Positions 1-64,000 of a DNA stretch of 64,000 nt are shown one piece after another. Numbering within the stretch: position 1 is the stretch's first letter; every line of letters starts with the position of its first letter. Both the position numbers and the translations under genes were made by a program. The notes beneath the pieces were generated by a model. It was not told the origin of the DNA. It made no database searches and was given only the letters and a program-made list of their open reading frames with translations. This DNA is from a virus, in IMG/VR virus record IMGVR_UViG_2599185214_000003. One strand, 5' to 3'.

Positions 1-153
1 CGACCATCACCGGCCGAGTCACGCCGCCAAGCCAGGGAGTTCGAGCACTCGGCTGAAGCGGTGCGCATCGCGGAGGCGATCAACCGCCGGCCGACCCGCA
101 GGATGCCCTACAACCCGGAGACGGCCTCGGGAAACAGCCCAGGCTATTTCTGA
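1..153 (+). CDS. 3' end of an unidentified ORF (partial)
   Basis: Frame 1 is open from base 1 to TGA 151-153 (...RRMPYNPETASGNSPGYF*). Confidence 0.3.
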   Translation, partial: RPSPAESRRQAREFEHSAEAVRIAEAINRRPTRRMPYNPETASGNSPGYF

Positions 154-176
154 GGCCCCTGCCCTATCCTCCGCCC

Positions 177-917
177 ATGTGCAGCAACTACGAAGCTGTT
201 TCCCGCAAGGACCGCCTGCTGTCGTTCTTCGGGGTCATCCGAGAGGACGATGACCGTCCGGTGCTCACCTGGCCAACGGGCATGGCTCCGTTCATCCGAC
301 TTGCCGAAGACGGGTCCGGCAACCGCCGCGTCGATGACGGTGCTTTCGGCCTGCTGCCCGGGTTCGCCAAGGAGCTCGTCTACGGCAAGAAGACCTACAA
401 CGCCAAGGCCGAAACCATCGCCACGCTGCCGAGCTTCCGGAGCGCCTGGCGCACGGGCCAACGCTGCGTGATTCCTGCTGAAGCGATCTTCGAGCCCTAC
501 TACGAAACGGACGAGTCGAAGTCCGTGCGCTATCGCATCCAACAGCCTGGCGAGGTACCCATGGGCCTCGCCGGGATCTGGGAAAAGTGGACGACCCCGG
601 AAACCGGCGAAGAGCTTTTCAGCTTCGCGATGATCACGATCAACGCTGATGGCCATCCGGTAATGTCGCGCTTCCACCGGCCCGGCGAAGAGAAGCGCAT
701 GGTCGTGATCCTTGATCCTGAGGACTACGACGACTGGCTGAGCTGCCCCGTGCACGAGGCCCCGCGCTTCCTCCAGCAATGGATGGGACAGCTGGAAACC
801 CACGAGGCGCCGCTGGCCCCGCGGTTGAAGAAAGAGCGCCCCACTGGCGAGCGAGCTCCGAAGCGCGCAGCCAAGGGAACACCGACACCACCTCCTCCGC
901 AGTTGGACCTCTTTTAG
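177..917 (+). CDS. SOS response-associated peptidase (SRAP/YedK/HMCES family), abasic-site protection protein
   Basis: N-terminal MCSNY with catalytic Cys2; motifs YNAKAET, RCVIPA..IFEP, GIWE, MSRFH, RMVVIL. Confidence 0.9.
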   Translation: MCSNYEAVSRKDRLLSFFGVIREDDDRPVLTWPTGMAPFIRLAEDGSGNRRVDDGAFGLLPGFAKELVYGKKTYNAKAETIATLPSFRSAWRTGQRCVIPAEAIFEPYYETDESKSVRYRIQQPGEVPMGLAGIWEKWTTPETGEELFSFAMITINADGHPVMSRFHRPGEEKRMVVILDPEDYDDWLSCPVHEAPRFLQQWMGQLETHEAPLAPRLKKERPTGERAPKRAAKGTPTPPPPQLDLF

Positions 918-935
918 ACCCTCTACGATCGCGCC

Positions 936-1448
936 ATGACGACTCGCCCACGCATCTACCTTGCCGGCCCTGATGTTTTTCGGCCGAACGCGGCCGAGCA
1001 CTTCGCCGTGCTGACGGCGGTATGCGACTGCCTCGGCCTGGAGGCATTGGTGCCGTTCGACGATCAGGTAACCGCAGCGACCTCGCCGCAAGCAATCTAC
1101 GAGGCGAATATGCAGAAGCTGCGAGCGGCACAGGGCGTGGTGGCCAACCTTGAGCCCTTCCGCGGCGCTGAGCCGGATTCAGGCACCGTGTTCGAGGTGG
1201 GCGTGGCGGTGATGCTCGGGCTTCCAGTTGTCGCCTACGGTGTGCCGCCAGGCGATTACGTAAACCGCGTTGGCGAGCGTGCACCGCTGCACCGCGACGC
1301 TGGCGGAGTGCTCCGAGATCCGGACGGGATGGAAGTTGAGGACTTCGGCCTTCGGCTGAACCTGATGCTCTCGCACTCAGTCACCCAGGCCGCTGACGCC
1401 GAGGACGCGCTGAAGCAGCTTGCCGAACTGCTGAAGGCCTCGGCTTAG
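936..1448 (+). CDS. Nucleoside 2-deoxyribosyltransferase / nucleotide N-glycosidase family protein
   Basis: IYLAGPDVF and EPDSGTVFEVG (DxGTxxExG) motifs. Confidence 0.88.
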   Translation: MTTRPRIYLAGPDVFRPNAAEHFAVLTAVCDCLGLEALVPFDDQVTAATSPQAIYEANMQKLRAAQGVVANLEPFRGAEPDSGTVFEVGVAVMLGLPVVAYGVPPGDYVNRVGERAPLHRDAGGVLRDPDGMEVEDFGLRLNLMLSHSVTQAADAEDALKQLAELLKASA

Positions 1449-1966
1449 GGCTCAGTCAACGCGTCGGCGTATCGCTCGCAGATGGTGCCGGCGCCGTGGG
1501 AAGCGTCAGCGAATCGCCCCAGCTCCCGAAGAGCCGCTCCACTCCCGCCGAGCAGCTCGGTAAGCAGATCGAGGGCGGCTTCGGCTGGCGGGCTTCCACC
1601 GGCAACGAGGGGCGCAGCGCTGGCTGCACGGACGGCGGCGCGGAAGGCGTCGAGTTGTGCGCGCACCCGGAGCTCAGCACCAGCAGCGGAAGCAGCATCA
1701 GCACGAGCTGCGGCAATTTTTTGTTGGCCATCTTGAGTCACTCCGTCGACGCGAGCGCGCCAGGTCTGTTCTTGGGTGCGCTGCGCGCGCTCCGCGAAGC
1801 GTGCGGACTCTGCGGCTACGGCGCGGTAGTCGGCGAACTCCTTCTGCGCCGCGGCGGCATCGGTGCGAGCGTCGGCCGCGCGCGTGCGCTCGACGCATCC
1901 AACGCCCCACCCAGCGACCGCGACGGCCGCCAACAGCCATATCGCAATGTTGCGCAGATCCGGCAT
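1445..1966 (-). CDS. Inner-membrane spanin (Rz-like, DUF2514-like)
   Basis: MPDLRNIAIWLLAAVAVAGWG: N-terminal TM, then an Ala-rich coiled coil; last gene of the lysis cassette. Confidence 0.8.
   Translation of the reverse strand: MPDLRNIAIWLLAAVAVAGWGVGCVERTRAADARTDAAAAQKEFADYRAVAAESARFAERAQRTQEQTWRARVDGVTQDGQQKIAAARADAASAAGAELRVRAQLDAFRAAVRAASAAPLVAGGSPPAEAALDLLTELLGGSGAALRELGRFADASHGAGTICERYADALTEP
1456..1731 (-). CDS. Outer-membrane spanin lipoprotein (Rz1-like), embedded in the i-spanin gene
   Basis: Lipobox LVLSSGC and Pro-rich mature part, in an alternate frame inside the Rz-like gene. Confidence 0.8.
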   Translation of the reverse strand: MANKKLPQLVLMLLPLLVLSSGCAHNSTPSAPPSVQPALRPSLPVEARQPKPPSICLPSCSAGVERLFGSWGDSLTLPTAPAPSASDTPTR

Positions 1967-1967
1967 G

Positions 1968-2540
1968 TCAAGCGACCTGCAGTGCGGCCACGATGTCGGC
2001 GGCCGTGCTGGCGGCCGTGAGCGTGCCGATGGCGGTGATTGCGCCGGCACTGAGCCTGGGCGTGTTGCCGGCCAACGCTGTGCCAGCGGCGGTGCCCACT
2101 GCCAAGTTCGAGGTGCCGGCGCCGATGGCGGTTCGCGCCGCGGCCGCATCCGCTCCCGCAGCAATGACGGCAGGCTTGCTGGTCACCTCGCTCCACGCGG
2201 GCGCATAGTTGCCCGCCTTGGCCGTGGCCGCTGTAGTCCCGATCGCTAGGCTGCTGGTGCCTGCGCCGATAGCCGAGCGTACGGCAGCGGCATCGGCCGA
2301 CGTCAGGACCGATCTTCCGATCGCGCTCGCATCGGTGATGTCGTCGGACGTGACCGTCGACGGGCCGCCGGAACCTCCATCCGGCGTACCCTTGATAACG
2401 ACTTGCACCACTTCGTCGGGATAGAGGGCGACAGCGAACGGCGGGCCGAAGGGCTGGAAGCCTTCGGCGATGCGGGCCGCCATGATCGTGTCGATCTGGT
2501 TCATCGGCGCGTGAACGAGCCGGTATTCGGTGATTGCCAT
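1968..2540 (-). CDS. Putative head/tail fibre-like virion protein
   Basis: Two copies of an ADAAAxRxAIGAGTSxLAxGTxAxTAxAGN repeat, a type seen in phage fibre proteins; DUF1737-like N-terminus (tentative). Confidence 0.55.
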   Translation of the reverse strand: MAITEYRLVHAPMNQIDTIMAARIAEGFQPFGPPFAVALYPDEVVQVVIKGTPDGGSGGPSTVTSDDITDASAIGRSVLTSADAAAVRSAIGAGTSSLAIGTTAATAKAGNYAPAWSEVTSKPAVIAAGADAAAARTAIGAGTSNLAVGTAAGTALAGNTPRLSAGAITAIGTLTAASTAADIVAALQVA

Positions 2541-2564
2541 AGAAGCTGTCCTTTCTGAATTGAT

Positions 2565-3125
2565 CTACTGGGCAGCCACGCAGGCACGGTGTCGCGCCTG
2601 CTGGCGCAACCACACGCCCTTGCAGCCCTTCGGTCCCCAGTTCTGCGGCAACGCGCAGTCGCGGCCGGCCTGGAAGCGGTAGCGCGGAAGTGCATCGCAG
2701 GCGGCGCGCGGCCGCCCGGCCAGCAGCTCGCGGCGCATGCTCGAATCCGTCCAGTTGCGCATGCCGTACTGCCCCACGAAGTCGAGATAGAGATCGAACT
2801 CCTCCTGGGTCAGCTTCACGCCCGGCAAGGATGCGGCGAAGCGTTGCTCTTCCGCCCGGTTCAGGTTGCGCGCGAGCTCCTCGGCGCGCTGGCGCGTGAT
2901 CGGAGGATCCGCGAGCGTTACACGCTGGCCATCTTCATAGCGGGTCGAGCCGTGCCCTATGGTCGGCACGTCGCCTTGCGTCGGGACATAGGGGTGTAGC
3001 ACCTCCACACCATCTTCCCGCACCGTCACCGGCCCATCGCCCTCCTGCGCCTTCCAGGCGCCGAAGCCCGCTGCCGACAGCGTGAGAACCGCGACCGCGA
3101 TGCGTACACGGCTGGGGGCGGCCAT
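2565..3125 (-). CDS. SAR-type endolysin, GH24 / T4-lysozyme-like
   Basis: Start ATG 3125 overlaps the holin stop. Hydrophobic N-terminus AVAVLTLSAAGFGAW, then QEG...GDVPTIGHGST; C-terminal Cys residues. Confidence 0.88.
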   Translation of the reverse strand: MAAPSRVRIAVAVLTLSAAGFGAWKAQEGDGPVTVREDGVEVLHPYVPTQGDVPTIGHGSTRYEDGQRVTLADPPITRQRAEELARNLNRAEEQRFAASLPGVKLTQEEFDLYLDFVGQYGMRNWTDSSMRRELLAGRPRAACDALPRYRFQAGRDCALPQNWGPKGCKGVWLRQQARHRACVAAQ

Positions 3126-3436
3126 CAGTCTGTCTCCGTCGGGCGCAGAGCTGCCCATTCGCTGGGCGTGAGCACCAGGCGCGGCTTGGGTTTGATCCAG
3201 CCGATTCGCTCGAAGAAGGGGCGCCAGAACTTCTTCCAGCAGAACTCCGCGAGCAGCGCCACGGTGTAGATGGCGGCGGCTGCCGACGCGATGTTCGGCC
3301 AGTTCAGCACGAGCAGGTCGGAAAACATCGACGTCGCCTTGCTCGCGCTCTCCACGACCTGCGCCCCGGCGGCGGATGCGATCGCGGCCCCGGCCTTCAC
3401 GGCGGGTGCGCTGATGGTGGTGGGGTCTTCGTTCAT
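3125..3436 (-). CDS. Holin-like membrane protein
   Basis: 103 aa, one hydrophobic segment and a basic C-terminal part, directly upstream of the endolysin. Confidence 0.65.
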   Translation of the reverse strand: MNEDPTTISAPAVKAGAAIASAAGAQVVESASKATSMFSDLLVLNWPNIASAAAAIYTVALLAEFCWKKFWRPFFERIGWIKPKPRLVLTPSEWAALRPTETD

Positions 3437-3442
3437 GCCCGA

Positions 3443-3483
3443 ATGATTCCGGGCATGCGTTGCGAAGCGAAACCCTACAGGGG
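3443..3483 (-). promoter_or_regulatory. Late-promoter motif copy 1 (holin)
   Basis: CCCCTGTAGGG-N24-AATCAT, then 6 nt to ATG 3436. Confidence 0.75.
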
Positions 3484-3487
3484 CCTC

Positions 3488-6400
3488 CTACACCTCCGCC
3501 CGCGCTCGCGCCGCCTCCTCGCGCATCTGGGCGCGCATGGCGCGCGGTGCCGTGTCGGCGATCCGCTGGTCCTTCGACTTCTGCATTTCCCGCACACGAC
3601 GCATGACGTCGGGGATGCGGATCAGCATCGGCTGCTCGGGATTCTTGGCGTTCCAGTCGGCCACAGCCGCGCGCGCATCGCGCACCTTCGTCTCGTCCTT
3701 TTCGAAGATGCCCGCGGCCCACTGCGCGCGGATCTCCTGCGCCCGCATGTTGTAGAAGCCCTTGGCCTGCTGGTTGATGCTGTTGGCCTCCTGGATCGTG
3801 GCCACGCTCTGCGGCTGGAATCCGATCGCCTTCAGCGCCGCCTCAAGCTGGGTCGTCTCCAAGACCTTGTACCCCTTGGCGTCGCGGTACATGCCCGTTG
3901 CAGCCATGTCCACGCCCTTCGCAGCGTTGCGCACGGCCGTGGGGGCGATCTCCATCGCGCCCGCTCCAACGTTGCCTTGCGCGACCTTCAAAGCGCCGGA
4001 GAAGATGCGGCTGACGAAGTCGCCCGCGGGCCCGGCGATCTCGAGCACGTCTCGCGTGTGGTTGGTCTTCTGCTGCAGCAGGCCAGTGCCCGGGATCAGG
4101 TTGCCCATGCCCAAGCGGCCCGAGACGTCAAGCGGCGCGCCAGGCAGGCCGCTCACGCCCTTGTCGAGGAAGTCCGCGATGCCCTTCGGCAGCATGGCTT
4201 CCAGCGCTTCCTGGCGCGCCTTCTTCGCCGAGAAGTTGTAGCCCAGCAGCTGGGCCAGCCCGTCGACCGCGTCCTCGATGTCTTCCGCGAACGGCAAGCC
4301 GCCCGAGCCTCCCATCATCATCAGGGTGCCCAGCGCCAACAGCGCGGCGCGCTTCCCTTCCGGTCCACCCTGCGTGTACATGCGGTGCAGGAGCTCGAGA
4401 TAGGCGATGGAGTAGGTCTTGAACGTCATCAGCGTGCCGCCGACGGCGCCGCGCCCCCACTGCATCTTCGAGGCCTTCGAATAGACGAACTGCGTCTCCT
4501 TCACGGCCCGGCTGGCGAACGCGGCAGGATCCGCCTCGCCGCGATCGCGCGCCACGCGGTATGCCGCTATGAAAGTGATGCGGCGGTTGACCTGCTCGGC
4601 CGCGCCGAAGACCTTGCCCCAGGCGAGCGAGAGGCGGGACAGCGCATTCTGTCCGGCAGCGCGCGCCTCGCCCAACCGCGTGCCGTCGCCGGCCCGCAGC
4701 GAGCCCGAGCCGCGGGCCTGGGCCATCAGCTGGTGCACCTCTTGCGGGCTGACGACGCCGTCCTCCTCGGCAGCCTTCAAGGCCTTCGCGAGATCCGGCT
4801 CGTACTGAAAGCCCTTCGTGGCCATGTCCTTGGCGGCGCCGCCCAGCGCCGCGGCCGCCTTGCGCGCTCCACCGAACTGACTGAGCCACGGGAAGGTCAC
4901 CGCCACGGGTTGGGTCATGTTCACGAACGCCGACGCGATCGAACCGCCCAGGTACTGCGCGAAGAGCAGGCCGCGCACGGCCTGGGCCTCCTCCTGCGGG
5001 TTCTTCACATACTCGGCCAAGCGGACCGCCACGTCCTTCAGCTCGCCCTGCTCCTTCGGGATCGCCGTGACCGCTTCGCCCAGGTCGCCCATGTTCAGGC
5101 CGGCGGCGGTCTGCCGCGCGTTGGAGTAGATGAAGCTGGCCAGCACGCGGCCCACGTCCTCGCTGAAGCCGGCGATGCCCTTGCGGTGGATCAGGCGCCG
5201 CATCGCGCTGCGGTTGGTCTTCGTGAGCTTCAGGTACTCCTGGAAGGCCTGGTCCTGTGCGCGATCGCCGGTGGAGTCGAGGCCCAGCGCGTTGCCAAAC
5301 AGCTCGAGTGTTTCCGGTGTCACGCCGGCGAACATCTTGAAGGCCTCCTCGGACAGCGTGCCCTGCCCCACGGCGTCCTCCCCGAACTCGGCGCGCATGC
5401 GCGCCGCCATCGTGTTGGCCTCGCGCGCGGTCTCGAACAAGCCGAAGTACTGCCGGTCGCCCTTCGCGTCCACGACGTCGACCGTGTAGCGGCCGAAGCG
5501 CGACAGAGGCGCGTAGCCGCGCGCCTGCAGGTCGCGCACCTTGTCGGCCCGGTCGATGATGCCGTTGGCGGTGTTCATCAGCATCGTGGAGCGGTCGGGC
5601 TGGTCGGTGGCCAGCTGCGCAAGGTGATCGCGGATCAGCACTGCGGCCGCCTGCGCGTCCGGCGCATCCATCACCATCGTGCGCAGGCCCTTCGCATCAT
5701 CGCCGGCGAAGCGCAGCATGTCGGCGCGCGCCATGGTGTCGAGGCTGCGGTTCGTCGCGTCTCGGAACTCTCGGTACAGCGCGACCTGGTCATCGTTCAG
5801 CTGGAACATGCTGCGCAGCTCGGCGTCGCTCCAGACGACCCCGGGCTGCAGCATGCGCGATTCGTAGCGTGAGGCCACCGCCTTCTCGTAGGACTCGAGT
5901 GGCATGCCCTGCCAGGCCTTGAGCATGCGCTCGTCGATCATGCCGTTGCGCAGCAGGCGCTGCGCCTTCTGCTCGGCGGTGAACCCGGCCGCGGCATCGA
6001 TCAGTTCCTGCACCTGCACAGGCTTGCCCTGCTCGTCTCGCGCCCAGGTCAGCGTTCCCTCGAAGACGGGCTTGGCCACTGCCGTGTTGGCGGCGGCGGA
6101 GATCGGCGACTTCTTTATGTCGCGCCACGTTTCGAGCTTCGGCAGCAGCTTGGGCGCCAGCTCAGCCGCGTCGGTCGCGTAGTGGCTCACGTCGTCGACG
6201 AAGCCCTGGGCAGCATCGAACACCGGCTTGAAGGCCGGCGAGCGCTCTGCCAGGTTGTACATGGTGCCGATAGTCTTGTGCCACCAGCTGAGCCGGCCTG
6301 GCGCGGAGAATGTCTTGTTGAGCTCGGCCGCAGCGGTGCGCGCGTACTCGCCCACGGTCGACCGGCTGAACATGATGTCCGGGTTCGACTCATCGAAGGT

Positions 6401-9400
6401 GCCAGCGTTGCGGTTCGCACTCTTGATCTGCGTCGGCTGGAAGGCAACGAACTCGCGCTCGCCGCCCTTGTGGTTCACGATGATGCCGTCGTAGCCACGG
6501 CTGGCGAGCTCTTGTCGGACGTAGTCCGCGTCCATTTCGGCCCCGGGCTGCTCCATCACCTCGTTGACCACGTCCATCGGGGCGGGGTTCTTGATCGACA
6601 GGTAGACCTCGAGCGTTCGACCTTCGTCTCCCTGCGCATAGCCGTCCGCCGCCTGCTTCGAGTCAGTGAAGTAGAAGCCATTGCCCCAATCGGTGTTGCC
6701 GTTGCCCTCGCCGATGAAATCGTCATCGAAGGCCGTGAAGGCTTGGTCGGTGCCGTGATAGACAACGAGTGGTTTGCCCGCGTCGTCCACCACCTTGCTG
6801 TCCCCAAACCACGCGCGGAATGCGGGCTCGTCGGTCTGGTCCGCGCCGGCGGCCGCCTCGGCCGTCGGGTTGACGCTGTAGATGCGATCGAGGACACTAC
6901 GGATTGCTCCGGCACCCGCTCTGGCCTGCACCCCAGCTTCCGCTGCATCTGCACCAGTTTTGAAGGCGGTCTGCCGGAGTTTTTCTTTCAGGACTACCTC
7001 GTGCACGTACATGCGCTTGGCATTCGAGTCCGCCCTCACCAGCACTACCTCCACCATGTCGCGATCGCCAATGCGTACCGGCGCGGCCACGTGGTAGACC
7101 ATGCCAGCGTCGCGCGAGCCTTCCATCGCCTCGGCGTGGATGATCTTGCCGTTCTTCAACACGTCGGGCACCGCGGCAAAGGCGGTTGCCTTGTCGCGGC
7201 CGATGCCGTGGAACAGGCTGCTCTTCACGGCCTGCCGGTCTAGCGACACCAGCCCGATACCCGGCACGTCGACCTGCGCGTTGCCCGTGCTCTCGTAGAA
7301 CTGGGTCACCTTCTCGGTCAGCGGCACGCCGTCGGCCGCGAATTCTTTCCCGGTCATTGCCGCCACCGGCGCGCCTTCCAGGAACTCGCGGCTGTCGGCG
7401 TCAGCATCGGCGCCCTCTGCGCGGCTGAAGGCCAGCCGGGCGCCCGACTTGGCAGCGCCGGCACCGCGTTCCACGAACTGGCGCGCCGGCAAGATGAAGT
7501 TGCGGATGATCTCGTCGTCGGTCAAGCGCAGGCCTCGGAAGCCCGGGACGTGCTCGCGCAACCAGGTGCGGATCGCTGCCACCGCGCGCCGCACGAAGTG
7601 CAGCTCCGGAGTGTTCTGCGCCATCTCCGCCAGCACCTCTTCGGCCGCCGCCCGGCGGTCGAGCTTGCTGACGCCTCGCAGGCCGTACTCGCGGATCTTC
7701 GCGTCCACGTCCGCGCGCCGCATCGTGGCGATCTGGTTGAGCACGTCGTCGAGCTGCTTGCCGAACGCGCCGCGCAGGCCGTGGTGGCCGAGCACCTCGT
7801 GGTACAGCACACGCGCCGCATCCTCTTGGCTGGCCAGCCGTGATGCCATCAGGTAGGCCTTGCCGCGGTAGTAGAACCCCTCCGGTGCGCCGCGGGCTCC
7901 GCCGCTGCGCTGGCGCAGGTCGGCGCGGCGGGCCGCCTCGGGGACGACCGCATCGTTCATGTCGAAGGCCACCACGATCTCCGGGGCATTCCCCCAGGCG
8001 CGGCGGATGGCGTCGACCGTCTTCTGCACGCTGTGCACTGCCTGAATGCGCGCGCGCGGCGAGTACGGCATGCGGCTCAGCAGGCGCATTGCTTCAGCGG
8101 CAGCCGGCGTCATGCTTGAGAGACCGTCATCTGAGCGGCGGAACAGAGCCACGTTGCCGCCATCGCCTTCGCGCGTCTGGATCACACCGACCAGCTTGTC
8201 CAACGCCTGGTTGATGGCAATGCGCTCCGCTCCATGCGGGAAGGGGCGCTTGACGCCCCAGGGCGTCATGATGGCGGCGTTCTCCGGCCCATAGTTCAGG
8301 AATGGACTCACGCCGCCGCGCTCTGCAACCTTGTCCTCAACGTAGCCCTGGAAGGCGCGGGCCGCCATCTCGTGCGGCGAGGTCCAGTAGTCCTGTCCCC
8401 GCCCCTGGTCCAGTTCACGCGCGTCCATGGCGAAACTGGTTGGCACGGAACGGATCTTCTCGGTGCTCTGCTGCGCGTCCGCCAGCATCTTCAAACGCTG
8501 GCTGTAGCGCTGCATGTCGCCGCGCAAGGTATCGAGCGTGCCCCTCTGGTCCGCACTGAAGCCGCCTTGGCCGCGCACAGCCTTGAGAATGCCGCTCATC
8601 TTCTCCAGCACGTCATTCGTCCACCGGTAACCGGCCAGGCGCGCGGCAGCCGACGGGTTCTTGGATTGGATGCGAAGCTCCAGCGCCTCACCGTTGATGA
8701 TCTGCTGGGCCAGCGTGTCGAACTCGGCCAGCTGCGCGGCCGTTGCCGGCTTGTTGTTGCGCTTGAAATAGTCGGGCAGCTTCTCCGAAAGGTTCTTCCG
8801 GATGCCTGCCAGTCGGTCCTCCACGTCCTTGCGCGACGCGCCCACGAACCTGTCGGCCTTCGCGGTGTCCTCAATGTACTGCTCGGCCTTGCGCGTCATG
8901 GTGTTCATCAGGTCGCGATAGGCCTCCTGAACCTCGGCGCACATGCCCGACCGCTCGCCCCGCGTGCCGCCGCTGGCAGCGTTGCGCTCGAAGTCGTTGT
9001 TGATCTTCAGCGATCGCGTTCCGTCCTTGTCGGTCACCCATTCGGTGGGCGCCTTGCCGTCCTGACGGCCGAAGTAGTGGTCAAGGGCATGGAACCACTC
9101 GTGCGCCAGCGACCCCGCGCCGTTCATCTTCGTCAGGTTGATGACCGCCTTCGCCGGCTCATAGTGCGCGCGCGCGCCGCTCAGTCCGCTGCCGCGGGCG
9201 CCGAAGGCCAGCGCCAGTTCGCCATTGAGGCTGATCGCGCGGGGCGGAATGCCCATCACGTCGGCCAGGTCCAGCAGGCCATCGTAGGCATCGTTCAGCA
9301 GTTGCTGCCGATCTGCCTGGTTGTTCCAGTTGCCGAACTCCACTCCGCGGAAGCCGAAGGTGCTGGTGAAGTCGTTGTCCTTCACGTCGGACTCGCGCCG

Positions 9401-12400
9401 CGCCGGCCCTATGCGCTGCTCGGCGGCCGGGCGGGGTAGGTCCGCCTCGCCGAAGGTCGTGTTGGTCTCGATGATCGCCTGCGCGTTTTGGAGCATGTAG
9501 CGAAGAGCATCCTCGCGCGTCTCGAAGGACTGCTCTACCACCTTCACGCGCTTGCGATCGGTCACATCGCGCCAGATCTCGAAATTGCCATCGCGCGTGG
9601 AAGTCACGCGGTGCTTCATGGCGACGGCCGCCAGCGGAATCGCCGCCTCTGCCTCCTCGCGGGTCGCGTAGGAATCGCGCCCCACCTGCCGCGGCTGCTT
9701 GAAGGCATCGAGCGAGCGGGCATCGCGAATTACCCAGCGGCCTTCCTCACTCGCATTGCGGCTCTTCGCGATCTGCGACACCTCGAACCGGCGCGCCCAC
9801 GCTGGACGGCCATCCTTCGGCGCGGCCGACGCGCGCGTGCCCGATTTCTCGGCGCGGTCTTTCCGAGCGCCGCCGATCTTCTCGCCGAAGTCCACGATCT
9901 TGCCGTCGTCCGGGTCGGATTCAGACGGTGCTGCGACTGGCGTCTGCACCTCCGAGGGCGTAGCCAAGCGCGCTGCCGGCCCAACCCGCAGTTCGCGCTC
10001 GCTCGGCTGCGTACTGTGCGTGCGCTCGCGCTCGCCCGGAACGGGCTCGAACTGCGCCGGGCCGACCTTGCGCGCGGCGCGCACCGTGACCGACCAATTG
10101 CCCTCTTGGTCGGCTGGCTTGTAGCTGATAACTTGATCAAAACCTTGGCCGTAGCTGCGCACCACGTTGCCCGGCGTGAAGTACGAGGCACGGGCTTCCT
10201 CCGCCTCGCGGGCGATACGGTCGGCCTTCAGTTCCCGCTTGGCTTTGACCTCCCGAACCTTGGCAACAACACCTCGTGCAGGCTTCGCGGGTGCATCGCT
10301 TTCGCCACTGGTCTTCTCGGGCTCGGCAGCGGGCGCGGCGCTAGCCACCGCAGCCGACCGCGCCGGGGCGCTCGCGCTCGACACGTCGGTTGTGGAGCTG
10401 GGAAACTCGTGAGCAGCCGTGAGCAGGTCGTCGATGGGTGCATCCAACCGGATGACGCGGACATCGCCGCCCCGGTCACGCGCAGCGAGCCATTGGTGGT
10501 GGCCATCGAGCACATGCCCGTCGCGCGACACCAGGATGGCGCGATCGCCCCCTTGGAATTCTTTCGCCTGCTGCACGCGCGCCGGGCTGAACTCGGCCTG
10601 CGTGGGCTTGAGACTTGCCGCTGGCACGGTCTCTTCGGCGTGCGCAATTCCGCGCGCGTTCATGAAGTTGGTCATGGCGCCGCGGTGTTCGGCTTTGATT
10701 TGCGGCATCTGAGCCCGTGGCACGCCCTTGGTGCCCGAGTCGTTCGCGAACGTCGCCCACTCCCCGTTCGAGGTCTTGCGATTTGGTTCAACAGGCGGCG
10801 GCGCTACAGCGGGAGCCGCGGCAACCGGGTCGGCAGACTTCAGCTGCACCACGAACCGGCGGTTGTCGGGCACCACCTGGTGCGTGTCGCTCAGACCCGA
10901 ATCGTTTACGAAGGCGTCCGCCTTCTCCTGCGACAGGAACCACGCCTTCCCTTGCTCCACACGCTGCGCCGCCTTCTCGCGCTTTGCCGCGGGCACTCCG
11001 CCGGCGGCAACCACACCGGCAGGCGCCACAGCTGGCGCTGCTGCCGACGGCTGCTCAGTGCGGCGGCCGCGCGCGCGCGAAATGCCTTCCTGCAGGCTGG
11101 CCGGTGCCGGTGCCGGCGCTGCAGTCGCGGGGGCCGTGGCCGCAGCCGGTGCGGCTACTGCTTGCGTGGGCTGGGCTTGTCCTTGCTCGATCGGAGCTGC
11201 AGCAGCAACCGGTCGCGCGCCTTCGGCGACATCTGGCGCAGTCGCAACAGGGCCGCCAGTACGTTCTTCCGGGCCTGCGGCTCGGCGGGTAGTTTGAAGG
11301 GCATCTGCAATCTCCTGTTCGTTTGCGCCGAGGGCGCGGAGGAATTGGTCATCGGTGACGTTGCGGTCGCCGAAGTCAGGCACGTCGTCCTCGAGCGCCG
11401 CGGCCATGTGGCCCTCGGTCGCGCGGTCCAGCGTGCGGAAGTAGTCGTCATAAAGCGATCGGTCGCGCTCGTCCAGGTCGGAGTAGTCGAGGACGGGCGG
11501 GGCGGCTCGGTTCGCCGCCGCGACCTGTTCCTGCTCGGCGAGCGCGGCCGCATCGGCTTGCTGCTGCGCATCCTGCAGCACCTGGCCGTGCACACCGGAA
11601 TCGACGGCAATCGCCGCGCCGGCGGACAGCGGGCCTGCTGCGGGGTCAATGCCCATGGCTTCCGACGGTCGGACCGGTGCTGCACGCTCCGCCAACGCCA
11701 GGCCGCCAGTATCGAATTCGCGCTGCGCCGCGTTCGGGCTGGCCTCGAACGGCACTCCGTCCGTCGGTACCGTCGGCATCACCTCCAGCGGCGGCCGGCT
11801 GCCGGGGTCACGCGGATCGAAGGTGCGCTGAATGCTGGCCCCTCCGCCTTCCACGCTAGGCAGCGCATCACCGGGCGCCGCGGGCGCGGGCTGCTGCTCG
11901 GTCGGCGAGAGCGCCATTCCGTCGGGAGCGCCAAGCGCGGCCTGCGCTGTCGCAGGCTCCCCGCGCGCACCCACGCCGTGCACGAGTGCCGCGCCGCCGC
12001 CCATCGCACCGCCAGCGAGCAGGCCCTGCGCTGCCGCTGCACCGACGCCCTCGCCCACGGGCTTATCGAGCGCGAGGTTCTGCAGCGCCTGCTCGGCCAC
12101 GGATTGCGGCACCTCCTCCAGCAGGCCTTCGGCCAGTGCACCGGACGCGACCTGGCGCGCGAGCGAACGCTGCGACGCAGGGCCGGGCCCGTGGATCGAA
12201 CCTTGCGCGAGCATCGTCTCCGCATCGCTGATGCCCAGGCGCTGCGCCAGCTTGCCGCCGGCGGCGCCGAAGGCTGCCGTCGTGGCGCCCGTTGCCGCCG
12301 CCAGTGCTGCCTGCGCCGGCGTGAGCAACCCATCCTTGGTCTCGCCCCGGATCTGCTCGGCCTGCGAGCCAGCTCCGATCACGCCCTCGCCGGCGGCGCC

Positions 12401-12871
12401 CGCGACGGCGGCGCCGATCTTCGGCACGACCTTCAGCAGGCCGCGGGCGACACCCGCGCCGCCCAGCATCTGCGGGATCGACTCGCCGATGCTGGTGGCA
12501 ATCGTGCTCGGGTTCTCGAGCATTGCCTGGGTCGTACCAACGAATCCGTCCGCAGCCGCGACCTTCCTGTTCGCGGCCTTCTGCGCATCGGAGTACTGGT
12601 CGCCGAGAAATTCCTGGGTGTCCTTGAACCGGATGCCCGCGTCGTCGAGCGCCTTGCCGACACGGCCGCCTGTCGGAATGTCTGCAAGACCCACGACCGC
12701 CTGCGGCAGCCCGACGGCGCCCTTCAGTGCTGTGATGCCGACGTCCTTCGCGACATCGAGAGCGGAGCGCTTTGGGTTCTCTGGAGGGTCGAGCTCACCC
12801 GAGAACGGCTTGAGGCTCTGTGGCGGGGCGTCGAGTTGCCCATCGAAGGGTTTGAGGTCGGAACTGGCCAT
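3488..12871 (-). CDS. 3127-aa large polyvalent virion/ejection protein (ParB-like, LPD1/5-type zincin, second metallopeptidase, LPD3-like, ADP-ribosyltransferase, PLxRFG, LPD38-like)
   Basis: Motifs VLDGHHQW; FGEKIGGARKD; GSLAHEWFHALDH; HEMAARAF; LYHEVLGHHG; VVYHGT...GFYFTD...EFVAF; YAPLSRFG. Confidence 0.82.
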   Translation of the reverse strand: MASSDLKPFDGQLDAPPQSLKPFSGELDPPENPKRSALDVAKDVGITALKGAVGLPQAVVGLADIPTGGRVGKALDDAGIRFKDTQEFLGDQYSDAQKAANRKVAAADGFVGTTQAMLENPSTIATSIGESIPQMLGGAGVARGLLKVVPKIGAAVAGAAGEGVIGAGSQAEQIRGETKDGLLTPAQAALAAATGATTAAFGAAGGKLAQRLGISDAETMLAQGSIHGPGPASQRSLARQVASGALAEGLLEEVPQSVAEQALQNLALDKPVGEGVGAAAAQGLLAGGAMGGGAALVHGVGARGEPATAQAALGAPDGMALSPTEQQPAPAAPGDALPSVEGGGASIQRTFDPRDPGSRPPLEVMPTVPTDGVPFEASPNAAQREFDTGGLALAERAAPVRPSEAMGIDPAAGPLSAGAAIAVDSGVHGQVLQDAQQQADAAALAEQEQVAAANRAAPPVLDYSDLDERDRSLYDDYFRTLDRATEGHMAAALEDDVPDFGDRNVTDDQFLRALGANEQEIADALQTTRRAAGPEERTGGPVATAPDVAEGARPVAAAAPIEQGQAQPTQAVAAPAAATAPATAAPAPAPASLQEGISRARGRRTEQPSAAAPAVAPAGVVAAGGVPAAKREKAAQRVEQGKAWFLSQEKADAFVNDSGLSDTHQVVPDNRRFVVQLKSADPVAAAPAVAPPPVEPNRKTSNGEWATFANDSGTKGVPRAQMPQIKAEHRGAMTNFMNARGIAHAEETVPAASLKPTQAEFSPARVQQAKEFQGGDRAILVSRDGHVLDGHHQWLAARDRGGDVRVIRLDAPIDDLLTAAHEFPSSTTDVSSASAPARSAAVASAAPAAEPEKTSGESDAPAKPARGVVAKVREVKAKRELKADRIAREAEEARASYFTPGNVVRSYGQGFDQVISYKPADQEGNWSVTVRAARKVGPAQFEPVPGERERTHSTQPSERELRVGPAARLATPSEVQTPVAAPSESDPDDGKIVDFGEKIGGARKDRAEKSGTRASAAPKDGRPAWARRFEVSQIAKSRNASEEGRWVIRDARSLDAFKQPRQVGRDSYATREEAEAAIPLAAVAMKHRVTSTRDGNFEIWRDVTDRKRVKVVEQSFETREDALRYMLQNAQAIIETNTTFGEADLPRPAAEQRIGPARRESDVKDNDFTSTFGFRGVEFGNWNNQADRQQLLNDAYDGLLDLADVMGIPPRAISLNGELALAFGARGSGLSGARAHYEPAKAVINLTKMNGAGSLAHEWFHALDHYFGRQDGKAPTEWVTDKDGTRSLKINNDFERNAASGGTRGERSGMCAEVQEAYRDLMNTMTRKAEQYIEDTAKADRFVGASRKDVEDRLAGIRKNLSEKLPDYFKRNNKPATAAQLAEFDTLAQQIINGEALELRIQSKNPSAAARLAGYRWTNDVLEKMSGILKAVRGQGGFSADQRGTLDTLRGDMQRYSQRLKMLADAQQSTEKIRSVPTSFAMDARELDQGRGQDYWTSPHEMAARAFQGYVEDKVAERGGVSPFLNYGPENAAIMTPWGVKRPFPHGAERIAINQALDKLVGVIQTREGDGGNVALFRRSDDGLSSMTPAAAEAMRLLSRMPYSPRARIQAVHSVQKTVDAIRRAWGNAPEIVVAFDMNDAVVPEAARRADLRQRSGGARGAPEGFYYRGKAYLMASRLASQEDAARVLYHEVLGHHGLRGAFGKQLDDVLNQIATMRRADVDAKIREYGLRGVSKLDRRAAAEEVLAEMAQNTPELHFVRRAVAAIRTWLREHVPGFRGLRLTDDEIIRNFILPARQFVERGAGAAKSGARLAFSRAEGADADADSREFLEGAPVAAMTGKEFAADGVPLTEKVTQFYESTGNAQVDVPGIGLVSLDRQAVKSSLFHGIGRDKATAFAAVPDVLKNGKIIHAEAMEGSRDAGMVYHVAAPVRIGDRDMVEVVLVRADSNAKRMYVHEVVLKEKLRQTAFKTGADAAEAGVQARAGAGAIRSVLDRIYSVNPTAEAAAGADQTDEPAFRAWFGDSKVVDDAGKPLVVYHGTDQAFTAFDDDFIGEGNGNTDWGNGFYFTDSKQAADGYAQGDEGRTLEVYLSIKNPAPMDVVNEVMEQPGAEMDADYVRQELASRGYDGIIVNHKGGEREFVAFQPTQIKSANRNAGTFDESNPDIMFSRSTVGEYARTAAAELNKTFSAPGRLSWWHKTIGTMYNLAERSPAFKPVFDAAQGFVDDVSHYATDAAELAPKLLPKLETWRDIKKSPISAAANTAVAKPVFEGTLTWARDEQGKPVQVQELIDAAAGFTAEQKAQRLLRNGMIDERMLKAWQGMPLESYEKAVASRYESRMLQPGVVWSDAELRSMFQLNDDQVALYREFRDATNRSLDTMARADMLRFAGDDAKGLRTMVMDAPDAQAAAVLIRDHLAQLATDQPDRSTMLMNTANGIIDRADKVRDLQARGYAPLSRFGRYTVDVVDAKGDRQYFGLFETAREANTMAARMRAEFGEDAVGQGTLSEEAFKMFAGVTPETLELFGNALGLDSTGDRAQDQAFQEYLKLTKTNRSAMRRLIHRKGIAGFSEDVGRVLASFIYSNARQTAAGLNMGDLGEAVTAIPKEQGELKDVAVRLAEYVKNPQEEAQAVRGLLFAQYLGGSIASAFVNMTQPVAVTFPWLSQFGGARKAAAALGGAAKDMATKGFQYEPDLAKALKAAEEDGVVSPQEVHQLMAQARGSGSLRAGDGTRLGEARAAGQNALSRLSLAWGKVFGAAEQVNRRITFIAAYRVARDRGEADPAAFASRAVKETQFVYSKASKMQWGRGAVGGTLMTFKTYSIAYLELLHRMYTQGGPEGKRAALLALGTLMMMGGSGGLPFAEDIEDAVDGLAQLLGYNFSAKKARQEALEAMLPKGIADFLDKGVSGLPGAPLDVSGRLGMGNLIPGTGLLQQKTNHTRDVLEIAGPAGDFVSRIFSGALKVAQGNVGAGAMEIAPTAVRNAAKGVDMAATGMYRDAKGYKVLETTQLEAALKAIGFQPQSVATIQEANSINQQAKGFYNMRAQEIRAQWAAGIFEKDETKVRDARAAVADWNAKNPEQPMLIRIPDVMRRVREMQKSKDQRIADTAPRAMRAQMREEAARARAEV

Positions 12872-12877
12872 TGCGCC

Positions 12878-12918
12878 AGTCTTCCGAGGATGTCCCTGAG
12901 CGTCGAACCCTACGGGGG
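12878..12918 (-). promoter_or_regulatory. Late-promoter motif copy 2 (polyvalent protein)
   Basis: CCCCCGTAGGG-N24-AAGACT, then 6 nt to ATG 12871. Confidence 0.75.
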
Positions 12919-12955
12919 GCGCCAGCTACACTCGTTGTCAGGAGACGAGGATCGA

Positions 12956-13438
12956 GTGAAAAGAAAGCAGACGATTCAAATCGCGGGCAATCCGGTGTAC
13001 GCAAAGAAGCCCAGCCGCGCGACACCGATCAACAATCCATTGACCGGGACAGCCAGTTTCGGCACGTTTCCAGCTATCAGTGTGCCGGGTGCAGAGTTCG
13101 AAGCTGGCCCAATTTATCTTCGCTATGGCGAGCACTTCGGTCCAAATCGAGGGTGGGGTCTGGAGCATATTTGGCAGGCTCACTTCGCGTCTGTTCCGAC
13201 AGCCGACGATGCGACCCCATTGGTCGCCAATCTGCTCAACACTGTTCTGGTGCCAGGAGCCACCATCTACTACGAATACGGCTTGGGCAGCGCGGGCGAG
13301 CGCTCCACCGTCTTTCGCGGCCCGAACGGCGTGGTCGTTGTCGAGCGCAAGTTCGATGGCCGGAACAACGTTTTCTATAGCATCGTGACGGCGTTTTCCA
13401 CGTCGCGAGTGCATGGAGCCATCATCGGTACGCTGTAA
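12956..13438 (+). CDS. Stand-alone BECR-like (barnase/EndoU/colicin E5-D/RelE fold) putative RNase, moron
   Basis: GTG 12956 to TAA 13438, 160 aa. IYLRYGEH...GWGLEHIWQAH and YSIVTAF motifs resemble phage BECR nucleases. Lower GC and opposite orientation to neighbours. Confidence 0.55.
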   Translation: MKRKQTIQIAGNPVYAKKPSRATPINNPLTGTASFGTFPAISVPGAEFEAGPIYLRYGEHFGPNRGWGLEHIWQAHFASVPTADDATPLVANLLNTVLVPGATIYYEYGLGSAGERSTVFRGPNGVVVVERKFDGRNNVFYSIVTAFSTSRVHGAIIGTL

Positions 13439-13440
13439 TG

Positions 13441-13467
13441 AAAAAAGCGGCCCAAAAGGCCGCTTTT
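13441..13467. terminator. Bidirectional intrinsic terminator
   Basis: AAAAAA-GCGGCC-CAAAA-GGCCGC-TTTT. Confidence 0.85.
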
Positions 13468-13649
13468 CAGAAGAATGGTTGGGTCCAAGGTAGGTAGATG
13501 CCTCTCCTTAGCTACCGTTGCCGGTGGTTCGGAGCTCCTGAGATTTCTCCCAGCCTCTACTGTCGACGATGTCAGCTACGCCGCTGCCCGTAGTGTGAAG
13601 GCCAAATAACTGACCAAGCCCTCACCAAATGCTCTTGCAGAGACCCAAC
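13441..13649 (-). ncRNA. Putative ~210-nt structured RNA
   Basis: Upstream TGGCCA-N17-TATCAT promoter with TGn extension; ends pair (GTTGGGTC/GACCCAAC); two GNRA hairpins on this strand; ends at the U6 terminator. Confidence 0.6.
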
Positions 13650-13655
13650 ACCCCC

Positions 13656-13684
13656 ATGATAACAAATGTCGCCATATTTGGCCA
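13656..13684 (-). promoter_or_regulatory. sigma70-type promoter for the putative ncRNA
   Basis: -35 TGGCCA 13684-13679; 17 nt spacer; TGT-TATCAT 13664-13656. Confidence 0.55.
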
Positions 13685-13705
13685 GTGACGACCTCGGCTG
13701 CCCAG

Positions 13706-15712
13706 CTACCCTCCCACGAAGCGCTTGCCTTGCGCGTCCTCGTAGACCGGCTTGCCGCCCGAGGTGCCGACCTGCTTCGTCATGCCCGGCGGCAGGCCTG
13801 CTCGGGCTGGCTGAGCCTGGTCCACGAACTGGCCGGTCTGGTTATTGAACACCCGCGCCGGGCGCGTCGTGAGCTGCTGCGTAGTCGGGTCGACTTCCTG
13901 GCCGCCGGCCACCACAGTGAAGCGATTCGGGTGCTCCTTGCCAGTGACAGTCCGGATTTGCTCTGCGATCGCTGCGCGGTCTTCTGGCTTGGCCTTCTCA
14001 TATTGCGAAAACAGATCCTCGGCGCGCCGTGCCGCGCGCGTCTGAAAGCCTTGAGACTCCTGACGCAGCGCGAGCTCGCCGCGCTGGACGTCATTGGTCG
14101 CGCTGGCGCGCGCGTTCGCGCCCACCTCGCTGGTCAGCGTGCGACCGGTCGCGCCGGCCTGCTGCACCATTTCTCGTTGCAAAGCTGCTGCGTCGCGCGC
14201 CGCGGACTCTCTAGACTGCGCGCCGATGCGCACCTGCTCCCTGGCATCAGCACGATCCTCGCGTTCTCCTCGCAGGGCTCGAACTGCGCCGATGGCGGCG
14301 TCACCTCGCCCGGGCAGCCCGAAGTTGGTAGAGCCGACTGAAGCGTTGCGCGCATCGCGGCGACCCGCATCGCCGTCGGCGATGACCGCCACGCCTCCAG
14401 GCTGAAATCCAGCTGCGATGCCAGCACCCGCGGCGCGCTCGCCTGCGCGCTCGGCAATGCCGCGAGCCTCGAGCGCATCAGCCGCGGCCAAGTTCTGCGC
14501 GCTGGGCCCCGAGCGCGGCGCGAATCCCGCCGCGGCTGCCGCAGGCGAATCGCCGTAGCTGTTGCCCTGCCGGAACACTCCGGGCATGACCTGCGCTGCT
14601 GCGGTGCCGACCTGGCCATCCGCAGCGCCGGGGGCCGGCGCGTCTGCTGGCGCTGCTACTGGGGCGGGTGTTGCAGGCCGCGCACCCGCCGCCACCGGCA
14701 CCGCAGTCGCGGCGGATCCGGCGCCGCCATGGCCCCAACCTTCGCCGACGCCCGCGAAACCGCGACTGGTTGGCGCGGTGCTCGCAGCCGCATCGCCCTT
14801 GTACAGGAGGGATCGTGGGTCGTTGAAGGCATCGAGGCGCCCGGGACCGTCTTGCACCTTGGCTGGCTCGAACGTGGCCGGGCCGGTGGCGACGTAGGGC
14901 TGCATCATGCCGCCGCGCGTACCTGCAGTCGGTTCACGGCGAAACACGCCGAACGCAGCACCTTGCGTCTGCGCGAGCGGATTCGTCTCGGCGCGCGGTG
15001 CAGGCACGGCCGCGGGTGCCGGGAGCGCCTGCGGGCTCGGCGCCATGGATGCAGTCAGCATCGGAAGCGGCGCCGGGATGCTGGCGCTGACGTCCGTCCC
15101 TCCTCTGGGAGCGCCAGTCGCCCTGCGGCGCGACTCATCGTCGACCAGGCCGCCATCGGCAAAGAAGAGCTCCTGGTCTTCGTCGCCCGGGCGGAAGCCA
15201 CCCGACGCGTCCGCCGGCGCGTGCGTCGCGTCCTTGATTGCATCAAGTGCCTGCACGCCGACGGCATGCACCTGCTCGGGGGGCAACTGGTACTCGCCGT
15301 TGCTCAGGTTCACCGGGACCTTGGCGGGACTGAATCCGAGGGCGGCCACGCCGTCCTCTCCAATCTGCTCGGTGGAGTCGGCCGGCATGATGTAGCTGCC
15401 AGGACGCGCCTCCGTCTCGATGCTGTCCGACGTGCCGGTGCCGGGCCCGCGCACCGGCCCGCCGTCCTTGAGGCCCGCGGCCTTCATACGCCGCTCGGTC
15501 GCGCTCATACCGGCGTACTGCGTCAGGGCGCGTTCGGGCGCGGGTGCCGGCGCGGGCGCCGCCACGGGCGCAGGCGCTACTGCAGGTGCCGGCGCGCCTA
15601 CGTCCACCGGTTCGGGAATTCCCATCACTCGCCGCACGAGACCACGCACGAGGCCTCCCTCGGCAAGGTGCTGCGCCGGAACGCGCTTGGGGGCGGAAAT
15701 GAAGCCGTGCAT
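13706..15712 (-). CDS. Putative DNA ejection / internal virion protein
   Basis: 668 aa, Ala/Pro-rich, three xGG-hydrophobic motifs (LAEGGLV, LKDGGPV, FADGGLV); next to the polyvalent protein; SD GAGAGGT. Confidence 0.55.
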   Translation of the reverse strand: MHGFISAPKRVPAQHLAEGGLVRGLVRRVMGIPEPVDVGAPAPAVAPAPVAAPAPAPAPERALTQYAGMSATERRMKAAGLKDGGPVRGPGTGTSDSIETEARPGSYIMPADSTEQIGEDGVAALGFSPAKVPVNLSNGEYQLPPEQVHAVGVQALDAIKDATHAPADASGGFRPGDEDQELFFADGGLVDDESRRRATGAPRGGTDVSASIPAPLPMLTASMAPSPQALPAPAAVPAPRAETNPLAQTQGAAFGVFRREPTAGTRGGMMQPYVATGPATFEPAKVQDGPGRLDAFNDPRSLLYKGDAAASTAPTSRGFAGVGEGWGHGGAGSAATAVPVAAGARPATPAPVAAPADAPAPGAADGQVGTAAAQVMPGVFRQGNSYGDSPAAAAAGFAPRSGPSAQNLAAADALEARGIAERAGERAAGAGIAAGFQPGGVAVIADGDAGRRDARNASVGSTNFGLPGRGDAAIGAVRALRGEREDRADAREQVRIGAQSRESAARDAAALQREMVQQAGATGRTLTSEVGANARASATNDVQRGELALRQESQGFQTRAARRAEDLFSQYEKAKPEDRAAIAEQIRTVTGKEHPNRFTVVAGGQEVDPTTQQLTTRPARVFNNQTGQFVDQAQPARAGLPPGMTKQVGTSGGKPVYEDAQGKRFVGG

Positions 15713-15740
15713 GGTCTACCTCTCGATCTCGATGCGCGCC

Positions 15741-15781
15741 ATTGTTCGAAGGCGGGGCCCTTACGTCGAACCCCACGGGGG
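15741..15781 (-). promoter_or_regulatory. Late-promoter motif copy 3
   Basis: CCCCCGTGGGG-N24-AACAAT upstream of ATG 15712. Confidence 0.7.
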
Positions 15782-15818
15782 TACGAGTAACATTTCGCAA
15801 AACTCGGAGGTGGGTGAC

Positions 15819-16442
15819 ATGAAACGGTTCGTCTTTCTGGTCCTGGTGCTGGCCTCATGCTGCGCGTCAGCGCAGGTCACGAAATGCACTCTTCCGAACG
15901 GAAAGATCACATACAGTGACGGGCCCTGCCCAGCGGGCGCGGCAGATTCGCGCGTCAACACCACCGCCAACGTGCTCGATGGCTCTGGTGACCGCGCCGC
16001 TGCAGCACGGATGCGCACCGACAACCATCCTGTCGAGGATTCAACGAGCGCCACCGGACGCAGCCAAGGCTCCGTCCAACCTGTGGACGATCAAGCCTGT
16101 CGCGCGGCGCGGCGCGACCTGGACATGGCGAGTAGCCGCATGCGCACGGAGGTCTCAAGGGGCGGCCATCCTGGCAAGTTCGGCGTCGCCGTGAAGGATG
16201 CGGAGTACCGCGTCGACGCTGCGTGCGGCACGAACATGGCGGGCGCCCGAGCAGCTGACGCAGCGCGTCGACGGGAAGCCCGCGCCAACACGCCTCGATT
16301 CATCACTAACTGCAATGAGTCGGTCTGCTTCGACAACGTCGGGGGCGTCTACAACAAGGGCGCTGGCAACACCGTATTCGGCACCTCCGGCGAAATTTGC
16401 CAGAACGTCCCCGGCTCTCTTCAATGCTCCGGTGGGCGATGA
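15819..16442 (+). CDS. Secreted DUF4124-like protein, moron
   Basis: SD GGAGG; signal peptide MKRFVFLVLVLASCCASA; KCTLPNGKITYSDGPC motif; Cys-rich C-terminus. Confidence 0.75.
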   Translation: MKRFVFLVLVLASCCASAQVTKCTLPNGKITYSDGPCPAGAADSRVNTTANVLDGSGDRAAAARMRTDNHPVEDSTSATGRSQGSVQPVDDQACRAARRDLDMASSRMRTEVSRGGHPGKFGVAVKDAEYRVDAACGTNMAGARAADAARRREARANTPRFITNCNESVCFDNVGGVYNKGAGNTVFGTSGEICQNVPGSLQCSGGR

Positions 16443-18338
16443 CTAGGCCGGGAAGCTGTAGTTGTAGTTCGTGCTCGTACCGTTGGATTCCGTCGAAGTG
16501 GCCGACCCGGTTCCGGTGATCCCTGCCGACACGTGCATTGCGGACATCGCGCCGGCCGCGAGCTGGGCCGAGAACTGCCCCAGCGCCTTGGCCGCCTCCA
16601 GCGCGACTTGCGCCTGCTGCACCGCGTTCTGGATCTTCGCCTGGTACTCGCTGATCTGCATCTGCGCGTAGGCGATGTTGGTCCGGGTGTTCATGTCGGC
16701 GAAGCGCGACTGCATCTCGGCATCCGCCACCACCGCGTTGGTCTTCGCGCGCCAGCCCTCCACCTGCGCCTGGTAGACCTGCGTGCTGTAGAGCACCTCG
16801 CGCATGCCGGCGTCGATGCGCGCCTTGAACCCGTCAACGTCGGCCAGGAACTTTGAGACCTTGGTGCGCGCGGCCTCCATCTTGATCTGCGCGCCCTTGA
16901 CCTTGATCTCGGCCTTGTTGGTCACCGCCTGTACCGTGGCAGCGTAGGCGCGCGACTGGGACTCCAGCACCCCCGCTTTCGCCGCTTCGCCCTTCACGCG
17001 GGACTCGTAGGCATCGAACTTCGCCTTCTCGGCACCCACCTGCTCGGCGAAGGCCTGCACGTCGGCGCGGTAGGCGTCGAACTGGTTCTTGATGACGTCC
17101 GCGCGCACCTGGGCGCCACGCATGAGCGAGGTGAAGACCTCCACCGTGGACTGCACGCCGGCGAGCTTCGCCTTGAACACCTCGACGCGCTGCTGGTTGA
17201 TCTGGCCCAGCGCCACCTGGCCGTCGACGGCCGTCTTGTAGGCCGTCAGCTTGGCCAGCGCCGCGTCCAGGCGCGTGCGGAAGACCTGCGCCAGCGTGGC
17301 GAAAGCCGCGTTCTGCGCGTTGAAGAGGCTCACGCGCGCGTTGAACACGTTGATCTGGCTCTCGGCGCCGAAGCGGGCGACCTCGAACAGGCGCTTGGCC
17401 ATGTTCTCGTAGAGGTTCTGGGTCAGCTGCTCGAGCGCCATGCCCTGCTGCACCGCGAAGCGGATGTTCTCGATTTCCCACTGGGCTGCCTGAATCAGGA
17501 TGTCCCGGTTCAGCTCGGCCGCCTTCAGGCGGCCCTGCTCGCGAATCACTGCGCTCTGCTTCGCCAGCATGCCCGGCGGCATGGAGAACCCGCGCGCGGC
17601 CCACGTATCGACCGCCTCCTGCACCGCGCGCGTTGTCTCGGCGCTATCGCGCTCCCGGGCGCGGGCGAAGAGCGCCTCCTCGATCGGCGCGGGCAGCCCG
17701 GTACCGCCCGCCATCATGGCCTTCACCTTGGCCTGCAGGTCGCCCAGCACCTCGGACTCGTAGGCCGGCTCGGCCCAGTTGATGAAGACGTCGGGCACGG
17801 CGATGCCGTCGGCGTTTGGCGGCGCGGCGTCGAAGGTCGGCAACTGCGGGAATTCGAAGGCCGGCAACGTGAGGCGCTCGAGCGCCTCCATTTCCGGCAT
17901 GACGATCGCCGGCGCCGCGGGCAGTTCGACATCGGTGTCGATCTGGGGGCGTTGCGGCGCTGCCAGGTCGGCCATCCCCGGCGCGTCGGGGATGTTGATC
18001 GGGATGGCCGTCGGCGGCTCCGGCAGGTCGCCCAGGTCTCCGAGCTCCAGGTCATTCAGCAGCGCGTCGATGTTGATGTCGTCGGGCGCCGACGGCAGGA
18101 CCAGATTCGGCGGGCTGAACGTAGGCACGTCGCCGAGATTGACCGCTGGCGGGTTCGCGACTGGCGCGGCCGGCCGCGTCGGCGCCGGCACCTCCGCCAC
18201 CTTCACCTCGCCGATCTGCGCCAGCGCGCTGCTCAGCATGGCGTTGTAGCGGTTCGCCAAGACCTCTATCTCGGCCATCTTCTCGGTGACGGTCTCGACC
18301 GCCACGCCCAGAATGCTGTCAGGTGCGATGCCCATCAC
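16443..18338 (-). CDS. Coiled-coil virion protein (probable internal/ejection protein)
   Basis: 631 aa, Pro-rich N-half and long Ala/Gln coiled-coil C-half, within the structural operon. Confidence 0.55.
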   Translation of the reverse strand: MMGIAPDSILGVAVETVTEKMAEIEVLANRYNAMLSSALAQIGEVKVAEVPAPTRPAAPVANPPAVNLGDVPTFSPPNLVLPSAPDDINIDALLNDLELGDLGDLPEPPTAIPINIPDAPGMADLAAPQRPQIDTDVELPAAPAIVMPEMEALERLTLPAFEFPQLPTFDAAPPNADGIAVPDVFINWAEPAYESEVLGDLQAKVKAMMAGGTGLPAPIEEALFARARERDSAETTRAVQEAVDTWAARGFSMPPGMLAKQSAVIREQGRLKAAELNRDILIQAAQWEIENIRFAVQQGMALEQLTQNLYENMAKRLFEVARFGAESQINVFNARVSLFNAQNAAFATLAQVFRTRLDAALAKLTAYKTAVDGQVALGQINQQRVEVFKAKLAGVQSTVEVFTSLMRGAQVRADVIKNQFDAYRADVQAFAEQVGAEKAKFDAYESRVKGEAAKAGVLESQSRAYAATVQAVTNKAEIKVKGAQIKMEAARTKVSKFLADVDGFKARIDAGMREVLYSTQVYQAQVEGWRAKTNAVVADAEMQSRFADMNTRTNIAYAQMQISEYQAKIQNAVQQAQVALEAAKALGQFSAQLAAGAMSAMHVSAGITGTGSATSTESNGTSTNYNYSFPA

Positions 18339-19486
18339 ACTCTCCTTTTCGTTGGCGCCACGCTGACGCTCAGGTCGTTGATGTGTCCGCGCTTGCCGTT
18401 CAGCTTGAGCGCGAAGGTGAAATGCCGGCCGCGCAGGCCGCGCCCGAAGATGAAGCGGCCGTTCGTCAGCCGCTTGGCCAGTTCGGCCTGCAGCGCGTAG
18501 GCATAGGTCTGGGCCTCCCCCGACTGGGTGGTTGTGACCTCCATGCTGGCGGCGCCCTCCTCCAGCTCGTATTCGAGGAACGCCTGCAGCGGGTGCACGA
18601 GCACGCCCTGGCCGACGTCGACCGGTGCGGTGCGCAGCACTGCGGCTTGCGCCGTTGGCGTGTCCAGCGCGAACACGCCGTCTTCGGCCAGCCCGTACAG
18701 CGCGCCGTCGATGACCACCAGCGCGGTGAACGGCACTGGGTCGTGCCGCGACATCGCCCAGGAATCGGTGTTTGCCGTCCAGACTTGCGCGCGCACTGGC
18801 TCGCCGACCATCTGGTCGTCGGCCATCGCGCCGTCGCGCACCAGGTCGACGGCATGCAACTGGTCGATCACCGCGTCCGCCGCGTGCGCCAACTCGGTGA
18901 CCGGCGCGCCGGTCTGGCGAGCATCGATCACATCGTCCGCCGCGGCTGCAGCCGCGACCACCAGGTCGACCGCGTGCGCCCTGCCCGTGGTGAAGTCCTG
19001 GGCTTGCGCGACCTCCTGCACCAGCATCGAGGCAAAGCTCGGCGCCGAGTCGGCGATTCGCGCCGACTCGAGCACTTCGCTGGCCACCCTGCGCTGCGCA
19101 AGCACCGCATCGCTCGCCACCGCCGACTCGACAACTAGCGAACCGGTGCGCTCGATCACCTGGTCGCCGATCTGGGCGCCATCCGCATGAAGGACGCGCA
19201 GGCGGCCCAGCGCCTGATCGCTCGCGGCGGCGCGCTCCGCAATCACCTCGCGGCTTGCTCGTGCGTCGATCACCTGGTCGCTGATCGTCGCGTACTCGAT
19301 GACGATACCGCCGGGCCGGTCGATCACCGCATCGGAGAGCTGGGCCGCATCAGCGTGCAGCACCAGGAGCCCGAACAGCAGCGCGCTCGACGCGCGCGCG
19401 ATCTCCTCGGTCACGCTGGCCAGCCCGAGCCAGACAGAGCTGCTGGCAACAGCGGTTTCTTGAACGTCGTCTCGGTAGCTACTCAT
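18335..19486 (-). CDS. Hypothetical virion protein
   Basis: Likely start ATG 19486 (MSSYRDD); periodic Ala/Asp repeats; coupled to both neighbours. Confidence 0.6.
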   Translation of the reverse strand: MSSYRDDVQETAVASSSVWLGLASVTEEIARASSALLFGLLVLHADAAQLSDAVIDRPGGIVIEYATISDQVIDARASREVIAERAAASDQALGRLRVLHADGAQIGDQVIERTGSLVVESAVASDAVLAQRRVASEVLESARIADSAPSFASMLVQEVAQAQDFTTGRAHAVDLVVAAAAAADDVIDARQTGAPVTELAHAADAVIDQLHAVDLVRDGAMADDQMVGEPVRAQVWTANTDSWAMSRHDPVPFTALVVIDGALYGLAEDGVFALDTPTAQAAVLRTAPVDVGQGVLVHPLQAFLEYELEEGAASMEVTTTQSGEAQTYAYALQAELAKRLTNGRFIFGRGLRGRHFTFALKLNGKRGHINDLSVSVAPTKRRV

Positions 19487-22076
19487 TGATGACCCCGATG
19501 AAGTGGTGCGCGCTGCGGCTGTCGGCCAGCGCCGTGTACCCCCAGCGCCGGCGCAGCCCGTTCTGGTCCTGCTCGTAGATGCTCGCGTAGCTGCTGTCGC
19601 CGATGGCCACGTGCACGGCGTCGCGATAGAAGTAGGTCTGGTCTTCCGGCGAGAAGCCGAAGTACCAGGAGTGCGGAATGTCTCGATGCGCGATGACAGA
19701 GCCGGCACCCTTCATCGACACGCTCAGCCGCCCCGATTGCTCGGCGGGGAACAGCTTCTCGCTGGAGAATGGCTCGAAGCCCGGCGCCTCGCCGCCGATG
19801 ACGACGCCGTTGGCGTGCTGGGTGCCGGACGAGCGCGATGTGTAGGGCCCGCAGATGGCCGTCACGTCGAGAAAACCGCCGGGCGGCAGGTTGTACCAGT
19901 TGCCGCTGTCCGCGTAGTCGCTCACCTCGGTGGGCGAATACACCAGCGTGTCGATGTAGACGGGCACGCCGTCTTTCGAGGGCGGGTCCCCCTTGTTGTG
20001 GTTGTCGGTCTGCCCCATCCAGTGGAACAGGTTGTCGTAGCACCACAGCTGGTAGGAGGTCGGGTCCGCAATCGCGAACTGCTCGGTCTTCTCCGACTCG
20101 GCTCGGCCCGAGGTGCTGTCCGTGTAGGGGTAGAGGATGCAGTCGCGCTCGAACACTGGCACGCACGCGGCCACGTCGATGCCGAAGCCGGATGTGCTCT
20201 TCACCTTCGTCCGGTGGTAGTAGTAGCGAGCCCGGGAGAGCGAGCCCACACAGTACAGGATCGGCGGCGTCGCGAAAGCGGGCTGGCCATAGCCCATGTC
20301 GATCCCGGTGATGTGCGTGGTCGTGCTAACCGGCGGCGCCACCTGGCGATCGTCGAATGCCGAGGTGTAGAAGTAGCCCATCAGGCCGGAGTAGCCGGTC
20401 GTGACGGTCTTCTCCCATTGCCCGACGATCATGTTCTTCTCGAAGGTGCTCTGCTCCTCCTCCTGAAACTTCCGCTCGTCGTAGAAGTACTTGACCACCT
20501 GCAGCTCGTCATCGACGTAGCAGCCGAAAACGATGGTGTCGCACTTCACCGCCGGGCCCGCATAGTCCTCCGACACCATCACGAAGGACTCGCAGCCCTG
20601 CCCGCGGAGCTCCGGAAACTTCAGCCGTCCCATCGACTTCGGGTTCTTGCCGGGCCAGTACATCGGGCCGGTACCGACCCGCGCGACGTTGCCCTGATGC
20701 GTGGCGATCGGCTCCAGCTCGAGGGCGTCCCAGTAGTCCTTGTCGGGCCCGTTCGACACCCCGGCGCGCGCCAGGATCTGGCCCGCGGTCGCGCGCCGCA
20801 CCTTGTAGGCGATCGCGCGGGACCGGTGCGAACTGTCGCGCAACTGCTCGAACAGCCGGATCAGGTAGCCCTGCGCGCGCGCCGTCTCGTCCTCGCTGTC
20901 GAACTGCCATGCGGCCTTCAAGCGCCCACCGTTTTCAGCGGCGCCCAGCTGCAGCTTCATCTTGTAGGCGTGCGCACGCAGCAGGCCCGCGCCGTCGCGA
21001 TCCCAACAGGTATTGAAGCCCTCGCGGCCGCGGCTGTTGAAGGACCAGCCGCCGGCGGCATAGAAGGCCTGCCGCGAATAGAAGTCCGCGCAGTCGCACA
21101 CCTTGATGAACACGCCGGCGCGCCTCCACGCCTCGAAGTCGTGCTCGTCGTCTGGGAACGTCTCGCCCGACGGCAGGCCGCCGAAGCGATCGAGCACCTT
21201 CAGCAGTTCGGCATCGCCGACCTCTTCGATGTAGTCGCGGAAGGCCGCGGCCGTGGTGGCCGGCACCAGCGGCAGGGGCATCGCGAACACGCCGCGGGCG
21301 TTGACGCGCAGCAACCACGGCTTGCCGCTGCTGTCGAAGGAGACGGCATGCCCCTCCCCGTGCTGGTAGGCGTACTGGAACTGGCCCTCGCGATCCGGGA
21401 AGCCGGTGTAGCCCGGCAGCCGCAGGCCCGCGACCTCGCGCCGGATCTCGCGCATGTAGCGCTCGGGCACGCGCATCCGGGCCCGCTCGATGGGGTCGTC
21501 CGGCAGGTCGGCCAGTACCTGCCGGCCGTACCCGCCCACCACCTGCGCAACCTCGGCCATGGCGCCGCTGTACCAGGTCGGCCGATGCTTCACGTACTGC
21601 GTGAACGTGTAGATGCCGCTGTACTCCGGCCGGAAGTAGGCGAATCGATCGTGGTAGTCGATGCGGAAGCGCTGCAGCGCAACGTCCTTCGGCGGCAGGT
21701 CCACGTCGTCACGATAGCCAACGAGCCGTCGGCGCGTTTCCTCGGTCAACTTGATGCCCACGCCCTCTCCCTCGAGCACCTGCGCGCGGGTGATGACGCC
21801 TGAGAACAGCATCGGCACGTTCGTCTCGGCCAGCCCGGTGAGCTCGTGCTCTGGGTTCTCGTGCCGCTCCAGCACCAGGATCCTGAACACGCCGCCCATG
21901 TCGATCGCCACCGCCTGCCGGCCGCTGGGCAGGTCCGCGACGCGCTTCAGGCTGTCCAGGCCGGACAACTGCTTGAAGTTCGTCACAGACCTGGCCAGCC
22001 GCTCGACAGCGGCGGAATCTTCCTGGGACAGCTCCGCCTGCTCGGCAAAGCGCCCGTAGGGGCGCGGCGCGTGCAT
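19479..22076 (-). CDS. Large hypothetical virion/tail protein
   Basis: 865-aa ORF with typical codon usage, aromatic-rich, in the tail region. Confidence 0.65.
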   Translation of the reverse strand: MHAPRPYGRFAEQAELSQEDSAAVERLARSVTNFKQLSGLDSLKRVADLPSGRQAVAIDMGGVFRILVLERHENPEHELTGLAETNVPMLFSGVITRAQVLEGEGVGIKLTEETRRRLVGYRDDVDLPPKDVALQRFRIDYHDRFAYFRPEYSGIYTFTQYVKHRPTWYSGAMAEVAQVVGGYGRQVLADLPDDPIERARMRVPERYMREIRREVAGLRLPGYTGFPDREGQFQYAYQHGEGHAVSFDSSGKPWLLRVNARGVFAMPLPLVPATTAAAFRDYIEEVGDAELLKVLDRFGGLPSGETFPDDEHDFEAWRRAGVFIKVCDCADFYSRQAFYAAGGWSFNSRGREGFNTCWDRDGAGLLRAHAYKMKLQLGAAENGGRLKAAWQFDSEDETARAQGYLIRLFEQLRDSSHRSRAIAYKVRRATAGQILARAGVSNGPDKDYWDALELEPIATHQGNVARVGTGPMYWPGKNPKSMGRLKFPELRGQGCESFVMVSEDYAGPAVKCDTIVFGCYVDDELQVVKYFYDERKFQEEEQSTFEKNMIVGQWEKTVTTGYSGLMGYFYTSAFDDRQVAPPVSTTTHITGIDMGYGQPAFATPPILYCVGSLSRARYYYHRTKVKSTSGFGIDVAACVPVFERDCILYPYTDSTSGRAESEKTEQFAIADPTSYQLWCYDNLFHWMGQTDNHNKGDPPSKDGVPVYIDTLVYSPTEVSDYADSGNWYNLPPGGFLDVTAICGPYTSRSSGTQHANGVVIGGEAPGFEPFSSEKLFPAEQSGRLSVSMKGAGSVIAHRDIPHSWYFGFSPEDQTYFYRDAVHVAIGDSSYASIYEQDQNGLRRRWGYTALADSRSAHHFIGVINE

Positions 22077-22079
22077 GGG

Positions 22080-22667
22080 TCAGACGGTGAGGCTCAGTCG
22101 GTAGCCCACGTCGTAGGTGTCGGCGTTCTGGAACACGCGCGCCGCGGCGTACTTCGTCGCCGAGACCAGCGTACCGGTGGTGCCGCCCTTCGTGTTGTTC
22201 GTGAGCAGCGCAGCGCCCGTCACGTTCAGCTGGCCAGCGGTGGCAATCGTGAGCGTGGCCACGGCCGCCATGTTGTCGATGCTGTTGCCGGCCGTGTCGA
22301 CCGGCGTCCAGACCGGGCGCGTCGGGCTCGTGTAGCCCTCCGTCAGGCTGACGATCTCGGAGGCGACGGCTGCGAAGCTCGCCGCGGTCCAGTTCGGTGC
22401 CGGCGCAGCAGCGCCGCTGAACAGCGCCAAGTAGGCGCCCGCCGGCTTTGCCTTGCCGCCCAGAGCCACGTTCAGGATGTGCGCGAGGCCCTCGGTCACG
22501 ATCAGGTTGGGCGTGCGCTGCCACGCGCCGCCGTTGACGCGGTCGAAGTACTCGCCCGCGGCGTGCACGCCCAAGGTCGGAAAGGCGAGCCCGGCGTCGG
22601 TGACGTCGAAAATCTCGCGATCGAGGGCTCGAACGAGCGCGCGGGCCAGTTTGTTGCGCAGGGTCAT
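22080..22667 (-). CDS. Phage tail-associated protein
   Basis: 195 aa; PNLIVTEGLAHILNVAL...YLALF pattern seen in phage tail proteins. Confidence 0.6.
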   Translation of the reverse strand: MTLRNKLARALVRALDREIFDVTDAGLAFPTLGVHAAGEYFDRVNGGAWQRTPNLIVTEGLAHILNVALGGKAKPAGAYLALFSGAAAPAPNWTAASFAAVASEIVSLTEGYTSPTRPVWTPVDTAGNSIDNMAAVATLTIATAGQLNVTGAALLTNNTKGGTTGTLVSATKYAAARVFQNADTYDVGYRLSLTV

Positions 22668-22741
22668 AGGAAGCTCCAGTGGTCCTATGCCGCACTCCTG
22701 CGCAGCTGAATGGGCCCGACAGCACGCCGGGCAAGAAAACC

Positions 22742-23929
22742 TCAGGCTACCGCGGTCAGCAGTCGGCGACCAAACACTACAGAGGTCCCGGACCGCGCGG
22801 CGATGCCCTTCATCACGCCCGCCTGCAACTCGACCAGCGCGCCGGCGGCAGTGCCCACCACGTAGCCGTTGTCCGCCAGCCAGATTGCGGCCTCGGTCCC
22901 GCCAGCGGTGAGGTCGCCGCCCAGCGTGTCCGGCGGCGCCAGCACGGCGCTACCCGGCACCGGCGCGCGGCCGCCCTTCCGCTCCACCGAGAACTCCTCC
23001 GGGGCGCTGCCGCGCAGGAACACCACGTGGTCGACCTGCCCGACCCATATCCCGGCATCGACTGGCTGCACGAACGTGATGCGCTGAGGCATCTGCACGA
23101 AGCCGTGCCGCTCGTCGTGCAGATGGTAGGCCAGGGCCTCGGACCATCGAAGCACGTTGCCGCGAGCGGTGAGCAGCCGACCGCGCCACTGTGCAAAAAA
23201 ACGGCCCGTGGGCATCGGCGCCAGGTGGCGGAACTGCGCGGGCGCGCCCAACTGCGGCAGCAGCGGCAAATGAATGGTCGCAGTACCGGCCGGCCAGTCG
23301 CCGGCGCGCAGCAGCTCGCCGCCGTCCCGCCTCGTCAGGTACAGGCGCACTCCGGTGAGCGTCGGATCCAGCCAGATCGGCAGCGCGACCTCGAGCGCGC
23401 CGGCGGCGCCCACTTCAGCGGTTGCCAGCTCGGAGGTGGCGGACTCCTGCGCGCCGCGCAGCCAAGCGAGCGCCGCGCCGTAGGTGCCCGGCTCCAGCGA
23501 GCCCGCGCCTGCGGTCAGCAGCGGTGCCGCCGGCGTCTCGATGGTGAGGCGCTGCGCCACATTGCCGTCGAAGGTGAAAAGGCCTGCCGGTCCTGCAACG
23601 CAGACCAGGCTGTTGAGCACCACGTGTCCTGCGCCCTCTCCGACGTTCGCCAGCGACTCATGCGTCCAGCTCCTCGGGTCGATCTTGACCCACTGCCCCT
23701 CCAGCGTGCCAAAGGTGTCGCGGTGCAGCGGGCTCTGCCACACGTCGCGGTACCGGACCGTGGACACGCGCCGTTCCCCCGTGCGCACGCTCGCCCGGCC
23801 CGCCGCCGTGATGTCCACGTTCAGCGCATCGCGCAGGTAGACCCGCGCCGAGTCGCCGCCGCGCTTCATCGCCTCGTCCTCGGCCACGTTGTTGATGCCG
23901 GCCAGCGGCATGAGGGAAATGTCGTCCAT
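22742..23929 (-). CDS. Putative tail nozzle / head-closure protein
   Basis: Start ATG 23929 (MDDISLMPLAGINN) overlaps the upstream stop; beta-rich; FFAQWRGRLL...RWSEALAYH pattern. Confidence 0.55.
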   Translation of the reverse strand: MDDISLMPLAGINNVAEDEAMKRGGDSARVYLRDALNVDITAAGRASVRTGERRVSTVRYRDVWQSPLHRDTFGTLEGQWVKIDPRSWTHESLANVGEGAGHVVLNSLVCVAGPAGLFTFDGNVAQRLTIETPAAPLLTAGAGSLEPGTYGAALAWLRGAQESATSELATAEVGAAGALEVALPIWLDPTLTGVRLYLTRRDGGELLRAGDWPAGTATIHLPLLPQLGAPAQFRHLAPMPTGRFFAQWRGRLLTARGNVLRWSEALAYHLHDERHGFVQMPQRITFVQPVDAGIWVGQVDHVVFLRGSAPEEFSVERKGGRAPVPGSAVLAPPDTLGGDLTAGGTEAAIWLADNGYVVGTAAGALVELQAGVMKGIAARSGTSVVFGRRLLTAVA

Positions 23930-26838
23930 CAGAAGGCTCCTTTTCGGTACTGGTCCGCGTTGCCGTCGGGGCGGATGAAGTGCACAGCGGGCTTGGCATT
24001 GGGCACGCCCATGGCGGACAGATCCACACCCACAGGCCCCACAGTGCGCGCGGCCGGGCCCGGAGGCACGAAGGCGTTGCGCACGCGCATGCGCGCGTTG
24101 AAGTGCTCGGGGTCGTACTCGCTGGCGAAGGCCTCGAAGCCCGGCGGCTCCAGCCCGCGAATGCGCAGCGAGATCCATGCGGAGCCAAAGCCGGCCGCGT
24201 CGAAGCCGGGAGGCTTCGTTGGCATCAGAGGACCAACGTGCAGGGACTGCCACTGGTATGGAGGCTCCCCGCGCGAGCCGCCCATTGCGAGGGCGTTGAA
24301 GCCGGCGAGCTGGAAGGTGCGGTGAAGCAGCGAGGCCCAGGTAACCCCAAACCCCGCCGGCGCCAATCCCACCGGCCGCACCGTCTGCGGTCCAAGGAAG
24401 GGGCCGCGAGCGACCGACGACTGCCCGAACAGCTGCATGTCGGCGCCGCCGAACTGCTTCACGACCTGCGTGCCGTCCCCGAGGATCACCCAACCCATGC
24501 GATAGGCCTGGATTCCGGCCGGTTCCAGGTAGCGTCGGTGCAGCTGCACAGACGCGGCGCCGACCTGTGCAGTGTTCCCCAACGAATAGGGCTCCAGGAC
24601 ACCTCGGTAGGTGCGGACCGAATGCCGCCCGAAACGTGCTCCCGGCCCGTACTCCAGCGTCTGGCCAACGTAGTGCAGGTTGTTCGCCCCGTGGTTGCGA
24701 ATGGCCTGCGCCGGCGCCTCGACCACGGCCCAGATCGTGTGCGGCGTGATGCGCGCAGGGGAAGGTTCGAACACCTCGGCGCCCGGCCACTCCTGAACGG
24801 TGAGCACGCGCCTCTTGAGGCCCACGGTCGGCACGCCGTAGCCGTCCACCTTGATGCCAGCATCGACCATGATTCCGTTGCTGCGCACCGTGGCGTCACC
24901 GACCTTCAGCGCGTCGATGCCGAAGGGATACAGGACGTATTGGTTCAGCCCCGGCTTGCCGAACACGCTCAACGAGTCCACCGGCTCGCCGTCCTGGATG
25001 ATCCACTGCGGCGAGTACGGCGGCGCACCGGTCCGGGTCACCACCAGCTTGTCGCCGATGCGCATGAAATTGTTGCCCGGCACCGCGATGCTCTGCTTCC
25101 GGTCCGCGATCTTGGCCTGGCCGAACAGCTGCATGCTGTTGCCGTCGGGCGCCACCGGCCGGAACTGCAAGCGCACGAAGGCGTCCCCGAATTCCTCTGC
25201 GTTCCAACCGTAGCCGCGCATCTCCGGGGTCACGTTGTGCACACGCGGCTCGCCGAAGATGTCCCGGTGCGCCCACTTCGGCGCCACGATGTTGAAGTGA
25301 ATCGTCAGCGCGGCCAGGCCGACGCGCGCCATGTCGTCACCCTTCGAGTCGACGTACCGGGTGTACAGCTTGACCTCGGGCAGCGGAACGTCGGGCGGCT
25401 GGATTGCGTAGCGAGGCTCGAGCGCGAGCGTGCGGATGGCGAAGTCGATGAAGGGCACGCCATAGACGGCCGAGTCGATGTCGCCGATGCGCTGGTAGTA
25501 GCGGCGGGTGTTCTCCAGCGCGGCCAGGCCGAAGGCCTTCGCGTCTTCGCCCGCCGGCGCGATCACGCGCGCAGCGTTGTAGACCGCCGTCCAGCGGAGC
25601 ACGGGCGGCGGCTCTATCCCATCCATCGGCAGTTGCCGCACGCCATAGGCGACCAAGCCCGACGGCGTGGTGCCTGGGTAGCCTGGCGGCGTCATGCCGG
25701 CCGGGGCGATGACGCGCGCATTGTTGAAGACGAGCGGCTCGCCGGGCCGCGGCGGCGCGGTGCTGAAAGTCGCGACCGTCTTGTTTCGGTTCTCGACGGC
25801 GGTCCACTGCGACCATGCGGGCGGGTTCAACCCGTCGTTCGGGTCGTACTGCTGCAGCACGATCTGGCGAAGGTTGTAGGCCTGCGCGCGACCCCACCGG
25901 AATTGCTCCTGCACGTTCGTCTCGAAGCCCGGCGGCAGCACGAAGGACAGGTAGTTCTTGATCGTCGTCGCGCCCCACACCTCGCGGAAGCCTTGCGGTG
26001 CCACCGTCTGCGAGACCGGGATGATGCGCGTGCCGAAGGCCGACGAGTCCCACCCCGGCGGCGAGAGGAAGCGCGTGCCACCCACGTTCGGCCGGGCCAC
26101 CGCATCGAGGAAAGCGCCCGCCGGCGCCAGCATGCGCGTGCCCTGGCTGATCCAGGCCGTGCCGAAGCCCGGCGTCGGGATGCCCGCGGTGAGCTGCGCG
26201 TACTGCCGGTCGTGGCTGACGCGGTTCGTGTTGGCAATGCTGGTGGCCACCAGCCCGGTCGGCAGCAGGTAGCGCGTGTAGAGCCAGACTGTCGAGTTCG
26301 TGCCCAACGCTGGCGGCACGATGTTCCCGGCCGCGATGTAGCGGTTGCGGTTGATGATGGTCGGGTTGCCGCCGGCCATCGCGTCGAAGCCGCCCGGCAC
26401 CACCGGACGGTGTTTCAGCTGTGCGTTGGTTGCACCGAACGCCGAAGCGTTGAACCCAGCCACGACAACGTAGGTGTGATACCTCCATGCGGTGGCAACA
26501 CCGAACGCCTGAAGCGCAGAGCCGGTCGGCCGAACGAACTCACGTCCATTGCGCACGACAGGCACACCAGCCGGCGCCTCGGCGACGGACGCGGGAAACA
26601 GGTACTGGGTATCCCCGCCCGCGCCTTCGTCCTGAACAAACTCAAGGCCGACAACCTTGCCCGCGGGCGGCAGGTAGCCCGATGGCCCGAAGTCGAGTGC
26701 GACGTTCTTGCCGAGCGGCGGCTGATACGGCGGGCGGTCGACGAGGTTGAACGCGGCCGCCGCGCCATCCGGTGCGACATACCCCGGTCCCACGAAATTG
26801 AACGTGAGTGCGTCCGACGCTGGCGGGATATAGGGCAT
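23929..26838 (-). CDS. Tail fibre-like repetitive protein
   Basis: 969 aa; N-terminal Y-x-P-P...L-x-F triplet and many G(F/I)xxxxFG repeats. Confidence 0.6.
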   Translation of the reverse strand: MPYIPPASDALTFNFVGPGYVAPDGAAAAFNLVDRPPYQPPLGKNVALDFGPSGYLPPAGKVVGLEFVQDEGAGGDTQYLFPASVAEAPAGVPVVRNGREFVRPTGSALQAFGVATAWRYHTYVVVAGFNASAFGATNAQLKHRPVVPGGFDAMAGGNPTIINRNRYIAAGNIVPPALGTNSTVWLYTRYLLPTGLVATSIANTNRVSHDRQYAQLTAGIPTPGFGTAWISQGTRMLAPAGAFLDAVARPNVGGTRFLSPPGWDSSAFGTRIIPVSQTVAPQGFREVWGATTIKNYLSFVLPPGFETNVQEQFRWGRAQAYNLRQIVLQQYDPNDGLNPPAWSQWTAVENRNKTVATFSTAPPRPGEPLVFNNARVIAPAGMTPPGYPGTTPSGLVAYGVRQLPMDGIEPPPVLRWTAVYNAARVIAPAGEDAKAFGLAALENTRRYYQRIGDIDSAVYGVPFIDFAIRTLALEPRYAIQPPDVPLPEVKLYTRYVDSKGDDMARVGLAALTIHFNIVAPKWAHRDIFGEPRVHNVTPEMRGYGWNAEEFGDAFVRLQFRPVAPDGNSMQLFGQAKIADRKQSIAVPGNNFMRIGDKLVVTRTGAPPYSPQWIIQDGEPVDSLSVFGKPGLNQYVLYPFGIDALKVGDATVRSNGIMVDAGIKVDGYGVPTVGLKRRVLTVQEWPGAEVFEPSPARITPHTIWAVVEAPAQAIRNHGANNLHYVGQTLEYGPGARFGRHSVRTYRGVLEPYSLGNTAQVGAASVQLHRRYLEPAGIQAYRMGWVILGDGTQVVKQFGGADMQLFGQSSVARGPFLGPQTVRPVGLAPAGFGVTWASLLHRTFQLAGFNALAMGGSRGEPPYQWQSLHVGPLMPTKPPGFDAAGFGSAWISLRIRGLEPPGFEAFASEYDPEHFNARMRVRNAFVPPGPAARTVGPVGVDLSAMGVPNAKPAVHFIRPDGNADQYRKGAF

Positions 26839-26849
26839 GCGCTATTCGG

Positions 26850-27227
26850 TCACGCAGCCTTCGCCGAGACGTTGGCCAAGATCATGTCGTTGTAACCAGC
26901 ATGGCGGCACACAACGTCAAACCGCAGGGCCGTGCTCAACCCGTCGATGCGCCAGGTGCCATCAACGCCGGACATCACCGACCCCACCAGCATCCCGTCG
27001 CCCAACGCGCCCGTGGCCGTCCGAAGCAGTACTCGGACCTCCGCCGGACCGGGCACGCCTTCGATCTTCGTGATGCCTCCAGGATAGGTTCCGGCCAGAT
27101 ACCCAGTGCCCGCAACGTAGGCATCGGCGCCAGGCACATCGGCATTGACCAGATTCGCCGCTGGCGCCACATAGCCGGCTGTGAGCATCCGGCCGGCACG
27201 CAATCCGGTGGGTGGTCCGTACCCCAT
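26850..27227 (-). CDS. Small transthyretin/Ig-like tail module
   Basis: GTGYLAG...DGTWRIDGL...FDVV...GYNDMILANVS; paralog of 27900-28253. Confidence 0.65.
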   Translation of the reverse strand: MGYGPPTGLRAGRMLTAGYVAPAANLVNADVPGADAYVAGTGYLAGTYPGGITKIEGVPGPAEVRVLLRTATGALGDGMLVGSVMSGVDGTWRIDGLSTALRFDVVCRHAGYNDMILANVSAKAA

Positions 27228-27230
27228 GGG

Positions 27231-27890
27231 TCAGACCTCCGCGGGGGTGATCGGGCCGTCGGCGATTGGGCGATACCCGGACGGCCCCAGATGAGTGACC
27301 AGCACCTGGTCGAGGCTAGGCGCTGGCCACGACCAGGTGCCATTAGCCGCGGGCGTCAGGGACGCCAATAGAGCGCCAGTGCTCCAGTTTTGAATCAGCA
27401 CACGGCTTGCTGCCACGCCGCCTTCCAGGCGCGACGTTCCGCGCACCTGCGTCCAGATGGCGCTCGTCTTCGTGGTCGGACCGCCAGAGACCATGAAGTC
27501 CACGAATGCGACGATGGTTGTCCAAGCACTCCCATCGTTGGAGCCTTGCAGCTCGAAGTCGCGCGGATACTCCAGTGGCTGCGCGGTCGAGACCAGTCGC
27601 ATGGACCGCACGACCACGGCAGCAGGCAGTTCCACGCTCAGCATCGATGGCGTGCCCGCCGTCACTCGGTTGTCAGATTCCCAGTAGGTGGCTGCATTTC
27701 CATCGTTTGCATTGGCGGGGACGAACGACTCGTAGACCCCGTTCGCTGACATCGTGCCACTGCGCATCACGTCCAGCCCGCTCGCGTCCGCCGCCTCAAA
27801 CATCGCCCATTCGGCCACGCAGTAGTAGCGCAGGTCGCCGCTGGAGTTCTTCGTGAACTTCAGCCTGTAGAACTTGAAAGCAGTCGCCAT
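27231..27890 (-). CDS. Discoidin (F5/8 type C) carbohydrate-binding tail protein
   Basis: ANANDGNAATYWES...ELPAAVVVRSMRL...FELQGSNDGSAWT motif. Confidence 0.8.
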   Translation of the reverse strand: MATAFKFYRLKFTKNSSGDLRYYCVAEWAMFEAADASGLDVMRSGTMSANGVYESFVPANANDGNAATYWESDNRVTAGTPSMLSVELPAAVVVRSMRLVSTAQPLEYPRDFELQGSNDGSAWTTIVAFVDFMVSGGPTTKTSAIWTQVRGTSRLEGGVAASRVLIQNWSTGALLASLTPAANGTWSWPAPSLDQVLVTHLGPSGYRPIADGPITPAEV

Positions 27891-27899
27891 GCTGCGCTC

Positions 27900-28253
27900 C
27901 TAGATGCTTGGCGAGACGTTCGCGACGATCACGTCGTTGTGACCGTTCTTGCGCCCCACGACATCGAACTTCAGCGCGAGATTGAGCCCGTCCACTCGCC
28001 AGGTGCCGTCCGCAGCCGATACCACCTCGGCGACAACGACTCCATCACCGGGTGCTGCACTGGCGGGACGGTAGAGGATGCGCACAACGGCGCTTTGAGG
28101 CACGCCTTGAACGCTGGTAATGCCATCCGGGAATTCGCCAGCGAGATAGCCCGTACCGCTAGGTGGGAGGTTTCGCACCGCCGGGCGCACGCCGTGCCCG
28201 CCGGCGATGATGCGGCGCGAGTCGTAGGGTGTCGCCAGGATGTATTGGGCCAT
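27900..28253 (-). CDS. Small transthyretin/Ig-like tail module
   Basis: GTGYLAG...DGTWRVDGL...FDVV...GHNDVIVANVS. Confidence 0.65.
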   Translation of the reverse strand: MAQYILATPYDSRRIIAGGHGVRPAVRNLPPSGTGYLAGEFPDGITSVQGVPQSAVVRILYRPASAAPGDGVVVAEVVSAADGTWRVDGLNLALKFDVVGRKNGHNDVIVANVSPSI

Positions 28254-28256
28254 GCC

Positions 28257-29219
28257 CTACTCCCACAGCATGGCGACTGCAGCGCGCACGGAAGTCCCGT
28301 TGAAGACATCGCCGGGCCACACGGGATTCATCGCCATGAAGTTCCGTGTCTGCGTGCCCACTGCCGCGGCAGTGAATTCATCGTTCCCGACCGCTCCGGG
28401 CCCGCGTCGAACACAGAGCAACTGCGCGAGGCGCTTCGGCGCCGGCGTCATCGTATGGAAGTTGTAGATCGGGATCTTGCCGTCCACCGTCGCAACGTTC
28501 TCCGCACCGAGCGCAAGTGCGCAGCGACTTGAAACAGTCACCACGCCTGTCTTGCTCAGGTAGGCAGCAATTGGCGCATCGCCGAAGTAGCCGTTATAGG
28601 TTCCACCAGGCGCGACCACGATCAACGAAGCGCCCTCGGCCGTTGGCTCACCGGAGTCGTTCGTGTCACGACAAATGAAGAAGGACGCCAGCGGTGGCGA
28701 ATCTGCGACTGCGGCGGAGGGCCCATAGGACGTGCTCGGATCGATAGCCAACTGCTTGAAGGACACCCCCAGGAATCCCGGCAAGACACAGATGTATGAC
28801 TGAAGTGCCTGGCCAAAGGTCGCATTGCGCTGATACTGCCCGCTCGACTGATTGGCGCCCGCGACATATTCGGGCGTAGCACTTGTGAGGGTTCCAGCTC
28901 CGTTCGTTCCCAAGCCAATCGACAGGTAAAAGGACCACAAAAGCCGGGTTGTTGTGGTCTGCGCCGGTGTGACGAAGCGAATTTTCAGGAAGATGGGCAA
29001 CGTGTTGCCGTCGTTCAGCTTGTAGATGCGATAGCCGTAGTTCGTATTGGAAGTCAGCGTCGTGATCGCGCTGAAATCGAGCTGCCCTGTATCGGTTCCC
29101 GCAACAAGGCCGGCTTCCAGAAGCTTGTCATGCAGCTCTTGGCACACGCGCTTGAAGTCATCGACCGTGGAGGCCGACGCCGAGGTGACTAAGAGGGTAT
29201 TGAACGCCACTTTGGTCAT
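28257..29219 (-). CDS. Hypothetical tail / receptor-binding module protein
   Basis: 320-aa ORF of lower GC, coupled to neighbours. Confidence 0.6.
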   Translation of the reverse strand: MTKVAFNTLLVTSASASTVDDFKRVCQELHDKLLEAGLVAGTDTGQLDFSAITTLTSNTNYGYRIYKLNDGNTLPIFLKIRFVTPAQTTTTRLLWSFYLSIGLGTNGAGTLTSATPEYVAGANQSSGQYQRNATFGQALQSYICVLPGFLGVSFKQLAIDPSTSYGPSAAVADSPPLASFFICRDTNDSGEPTAEGASLIVVAPGGTYNGYFGDAPIAAYLSKTGVVTVSSRCALALGAENVATVDGKIPIYNFHTMTPAPKRLAQLLCVRRGPGAVGNDEFTAAAVGTQTRNFMAMNPVWPGDVFNGTSVRAAVAMLWE

Positions 29220-29557
29220 GCGCCGTCCTTTAGCACCCCGAACGGCGTCTCGTTGGCCCAGTAGCCCTTGTCCTCGTGCCAGGCCCCGTACTCCACCAGC
29301 AGCGCGTCATCGCCGCGCTGGGCGGCGTAGCGGAGCGCGTAGTCGATAGCCCACTGCTGGGAGTCGCGCTCGGGCGGGCACGGTGCCAGCTCGTGCACGA
29401 ACATCTGGAACGGTGGCAGCGCGCCGACCTTGCGCCAGTCGACGACGATAGGCGGCGCCGGCGTCAGCTCGATGGGCTTCGGGGCGATGCCCTCCACGCC
29501 GACGCGCTGCGGCGCTGGCTTCTGCGGCTCGGCCGCGGCAGATTGGGTGTTTTGCAC
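29216..29557 (-). CDS. Hypothetical phage protein
   Basis: 113-aa ORF, SD CAGGAG, coupled stop/start. Confidence 0.6.
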   Translation of the reverse strand: MQNTQSAAAEPQKPAPQRVGVEGIAPKPIELTPAPPIVVDWRKVGALPPFQMFVHELAPCPPERDSQQWAIDYALRYAAQRGDDALLVEYGAWHEDKGYWANETPFGVLKDGA

Positions 29558-29574
29558 TCCTGCGCTCCCGGTGT

Positions 29575-29982
29575 TCAGACTTTGAAGATCTTGTTGGTGC
29601 CGTTGTCCCAGGTGACGATGATGTCGCCGCCGTTGGGCGTGATGGGCAGCCCTGTGGCCGTGTCGATGTAGGCGATCAGCGGCGAGGTGGACTCGGTCCC
29701 CGTGTCGCGATAGATCACGATGGCCTCGATGCTGGCGCCCGACACAGCAGTGAAGGTCACGTCTGCGCCGTCTGCCGCGCCGCCCGTGGTGGTCTTCGCT
29801 GTCAGCGTCACAGGCCCGGCGATGCGCGCCGAGGTCGGGATGTCGGACAGGTACTGGTGAATGGCCGTCTGCGGCGTGTACGCGCCGGTGTCCACCAGGA
29901 TGATCTTGATGGTGTCGGTCAGCCAGTTGAACTGGCCTTCGAGGAAGCGCTGCCGCGCAGCGTCATACAGGGTGTTTGCCAT
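29575..29982 (-). CDS. Conserved phage structural protein
   Basis: Likely start ATG 29982: MANTLYDAARQRFLEGQFNWLTDTIKIILVD...PNGGDIIVTW. Confidence 0.7.
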   Translation of the reverse strand: MANTLYDAARQRFLEGQFNWLTDTIKIILVDTGAYTPQTAIHQYLSDIPTSARIAGPVTLTAKTTTGGAADGADVTFTAVSGASIEAIVIYRDTGTESTSPLIAYIDTATGLPITPNGGDIIVTWDNGTNKIFKV

Positions 29983-30184
29983 TTGCGGCCTCTTCAGGAG
30001 AAGAGGCGCACTCCTGCGCGCCGGTGTGGATGCGCCCGCCTGGGCGCACGATCGGGGTCTTGGGGTCAGCGCAGATCGCGAGGCGTGCGCGCTGGCCCGA
30101 CTTGTGGGTGAGAGTGACCAGAGCGTCGCCAATGCGGACGGTTTCCCCCGCCCGGAGCTCGATGTGGTGCAGCGTGCTGGCCAT
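29963..30184 (-). CDS. CsrA/RsmA-like small protein
   Basis: ELRAGETVRIGD-ALVTL..SGQRARLAICADPKTPIVR aligns by eye with CsrA TRRVGETLMIGDEVTVTV..KGNQVRIGVNAPKEVSVHR, including the R44 equivalent. Confidence 0.65.
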   Translation of the reverse strand: MASTLHHIELRAGETVRIGDALVTLTHKSGQRARLAICADPKTPIVRPGGRIHTGAQECASSPEEAANGKHPV

Positions 30185-30858
30185 TACGGATGTACCACGG
30201 TGACGTGGTCGGTGTCGTCGCGCGTGCTGCGCCTCAGGTCCGAATCCGGCAACGGACCGAAGTAGGCGGTGAACGCGGCTTCGGCGGCCGCCGAGCGGGC
30301 GGGGTCAAAGCTCTCGGTGTCAGGGATCGAGAACCCACGGTGCAGCGCCCACTGCACCAGGTGCTCATGGTGGGCCGCGTGGATCTCGGGCGTGTCGTTG
30401 TCATCCGCCATCGGTACGAGCGGGAGCCTGTAGCCCTCGAGGCGAAGGATGCCGGCGCGCACAGGAGTGCTCACGAGCCTGATGGTCGTTTCCCCCTGAA
30501 TAGCGAACAGGATCTCGCCGGCTTGCAGGTGCTCACCCGCACGCCAGCCAGGCACCTTGCGATCGAGCCATTCCCGCGTCACCAACTTCGGCGTCGTCGT
30601 CTCGAACTGGGCGCCTTCGACCTGCAGGTGCACCAGCTCGTACAACGTCGCATGAAGCGGATAGGTGTGCTGGCCGGCCTGGATGGCGATCTCGCAGATT
30701 TCTGGCTTGGCATCCTCGAGCAGGAGTCGACCTCGCACCGCCGCCTGCGCCTGGGCGTCGTTGAGCCAGTCGCGCACGTCGGCATCCGGCCAGAAAGGCG
30801 GAATCGCCAGGTCGAATGCCAGCGTGCGAAAGCGGCGGATGAGGTCCTTCAGCGTCAT
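30184..30858 (-). CDS. Head-tail adaptor / connector protein
   Basis: MTLKDLIRRFR...WPDADVRDWLNDAQ...IHAAHHEHLVQWAL pattern; position after the capsid genes. Confidence 0.7.
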   Translation of the reverse strand: MTLKDLIRRFRTLAFDLAIPPFWPDADVRDWLNDAQAQAAVRGRLLLEDAKPEICEIAIQAGQHTYPLHATLYELVHLQVEGAQFETTTPKLVTREWLDRKVPGWRAGEHLQAGEILFAIQGETTIRLVSTPVRAGILRLEGYRLPLVPMADDNDTPEIHAAHHEHLVQWALHRGFSIPDTESFDPARSAAAEAAFTAYFGPLPDSDLRRSTRDDTDHVTVVHP

Positions 30859-30861
30859 GGA

Positions 30862-31470
30862 TCAAGGCACGCCGTATTGGTCGATCATTTCGACGATGCG
30901 CGCGCGCATGTTCTCGACCGACAGGTTCTTAGGCACCTTCTGGGAGAACTTCTCCATGCCCCAGTCCTGCAGCGCGTCCTTGTCCATCGAGTCCAGGGTC
31001 TGCACCAGGTCCAGGCGGTTCTGATCGGCGCGCTGGCGGTCCGCCTCAGTCTTGTTGGCTTCCGCCAGCCGATCCTCGGTGTCGTCCGCAGGCTCCTCGG
31101 CCGACTCGCCCTCGGGTTTGGAATCGCCGGTGGGCGCGACAGGCGACTGCCCGTCGGATGTGCTCCCGCCCTCGCCCGAACTGCCACCTTCGGCGCCAGT
31201 GCTCTCGCCGCCCAGCGTGCCGGTCTCGCCAGAGGGTGGCACCGGTGCAGGTGCGGGAGCGGGTGCAGGGGCCGACACGGGCGCGACAGGTGCCACGACA
31301 TCGCGCTCGAAGCAGTCGGAATGTCGCAGAAACTTGGCGACCAGATCGAGGTCGGGGATGGTGCGTGTCTGCCCGGGCACGAACGAGAGATTCGAGCCGT
31401 AAAGGCGGTCGTAGAACGGGTCTTCGCGCCCGATGTACTTGACGGGCACGCCGGCGGTCTTGGAGGTCAT
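30862..31470 (-). CDS. Hypothetical head-completion protein
   Basis: Likely start ATG 31470 after SD AAGGA; low-complexity linker and helical C-terminal domain. Confidence 0.6.
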   Translation of the reverse strand: MTSKTAGVPVKYIGREDPFYDRLYGSNLSFVPGQTRTIPDLDLVAKFLRHSDCFERDVVAPVAPVSAPAPAPAPAPVPPSGETGTLGGESTGAEGGSSGEGGSTSDGQSPVAPTGDSKPEGESAEEPADDTEDRLAEANKTEADRQRADQNRLDLVQTLDSMDKDALQDWGMEKFSQKVPKNLSVENMRARIVEMIDQYGVP

Positions 31471-31529
31471 GGTGGTTCCTTCAGAACGGGGAAAGGACGG
31501 GGGAAGGCGATCGCCCTCCCCCGCTCGCA

Positions 31530-32009
31530 TCACTTCGCGCCCAGGCGTTCGCCGTGGACGATGAAGTCGACGCGGCTGGCCTTGGCGTTCGCCGCGCCGG
31601 CGAGCGTCAGCACCAGGAAGGCCTCCTTCGCCAGCGTGACCGGCGCCTTCGACGAGGTCGTGCGCAGGCGAGCAGCCGCGTTGAGCACGAGGCCCGTACC
31701 GAAGTACGCGAGGTCCTGCGGCACGTCGGCGCTGTCCACGCCATCGGCGTACTCGAAGCCCAGCGAGCCGGTAACGGCCGCGGTCATGGCGGTGGACACG
31801 ATCAGCTGCAGGTCTTCCAGGCGGAAGCCCGCCGGCAGGCTTTGCAGGTAGACCTTGTCGCCGACGCCGAGAGGCGTGGTTGCGTTGGCTCGCACTGCTG
31901 CGCCCGTCGCGTCGGTTTCGAGCACCGCGCGCAGCGTTGTGACGTTGCCGTAGGCGGCCATGCCGCCGAACTGGTTGATGCCCAGTCCCTTGAGTTTGAT
32001 GTTGGCCAT
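31530..32009 (-). CDS. Capsid decoration / cement-like protein
   Basis: Likely start ATG 32009 after SD AAGGAG; beta-rich, directly after the major capsid gene. Confidence 0.6.
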   Translation of the reverse strand: MANIKLKGLGINQFGGMAAYGNVTTLRAVLETDATGAAVRANATTPLGVGDKVYLQSLPAGFRLEDLQLIVSTAMTAAVTGSLGFEYADGVDSADVPQDLAYFGTGLVLNAAARLRTTSSKAPVTLAKEAFLVLTLAGAANAKASRVDFIVHGERLGAK

Positions 32010-32064
32010 TGGTGGCTCCTTGATTGGGTGAAGGGAGAGGCCGGGTTGCCCCGGCCCTGGGTCA

Positions 32065-33354
32065 TCAGCCGCGCGGCTTGATGATCGGCACCACGGTGTC
32101 AAGCACCGTCACGCCGTGGTCGGTGAACTGCACCTCGTCGCCGTGGTCCACCGCGAAGCGGATCTTCGACAGGCCCTGGATGACCCCGATCAGGATTTCC
32201 AGTTTGTCGCCGTGGTCGTCGTCCTCCTCGCTCCAGAAGAACGGCATGCCGCTGTGCTCCGAAGCGGCGAATGCCTGGCCGAGGGCCTGCCCACCCAGCA
32301 GGATGGCGCGGTCGATGGCGAACTTCGTGGTGAAGCTGGCCGGCACAACAGCTTGGCTCTCGGTCTCGGCGTCGTAAGCCGCGCAGTAGCGGATCACATC
32401 GTTGGCGTAGAAACGAATCGGCTTCGGCATCTTGACCATCAGGATGCCGTTCCACAGGCCTGCGTCACCGAGGAACAGCGGATGGTCCTTGATGAGGCGT
32501 GCGCGCGCCACGGCGGCGGCCTGGAAGTTGCGAAACGCCGGATCGGTCGCGAAGCCGCTGTACTGCGCGGGCGAAAGCAGCATCACCCGGATCGGGCTGT
32601 CGGTGGCAGCCTGGTCGCCATCGAACTGCACTGGCGGAGGCGGCAGCGCGATCTGATCGATGTAGGCGCGCACGGCGTCGACCGTGCCCATCTTCAGCAG
32701 GTCAGTCGAAGCGATGTCCACCTCACCCGCGTTGACCGTGAACTGGTCGATGACACCTGCCTTCGCCATGAAGTGGCGGTTCTTGGTAGGCGCCTTCACG
32801 GGATTGACCAGGATTTCCTGGAAATCGGGGTGCGTCTCGACGGGCACGCGCCATTCGATGTTGTCGTGGAAACCACGAGCGCCGCCCATGTGGACCAGGA
32901 TGGACTGGTCCAGGTAGTCGTTCGCCTTCTGCTGCGCCAGCGGCCGACCGACACGACGCAGGTCCACCGGGCTGCGGATCTGCGACATGACATCGCCCAT
33001 GTCGATCGGGAAGCGCGCCTGGTTCACGCGCAGCCGGTCTTCGGACAGCTTCACACCCACGCCCTTGCCCTTGGCGTACTTGCTGCCCATGATCGGGTAG
33101 CCACCGCTCGGGTTGATGAGGTTGAACTTCACCTCGTCGCCGCGGCCCTTGCCCAGGTCCTGCACCTGCACGATGGGCATGTGGTTGCTGGACTGCTTCT
33201 TGATCGTGGCGATCGCGCCTTCGAGCTTCGGCATCTTGCCGACGAGGCGGTTGATGGTGGTGTTGCGCTGCTGGCTGACGGCGAAGACGCCAGCTGCTTG
33301 CTGGACCATCGCTTTCGGGTCGCCATACGCGGTTTGCGTCTTGGTTGCGGTCAT
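32065..33354 (-). CDS. Major capsid protein, N4-gp56 / DUF4043 family
   Basis: 429 aa; DLGKGRGDEVKFNL, RVNQARFPI, GDAGLWNGILM, RAILLGGQAL, DHGVTVLDT motifs. Confidence 0.85.
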   Translation of the reverse strand: MTATKTQTAYGDPKAMVQQAAGVFAVSQQRNTTINRLVGKMPKLEGAIATIKKQSSNHMPIVQVQDLGKGRGDEVKFNLINPSGGYPIMGSKYAKGKGVGVKLSEDRLRVNQARFPIDMGDVMSQIRSPVDLRRVGRPLAQQKANDYLDQSILVHMGGARGFHDNIEWRVPVETHPDFQEILVNPVKAPTKNRHFMAKAGVIDQFTVNAGEVDIASTDLLKMGTVDAVRAYIDQIALPPPPVQFDGDQAATDSPIRVMLLSPAQYSGFATDPAFRNFQAAAVARARLIKDHPLFLGDAGLWNGILMVKMPKPIRFYANDVIRYCAAYDAETESQAVVPASFTTKFAIDRAILLGGQALGQAFAASEHSGMPFFWSEEDDDHGDKLEILIGVIQGLSKIRFAVDHGDEVQFTDHGVTVLDTVVPIIKPRG

Positions 33355-33394
33355 TTGACCTCCTTGTGTTGTGGTGCTGCGTGTGCCTGACGGC

Positions 33395-34504
33395 TCACAG
33401 GGATCGGTTCAGGAACGCATCGATCTGCTCGGGCGACATGCCTTGCATCGCCTCCGCCATCGATGCGGGGTCCATGGCTGCCAATCGCTCGTGCGGCGAC
33501 AGGGCGTCTGCCCGCCCGCCCGGGATGTCCGAGAGGGAGGACGGAACGGCCTGCGCCGCCGCAGCGATGACGGCTTGCGCAGCGGCCTTGGGATCGGCTG
33601 CCGCGGCTTGGCTTGCTCCAGCGGCCGGTGCCGCAGCCGGAGCTGCGGTGGCCTTCTTGAAATCGTTGAACAGCTCGACCACCTGCGCCGAGGTGCCCTT
33701 CTCCAACACGCCGCGCAGCGTGGGCTGCACGTAGCTGGGTTGGGCCCCGATCCACCGCTGCAGCTCCGCGCTCTCCGCCATGGAGTCCGCATCGGGGTGC
33801 GCCTTGTAGATGGCGTCGTAATGGGCCTCGCGAGCGCTGAGCTGGTGCTGCTGCTGGTACGGAGCCATGGCCTTGCCAACTTGGGCCTGGACCTGCTCCT
33901 GCACCTGCTGCGCCACCAGCGTCTGGATGCCCTTGGCCAGCGCCTCTTCGGAGAAGTCTCCGAAGATGGCCGGATCGACGCCCTTGTCGATGGCCGCTTG
34001 CGCGGCCGCCACCTGGTTGTCGGTCTGGGTCGGCGCTTGCCCTGCATCGGCGCGCTGCTGCGCCCGAGCCTGCAACTCGGTGAGCTGCCGTTGGGCCGTC
34101 TCCGCCTGCGCCCGCCAGTGCTGCTCACCCTCGCGGGCCTGCACCAGCTTCTCGTAGGGGATGGTGTGCTTTCCATCCTTCGCGAGCACGACAGCGTTGG
34201 ACGCATCGGGCTCGGCGGAAGCTGCTGCAGGCGCCGCGGCGGGCGTTGCTGCTGGGGCGGGCGCAGGGGCAGGAGACGCGGCCGGAGCCGGCGCAGCTGC
34301 GCTGCTGTTCGTATCGGCGCTGCCTGCCGCAGCGGGTGCGGAAGCGGGAGCTGCTGCAGCAGTGGTGGACGCGGGCGCGCCACCGTCATCCAGCCCAAAG
34401 CTGGTGTCGCCCGATGCCGCGATCTCGAGGAGCTCGGCGGCCTGCTGCGGCGTCAGTGCGCCGTTGATTTCGTTGGTCTGGAAAAAGTCGTTGGATGTCG
34501 TCAT
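33395..34504 (-). CDS. Capsid scaffolding protein
   Basis: Likely start ATG 34504; KHTIPYEKLVQAR motif, coiled coil, HYDAIYKAHPD, helical C-terminus; directly upstream of the capsid gene. Confidence 0.75.
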   Translation of the reverse strand: MTTSNDFFQTNEINGALTPQQAAELLEIAASGDTSFGLDDGGAPASTTAAAAPASAPAAAGSADTNSSAAAPAPAASPAPAPAPAATPAAAPAAASAEPDASNAVVLAKDGKHTIPYEKLVQAREGEQHWRAQAETAQRQLTELQARAQQRADAGQAPTQTDNQVAAAQAAIDKGVDPAIFGDFSEEALAKGIQTLVAQQVQEQVQAQVGKAMAPYQQQHQLSAREAHYDAIYKAHPDADSMAESAELQRWIGAQPSYVQPTLRGVLEKGTSAQVVELFNDFKKATAAPAAAPAAGASQAAAADPKAAAQAVIAAAAQAVPSSLSDIPGGRADALSPHERLAAMDPASMAEAMQGMSPEQIDAFLNRSL

Positions 34505-34644
34505 GCCTGTCCCGCCACATATCGCCGTGGCCGCAAAGGGGCCAGCAATCCGGTGCGAACCACGAGGGCCCGCGCCATCTGCCTTGAATCCACGGCGTTG
34601 CCGCCGTGACATCGCCCCAACGCTCGCGCGCGGTGCTTGAAGGC

Positions 34645-34685
34645 AGTGTCAAGAACGGGAAGGCAAAGCCGAAACCCTACAGGGG
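34645..34685 (-). promoter_or_regulatory. Late-promoter motif copy 4 (scaffold/capsid operon)
   Basis: CCCCTGTAGGG-N24-GACACT. Confidence 0.75.
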
Positions 34686-34694
34686 GCACGGACG

Positions 34695-34718
34695 AAAAAG
34701 CCGCCTTTACGGCGGCTT
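34695..34718 (-). terminator. Intrinsic terminator
   Basis: AAGCCGCC-GTAAA-GGCGGCTT followed by TTT, after the stop at 34740. Confidence 0.7.
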
Positions 34719-34739
34719 GTCGTGGGTGCTGGGCCCTCC

Positions 34740-35879
34740 TCAGGCGCCGGCAAGCCGGCTGCGTAGCTCGTAGCCCAGCAGCGGCCACACCTGGTCGACG
34801 GCATGTTCGCGCGCATATGTGCGGCCGATCTCGGCATCGAAGTTCTCCTGCGAAACCGGCCCGGTGTTCACGCCGACGATCTTGATTCCGTTGCGCAGCA
34901 CCAGCACGCAGAAGGTCAGCAAGCTCAAGGCCTGGAAGGGCGTCGTTGCGGGCGGCCTCTGGGTCAGCGTGTCGTAGTCGTGGTGTTGTTGGTGGAGCTC
35001 CAGCTTCGCCATCGCGCCGTCGACACCGTGCTGAGCGGTGAAGTAGTGCTCGCTGGCGATGGCCGCTTCGATGTCTGCGAGCGACACGCGCGGGGCGACG
35101 GCCTTGGCGGCCAGTTCCTGCTCGGTCACGGCGGAGACCGCATCGGTTGCAACGGCGATCGGCGGCTCCTCGCGGTGATGGTCGCGCACGGGCAAATGGA
35201 CCAGTCCTGGCTCAGACCCGGGACTGGAATCGCGGAGACCCAGCGCCGACGCTGGTGCGGGCACCTCGCTCCAGAACGCGCCGTGCAGGTAGTTCCATGC
35301 GCGGTTGACGTGGTCGTTGAAGCCTGGATGCAGAGCCGACAGCTCTTCCATTGCATTGCGAATCGCCGGGTAGAGCACGCGCGAGGCATGGGTCTCGCCG
35401 GCCGGCTCCGCGGCTTTGGCGCCGTAGTTCACCAGGGCATCGAGTGCCTGCCGAACCTCGTGGCCGATGCGTGTACCGTTGCCTCCCAGCTCGGACACGC
35501 GCGCGGCGATCGCGTGCGCAGCGGACTGTTCGAGCTCGTCGCGGTGACTGCGGATGCGCGGCCCGCTGTTCGCTTCCTTTGCCTGCATGTCCTGCTTCGC
35601 GGCCTGGCCGCGCTGGAAGGGCATCCACCCGCAGAAAGCGCTGTCCGGTGCAGCTTCATCGCCTTGCACCAGGTGAACGCTGGTCCTGCTGTGCGGCGCG
35701 CCGTTCGCGTCGAACACGCACAGGTTGACCATGTTGTCGTTCCAGACGCGGGCAACGACGGCTGCGTAGGGGCCGCCGCTCTCATTGCAGGCGAAGCCGG
35801 CCTCGCCGCTCTTCGGCGCCGGGTAGAACCAGACGACGCGGCCGACGGTCGGAATGATGATGGGGCTGATGTTGCTCAT
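34740..35879 (-). CDS. Multi-domain protein with C-terminal N4 gp49 / Sf6 gp66-family domain
   Basis: Start ATG 35879. C-terminal APRVSLADIEAAIASEHYF...LTFCVLVLRNG...ENFDAEIG...VWPLLGYEL pattern. Confidence 0.72.
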   Translation of the reverse strand: MSNISPIIIPTVGRVVWFYPAPKSGEAGFACNESGGPYAAVVARVWNDNMVNLCVFDANGAPHSRTSVHLVQGDEAAPDSAFCGWMPFQRGQAAKQDMQAKEANSGPRIRSHRDELEQSAAHAIAARVSELGGNGTRIGHEVRQALDALVNYGAKAAEPAGETHASRVLYPAIRNAMEELSALHPGFNDHVNRAWNYLHGAFWSEVPAPASALGLRDSSPGSEPGLVHLPVRDHHREEPPIAVATDAVSAVTEQELAAKAVAPRVSLADIEAAIASEHYFTAQHGVDGAMAKLELHQQHHDYDTLTQRPPATTPFQALSLLTFCVLVLRNGIKIVGVNTGPVSQENFDAEIGRTYAREHAVDQVWPLLGYELRSRLAGA

Positions 35880-35896
35880 GAGGCTCCTGAGAAGAC

Positions 35897-35970
35897 AAAA
35901 AGCCCTGTGCTCTGGCATCCCCGGTAGCGGCCGTCCTCCTCGCGGAGGTGGGATGCCAGAGCACAGGGCT
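35897..35970 (-). terminator. Long-stem hairpin plus U-tract in a 5' leader (possible attenuator)
   Basis: Perfect 21-bp inverted repeat 35901-35921 / 35950-35970, followed by TTTT on the minus strand. Confidence 0.6.
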
Positions 35971-36009
35971 CTGGGTTGGTTGTCTTGGCCGCTACCCGTT
36001 GACGAGGTC

Positions 36010-43373: not shown

Positions 43374-43895
43374 ATCGAACTTTGCCCCGTTCGCCGCCGG
43401 CGCGCCCGCCCTACAGGGGGTGGCGAACAGCTGGCCCTGGTTCGGATCGATGCGCGCCTCGAGTGCGGTCACCTTGCGGCGCAGTTGCTTCACCTCCTCG
43501 CCGAGCTCGGCCGCCAGGATGGCTGCGTTGCGGCCGGTCTCGATCGCGGCGGCCTGGGCAGCGGCGCCGGCCATGAGGTTGGCCAGGGCGCGGTCCTCGC
43601 GCGGCGTGAGCGTGAGCACCTCGTCGCCGATCTCGATCTTCACCATGCCATCGGGCATCACCGTCTTCGACATCGGGCGCGCCGCGGGATGCTGGACGGC
43701 CGGGACGTAGACGCCGCGCTGCACGCGCAGCAACATGCCGTCGTCGGTCAGCGTGCCCAGCCGGTCGTCGATGACGGTGAGCTTCAGACCCGTGAGCTCG
43801 GCGAGCGTCTCCCGAGTCACGATCTGCTCTTGGTTGTGCAGGTCCTGCACGGCTTCGAGCACCAGGGCGGTTGTGGATTTGCGGGCATCGGGCAT
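43335..43895 (-). CDS. Winged-helix DNA-binding protein, candidate late activator
   Basis: VTRETLAELTGLKLTVIDDRLGTLTDDGMLLRVQRGVY wHTH pattern; last protein gene before the late region; its 3' end overlaps promoter copy 8 and the tRNA. Confidence 0.7.
   Translation of the reverse strand: MPDARKSTTALVLEAVQDLHNQEQIVTRETLAELTGLKLTVIDDRLGTLTDDGMLLRVQRGVYVPAVQHPAARPMSKTVMPDGMVKIEIGDEVLTLTPREDRALANLMAGAAAQAAAIETGRNAAILAAELGEEVKQLRRKVTALEARIDPNQGQLFATPCRAGAPAANGAKFDRGVAQPGRAQGS
43379..43419 (-). promoter_or_regulatory. Late-promoter motif copy 8 (tRNA/ncRNA cluster)
   Basis: CCCCTGTAGGG-N24-CAAAGT, then 5 nt to the tRNA 5' end. Confidence 0.7.
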
Positions 43896-43930
43896 CGATT
43901 GTTCTCCTCGTTAAATTGCATTGGCACTGC

Positions 43931-44629
43931 TCAAATGAGCGACAGGACCAGCTTGTAGACCGCGATGGTCGCGGCCGCGACGGCAAACAGGGCCGGCCAC
44001 ATGAGGGACATCGATTCCTTCGAATTGATCATCGTGTGTGCCCTTGCTCGCCAGATAAGCGCGCGTTGCCGGGGCACGTCGATGTAGACGCTTCCCTGAA
44101 TGGTGTTTCCGTGGGATCCGGAGCCCTTGTCATTCCAGTCAGCGCTGGCTTCCACGTTCTCGTTCCCGTTGGACGGGTTTGCGGTACCGCGAACCTTGAT
44201 CGATACGGCATCAGGGCGACGCCCCAACTGCTCGAAGAGGATCTGGGGTACCACCTGGTTGTAAAGGACGGCCATCTGCGGGTGGGCGCTCTTCGGGTAG
44301 GCGCCATCACGGAACCACTTGGCGACCTCGCGAAGGTAGACACGCTGGAAGAGCACCCCGTATCGGGCAATGACGGTGCCCTGAAAAAGCGCCCTGGCCT
44401 TCTCGACCTCCTCCGACCAGCGATAGCGCCATGCCATGTAGGTCAGCATCGCCAGCGCAGCGACCCAGACTTTCCAGTCGGACACCTGCACTGCCTGGGC
44501 GCCTGCCGCGCTCTTGATCGAGAAGAGTCGCTCGAGCACATCTGGCAGCGACACGTTGAACCACGCAACGCCGATGATGACGGCGCTCGTGACAATGAGA
44601 TTGCGGCGGATTTTGTCGTCGTCGTCCAT
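43931..44629 (-). CDS. Membrane protein, moron-like
   Basis: Likely start ATG 44629 after SD AAGGAG; three hydrophobic segments; lower GC. Confidence 0.65.
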   Translation of the reverse strand: MDDDDKIRRNLIVTSAVIIGVAWFNVSLPDVLERLFSIKSAAGAQAVQVSDWKVWVAALAMLTYMAWRYRWSEEVEKARALFQGTVIARYGVLFQRVYLREVAKWFRDGAYPKSAHPQMAVLYNQVVPQILFEQLGRRPDAVSIKVRGTANPSNGNENVEASADWNDKGSGSHGNTIQGSVYIDVPRQRALIWRARAHTMINSKESMSLMWPALFAVAAATIAVYKLVLSLI

Positions 44630-44655
44630 GTAGGTCTCCTTCTCCGGGTGGTGCT

Positions 44656-45201
44656 TTATACGATGTGCTGGACACGAGCAAGCGCCCATTCGGCGGCGCG
44701 GCGCTCGCGAGGCGTGGCCGGCTGCATGCCCGCGACGATGTCCTGCCAGATGGCCACCATCCAACGGTGGGCGGCCGCGAAACGCTCGATCTTCTCCGCC
44801 GCCGGCGCCGGGCCTTGGTCCAGCCATCGATGGCATGGCGCGCAGCCGTACACGTGCCACTGGTCATCAGCCTTGCGCGCGCCGGCCTTGCCATGCACCG
44901 ACTGGTTGCTATGGCATGCCACCGTGGTGGCCGGGTCTGGCCGGCAGATGCCGGGCACCGACAGCAGGCAGCGCTGGCCGCGCGCCATCGACAGCAGCGC
45001 CGGGTTGCGCTGTGCTTCGGTCTTCGGCGCGCCGCCCCGGAAGTCCGCATCGTTGATCGCAGCCATGCGAACGATGCGGCCTGACACCTGCTGCACGCGG
45101 ACCAGCACCGTGATGTCCGGGCCCGCGGCCAGGTCCACGCCGATGACCTTGGGCCGTGGGCGCTTGAACGCGGTTCGCTTCAGGGGCGCGCTGCGCTTCA
45201 T
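44656..45201 (-). CDS. DUF1364 / YbcO-like HNH-type nuclease
   Basis: RGQRCLLSVPGIC...TTVACH...KADD...GCAPCHRWLD. Confidence 0.8.
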   Translation of the reverse strand: MKRSAPLKRTAFKRPRPKVIGVDLAAGPDITVLVRVQQVSGRIVRMAAINDADFRGGAPKTEAQRNPALLSMARGQRCLLSVPGICRPDPATTVACHSNQSVHGKAGARKADDQWHVYGCAPCHRWLDQGPAPAAEKIERFAAAHRWMVAIWQDIVAGMQPATPRERRAAEWALARVQHIV

Positions 45202-45419
45202 GGCATGACCCGATCACACCAATGGCGCCAGAGGTCGGAAAAGATTGCGCCGCCGAGGAGCTGGCACACGGACTCGTAAGGAACGCTCATGACGTGCGCG
45301 ATGGTTGGCGCGGCCTGCCTTTGCTCGCAGAAGCGGCGAAACACCTCGGCCGCCTGCTCGTGGGTAATGCCTCCTTCCAGCTGCGCCGCGGCCGGGCTCG
45401 GGAACAGAACGACCGTCAC
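45198..45419 (-). CDS. Small HTH-like hypothetical protein
   Basis: Likely GTG start overlapping the upstream stop; IAHVMSVPYESVCQLL. Confidence 0.5.
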   Translation of the reverse strand: MTVVLFPSPAAAQLEGGITHEQAAEVFRRFCEQRQAAPTIAHVMSVPYESVCQLLGGAIFSDLWRHWCDRVMP

Positions 45420-45916
45420 GGGCAAACCGCTCCGACGATTTCGCCCGTATCCGGGTCGACCTGCATCCGCTCCCACTGTTCGAAGCTGGCGGGGAACGTC
45501 ACGCCGAGCTCGGTGGCGGCGAACGCGCTCACTCGGTCAATGAACCGGCTGTAGCCCTTCACGCCGAGGTCCTCGGAGCTGACGCGCACGCGCCGGCGCA
45601 CCTTCTTGCCCGTGAGAGGGTTCTTGGTCGTGACGGTCTTGTAGCCCAAGTACTCCTCGCGGAAGTGCTCCTTCCAGACCTTGAGTGTGAACTGGGCCCC
45701 GTTCGGTCGCGCCTGCGCCGCGATCGTCTTCAGCACCACCCCGTGGTAGTACTTCCGCTGCCGATCGGTCTTTGCATCTTCATGCAGGCGAATCTCGATT
45801 TCGAGGCGACGGCCCGCTGCCCACTGCTCCTTGCACCACGGCGCAACGCGCTCGAGGAAGCTGGAGCGGGCCCGCTCCTGGTCGGGCCAAACAACAGTGA
45901 GGGCAAGGTCGGTCAT
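45416..45916 (-). CDS. NinB/YbcN-like recombination protein
   Basis: KTDRQRKYYHGVVLKTIA...WKEHF...SSEDLGVKGYSRFIDRV. Confidence 0.72.
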   Translation of the reverse strand: MTDLALTVVWPDQERARSSFLERVAPWCKEQWAAGRRLEIEIRLHEDAKTDRQRKYYHGVVLKTIAAQARPNGAQFTLKVWKEHFREEYLGYKTVTTKNPLTGKKVRRRVRVSSEDLGVKGYSRFIDRVSAFAATELGVTFPASFEQWERMQVDPDTGEIVGAVCP

Positions 45917-46347
45917 CGAGCGGTTCTCCGGTAGGGCCACGCCACCATGGCGGCGTCGCGTTCGTGTTGATTGCTGCGCGTGGCCCAGCGGGTCACGAGC
46001 TCGAAGGCTGCCGCGTCCAGCTTGGCGCCCTTGGCGGTCGGGCTGATGCCGTGGGCGGGGATGCCCAGGTCAGCGCACACCGCGGTGATGAGGCTGCACC
46101 AGGCATCGACCTGGCCAAGCGAGCGGGCCGTGGCCAGCGCGGCGCCGTAGTCCTTCTTAGACCGGGCGTTCCAGACGCGCCGCTCCAGCCGGCTGTCCTC
46201 GAACACCACGCGCGCCGGCATGTAGTGGCGCAGGTTGTGCTCGATGGAGTGCGGCTCGATGGTCTTCAGGAACGTGATGACGCCGCCGTCGAAAGCGGCG
46301 AGGCCGGTGCTGGCACCCGGATCGATGCCGAGGATGTGGACCGTCAC
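45913..46347 (-). CDS. RuvC-like Holliday junction resolvase-fold protein
   Basis: GTG 46347; ILGIDPGASTGLA, VVFED and NQHERDAA motifs. Confidence 0.75.
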   Translation of the reverse strand: MTVHILGIDPGASTGLAAFDGGVITFLKTIEPHSIEHNLRHYMPARVVFEDSRLERRVWNARSKKDYGAALATARSLGQVDAWCSLITAVCADLGIPAHGISPTAKGAKLDAAAFELVTRWATRSNQHERDAAMVAWPYRRTAR

Positions 46348-46607
46348 AGCAGGGCTCCTTGGGGCGAGGTGCGCAGCGCTTCCATACGGGCGGCCGCGGT
46401 CTTGACGGCCTCGTGGCCGACCTTCCAGTCCTTGCCCCAGATGGTGCGCAGGGCGGTCTTGTATTCGTCGCGCAGCGTCCCGTCCTGGCGCGAGCGCCAG
46501 TACTCCGGCCCGTTGGCGATGCCTCGGGCGAGGCATTCCCGGCAGTTGGCCGTGTAGCCCGGCCAGTCGGCGCGGATGGCTGCCTTTTCGCAGTTCGGGC
46601 ACGTCAT
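46344..46607 (-). CDS. Small Cys-motif hypothetical protein
   Basis: MTCPNC...NCREC; coupled starts and stops. Confidence 0.6.
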   Translation of the reverse strand: MTCPNCEKAAIRADWPGYTANCRECLARGIANGPEYWRSRQDGTLRDEYKTALRTIWGKDWKVGHEAVKTAAARMEALRTSPQGALL

Positions 46608-47038
46608 GCTGCGATGCCCTCCAGCAGAGACTCGAAGGAGGCCCAGTCGAGGTGTCCGGTCTTCAGCTTGAGCTCCAGGTCGCATGCGGCATCGATCAGC
46701 GACTTGCGCTGCAGGCCGTCGACGAGACGGTCACAGGCCTCCAACCCCGAGCGAAGCGAAGCCCGGCGCGTCGGGTCGATGACCGGCACCCCCGCCTGCT
46801 CGTACAGGGCGTTGCATGCACCGCGCACGATGCGCACGTCCGGCAGGTCGTGGTCAATGTCTTCGGCCATGAGCGCGCCCAGCACCACGAACAACACTCG
46901 GCCGGCCGCGGCCACGAACTGGTCGCTGTCGTCGCCCAGGATGGCGTGGATCTGCGCGCGCACGGCTGTCGCATGCCACTGTTTCTCGATGAGGGCCCGG
47001 GCGATCAACCCGAGCGTGGTGGTACGGCGGCGGGCCAT
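46604..47038 (-). CDS. Hypothetical phage protein
   Basis: 144-aa ORF, coupled to neighbours. Confidence 0.6.
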   Translation of the reverse strand: MARRRTTTLGLIARALIEKQWHATAVRAQIHAILGDDSDQFVAAAGRVLFVVLGALMAEDIDHDLPDVRIVRGACNALYEQAGVPVIDPTRRASLRSGLEACDRLVDGLQRKSLIDAACDLELKLKTGHLDWASFESLLEGIAA

Positions 47039-47565
47039 CAGACAGCACCTCCCAACATGCCCAGGCCCATCGGGGCGCGGCGCGATCCGGACCGGATGTG
47101 CGCGGAGGTGCCGATGCCGAGTCCCCAGCGCCGATCGAACTCGACCGCGGGAACGGAGCTGCTTCGGATCTCCTGAACCATGTCCTCAGTGATCGGCGAC
47201 AGCCGGCGTTGTGCCGTCGCAATGCGACGCGATGCCAGCAGCGACTTCGGTTGCCCCTTCTGCAGCTTCGACTGGTGGACCGCGATCAGGCAGTCGGGGT
47301 GAACGCATAGTTCGCAGTCGCACTTCACCGTGACCACGCGATCAGCGCGGATGCTGCCGCGCGTCAGCACCCACAGCACCCGACGGACGTTGTAGGCCCG
47401 GCCCTTGGCGCCGCCAAGGCGGATCTGCGGGCTGCGGCCGAGGTTGGCGTGGCCCGTCCAGGCGAGGCATTCGCCTTCGGGCTCGGTGTGCTTCAGCAGG
47501 CGCGCGAGCGTCAGCTGCTCGAACACCTCGATCTCGGCATCCCAGGGATTGATCGACGGAATCAT
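47038..47565 (-). CDS. Degenerate HNH-endonuclease-like protein
   Basis: ECLAWTG...VRRVLW...KCDCELCVHPDCL, followed by a C-terminal HTH-like region. Confidence 0.6.
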   Translation of the reverse strand: MIPSINPWDAEIEVFEQLTLARLLKHTEPEGECLAWTGHANLGRSPQIRLGGAKGRAYNVRRVLWVLTRGSIRADRVVTVKCDCELCVHPDCLIAVHQSKLQKGQPKSLLASRRIATAQRRLSPITEDMVQEIRSSSVPAVEFDRRWGLGIGTSAHIRSGSRRAPMGLGMLGGAV

Positions 47566-47792
47566 GCGTGCTCCGGGCTCTGTTCGAAAGCGAGGTCGTT
47601 GGCGGGCTGCAGCGCGGCGAAGTGCTCGGCACACGCATCGAGGCGGGCACGTTCGACGGCTCGGTACGGGCGCAGGGCGGCCGCCGCTGCCGGTGCGGCG
47701 CGCTGATGCAGCGAGCGCTCGTACACGGCGATCTGATGGAGGTTGCGCTGAGCGGACACCGCCACCTGGGCGATGGTGAATGCAGTGGTCAT
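47562..47792 (-). CDS. Hypothetical phage protein
   Basis: Start ATG 47792 overlaps the stop of the replication gene. Confidence 0.5.
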   Translation of the reverse strand: MTTAFTIAQVAVSAQRNLHQIAVYERSLHQRAAPAAAAALRPYRAVERARLDACAEHFAALQPANDLAFEQSPEHA

Positions 47793-48754
47793 GCTGGAAT
47801 TCCTTGTCGTTGCTCCACGGCCCGGCGGACGCGGGCAGTGAATTGGGGGAACGTCTCGCGGTCGACGCTCAGGTCGTGCTCGTTCCACCGACCCAGGCCG
47901 AGCTCTACGGCCTTGGCTTCGATGGTCGAACGGTTCTCGTCCCACGGCTTCTCGGGCATCCCGACGCCGGCGGCGATCTGCGCGGCCTCGCCGAGCTGAC
48001 GCTTGACGATGCCCAGCAGGTAGTTGAAGCCCTTGGGCGGGACCGACTTCGCGCAGATGTCCGCCGCAGCTTGGAAGGTCTCGATGGGCACGCCCTTGGC
48101 GATGAGCGCAAGCAGCTCCGGGCTCGACGGGTTGACGTCAGCGACCTTCCGGTCCTTGATCGCGCGGCACACCTCCCCCGCCTTCGTCGGGCTTTGCCCC
48201 TCACCCCCCACCGATGCGGCCGTAGTTCGGGCGTGGTGGTGGTTTTCTTCTTTACCAGTACTGGTTCCGGTTCCGGTTCCGGTTCCGGTTCCGGTGCCGT
48301 CTCTCCCGGTGTCGCTCCGGGTGTCGTCCTGCTGGCGTCCATCGTCTGTCCCATGGGACAGACCAGTCCTTTCCGCCTCTTTCCGTTGGCGGTACTCGGC
48401 CTTCCGGCGGCGCTCCGCCTCGCGGGCGGCCAGCATTTCCAGCACACGCTTCGTCACTGTGTCGTGGTACAGGCGGCCGTCCTCGGCCTCCCACCAGCCG
48501 CGCATGAGCTTGGAGCGCACCTTGGCGAAGGTCTTCATCGGCATGCCGATGCGCACGGCGATCAGCTCATCTTCGTTGGGCAGCGAGCCGCAGGGCTCCT
48601 GCCTCCATGCGGACAGCCACAGCATCAGGAGCCAAGGCTTCACGTCCGCTGGCGCCAGCGCCCACGTGTCTGATTGCTCGATACGCTCGTGGTCCAGCTC
48701 GAAGCGCCAGCCCTTCGCCCGAGTTTCTGCAGGGTATGGAACTGGACGTGTCAC
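47789..48754 (-). CDS. Phage replication initiator (DUF1376/YdaU-like N-terminus)
   Basis: GTG 48754; WLLMLWLSAWRQEPCGSLPNEDELIA...GWWEAEDGRLYH, a (GT)n linker, and a YLLGIV C-domain. Confidence 0.72.
   Translation of the reverse strand: MTRPVPYPAETRAKGWRFELDHERIEQSDTWALAPADVKPWLLMLWLSAWRQEPCGSLPNEDELIAVRIGMPMKTFAKVRSKLMRGWWEAEDGRLYHDTVTKRVLEMLAAREAERRRKAEYRQRKEAERTGLSHGTDDGRQQDDTRSDTGRDGTGTGTGTGTGTSTGKEENHHHARTTAASVGGEGQSPTKAGEVCRAIKDRKVADVNPSSPELLALIAKGVPIETFQAAADICAKSVPPKGFNYLLGIVKRQLGEAAQIAAGVGMPEKPWDENRSTIEAKAVELGLGRWNEHDLSVDRETFPQFTARVRRAVEQRQGIPA
48243..48298. repeat. (GGTTCC)5 plus GGTGCC tandem hexamer with adjacent T-rich tract; possible origin region
   Basis: Repeats at 48263-48298 inside the replication gene, next to TTTTCTTCTTTA. 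Confidence 0.55.
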
Positions 48755-50559
48755 GCGGCCTTCCTCTCCTGCTCGTGGCCGTAGTCGCTGTAGTTGGCGG
48801 CGACCAGAAGCCTCATGGGCAGCGGACTCACCGAATTGCCGCACATGCGCACCTGCGCCGTCTTCGTCAGCAGCTTGCCGCTGGCCGTGCGGTCGATCGT
48901 GTAGGTGGGCGGGAAGTCCTGGGCGTTGTAGAGCTCTCGCGGCGTGAGCATGCGCAGGCAGATGTCCACGATGACCCACGGCTCGCCCTTGAGCCACACG
49001 GTGACCAGCGCCAGGCGGTCGTGCGTGGTGATGGTGGTGGCCGGGTCGCGGAGGTCGGCCCACTGGCCGCCCGAGGCGTGATAGCGCATGAGGAAGGCGG
49101 CGCAGCGCAGTGCGCCCTCCTCGTGCTCCTTGCCCAGGTGGTACTCGACCAGCGCCTGATGCTCGCCGGCGGCCGCGATCGTGGTCAGCGGATCTCGGGC
49201 ATCGCGGCCCTCGCTGTTGCGGCGCAACGTGGTCAGGTGCGCTGTGATGAGCTGCTGCTGGCTGCCGCTCGCCGTCACGGCCGAAACCGGCTCGCGGACA
49301 TCGCGTGCATGCGTAGTGTTGAAGCCGCCGTTCGCCTGCACCATGAATGCCGTCGTCAGGCCATGCTTCTTCCCGCCCGCGGTGACGGTGCCCAGCGCCT
49401 TCTGAAGGTCAAGAACTCGCGGCGCCTGGCCATCGCGCTCGCCGTATCCCATCTGCACCAGCACTGCAGCCGCCAGCGCCGTCTCGCCCCCTTTGGCGGT
49501 GGTGATGGTGCGCTGCGGCTCCCGCACATCGAAGGCGACGTCCCGCGTGTGCGTCACCGGCACCAGCGTGGGTGCCAGAAGCATCTTGTGGCCGCCCGTC
49601 AGCACGGGGCCGATGGGGTCGGACACCGGCCGCGGCACGTTGTTCGCCATGTTGTTGACGATGAACGGCTCCGGGCAGTCCAGTACGAACTTGCGCATGC
49701 CGTGCGCGATGCGGCGCATCGTCGCGTCGGCCAGCGGCTTCTTCCGGTTGAAGATGCTCTGGCCCTGGATGCTCCAGTTGATGCATTCGGCTGCCGGCCG
49801 GTGGGCCTTCAACTTGCCTGTCGGCCTCTTGGCGTGCGTCTTCTCCGGCCACACGATCGGCAGGCCGTCGCAGCGCGCCACCATGTACAGCCGCGTCCGG
49901 GTGCTGTGCGCGCCCAGGTCTGCATTGCAGATCACGCGCCACTGCACCACGTAGCCCATGGCCCGCAGGCCCTCCACGAAGTGCCCCCAGTTGCGGCCGA
50001 GCTTCTTCTTGTCAGCCACCAGGAACTGGCGGTGCCGCGGCACATGCTCGCCGGCCTCGGCCACGCGGAACGACTTGCGTTTCGTGACCGGGTCGACGAC
50101 CTCGTCCAGGGTCACCACGCGCCCGGTCTTCGGGTCGCGCTTGGCGATCAGTGGCGACCATTGCAACATCTGCTCGACGTTCTCGAGCGTGATGACGTCG
50201 GGGCGCACCTTTCCCGCCCAGCGATGCACCACCCAGGCTAGCGCGCGAATCTTCTTCGAGCGCGGCTGCCCGCCCTTGGCTTGGCTATGGTCGGTACAGT
50301 CGGGCGAAGCATGCAGCAGGCCGACCTGCTGGCCGCGCACGACGGCGAGCGGATCGACCTCCCAGACATCGGCGCGGAAGTGCCGGGTCTGGGGATGATT
50401 CTTCTCGTGCATGCCGATCGCATCGGCGTCGTGGTTGACGGCGATGTCGACATGGCGACCGATCGCCTTCTCGATGCCGGTGCTTGCACCGCCGCCGCCG
50501 GCGAACAGGTCGATCACCAGCTTGGCGGACAGCGCGAGGATGAACTGAGGGGTCAGCAA
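48751..50559 (-). CDS. DNA (cytosine-5) methyltransferase
   Basis: Likely TTG start 50559; motif I DLFAGGGG, motif IV ASPDC, ENV, R-x-R, and C-terminal MCGNSV. Confidence 0.9.
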   Translation of the reverse strand: MLTPQFILALSAKLVIDLFAGGGGASTGIEKAIGRHVDIAVNHDADAIGMHEKNHPQTRHFRADVWEVDPLAVVRGQQVGLLHASPDCTDHSQAKGGQPRSKKIRALAWVVHRWAGKVRPDVITLENVEQMLQWSPLIAKRDPKTGRVVTLDEVVDPVTKRKSFRVAEAGEHVPRHRQFLVADKKKLGRNWGHFVEGLRAMGYVVQWRVICNADLGAHSTRTRLYMVARCDGLPIVWPEKTHAKRPTGKLKAHRPAAECINWSIQGQSIFNRKKPLADATMRRIAHGMRKFVLDCPEPFIVNNMANNVPRPVSDPIGPVLTGGHKMLLAPTLVPVTHTRDVAFDVREPQRTITTAKGGETALAAAVLVQMGYGERDGQAPRVLDLQKALGTVTAGGKKHGLTTAFMVQANGGFNTTHARDVREPVSAVTASGSQQQLITAHLTTLRRNSEGRDARDPLTTIAAAGEHQALVEYHLGKEHEEGALRCAAFLMRYHASGGQWADLRDPATTITTHDRLALVTVWLKGEPWVIVDICLRMLTPRELYNAQDFPPTYTIDRTASGKLLTKTAQVRMCGNSVSPLPMRLLVAANYSDYGHEQERKAA

Positions 50560-50861
50560 GGGCGGGTCTCCGGGAAAAGTTGGGCCTGATCGGGCTGCGG
50601 AATGCGCAGCAGCTTCTGGCGCTTGTTGGTGTGGGGGTCGATGCGGAAGCCGCGCTCCTCGAGGTGACCGGCGGCAAGTAGGGAGTCCACGCGGCCGCAC
50701 ACGCCATTGATGGGCATGCGGGCCTTCTGGCTGATCTGTTGGCGGCTGAGCGAGACGCCCGGCCGCTGGAACAAGCGCATGACCTGTTCTTCCTTCGGCG
50801 ACAGGTAGAACCGCGGCGACAGGGAATGAAAGGCTTCGGCAGAGGTTTCGGCAACGGTCAT
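50553..50861 (-). CDS. Small winged-helix protein
   Basis: LSRQQISQKARMPINGVCGRVDSLLAAGHLEE. Confidence 0.7.
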   Translation of the reverse strand: MTVAETSAEAFHSLSPRFYLSPKEEQVMRLFQRPGVSLSRQQISQKARMPINGVCGRVDSLLAAGHLEERGFRIDPHTNKRQKLLRIPQPDQAQLFPETRPC

Positions 50862-51652
50862 TCGGCCACCTTCCCGTGCAGCTCGCGCAGCGTTTCGAGC
50901 GCTTGCTCGACATTCCGTACAGCAGCTGGCAGCCCGCGCCACGAGGTCATCGGGTCGGCCTTCAGCGCGAACTTGATCGCGTGCACCTGGCTTTCTTCCG
51001 GCTGCCACTCGAGCAGGTCGATGCCTGTGGCGTCCTTGAGCTTCGCCAGCTTGTCGACCAGCTCCTGGTGCTTCTCGCCGCGGCGGCGCATTTCTTTGGC
51101 GATGCGCTCCTCGACGGTCTTGTCGACCTTCGACAGCGCTTCCTCGGTGGCGCGCTTGACCATGCCCTCCACGTCGCGCACGGGCTTGCGCAGCAGCGCG
51201 CCGAGGAAGGTCTTGGACAGCGCGATCGGCTCCAGCTTGGGCGCCGGCTTCAAGTACTTCAGCCTGGCGCCATCGAACTCGATGAAGCCCCAGTTGGTCG
51301 GGATCTCGTCCAGCTTCGCTACGCCGGGCGCGGCCAGCAGGAACCAGCGGTCCATGTACTGCATCACCGGCCAGGCTTTCGCCGGCAGCTTCATTTCGCG
51401 CTGCCAGTCCGACCGCGAGGTCTTGACCTCGTAGCCGACCAAGTCCATTCCGCGGGACGGCCACAGATTCATCACCACGATGTCGGCGAAGGTCCGCGCG
51501 TTCGAGCCCGTGCCGCTCGCCACTTCGAAGAGGCATGCGTAACCGTTGGCCTCGCCGAAGGTGGCAGCCATGTGCTGGTTCACCATGGCCGTGGTGACCT
51601 TCCCGCGTGCCGGCGCGTCCGCGCCTACGTCGTCAAGCTGCAGCTGGCTCAT
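50858..51652 (-). CDS. MmcB-like PD-(D/E)xK nuclease-fold protein
   Basis: FEV...ADIVVMNLWPSRG...GYEVKTSRSDW...NWG. Confidence 0.72.
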   Translation of the reverse strand: MSQLQLDDVGADAPARGKVTTAMVNQHMAATFGEANGYACLFEVASGTGSNARTFADIVVMNLWPSRGMDLVGYEVKTSRSDWQREMKLPAKAWPVMQYMDRWFLLAAPGVAKLDEIPTNWGFIEFDGARLKYLKPAPKLEPIALSKTFLGALLRKPVRDVEGMVKRATEEALSKVDKTVEERIAKEMRRRGEKHQELVDKLAKLKDATGIDLLEWQPEESQVHAIKFALKADPMTSWRGLPAAVRNVEQALETLRELHGKVAE

Positions 51653-54210
51653 GCGGCCTCCTCGCGTGTCGGATCGTTGGCAGCTGTGCGGCGCCGCGGC
51701 TCCTGCTCCATGAAGTCGAAAAGGCTGGGGGTCAGTGCGTCGCGCTCGGCCTCGCACAAGTAGTGCACCTGGTCTCGGAAATAGCCTGCGTTGAGCTCGC
51801 TTCCGCCGGCGCGGCGCCCGAGCTTGATCGACCGCACGCCCACCGTGCCCAAGCCATGGAACGGGTCGTAGACCAGGTCACCGCGGTTGCTGTAGCGCTC
51901 GATCAGACGGTCGACCGTGTCGAACTGCAGCGGGCAGACGTGCTTCTCGACGTTGCGGCTCGACTGCTCGCCGTTGAGGGTTCGCATGCGCACGATGTCG
52001 TGCCAGATCCAGGGCGAGTTGCTGCCCGGCGCCAGACACATGAACTTGCGCGGCAGCGCGCCACGCTCATCGAGCTTCTCGCCAATGGCGACGTGGTCCT
52101 CGAAGTCGTAGATCCTGCGCAGGCTGTCTTCGGTGAAGTACTTGGCCAGCTTCGCCGGCCCCATCGCCGCCAGCTCCTCCACGGTCAGCAGCCGGTTGCC
52201 GCTCGAACGCCAGTGCGCATGCGCATCGATCTGCCAGCGCGCCAGGCTGTAGTCGTCCTTGGACTTCGCCACCGGCTCGTCGGCGTAGCCGCGGGTCAGG
52301 TCGGTCTGCGGCTTGAACAGCAGCACGACGTACTCCGGGCAGCCGACGCCCATCTTCGTGCCGTCCTTGCACATTTCGGTGTAGCTCAGGCGATAGGTCT
52401 GGTTGTTCTCCGCGACGACATCGGTGTCGATCTGGATCAGACCCAGCTTGTGGAAACCGTGCTTGCGGAAGTGGAAGACCGTCTCCTCGTGGAAGCAGTC
52501 CATCGTCGGGCGCCCCAGGCCGGTGACGCTGCCGAAAAGCACGCGGTCCTTGACGTGGATTGCCGCGATTCGCCCGGGCTTCAGGATCCGGTACAGCTGC
52601 GGCGTCAGGAAGTCCATCTGCTGCCAGAAGTGATCGTTGCCGTCCGTATGGCCGAAGTCGTTGTAGCTCGCGCAGTACTCGTAGTGGTTGCCGAACGGGA
52701 TCGAGGTGACGATCAGGTCGACGGAGTTGTCCGGCCGCTCCATCGCTTCGAGGACGGCGTCGTTGTGCGCCACCTCGAAGCACTCACCTTTCACCACGCG
52801 GCGCTCGACGCCGATGGTCCTGGCCAGCTGCTCGTGCATGGAGAGGTGGTCCAGCCCGAAGGTGCGCACGAGGTCGGCCATCCGGTGCTGCTGCTCGTCG
52901 TGCCGCTGCCATTTCGCCTTCAGGCTAGCAACGACCTCGCGCTCGGCTTCCGTGTGGATGATGTCGATGCGCGCCGGCACCTCGAGCGATCCGCCGAAGC
53001 GGTAGACGCGGTGAATGGCCTGGATGAAGTCGTTGAACTTGTGGCCGATGCCCGCAAAGATCTCGCGGTGGCAGTGCCGCTGGAAGTTGCAACCGCTGCC
53101 CGCGATGATCGGCTTCGTGGACAGGATCCGGAATTCGCCATCGCTGAAGCCGACGATGCGGCTCTCACGCTCCTCCAGGTCCTGGGTCCCCCACACGCTG
53201 ACGGCCTCGGGGATAGCCTCTTGCAGCGCATGTCGCTCATCCTCGAGGTCGTGCCAGATGACGAAGTGGTCCGCCGGCGCCTCATTGATCAACTCCTGCA
53301 CCTTCGCCACGCGCTCGGGGATGGTCGTACGCTTCTCGTTCGCGGTCGCCGACAGGCTCAGCGAGGTGTTCTGGATCAGCAGGCCCTGCCCGACCTTGTC
53401 CGTGCCCGCGGCCGAGTAGTCGCTCGGAATCTCGTGCCAGCGGACATCCAGCGCCGGCAGGATGTAGCCGTCGTCGCTGTGGCCGAGGTCGCTGGGCTTC
53501 GTGATAACCACGGCCCAGCTGGCCACCCACATCCAGAACTCCCGCTCCTTGTGCGGGTAGAGAGTGAGGTTGCCGGCCTTCTCGCTATCGCGCTGGAAAA
53601 AGCGAGTGAGGGCCTGGCCAGAATCCATGATGCCGAGGTAGGCGGCGTAGTGGATCAGCTCCTTGAAGCGGTTCGGGTCCGGCGTGGCGGTGAAGACCGA
53701 CTTGAACTCGACGGGCGCGAAGGCTGGCAGGAACTCCTGATAGGTCTTGCTGCCATAGCTGCGCAGGACGCTGGCTTCGTCCAGGCCGGTTGCGCGGAAG
53801 CGCGCCGGCGTGATGTTGCCCTCGCGCACAGCCTCGTAGTTCGTCAGGTAGATCGTCGCCGGGTCATCGATCTCGCTGTCGCGGCGGATGAAGCGCAGGT
53901 CGATTGCGCAGTCGCCGAGGAAGCGCTGCTCGGCCTCGCGGAAGAACTCCTGGCGCACGCCCAGCGGGATGACGCCGAGCCGATAGGCGTCGGGGAAGCG
54001 GCTGCCCACCTGGCGAAGTAGCTCCAGCAGCGTGGCTGTCTTGTGGAGCCCGAAGCTGGCAAAGCACGCGCGACTGCCGCCCTTGGCCATCCACTGCACG
54101 ATGTCGCCGGTGTGCGGCCTCAGAGCAGGGTTGATGGCTTCGCGCGCCACCTCGAAGCCGTTGGCCGGGGCGAGCTTGATCTTGTCGCGAAGGAAGTCGA
54201 TGTAGCCCAT
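51649..54210 (-). CDS. SNF2-like helicase fused to an N4/N6 DNA methyltransferase
   Basis: GLHKT, LDEAS, TATP, QAIHRVYRFG; then VTSIPF, HVCPLQ, VYDPFHGLGT. Confidence 0.88.
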   Translation of the reverse strand: MGYIDFLRDKIKLAPANGFEVAREAINPALRPHTGDIVQWMAKGGSRACFASFGLHKTATLLELLRQVGSRFPDAYRLGVIPLGVRQEFFREAEQRFLGDCAIDLRFIRRDSEIDDPATIYLTNYEAVREGNITPARFRATGLDEASVLRSYGSKTYQEFLPAFAPVEFKSVFTATPDPNRFKELIHYAAYLGIMDSGQALTRFFQRDSEKAGNLTLYPHKEREFWMWVASWAVVITKPSDLGHSDDGYILPALDVRWHEIPSDYSAAGTDKVGQGLLIQNTSLSLSATANEKRTTIPERVAKVQELINEAPADHFVIWHDLEDERHALQEAIPEAVSVWGTQDLEERESRIVGFSDGEFRILSTKPIIAGSGCNFQRHCHREIFAGIGHKFNDFIQAIHRVYRFGGSLEVPARIDIIHTEAEREVVASLKAKWQRHDEQQHRMADLVRTFGLDHLSMHEQLARTIGVERRVVKGECFEVAHNDAVLEAMERPDNSVDLIVTSIPFGNHYEYCASYNDFGHTDGNDHFWQQMDFLTPQLYRILKPGRIAAIHVKDRVLFGSVTGLGRPTMDCFHEETVFHFRKHGFHKLGLIQIDTDVVAENNQTYRLSYTEMCKDGTKMGVGCPEYVVLLFKPQTDLTRGYADEPVAKSKDDYSLARWQIDAHAHWRSSGNRLLTVEELAAMGPAKLAKYFTEDSLRRIYDFEDHVAIGEKLDERGALPRKFMCLAPGSNSPWIWHDIVRMRTLNGEQSSRNVEKHVCPLQFDTVDRLIERYSNRGDLVYDPFHGLGTVGVRSIKLGRRAGGSELNAGYFRDQVHYLCEAERDALTPSLFDFMEQEPRRRTAANDPTREEAA

Positions 54211-54524
54211 CAGGCGTGACCTCCCCGCTGCGCGAATTCGGGGCCCTCAAAAGGCCCTGTCAGTTTGCGCATCGCGTCGGTACGCTCCCCGTCATGAATC
54301 AACTTCTCCGCAACCATTTGTCGCCACGTCTTGCCGTAGCAGGTCAGGTAAATGAAGTCGCGCAGCAGCGTGGCGGTGTCGGTGTTGCTCAGAGCGCAGT
54401 GACGACGGAATACCTCGTCAGTCGTCTGGTCAACCTTGGTCTTCAGGTCCTCGGTCAGCTTTCCGAGTGGCCCGGCGATGCCGCGGGCGAAGGCCGGCTC
54501 TTGGTCTTGGTCGATGGTGGACAT
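54210..54524 (-). CDS. Hypothetical regulator (CII position; possible ribbon-helix-helix)
   Basis: 104 aa; LTEDLKTKVD...ATLLRDFIY; two genes downstream of cro. Confidence 0.55.
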   Translation of the reverse strand: MSTIDQDQEPAFARGIAGPLGKLTEDLKTKVDQTTDEVFRRHCALSNTDTATLLRDFIYLTCYGKTWRQMVAEKLIHDGERTDAMRKLTGPFEGPEFAQRGGHA

Positions 54525-54551
54525 CTCGAACTCGTGGTGGGGGTGAAGTGG

Positions 54552-54734
54552 TCAGCCGATCGGCTGCAGGTCGGCGACGCGGGCAGCGAACACGTCGCGG
54601 AAGACGGTGTGGCGCCAACTGCCTTCGGGGAACGGGTTCGCCAGGGCGAGCTCTTCGCCCCGCTCGGCAGCCTGCGCGGCGATGTCGGCGACCTCTTCGT
54701 GGCTCAGTGAGGAGAGAGGCTTGACGTGCATCAC
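54552..54734 (-). CDS. Hypothetical phage protein
   Basis: 60-aa ORF coupled to the cro stop. Confidence 0.55.
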   Translation of the reverse strand: MMHVKPLSSLSHEEVADIAAQAAERGEELALANPFPEGSWRHTVFRDVFAARVADLQPIG

Positions 54735-54928
54735 GCGGCCTCCTTCGACTGAGCAGCTGGCAATTGCTGCGCGAGTGCCGCCAACTTGAGAGCCTCTTCG
54801 GCACCTGCCGCCACCTTCCCTGCTTCCCAGCGCGAAATCTTGGATTGCGCGATGCCGGTGCGCCTGGCAATTTCGGACTGCGACAGCGTGGCGCGAAGCT
54901 GTCGGATCACCGCTTGAATTTGGGTCAT
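54731..54928 (-). CDS. cro: Cro-like HTH repressor
   Basis: Likely start ATG 54928; LSQSEIARRTGIAQSKISRWEAG; divergent from cI. Confidence 0.85.
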   Translation of the reverse strand: MTQIQAVIRQLRATLSQSEIARRTGIAQSKISRWEAGKVAAGAEEALKLAALAQQLPAAQSKEAA

Positions 54929-54934
54929 GCAGTG

Positions 54935-54992
54935 ATTATGCACTTCTGCATTGCTATTTCAAGCAGTATTGCATTAAGTATTTCTGCATAGT
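54935..54992. promoter_or_regulatory. cro/cI control region with three ATGCA-N4-TGCAT-like operators
   Basis: ATGCACTTCTGCAT 54938-54951, AAGCAGTATTGCAT 54961-54974, AAGTATTTCTGCAT 54976-54989. cro promoter TTGAAA-N16-CATAAT on (-); cI -10 CATAGT 54987-54992. Confidence 0.8.
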
Positions 54993-54998
54993 CGAGGC

Positions 54999-55754
54999 AT
55001 GGACGGAGTCACCCTCTTCAACAAGCTCCTGGCGAAACGTGGACTAAACCCGACGTCGCTGGCCGCCGCTATCAAGCGCCCGACTGCTCAGTCGGGCTTC
55101 GACCGCTTCAAGAAGGGCGACATAAAGCAACCTCGGCGAACAGAAAGTTTCGACCTGGCCGCGCGCTTCCTGGGCGTCGATGCGCTCGCCTTCTATGACG
55201 AGGACTTGGCGGAGCGCGAGTGGGCGCGCGTCGAAGGAAATGCTCCGGAAGAAGGACTTCCCAGCGCCCCACCTGCATCTGCGCCGCACGCTGATGCAGG
55301 GGAAGTTGTGATCGTCCAGTACGAGGTCAGCGGCGGCATGGACACGCGAGGAAAGCTGCTGCTCGAAGCCGAACCGCCAGGCATCATCAAGAGCTGGAGA
55401 GTGGATCGCGAATGGCTGCAGCTCAATGTTCGCTCGTACACCAGCCTAGCGAACCTCTGCATCGTCACGGGGTTCGGTCCCTCGATGAAGGGGATGTTTA
55501 ACCCGGGCGACCCGCTGCTGATGGACCGCGGCGTGAATCGCGTCGACCACGAAGGCGTGTACTTCTTCCGAGTGGGCGATGAGGGCTACATCAAGATCCT
55601 GCAGCGCGTCCCCGAGTTCAATGGGCCCGGCTTTGTGTTGCGCGTGATCTCGAAGAACAAGGACGATTTCCCCCCCTACGACATCTCGCCCAAGAACCCG
55701 CACCTTCACATCATTGGCAAGATCCTCACCGTCTGGAAGAGCGAGCAGTACTGA
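54999..55754 (+). CDS. cI: CI-type repressor with S24 peptidase domain
   Basis: N-terminal HTH; SGG cleavage-site region; GPSMKG (catalytic Ser) and YIKIL (catalytic Lys). Confidence 0.9.
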   Translation: MDGVTLFNKLLAKRGLNPTSLAAAIKRPTAQSGFDRFKKGDIKQPRRTESFDLAARFLGVDALAFYDEDLAEREWARVEGNAPEEGLPSAPPASAPHADAGEVVIVQYEVSGGMDTRGKLLLEAEPPGIIKSWRVDREWLQLNVRSYTSLANLCIVTGFGPSMKGMFNPGDPLLMDRGVNRVDHEGVYFFRVGDEGYIKILQRVPEFNGPGFVLRVISKNKDDFPPYDISPKNPHLHIIGKILTVWKSEQY

Positions 55755-55776
55755 CTTCTGCCCCCGGTCACAAGGC

Positions 55777-55798
55777 CCGCCGCGAGCGGGCTTTTTTA
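55777..55798 (+). terminator. Intrinsic terminator after cI
   Basis: GCCCGC-CGCGA-GCGGGC followed by a T-run. Confidence 0.8.
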
Positions 55799-55838
55799 CG
55801 CGCCACGCAACAGGGGCGACCGATTCCCCGGAAAAACA

Positions 55839-55879
55839 ATGCACAAGTGCATTGACACTTCAATGCAGTTCTGCATAAT
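55839..55879 (+). promoter_or_regulatory. Early promoter with two operators
   Basis: TTGACA 55852-55857, N16, CATAAT 55874-55879; operators ATGCACAAGTGCAT 55839-55852 and ATGCAGTTCTGCAT 55863-55876. Confidence 0.85.
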
Positions 55880-55917
55880 GCACTTCGCGGCCACCGAACG
55901 GCACGCGAGGAGCGCAA

Positions 55918-56118
55918 ATGCAAAACAACCCCGGGCGAACCGCCCACGCCAAGCCGGCCGCCGTAGCGCCGCCCGGCGCCGACTTCACTGAAGAGCAGCT
56001 GATCGCCTTCGACCGCGCCTATGCGGTCGCCAAGGACACGGGCGCCCTGGACCAGATGCGGGTCGCGGCCGCCGTGAGCCTGGATCTCTCCCACAACCGC
56101 TCGGCGAGGCTGGCATGA
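55918..56118 (+). CDS. Hypothetical early protein
   Basis: SD GAGGAG; first gene after the early promoter. Confidence 0.6.
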   Translation: MQNNPGRTAHAKPAAVAPPGADFTEEQLIAFDRAYAVAKDTGALDQMRVAAAVSLDLSHNRSARLA

Positions 56119-56237
56119 AGGCGGTCCTGCAAGCCCAGCTGCTGGAAATTCAGCGCCAGATTGCCGCCATGCGGCGCCGCTACGCCGAGGTGCGCCGCGA
56201 GCGCTCCATGGCACCACTCGAGTGGTGCGCGGCATGA
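56115..56237 (+). CDS. Small hypothetical early protein (not in the ORF track)
   Basis: 40 aa, MKAVLQAQLLEIQRQ...; ATGA overlaps at both ends. Confidence 0.55.
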   Translation: MKAVLQAQLLEIQRQIAAMRRRYAEVRRERSMAPLEWCAA

Positions 56238-56455
56238 GCACGCAGCACACGCCGCAGACGAAGCTCGTCTCGATGAACCTCGGCGGCAATCTTCACGACG
56301 TCGCCCGGTATCTCACGAAGTTCGGTCTGTCCGACTTCTTCGTGCAGGCGGAAACCAGTGGGTTCAACGCCACGATCCTGCTCCGCTTGCCGATCGACTG
56401 GCCCCTGGACGGGCATGGCCCCCTGCCGGCCTCGGGGAGCACCAGCCATGGCTAA
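56234..56455 (+). CDS. Hypothetical early protein
   Basis: ATGA-coupled start at 56234. Confidence 0.55.
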   Translation: MSTQHTPQTKLVSMNLGGNLHDVARYLTKFGLSDFFVQAETSGFNATILLRLPIDWPLDGHGPLPASGSTSHG

Positions 56456-56672
56456 GAAATCCGCCGCCAAGCGCATCGCGCGCCTCGAATCCGTCTGCAT
56501 CGGCGCCGGGTTCCTGCTGCGTCAGCTGCAGGCCCGCTACGGCGCCGACTTCAGCCACGGCATGCACACGCAGGTCGGCCAGTGCCTTCGCGACTGCCAG
56601 CAGATCGAAGCTGCACGCACCGAGCGGGAGGCCCGCGCGGCCGCTGCCGCGGCGCCGGAGGTCGCAGGATGA
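56448..56672 (+). CDS. Hypothetical early protein
   Basis: MAKKSAAKRIARLE...; SD GGGGAG. Confidence 0.55.
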   Translation: MAKKSAAKRIARLESVCIGAGFLLRQLQARYGADFSHGMHTQVGQCLRDCQQIEAARTEREARAAAAAAPEVAG

Positions 56673-56899
56673 GCACCACACCGAAGCTCGGCATCGTGCT
56701 GACCATGAAGCTCCGCACGGGCGGAATGGTGATGGACTACAAGGGCGGCATCGCTGACGGCCTTGAGCTGGCGTTCTCGGCGCTTCACGACAAGCCGAAA
56801 ACGCGAGCCAAGCTGCTCGCGAGCCTGACGCAGCAGCACCAGCGGATGCTCGGCAGCGAAGCCCAGGTTGCCGGTCCCGAGGAAGGGACCCCGTCGTGA
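56669..56899 (+). CDS. Hypothetical early protein
   Basis: ATGA-coupled start at 56669. Confidence 0.55.
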   Translation: MSTTPKLGIVLTMKLRTGGMVMDYKGGIADGLELAFSALHDKPKTRAKLLASLTQQHQRMLGSEAQVAGPEEGTPS

Positions 56900-57087
56900 G
56901 CATCACGCGCCGCACCCTCATGCAGCACGCAGTCGACTGGGCGCTGGGCACCCTCGCCTGCTTCGGCCTGCTGATGCTCATGGCATGGATGGACTGCAGA
57001 AAGGCGGAGGCCGACGCGCTGCGCCTGTCCATCGCCGAGTCCAACGACCGAGCCGCCCAGCTCGCGACCGCGAAAGGTCCGCGATGA
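56896..57087 (+). CDS. Small membrane protein
   Basis: One hydrophobic segment; GTGA coupling. Confidence 0.55.
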   Translation: MSITRRTLMQHAVDWALGTLACFGLLMLMAWMDCRKAEADALRLSIAESNDRAAQLATAKGPR

Positions 57088-57203
57088 ATCGCGCCCGGCT
57101 CCGCCTCGCCCTCGCCGACCCGCACATGGTGGTCACCGCCGCCTGCGCGCTGGCCGGCCTTTTCGTCATCGCCCTCCTCATCTACGAAAGGATCGCATCG
57201 TGA
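57084..57203 (+). CDS. Small membrane protein
   Basis: 39 aa with a TM segment; ATGA coupling. Confidence 0.5.
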   Translation: MNRARLRLALADPHMVVTAACALAGLFVIALLIYERIAS

Positions 57204-57439
57204 GCGTTCGCCTTGTCCATCCGCCGCGCCCGCAGGCCGGCACCAGCGCCGCACCGAACGGCTTCCCGCCAGCAGCCAACGACGATTCCATCGGCGGCCT
57301 CTGGTTTCCGTCCACCAGCCGCGACAACCTGATCGTCGCCGGCCTGGTCCTGCTGCTCATCCTCGCCGCGGTGCTGCTCGCCCTGTACGGAGACGGTGCG
57401 AAGGGCTCCTGGCTCGCTCTCTGGGGAGCCACGAAGTGA
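57200..57439 (+). CDS. Small membrane protein
   Basis: LIVAGLVLLLILAAVLLAL TM segment; GTGA coupling. Confidence 0.55.
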   Translation: MSVRLVHPPRPQAGTSAAPNGFPPAANDDSIGGLWFPSTSRDNLIVAGLVLLLILAAVLLALYGDGAKGSWLALWGATK

Positions 57440-58254
57440 CTGCCGTGCTCGCCCAAGAAGACCAGCCGGCCTTCGCGTCGCGCCCCTCGGTCGTCCTGCC
57501 GCCACGCAACGAGATTGCGACTGTGCTGCACGCGATCACCGCCGCTGCCCACGACCCCAGTGTCGACATCGACAAGATGGAGCGGCTGTTGAGCATGCAC
57601 GAGCGCATGCACGCCCGCGCCAACGAGCAGAAGTTCAACGCGGCGATGACCAAGGCCCAGGCCGCGATGGGCCCGATCTCGGCCGACGCGGTCAATCCGC
57701 AGACCCGCAGCACCTACGCCAGCTACGCGCAGCTGAACCGCGCGCTGCGTCCGATCTACACGAAGAACGGCTTCGCGCTCAGCTTCGACACCGACGACAG
57801 CCCGAAGGAGAACCACATCCGCGTGCTCTGCTACGTGTCGCACGCGGCCGGGCACATGCGCACCTACAAGTGCGACATGCCGGCGGACGGCAAGGGCGCA
57901 AAGGGCGGCGACGTCATGACGAAGACCCACGCCCAGGGCTCGGCGATGACGTACTCCCAGCGCTACCTGCTGAAGCTGATATTCAACGTCGCCATCGGCG
58001 AGACCGACGACGACGGCAACGGCGCGGGCCGCACCCCGGGCGCAGACGACATTCGGCAGGCAACCGAAGCCGACCGGCTCGCAGACGGACTGTTCCAGCG
58101 CCTCCAGCAGACCAAGACCGACGCCCAGGCCGCAGCCCTGTGGGCGGAGGGTTGCGTCGCGCTGGCGGAGACGAAGCGCCGCGACCTCTACGACGAGTTC
58201 AAGGAGTCGGTGATCACCCACCGCCGGAAGCTGAAGGCAGGAGGTCGCTCGTGA
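57436..58254 (+). CDS. ERF-family single-strand annealing protein
   Basis: DIDKMERLL...FNAAMTKAQ...YASYAQL...GSAMTYSQRYLLKLIFNVAIGETDDDG. Confidence 0.88.
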   Translation: MTAVLAQEDQPAFASRPSVVLPPRNEIATVLHAITAAAHDPSVDIDKMERLLSMHERMHARANEQKFNAAMTKAQAAMGPISADAVNPQTRSTYASYAQLNRALRPIYTKNGFALSFDTDDSPKENHIRVLCYVSHAAGHMRTYKCDMPADGKGAKGGDVMTKTHAQGSAMTYSQRYLLKLIFNVAIGETDDDGNGAGRTPGADDIRQATEADRLADGLFQRLQQTKTDAQAAALWAEGCVALAETKRRDLYDEFKESVITHRRKLKAGGRS

Positions 58255-59186
58255 TCCTGCTGAACCATCCTCAGGGAAGCGAAGACTGGCTACGCGCGCG
58301 CTGCGGCGTGGCCACGGCCTCGCGCTTCAGTGAGGCTCGCGAGAAAGTCGGCGGCCTGACCGAGCAGCAGCGCCTGTATGTCGATGCCCTGATGGCCGGC
58401 ATGGCCGAGCCCGATGCTTGCGCGAAGGCCGGCTACAAGAAGAAGCCCAGCGCAACCGCCGTCACGAAGGCACTCAACGGCGAGCCCATCGAAGAGCCAG
58501 GCGCTGCGGCGATCAAGTACGCATGGCTCGTTGCCATCGAGACCATTAGCCGCGAGCCGCTCGACGACACGTTCGTCACCTACGCGATGCGCCGCGGGCG
58601 GGATCTCGAACCGCGTGCGCGCATGGTCTACGAGAAGCGTACCGGCGCGCTGGTCGAAGAGGTCAGCTTGATCCTGACCGACGACGAGCGATTCGGCTAT
58701 TCGTCGGACGGACTGATCGACGACGACGGCATGGTCGAAATCAAGTGCCCCCTCGCCTGCGACAAGCTGGGGCAGGTCTGGGCCAGTCCGGAGACCGCGC
58801 ACCTCGAATACATCGACCAGATCAACGGCGGTCTCTGGATCACCGGGCGCCAGTGGTGCGACCTGGTCGTGTATTGCCCCTGGCTGGAGCCTGTCGGCAA
58901 GGACCTGTTCGTCAAGCGCATCTACCGCAACGAGGACGCCATAGCCGCTCTCGAAGCGGACTTGATCGGCTTCATGCGGCTGGTGGACAGCCACCTCGAG
59001 GTGCTGCGCACACCCACCAAGATGTCCGGTGCCCCCAAGGTCGCCCCGACCGACGCGCCCGCGCCAGCGAGCGCCCCCGCCCCCTCCCCTACAGCGGCAC
59101 CTGCTGCCGCCGCCGAACTTCCCCTGTTCCCCGATCCCGCCACGCCCCCGCGCGGCGGCCACGCCGTTGTCGACAACCCGTTCTGA
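58251..59186 (+). CDS. YqaJ / lambda-exonuclease-like recombination nuclease
   Basis: QGSEDWLRARCGVATAS...RGRDLEPRAR...SSDGLI...EIKCP...QINGGLWITG. Confidence 0.9.
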   Translation: MILLNHPQGSEDWLRARCGVATASRFSEAREKVGGLTEQQRLYVDALMAGMAEPDACAKAGYKKKPSATAVTKALNGEPIEEPGAAAIKYAWLVAIETISREPLDDTFVTYAMRRGRDLEPRARMVYEKRTGALVEEVSLILTDDERFGYSSDGLIDDDGMVEIKCPLACDKLGQVWASPETAHLEYIDQINGGLWITGRQWCDLVVYCPWLEPVGKDLFVKRIYRNEDAIAALEADLIGFMRLVDSHLEVLRTPTKMSGAPKVAPTDAPAPASAPAPSPTAAPAAAAELPLFPDPATPPRGGHAVVDNPF

Positions 59187-59194
59187 GAGGTCCC

Positions 59195-60307
59195 ATGTCC
59201 GAACTGAGCACCCCCACTTCCACTGAAGTCAGCACCCAGCCCACGACGATCGCCCAGGCGGCGCTCGCCCTGTTCTCGCCGCTGGAGAACGACATGCAGG
59301 TCCTGGCCACACGCCATCGCGACGTCGTCTTCGACATGAGCACGCCGAAGGGCTTCAAGGCCGCCAAGGATGCGCGCCTCGAGCTCCGCGAGTCCGGCCG
59401 CTTCGCAATCCAGCGTCTGCGCGACAAGACGAAGGACCAGCTCAACGACTGCAAGAAGGTCATCGACGGCGAGGCCACGCGTCTGATCGCCATCGTGGAG
59501 CCGGTGGAAACCTTCGTCGACGAGCAGATCAAGGTGCACGAGAAGAAGCTCGCCGACGAAAAGGCTGAGCGCGAACGCATCGAAGCCGAGCGCACGCAGA
59601 AGCACCTGGACGCGATCGAAAAGATCGAAGGCTACATCGCCAAGGCCGAAGGTTTGCCGATCGCACGCATTGAAATCGGCCTGGCCTACGTGCGCGAGAT
59701 CGACGTCAGCGAGGCTGTGTTCGAGGACTTCGCGCCGCGGGCTGCCGCGCAGAAGGAAGCGACCATCCGAGCGCTGGAGAAGAAGATCACCGAAGCGCGC
59801 GAGCGCGCCGCCGCCGAGGAGCAACGTCTGGAGAACGAGCGGCTTCGCGCCCAGCTCGCCGACCTGCAGCGCCAGCAGGCCGCCGCCCCTGCCGCCGCGC
59901 CGGAACCGGCGCCTGCTGCCGCCGTTCAAGACCCCGCGGCCGAGCGACAAGATGCCCCAGAACCGGCTTGCCCGGCCCCTGCGGTCGCGCCACGCCCTGC
60001 CGGCCGCGTGACCGCTGCCACGGATCCTGCACCGGCCACCGCGCCGGTCCGTCAGTTCGAGGTGGGCGCGATCGCTGCCAACGACGCGGGCACGGCCAGC
60101 ACGCCCACGCTGCGCATCGGCGACATCGCCGCGCGTCTCGGCTGGACCATGACCGCCGAGCAGCTGCGCAGCCTGGGCATCGAGCCTGCGGCCCGCGAGC
60201 GCGGCGCCACGCTGTACCACGAGCACCAGTTCCCCGAGATCTGCGCAGCCATCGCGAACCGCGCCAACGAAGCCGCCGCTGCCCACGCGCAGCGCCTGGC
60301 CGCCTGA
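59195..60307 (+). CDS. Coiled-coil hypothetical protein (possible Gam-like accessory)
   Basis: Start ATG 59195 after SD GAGAGG; long coiled coil and a C-terminal RIGDIAARLG HTH-like region. Confidence 0.6.
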   Translation: MSELSTPTSTEVSTQPTTIAQAALALFSPLENDMQVLATRHRDVVFDMSTPKGFKAAKDARLELRESGRFAIQRLRDKTKDQLNDCKKVIDGEATRLIAIVEPVETFVDEQIKVHEKKLADEKAERERIEAERTQKHLDAIEKIEGYIAKAEGLPIARIEIGLAYVREIDVSEAVFEDFAPRAAAQKEATIRALEKKITEARERAAAEEQRLENERLRAQLADLQRQQAAAPAAAPEPAPAAAVQDPAAERQDAPEPACPAPAVAPRPAGRVTAATDPAPATAPVRQFEVGAIAANDAGTASTPTLRIGDIAARLGWTMTAEQLRSLGIEPAARERGATLYHEHQFPEICAAIANRANEAAAAHAQRLAA

Positions 60308-60332
60308 ACTCCGACCACTCCGAGGAGCAACC

Positions 60333-60761
60333 ATGCCCATGACGAAAGACTCTCTCGCAGCCCTGTTGAATGGGCGCGAGTACTGCAAAGAAATCACCGC
60401 CGAGGAAGAAGCCGAAGCGAAGGCCAACGGCCTGCTGGTCATCTTCGGCGCCAGCGATGACCTGACGGAGTTGCGCGGCGCGCTGCACGACGAAGCCGGC
60501 ACCTACGGGAGCGCCACCCTCCGGATCGACGCCAAAGGCTTCGTGCCGGACTGGGACAGCGTCGACCACGACGACGAGGACGCATGCGCCGACTACTTCG
60601 CCCGCAAAAACGGCGGCTTCGAGATCAACGCCAAATGGGCCGAAGGCGACTACTCCTGGGTCATCGAGACGTCCGCACCGTGCGCCACCTTCGACATCTT
60701 GGATGACGGCGAGAAGTACTGCCGCGGCATCGTCATTGACCTGGCCGAGATCGCCTCCTGA
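60333..60761 (+). CDS. Conserved acidic phage protein
   Basis: 142 aa; GLLVIFGASDDL...YCRGIV; SD GAGGAG. Confidence 0.7.
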   Translation: MPMTKDSLAALLNGREYCKEITAEEEAEAKANGLLVIFGASDDLTELRGALHDEAGTYGSATLRIDAKGFVPDWDSVDHDDEDACADYFARKNGGFEINAKWAEGDYSWVIETSAPCATFDILDDGEKYCRGIVIDLAEIAS

Positions 60762-60784
60762 CTGCACCACTACCAGGAGCACCT

Positions 60785-61063
60785 GTGTCCAAGACCCACA
60801 CCCCAGCCGAAGACGGCGCCGAGCTGATCGTCATCGCGATGAAGCCCGTTCAGTCGCAGCAGATCGCTTCCATCGGCTACGACGCCGACAGCAGGACCCT
60901 CGCCGCGACGTTCACGCGCGGGCCCGGCACCGTCTACCAGTACCCGAACGTGGACGCGAAGGTGTTTGCCGACCTCATGACTGCCGACTCCCTCGGCTCC
61001 TACTTCGGCAAACACATCAGGCCGCTGGCCTGCAAGAAGTTCGCGCCGCCGGCGGCCGACTGA
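60785..61063 (+). CDS. KTSC domain protein
   Basis: VQSQQIASIGYDADSRTL...VYQYPNV...LMTADSLGSYFGKHIR. Confidence 0.88.
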   Translation: MSKTHTPAEDGAELIVIAMKPVQSQQIASIGYDADSRTLAATFTRGPGTVYQYPNVDAKVFADLMTADSLGSYFGKHIRPLACKKFAPPAAD

Positions 61064-61174
61064 TCAATTTTCGGGCGACTCGCCAGTCGGTTCACCTCCT
61101 CCCTCCCTCCTCCATTCCCGACTGGCCCGCGTGAGCGGCGCCCTCTTTTCTTCACTCCACACGAGCGAAACAAT

Positions 61175-62251
61175 ATGAGCGAGAACACCAAGATCGAGTG
61201 GGCCACCCACACCTTCAACCCCTGGGAAGGCTGCCAGAAGGTCGGCCCCGGCTGCGACAACTGCTACGCCGAGACGCGCAACGCGCGGTTCGCCGGCGGC
61301 CAGGCCATCAACTGGGGCCCGGGCGCGCCGCGGCGCCGCACCAGCGCCACCACCTGGAACCTGCCCCTGCGGTGGAACGCGCAGCACAGCTCCTTTTTCA
61401 TGCAGCACGGGCATCGCCAGCGCGTGTTCTGCGCGAGCCTGGCCGATTGGCTCGACAACGCCGTCGACATCGAATGGCTGGTCGACCTGCTGGGCCTGAT
61501 TCGCCGCACGCCGGATCTCGACTGGCTGCTGCTGTCGAAGCGGATCGGCAACTGGCGTGGCCGGCTGGAGGCAGCGGCGGAATGGCTCCGCGAGGGGCTG
61601 GCCACCGCCTCGGAAGAATCCGTCGCGCTGCTGCGCTGGATCGAGCGCTGGCTGGCAGGTGATGCCCCGACGAACGTCTGGCTCGGGTCCACCATCGTGA
61701 ACCCGGTGGAAGCCGACCGCGACGTCCCCAAGTTGCTGGCGACGCCGGCGCGCGTGCGGTTTCTGAGCATGGAGCCGCTCCTCGGGATGGTGAACCTGAC
61801 CGTCATCGACGTGGGCGGGCACGGCGAGATTTACCCGCTGCACGGCACCACCGGCTGCGAAGACGACGATGGCAACCCGATGCCCGACCTGCCGCGCATC
61901 GACTGGGTGATCGTCGGCGGCGAAAGCGGCCCGGGAGCGCGCCCCATGAACCCTGACTGGGCCCGCAGCCTGCGCCACCAATGCAACGCAGCGGGCGTGC
62001 CCTTCCTGTTCAAGCAATGGGGCGAGTGGGGGGAGGAGAGCTCCATCGAGCAGACTGGGCGTGCTCAGCATGGTTGGTGGGAGGCGGATCGGGCGGATGG
62101 CGGCGTGCCGCGGCATGAGTGGCCTGGCCCGATTCAGCGCGGCGTGGAGCTGGCATCGCTGCGGCCTGAGGTCTTCCGGGTCGGCAAGAAGGCCGCCGGC
62201 CGCCTGCTGGACGGCCGCGAATGGAACGAGGTGCCCCATGGCGCCGCCTGA
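61175..62251 (+). CDS. DUF5131 (phage gp37/gp68) radical-SAM-like protein
   Basis: TKIEWATHTFNPWEGCQKVGPGCDNCYA; FLSMEPLLG; IDWVIVGGESG; PFLFKQWG. Confidence 0.9.
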   Translation: MSENTKIEWATHTFNPWEGCQKVGPGCDNCYAETRNARFAGGQAINWGPGAPRRRTSATTWNLPLRWNAQHSSFFMQHGHRQRVFCASLADWLDNAVDIEWLVDLLGLIRRTPDLDWLLLSKRIGNWRGRLEAAAEWLREGLATASEESVALLRWIERWLAGDAPTNVWLGSTIVNPVEADRDVPKLLATPARVRFLSMEPLLGMVNLTVIDVGGHGEIYPLHGTTGCEDDDGNPMPDLPRIDWVIVGGESGPGARPMNPDWARSLRHQCNAAGVPFLFKQWGEWGEESSIEQTGRAQHGWWEADRADGGVPRHEWPGPIQRGVELASLRPEVFRVGKKAAGRLLDGREWNEVPHGAA

Positions 62252-63125
62252 ATTCGTGCGCGCCACCCCGCTGCGCGTGCACCGCGTATCGCCTGTAGCC
62301 GATGTCGCGCAGAAATCGCCTCAGGGCGATACGCGCGAGCTGCCGATCCTGTTCTCCGCGCCCATGGTGCGCGCGCTGCTCGACGGCACGAAGACGCAGA
62401 CGCGGCGCGTGATGAAGCGTCAGAAACAGCATGCGTTTACCGATTACACGCTTTTCGGGCAGCGTGGGCATCCGGACGACGAGGCCGCGCGCCGCGGCGG
62501 ATGGGCGCAACCGTGGGTAGCCATCGAGCATGCGCCCGATTGGCCGGACGGCAAACAAGACCAATGCCATTGCCCCTACGCACGAAAACGAGGCGACCGG
62601 CTGTGGGTACGCGAGACGCACTTCGCGTTCGGCCGCTGGGAGACGCGCTACAGCGCAAAGAAGCGCCGAGACGAATGGCACTTCGTGGACATGACCGTCG
62701 AGTGCGGCAAGACCTACCTGTACGGCGCCGACCATCCACACCCGCAGCCGCTTGCAGGCAAGCGCGATGGCGGGGTCACGCCCAAGTGGTGGAAGCGGCC
62801 GGCGATCTTCATGCCGCGCGCGGCCAGCCGCATCGACCTCGAAATCACGGACCTGCGAGTCCAACGCCTGCAGGACATCAGCGAAGAGGACGCTATCGCC
62901 GAAGGCGCCCAACTCCACGACGGGCTAGGCGTCGGCCACACCGGGTATCGCCACGACGGCCACGATGGCTTCGTGTGGGCCACGGCCAAGGCGTCGTACA
63001 TGCGCCTGTGGGAGCAGATTAACGGCCCCGACAGCTGGACCTTGAACCCTTGGGTATGGGCCGTGACCTTCCGGCGCGTGTTCGCCGGGGACTCTTCTTC
63101 CATCACCACGAAGGAGAACACATGA
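62238..63125 (+). CDS. ASCH/PUA-like phage protein (start uncertain)
   Basis: PILFSAPMVRALLDGTKTQTRR...GDRLWVRETH...RVQRLQDISEEDAIAEG...NPWVWAVTF. Confidence 0.75.
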   Translation: MAPPEFVRATPLRVHRVSPVADVAQKSPQGDTRELPILFSAPMVRALLDGTKTQTRRVMKRQKQHAFTDYTLFGQRGHPDDEAARRGGWAQPWVAIEHAPDWPDGKQDQCHCPYARKRGDRLWVRETHFAFGRWETRYSAKKRRDEWHFVDMTVECGKTYLYGADHPHPQPLAGKRDGGVTPKWWKRPAIFMPRAASRIDLEITDLRVQRLQDISEEDAIAEGAQLHDGLGVGHTGYRHDGHDGFVWATAKASYMRLWEQINGPDSWTLNPWVWAVTFRRVFAGDSSSITTKENT

Positions 63126-63661
63126 AGCGCACCGCTCACCTTTCGGCTTGCGGCACCTACCGCTGGACCCTCACCCGCACCTGGGACGAGCGCCCGGTCC
63201 TGCTGGTGTGCATGTTCAACCCCAGCGACGCGGACCACGAGATCGACGATCCGACCATCACGCTGGTCTGCCACATTGCCAGCCACAACGGCTTCGGCGG
63301 CGTGGTGGTCGTGAACATGTGCCCGCTGCGCAGCTCTGCGCCCGGCCGCGCCTTCGACATGCTCGACCGCTCGCAGGTCGACGGCGACCTCGAACTCCGC
63401 GCCATTCTGTGGAGAAACCTCGCGCTCATCGAAAAGGAAATGGACGCCGCTAGCGCCGTGTTGCTGGCCTGGGGCGCGATGGGCCACCGCGCTGGCGACT
63501 GGTGCTCGGCCACGCTCGGAGCCGTGCGCGACCACTGCCAGCACAAACCGGTCTACGTGATCGGCAAGTGCGCCAACGGGCATCCGAAGCACCCGTTGGC
63601 CCGCGGCAAGCACAAGGTCCCGAAAAACGCCCCACTTCTGGCTTGGAGCGATGCCCTATGA
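63122..63661 (+). CDS. DUF1643 family protein
   Basis: SACGTYRWTLTRTW...MFNPSDAD...DDPTI...AWG...GHPKHPL. Confidence 0.88.
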   Translation: MKRTAHLSACGTYRWTLTRTWDERPVLLVCMFNPSDADHEIDDPTITLVCHIASHNGFGGVVVVNMCPLRSSAPGRAFDMLDRSQVDGDLELRAILWRNLALIEKEMDAASAVLLAWGAMGHRAGDWCSATLGAVRDHCQHKPVYVIGKCANGHPKHPLARGKHKVPKNAPLLAWSDAL

Positions 63662-63948
63662 CATTCGATCTCTTTTCGGAACCGGGGCCGCCCGCAACAG
63701 TGCCGACGCCTGCTCCCGCGGCGGCGCCGTGCAACGAGCGGATTGCCTATCCCATGGAGCCCATCGGCCTGAACCGCTGGAGCTACAGGGGCGAGGTCAT
63801 CGTGTTCGACAGCCGTCGCGCCGAGGGCTCCCCGCTGGGCCGGTGGCGCACCGTCGAAGGCATCGGCCTGCCGGTGCTGCACAGCGACGACCGGGCGGCC
63901 GTGTGCCGCGGAATCGACGCGCGCCTCGATGCGGGGTGCTCGCCTTGA
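63658..63948 (+). CDS. Hypothetical phage protein
   Basis: 96 aa from ATG 63658, coupled to the upstream stop. Confidence 0.55.
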   Translation: MTFDLFSEPGPPATVPTPAPAAAPCNERIAYPMEPIGLNRWSYRGEVIVFDSRRAEGSPLGRWRTVEGIGLPVLHSDDRAAVCRGIDARLDAGCSP

Positions 63949-64000
63949 GCTGCCGGGACATCCTCATCGCGGCAATGCCGGGAACCCAGGCGCAGCTGGC

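Follow-up and report, generated by a model that had tools for sequence, protein, structure and literature searches.

A divergent CsrA-like protein and a linked, covarying hairpin in the late operon of an F116-like prophage: a candidate translational control of phage structural genes

Alleles of csrA are known from phages, and a survey listed them in 30 phage genomes, some of them from phages of Burkholderia hosts that have no chromosomal csrA (Sobrero and Valverde, 2020; PMC7366521). Manipulation of the host by phage CsrA has been speculated upon (PMC7366521, PMC8310193, PMC11879866), and a 2025 study, in which CsrA's part in a phage life cycle is stated to have been previously untested, found that knock-down of one phage csrA homologue led to smaller plaques (PMC11879866). 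In the characterised proteins, CsrA/RsmE recognises AGGA or A(N)GGAX loops at Shine-Dalgarno (SD) sites and R44 touches the RNA loop (PMC4005645). The gene analysed here is not new in itself; it adds to a known kind that is annotated but uncharacterised, the same gene being labelled 'CsrA-like regulator' or 'carbon storage regulator' in phages Epa33, 8P, Dartukuta, Bcep22, BcepIL02, BcepMigl and DC1 and in GP4-like Ralstonia phages. The part for which no description was found in Rfam or in the literature searched, including a search by motif sequence, is a conserved hairpin that is linked to this gene. We propose, with a probability of roughly 0.6, that the divergent CsrA-fold protein regulates translation of the phage's own late structural genes through these hairpins.

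The window, by which we mean the whole 64,000-nucleotide stretch of DNA that was analysed, makes up nearly all of a 66-kb IMG/VR provirus record (IMGVR_UViG_2599185214_000003). Its structural region has approximately 69% DNA identity with F116-like Pseudomonas phages such as Epa33, and the nearest protein relatives come from Variovorax paradoxus; the element is an F116-like (Hollowayvirus-related) prophage, probably of Variovorax. Terminase, portal, major capsid and more virion genes are encoded on the same strand as the CsrA-like ORF, and the genes that matter for what follows are these:

30184..30858, minus strand: upstream head-tail adaptor gene (Pfam SU10_adaptor, 1.4e-30; resembles GP4 gp81, PDB 8jov)
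29963..30184, minus strand: CsrA-like ORF of 73 amino acids (P0001), assigned by Pfam, PHROG, family profile and AF2/Foldseek
29575..29982, minus strand: downstream gene of 135 amino acids, phrog_644, candidate regulated gene 1 (resembles PDB 9d93, 'Tail wing arm, gp31', 2.3e-14)
29216..29557, minus strand: phrog_11163 gene (PHROG match) of 113 amino acids with a putative GTG start at 29557, candidate regulated gene 2
22080..22667, minus strand: phrog_8123 gene (PHROG match) of 195 amino acids with its ATG at 22667, candidate regulated gene 3

The start codon of the CsrA-like ORF (ATG, 30184-30182) has one base in common with the TAA of the adaptor gene, forming TAATG, its final 20 nt overlap the downstream gene, whose ATG is at 29982, and no SD of its own is visible at its start. 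The protein would be made from the late virion operon via translational coupling to the adaptor gene. An earlier reading of this DNA from the sequence alone had proposed a gene for 73 amino acids at this position, translationally coupled between a head-tail adaptor gene and a structural gene; the ORF is real, its translation was confirmed and it overlaps both of these genes. Between the adaptor gene and a phrog_8260 structural gene lies a further ORF of 223 amino acids (30862-31533, minus strand) that matches only the unknown-function PHROGs 11782 and 19474; its middle is of low complexity and rich in Ala and Pro (APAPAPAPV..), an acidic stretch is also present, and a role as a scaffold-like or decoration protein is conceivable. 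A distant blastn search with positions 27000-34000 returned 102 Mycobacterium phage records at 60-80% identity. Together with the likeness of the downstream gene product to 9d93, these matches suggest a structural module common to GC-rich proteobacterial podoviruses and actinobacteriophages, or else they are a mere effect of GC composition at the DNA level.

Profile homology and structure prediction agree that the product of the ORF truly belongs to the CsrA/RsmA fold family, as a divergent member and not a canonical CsrA. The Pfam CsrA model (PF02599) aligns residues 9-47 with its positions 5-44 at 17.6 bits (E 0.0037), short of the gathering threshold of 27 bits, with the same outcome from the whole provirus record, and similarity of the single sequence to RsmE is weak (E 0.12, HMMER against the PDB). 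PHROG 8397, 'CsrA-like regulator', is matched at 4.8e-15, residues 8-66 aligning with positions 5-63 of the 64 in the profile, and an exhaustive profile search gathered 261 clusters of relatives of 55-90 amino acids at E<=0.001. Searched against the PDB, a profile of 99 of these relatives gave nine matches with E<=1e-4, all of them CsrA, RsmA or RsmE, the best (6.6e-10) covering RsmE residues 1-48. The resemblance to CsrA is far beyond chance at the family level: this 99-member profile finds only CsrA-family proteins in the PDB. Taken individually, 62 of the 99 members match Pfam CsrA at E<0.01 (best 6.4e-12).

AF2 with a deep alignment (model m1dda6822fcb2) predicts a five-stranded CsrA-type beta protomer, with pLDDT of 89-96 over residues 1-40. 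When this model was compared with the PDB by Foldseek, the top 15 matches were all CsrA/RsmA/RsmE (probability 0.89-1.00, twelve at 1.00), and it superimposes on CsrA-family chains mostly at approximately 1 Å rmsd over 44-47 residues. The predicted monomer leaves beta1 and beta5 unpaired, as is expected of a strand-swapped dimer. A model made from a shallow alignment of eight sequences was a collapsed monomer (pLDDT 73) with no Foldseek match and was superseded by that from the deep alignment. The sequence-only reading had called the product a CsrA-like RNA-binding protein, had named a PF02599 search as a check and had taken absence of a CsrA fold as refutation. On these points it is supported by profile homology and by the predicted CsrA-type fold, the PF02599 match being sub-threshold when taken alone and the kinship being borne out by PHROG 8397 and the family profile.

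HMMER alignments set GETVRIGD of the phage protein against GESINIGD and GETLMIGD of RsmE/CsrA, and RLAICA against RIGINA. In E. coli CsrA numbering, I8 is equivalent to L4, R11 to R7 and R47 to R44, and L10 replaces R6. The two aligned blocks, the R44 match and the missing R6 equivalent had been pointed out from the sequence and were confirmed. Across the family, the position equivalent to R44 is Arg in 43 of 99 members and that equivalent to R6 is hydrophobic in 98 of 99, and the family has a signature of its own, a near-invariant K-S-G-Q-x-A-R-L turn (KSGQ.ARL), with G13, G19, K28, G30, R34, L35 and A39 as near-invariant residues. Residues 1-48 form the predicted CsrA-type beta core and residues 49-73 a low-confidence tail. 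As had also been noted, the usual C-terminal alpha-helix after beta5 is missing: in the deep-alignment AF2 model residues 51-73 have pLDDT of approximately 55 and no secondary structure. Some relatives of 120-134 amino acids (L023:3001-3405, P0070, P0140) have the CsrA-like core fused to a C-terminal extension.

The C-terminal residues AQECASS are oddly conserved among distant relatives, with ARMSA as an alternative form. In the DNA of 80 related IMG/VR loci the conserved unit is a run of nucleotides, GCGCANGAGUGC, and not the amino acids. Copies within the ORF tail are translated in different frames, as AQECA, AHECA, ARMSA or ARKSA, and in many other phages the unit falls in the non-coding spacer after the stop codon; in the window, the codons of the tail (residues 49-73) hold RNA elements and the beginning of the overlapping next gene, by which they are constrained. 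Aligned without gaps, 38 instances support a hairpin with the consensus NN-GCGC / ANGA / GUGC-N'N'. With the ANGA loop, 97.7% of cells in this alignment pair, the G.U pair is invariant, and five pair types occur at each of the two outer pairs, with 23 double changes; none of 500 shuffles reached the observed values and slid controls were far lower. The instances were chosen by an 8-nt core pattern, so invariance of the core is partly by construction; the outer pairs and the bases flanking the core were unselected. The other register, GCGCA/UGCGC with the loop NGAG, showed no covariation and had 15 of 37 cells unpaired at one pair, and it was rejected. Approximately one-third of the loops are AUGA, AAGA or ACGA, and so are without the GGA that canonical CsrA requires, and several CsrA-like genes without a match have variants with 5-nt loops instead, for example AGGAA or AGGAU. 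No Rfam family lies at the hairpins, and an Rfam gathering scan of the whole window gave only a tRNA gene (Rfam tRNA, 57.7 bits; 43300-43373, minus strand), which is within the provirus, upstream of the terminase region.

All four of the window's best covariance-model matches fall on the late strand, three of them at gene start regions. They are listed here with a second hairpin that directly follows the first:

30005..30022, minus strand: hairpin site 1, GGCGCGC-AGGA-GUGCGCC, core 30008-30019 (33.7 bits)
29990..30005, minus strand: second hairpin, CUCUUC-UCCU-GAAGAG, directly after site 1, pairing the SD region (GAAGAGG) of the 135-aa tail gene
22689..22706, minus strand: hairpin site 2, GCUGCGC-AGGA-GUGCGGC (21.4 bits, E 0.0015)
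29554..29565, minus strand: hairpin site 3, core GCGC-AGGA-GUGC (16.2 bits)
23433-23460, minus strand: fourth covariance match, GCGCAGGAGUCCGC (15.5 bits), within the coding region of a large late gene

The fourth match is probably a chance near-copy and was not counted. Site 1 is inside the tail of the CsrA-like ORF, 37 nt upstream of the ATG of the next gene, with a predicted energy of -13.7 kcal/mol (z -2.75). Site 2 is intergenic and precedes the ATG at 22667 by 36 nt, an additional AGGA and a GGAG lying between the two; its predicted energy is -11.6 kcal/mol (z -3.08), and the same hairpin stands upstream of phrog_8123 homologues in three other phages (L116, L154 and L201). Site 3 overlaps the SD of the phrog_11163 gene together with its putative GTG start (29557). 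In the window its stem has only 4 bp (z -0.38), and it recurs in Epa33, 8P and Dartukuta and in 11 IMG/VR relatives, in which the loop AGGAG is the SD. All three window hairpins have the loop AGGA, which matches the A(N)GGAX motif at a ribosome-binding region.

In most relatives the hairpin follows the CsrA-like gene, either within the tail of the ORF or in the spacer beyond. The 56 unique loci (311 kb) contain 63 core matches, every one on the operon strand, of which 48 come right after the CsrA-like core and 11 are at a second fixed site; counted by gene, 67 of 91 unique CsrA-like genes have a hairpin match within 700 nt downstream. The core begins 25-55 nt upstream of the start codon of the next gene in nearly all relatives, and two unrelated genes can occupy this next place: F116-like phages have the one for the 135-aa tail protein there, Bcep22/GP4-like phages the one for the major capsid protein. 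The hairpin therefore travels with the CsrA-like gene and not with its neighbour. An exact 14-mer scan of IMG/VR gave mostly chance matches in coding DNA. Among 80 matches examined, 15 have a CsrA-like gene within 600 nt upstream, and where copies stand at start regions away from the gene, the records encode a CsrA-like protein elsewhere (L116, L154, L162). One capsid-linked phage has two tandem hairpins, 34 nt apart, in the leader of the capsid gene (L071:3202-3263). In L034, L048, L053 and L077 and in Bcep22 and GP4, GAGUGC is complementary to a GCACUC just before the AUG, and it is a possibility that this pairing would make a switch in some capsid-linked phages. As a general feature such long-range masking is not supported by the energy test, in which duplex energies were no better than those of random windows from the same loci (median rank 0.28; 6 of 41 below 0.05).

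We propose that the CsrA-like protein would act mainly on the phage's own late mRNA, binding as a dimer to the hairpin with its GCGC/GUGC stem, invariant G.U and ANGA tetraloop (AGGA in the window). The hairpin is placed on, or a short way upstream of, the ribosome-binding sites of structural genes, whose translation would be tuned by the binding; in the window the targets would be the tail-wing-arm-like, phrog_11163 and phrog_8123 genes, and in Bcep22/GP4-like phages the gene for the major capsid protein. What the analysis shows is the homology, the predicted fold and the hairpins with their covariation, strand specificity, placement and linkage to the gene; that the protein dimerises, that it binds RNA and which way it regulates is what we infer. 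At sites 1 and 2 the hairpin is approximately 20 nt upstream of a structured SD, and the protein could repress by bridging to the SD or activate by remodelling. Repression is the natural reading at site 3, because there the loop itself is the SD. The sequence-only reading had offered two roles, a translational regulator of late-gene stoichiometry or host shut-down. The former fits the AGGA-loop hairpins found at three late-gene starts and conserved beside the gene in many phages, with the RNA binding as a step that we infer; the latter is unsupported, the gene being in the late virion operon and its candidate targets being the phage's own.

Co-occurrence alone does not prove that the CsrA-like protein reads the hairpin, because the hairpin is within or beside the gene. 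One explanation for the data is therefore that the hairpins are real and serve as mRNA-stabilising or processing signals, or as structures that present or mask the SD and are resolved by coupling, with the protein doing something else. The ORF tail of F116-like phages contains both the hairpin and the stem that masks the SD, so that these would be melted by ribosomes finishing the ORF, as in classic coupling, and the third of loops that have no GGA fits this explanation too. In the capsid-linked phages, however, the hairpin is 4-104 nt after the CsrA-like stop codon, beyond melting by coupling, and the element follows the CsrA-like gene before unrelated genes. Furthermore, the stem is invariant, the G.U fixed and the A.GA loop kept across proteins that are only 32-45% identical, which argues for sequence-specific recognition and not mere stability. 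The identity of the loop bears on the same question. Among 67 unique gene-hairpin pairs, the position equivalent to R44 is Arg or Lys in 24 of 45 with an AGGA loop, compared with 1 of 22 that have a base other than G at the second loop position (Fisher 9e-5, with kinship ignored). An independent-pairs test found one supported pair and seven inferred changes of residue state, and since the tree of such short proteins is poorly resolved, the co-variation of this residue with the first G of the loop GGA is suggestive only, an association that is not phylogenetically robust and to that extent favours hairpins that the protein does not read. On balance we regard an element with no part for the protein as unlikely.

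Another possibility is that the protein mainly targets host mRNAs, either in lytic growth or in lysogeny, mimicking or replacing the global Csr/Rsm regulator and so affecting metabolism, defence or biofilm. CsrA-family proteins are global regulators, host manipulation has been the published speculation (PMC7366521, PMC8310193, PMC11879866), and the reduced plaque size on knock-down of a phage csrA homologue (PMC11879866) is in keeping with it. It is opposed by the embedding of the gene in the late virion operon, to which it is coupled, by the conserved candidate sites on the phage's own mRNA, and by the proxy host, which offers no Csr system to replace. V. paradoxus NBRC 15149, used as this proxy, carries a prophage homologue that is 79% identical to the CsrA-like protein and has no Pfam-CsrA match above the cut-off, the best sub-threshold match being the prophage gene itself; the general statement in the sequence-only reading that many betaproteobacteria lack csrA thus holds for this proxy genome, on which its suggested check of the host was run. 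The Rfam gathering scan found no GGA-rich decoy sRNA of the CsrB/RsmZ type in the window. Although host targets and self-regulation are compatible with one another, we hold it to be decidedly improbable that host mRNAs are the main targets. On the matter of hosts, the phage vB_BspP_Dartukuta (L240, MW749009.1) is recorded from Bacillus and has the F116-like gene order, the CsrA-like gene and both hairpins at 51% GC, and its host assignment may deserve a check.

The product could also be a small virion or assembly protein with a beta-rich fold that resembles CsrA and with no role on RNA. Its constant place among the head-tail genes of F116-like phages would suit this, yet by sequence and profile it resembles only CsrA in the PDB, although virion structures of relatives are present there (8jov, 9d93), the Bcep22/GP4-like gene sits elsewhere, before the capsid gene, and the linked RNA element would be left unexplained, so that we give this very little credence. 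GC-rich DNA yields many spurious ORFs here, but a chance open frame with no function is refuted by conservation as protein in 261 clusters (E<=0.001), by family-specific near-invariant residues and by the confident predicted fold, and can be set aside.

Regulation of the phage's own late genes is the reading that we prefer, and it may extend further. Perhaps the CsrA-like gene, for a minimal CsrA-fold protein, and a cognate operator, GCGC-ANGA-GUGC, form a portable translational-control cassette of tailed phages, which is independent of host Csr and has been set before different structural genes in different lineages: before the capsid gene where the phage is Bcep22/GP4-like, and before the tail-wing-arm-like gene and two more where it is F116-like. 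Such a cassette may couple subunit synthesis to assembly, and the co-variation of residue and loop would then be a co-evolving protein-RNA code. We advance this wider view tentatively, at somewhat less than even odds. A covarying hairpin that is linked to the gene makes the role of the widely annotated phage csrA homologues directly testable. If the proposal is true, it shows by what post-transcriptional means the podoviruses that infect Variovorax, Pseudomonas, Burkholderia and Ralstonia adjust their quantities of capsid and tail proteins, and it defines an RNA motif that is absent from Rfam and a compact protein-operator pair that works in hosts without Csr.

Of the known systems, the CsrA/RsmA/RsmE family (PF02599) is like the phage protein in the predicted protomer fold, which is within approximately 1 Å of 1vpz, 2bti, 2jpp and 5z38, in the GE..IGD and G..RL..A blocks and in the equivalents of L4, R7 and R44 (I8, R11 and R47). 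The candidate targets, AGGA hairpin loops near the SD, may likewise be compared with RsmE-hcnA and the RsmZ stem-loops (PMC4005645). In contrast to that family, the phage protein is below the Pfam threshold, has Leu for R6 and Glu or Asp for T5, has no predicted C-terminal helix and has its own KSGQ.ARL turn; the candidate site differs in its invariant GCGC/GUGC stem with a G.U and in a loop of 4 nt that allows variation at the first G of GGA, and the gene belongs to a late virion operon and to a phage whose host lineage, judged by the proxy host, is without a Csr system. In the CsrA-FliW-flagellin checkpoint of Bacillus and at the coat operators of MS2 and Qbeta, a structural subunit is translated under the control of a small RNA-binding protein that acts on a hairpin in the start region. 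The phage gene and hairpin can be likened to these by analogy only, as the fold of the MS2 coat protein is unrelated to CsrA and, unlike in the Bacillus checkpoint, no FliW-like antagonist was identified in this analysis.

The RsmM-type csrA alleles of Pseudomonas aeruginosa phages (phi297, AUS531phi and others) are also phage-borne members of the CsrA family (PMC7366521). They are canonical, however, with approximately 63% identity to E. coli CsrA, whereas the protein in the window has diverged much further and falls in a separate clade that is tied to structural genes. Its direct homologues are those of the PHROG 8397 phages Epa33, Bcep22, BcepIL02, DC1, GP4, 8P and Dartukuta (tblastn, 45-61% identity over the core), whose 'CsrA-like regulator' annotations in RefSeq are none of them based on experiment and whose hairpin went unmentioned in the literature searched. 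The gene order of adaptor, CsrA-like protein and 135-aa tail protein is shared by Epa33, 8P and Dartukuta, which also carry the same hairpins, whereas in the Bcep22/GP4-like phages the CsrA-like gene and its hairpin are found shortly before the major capsid gene instead.
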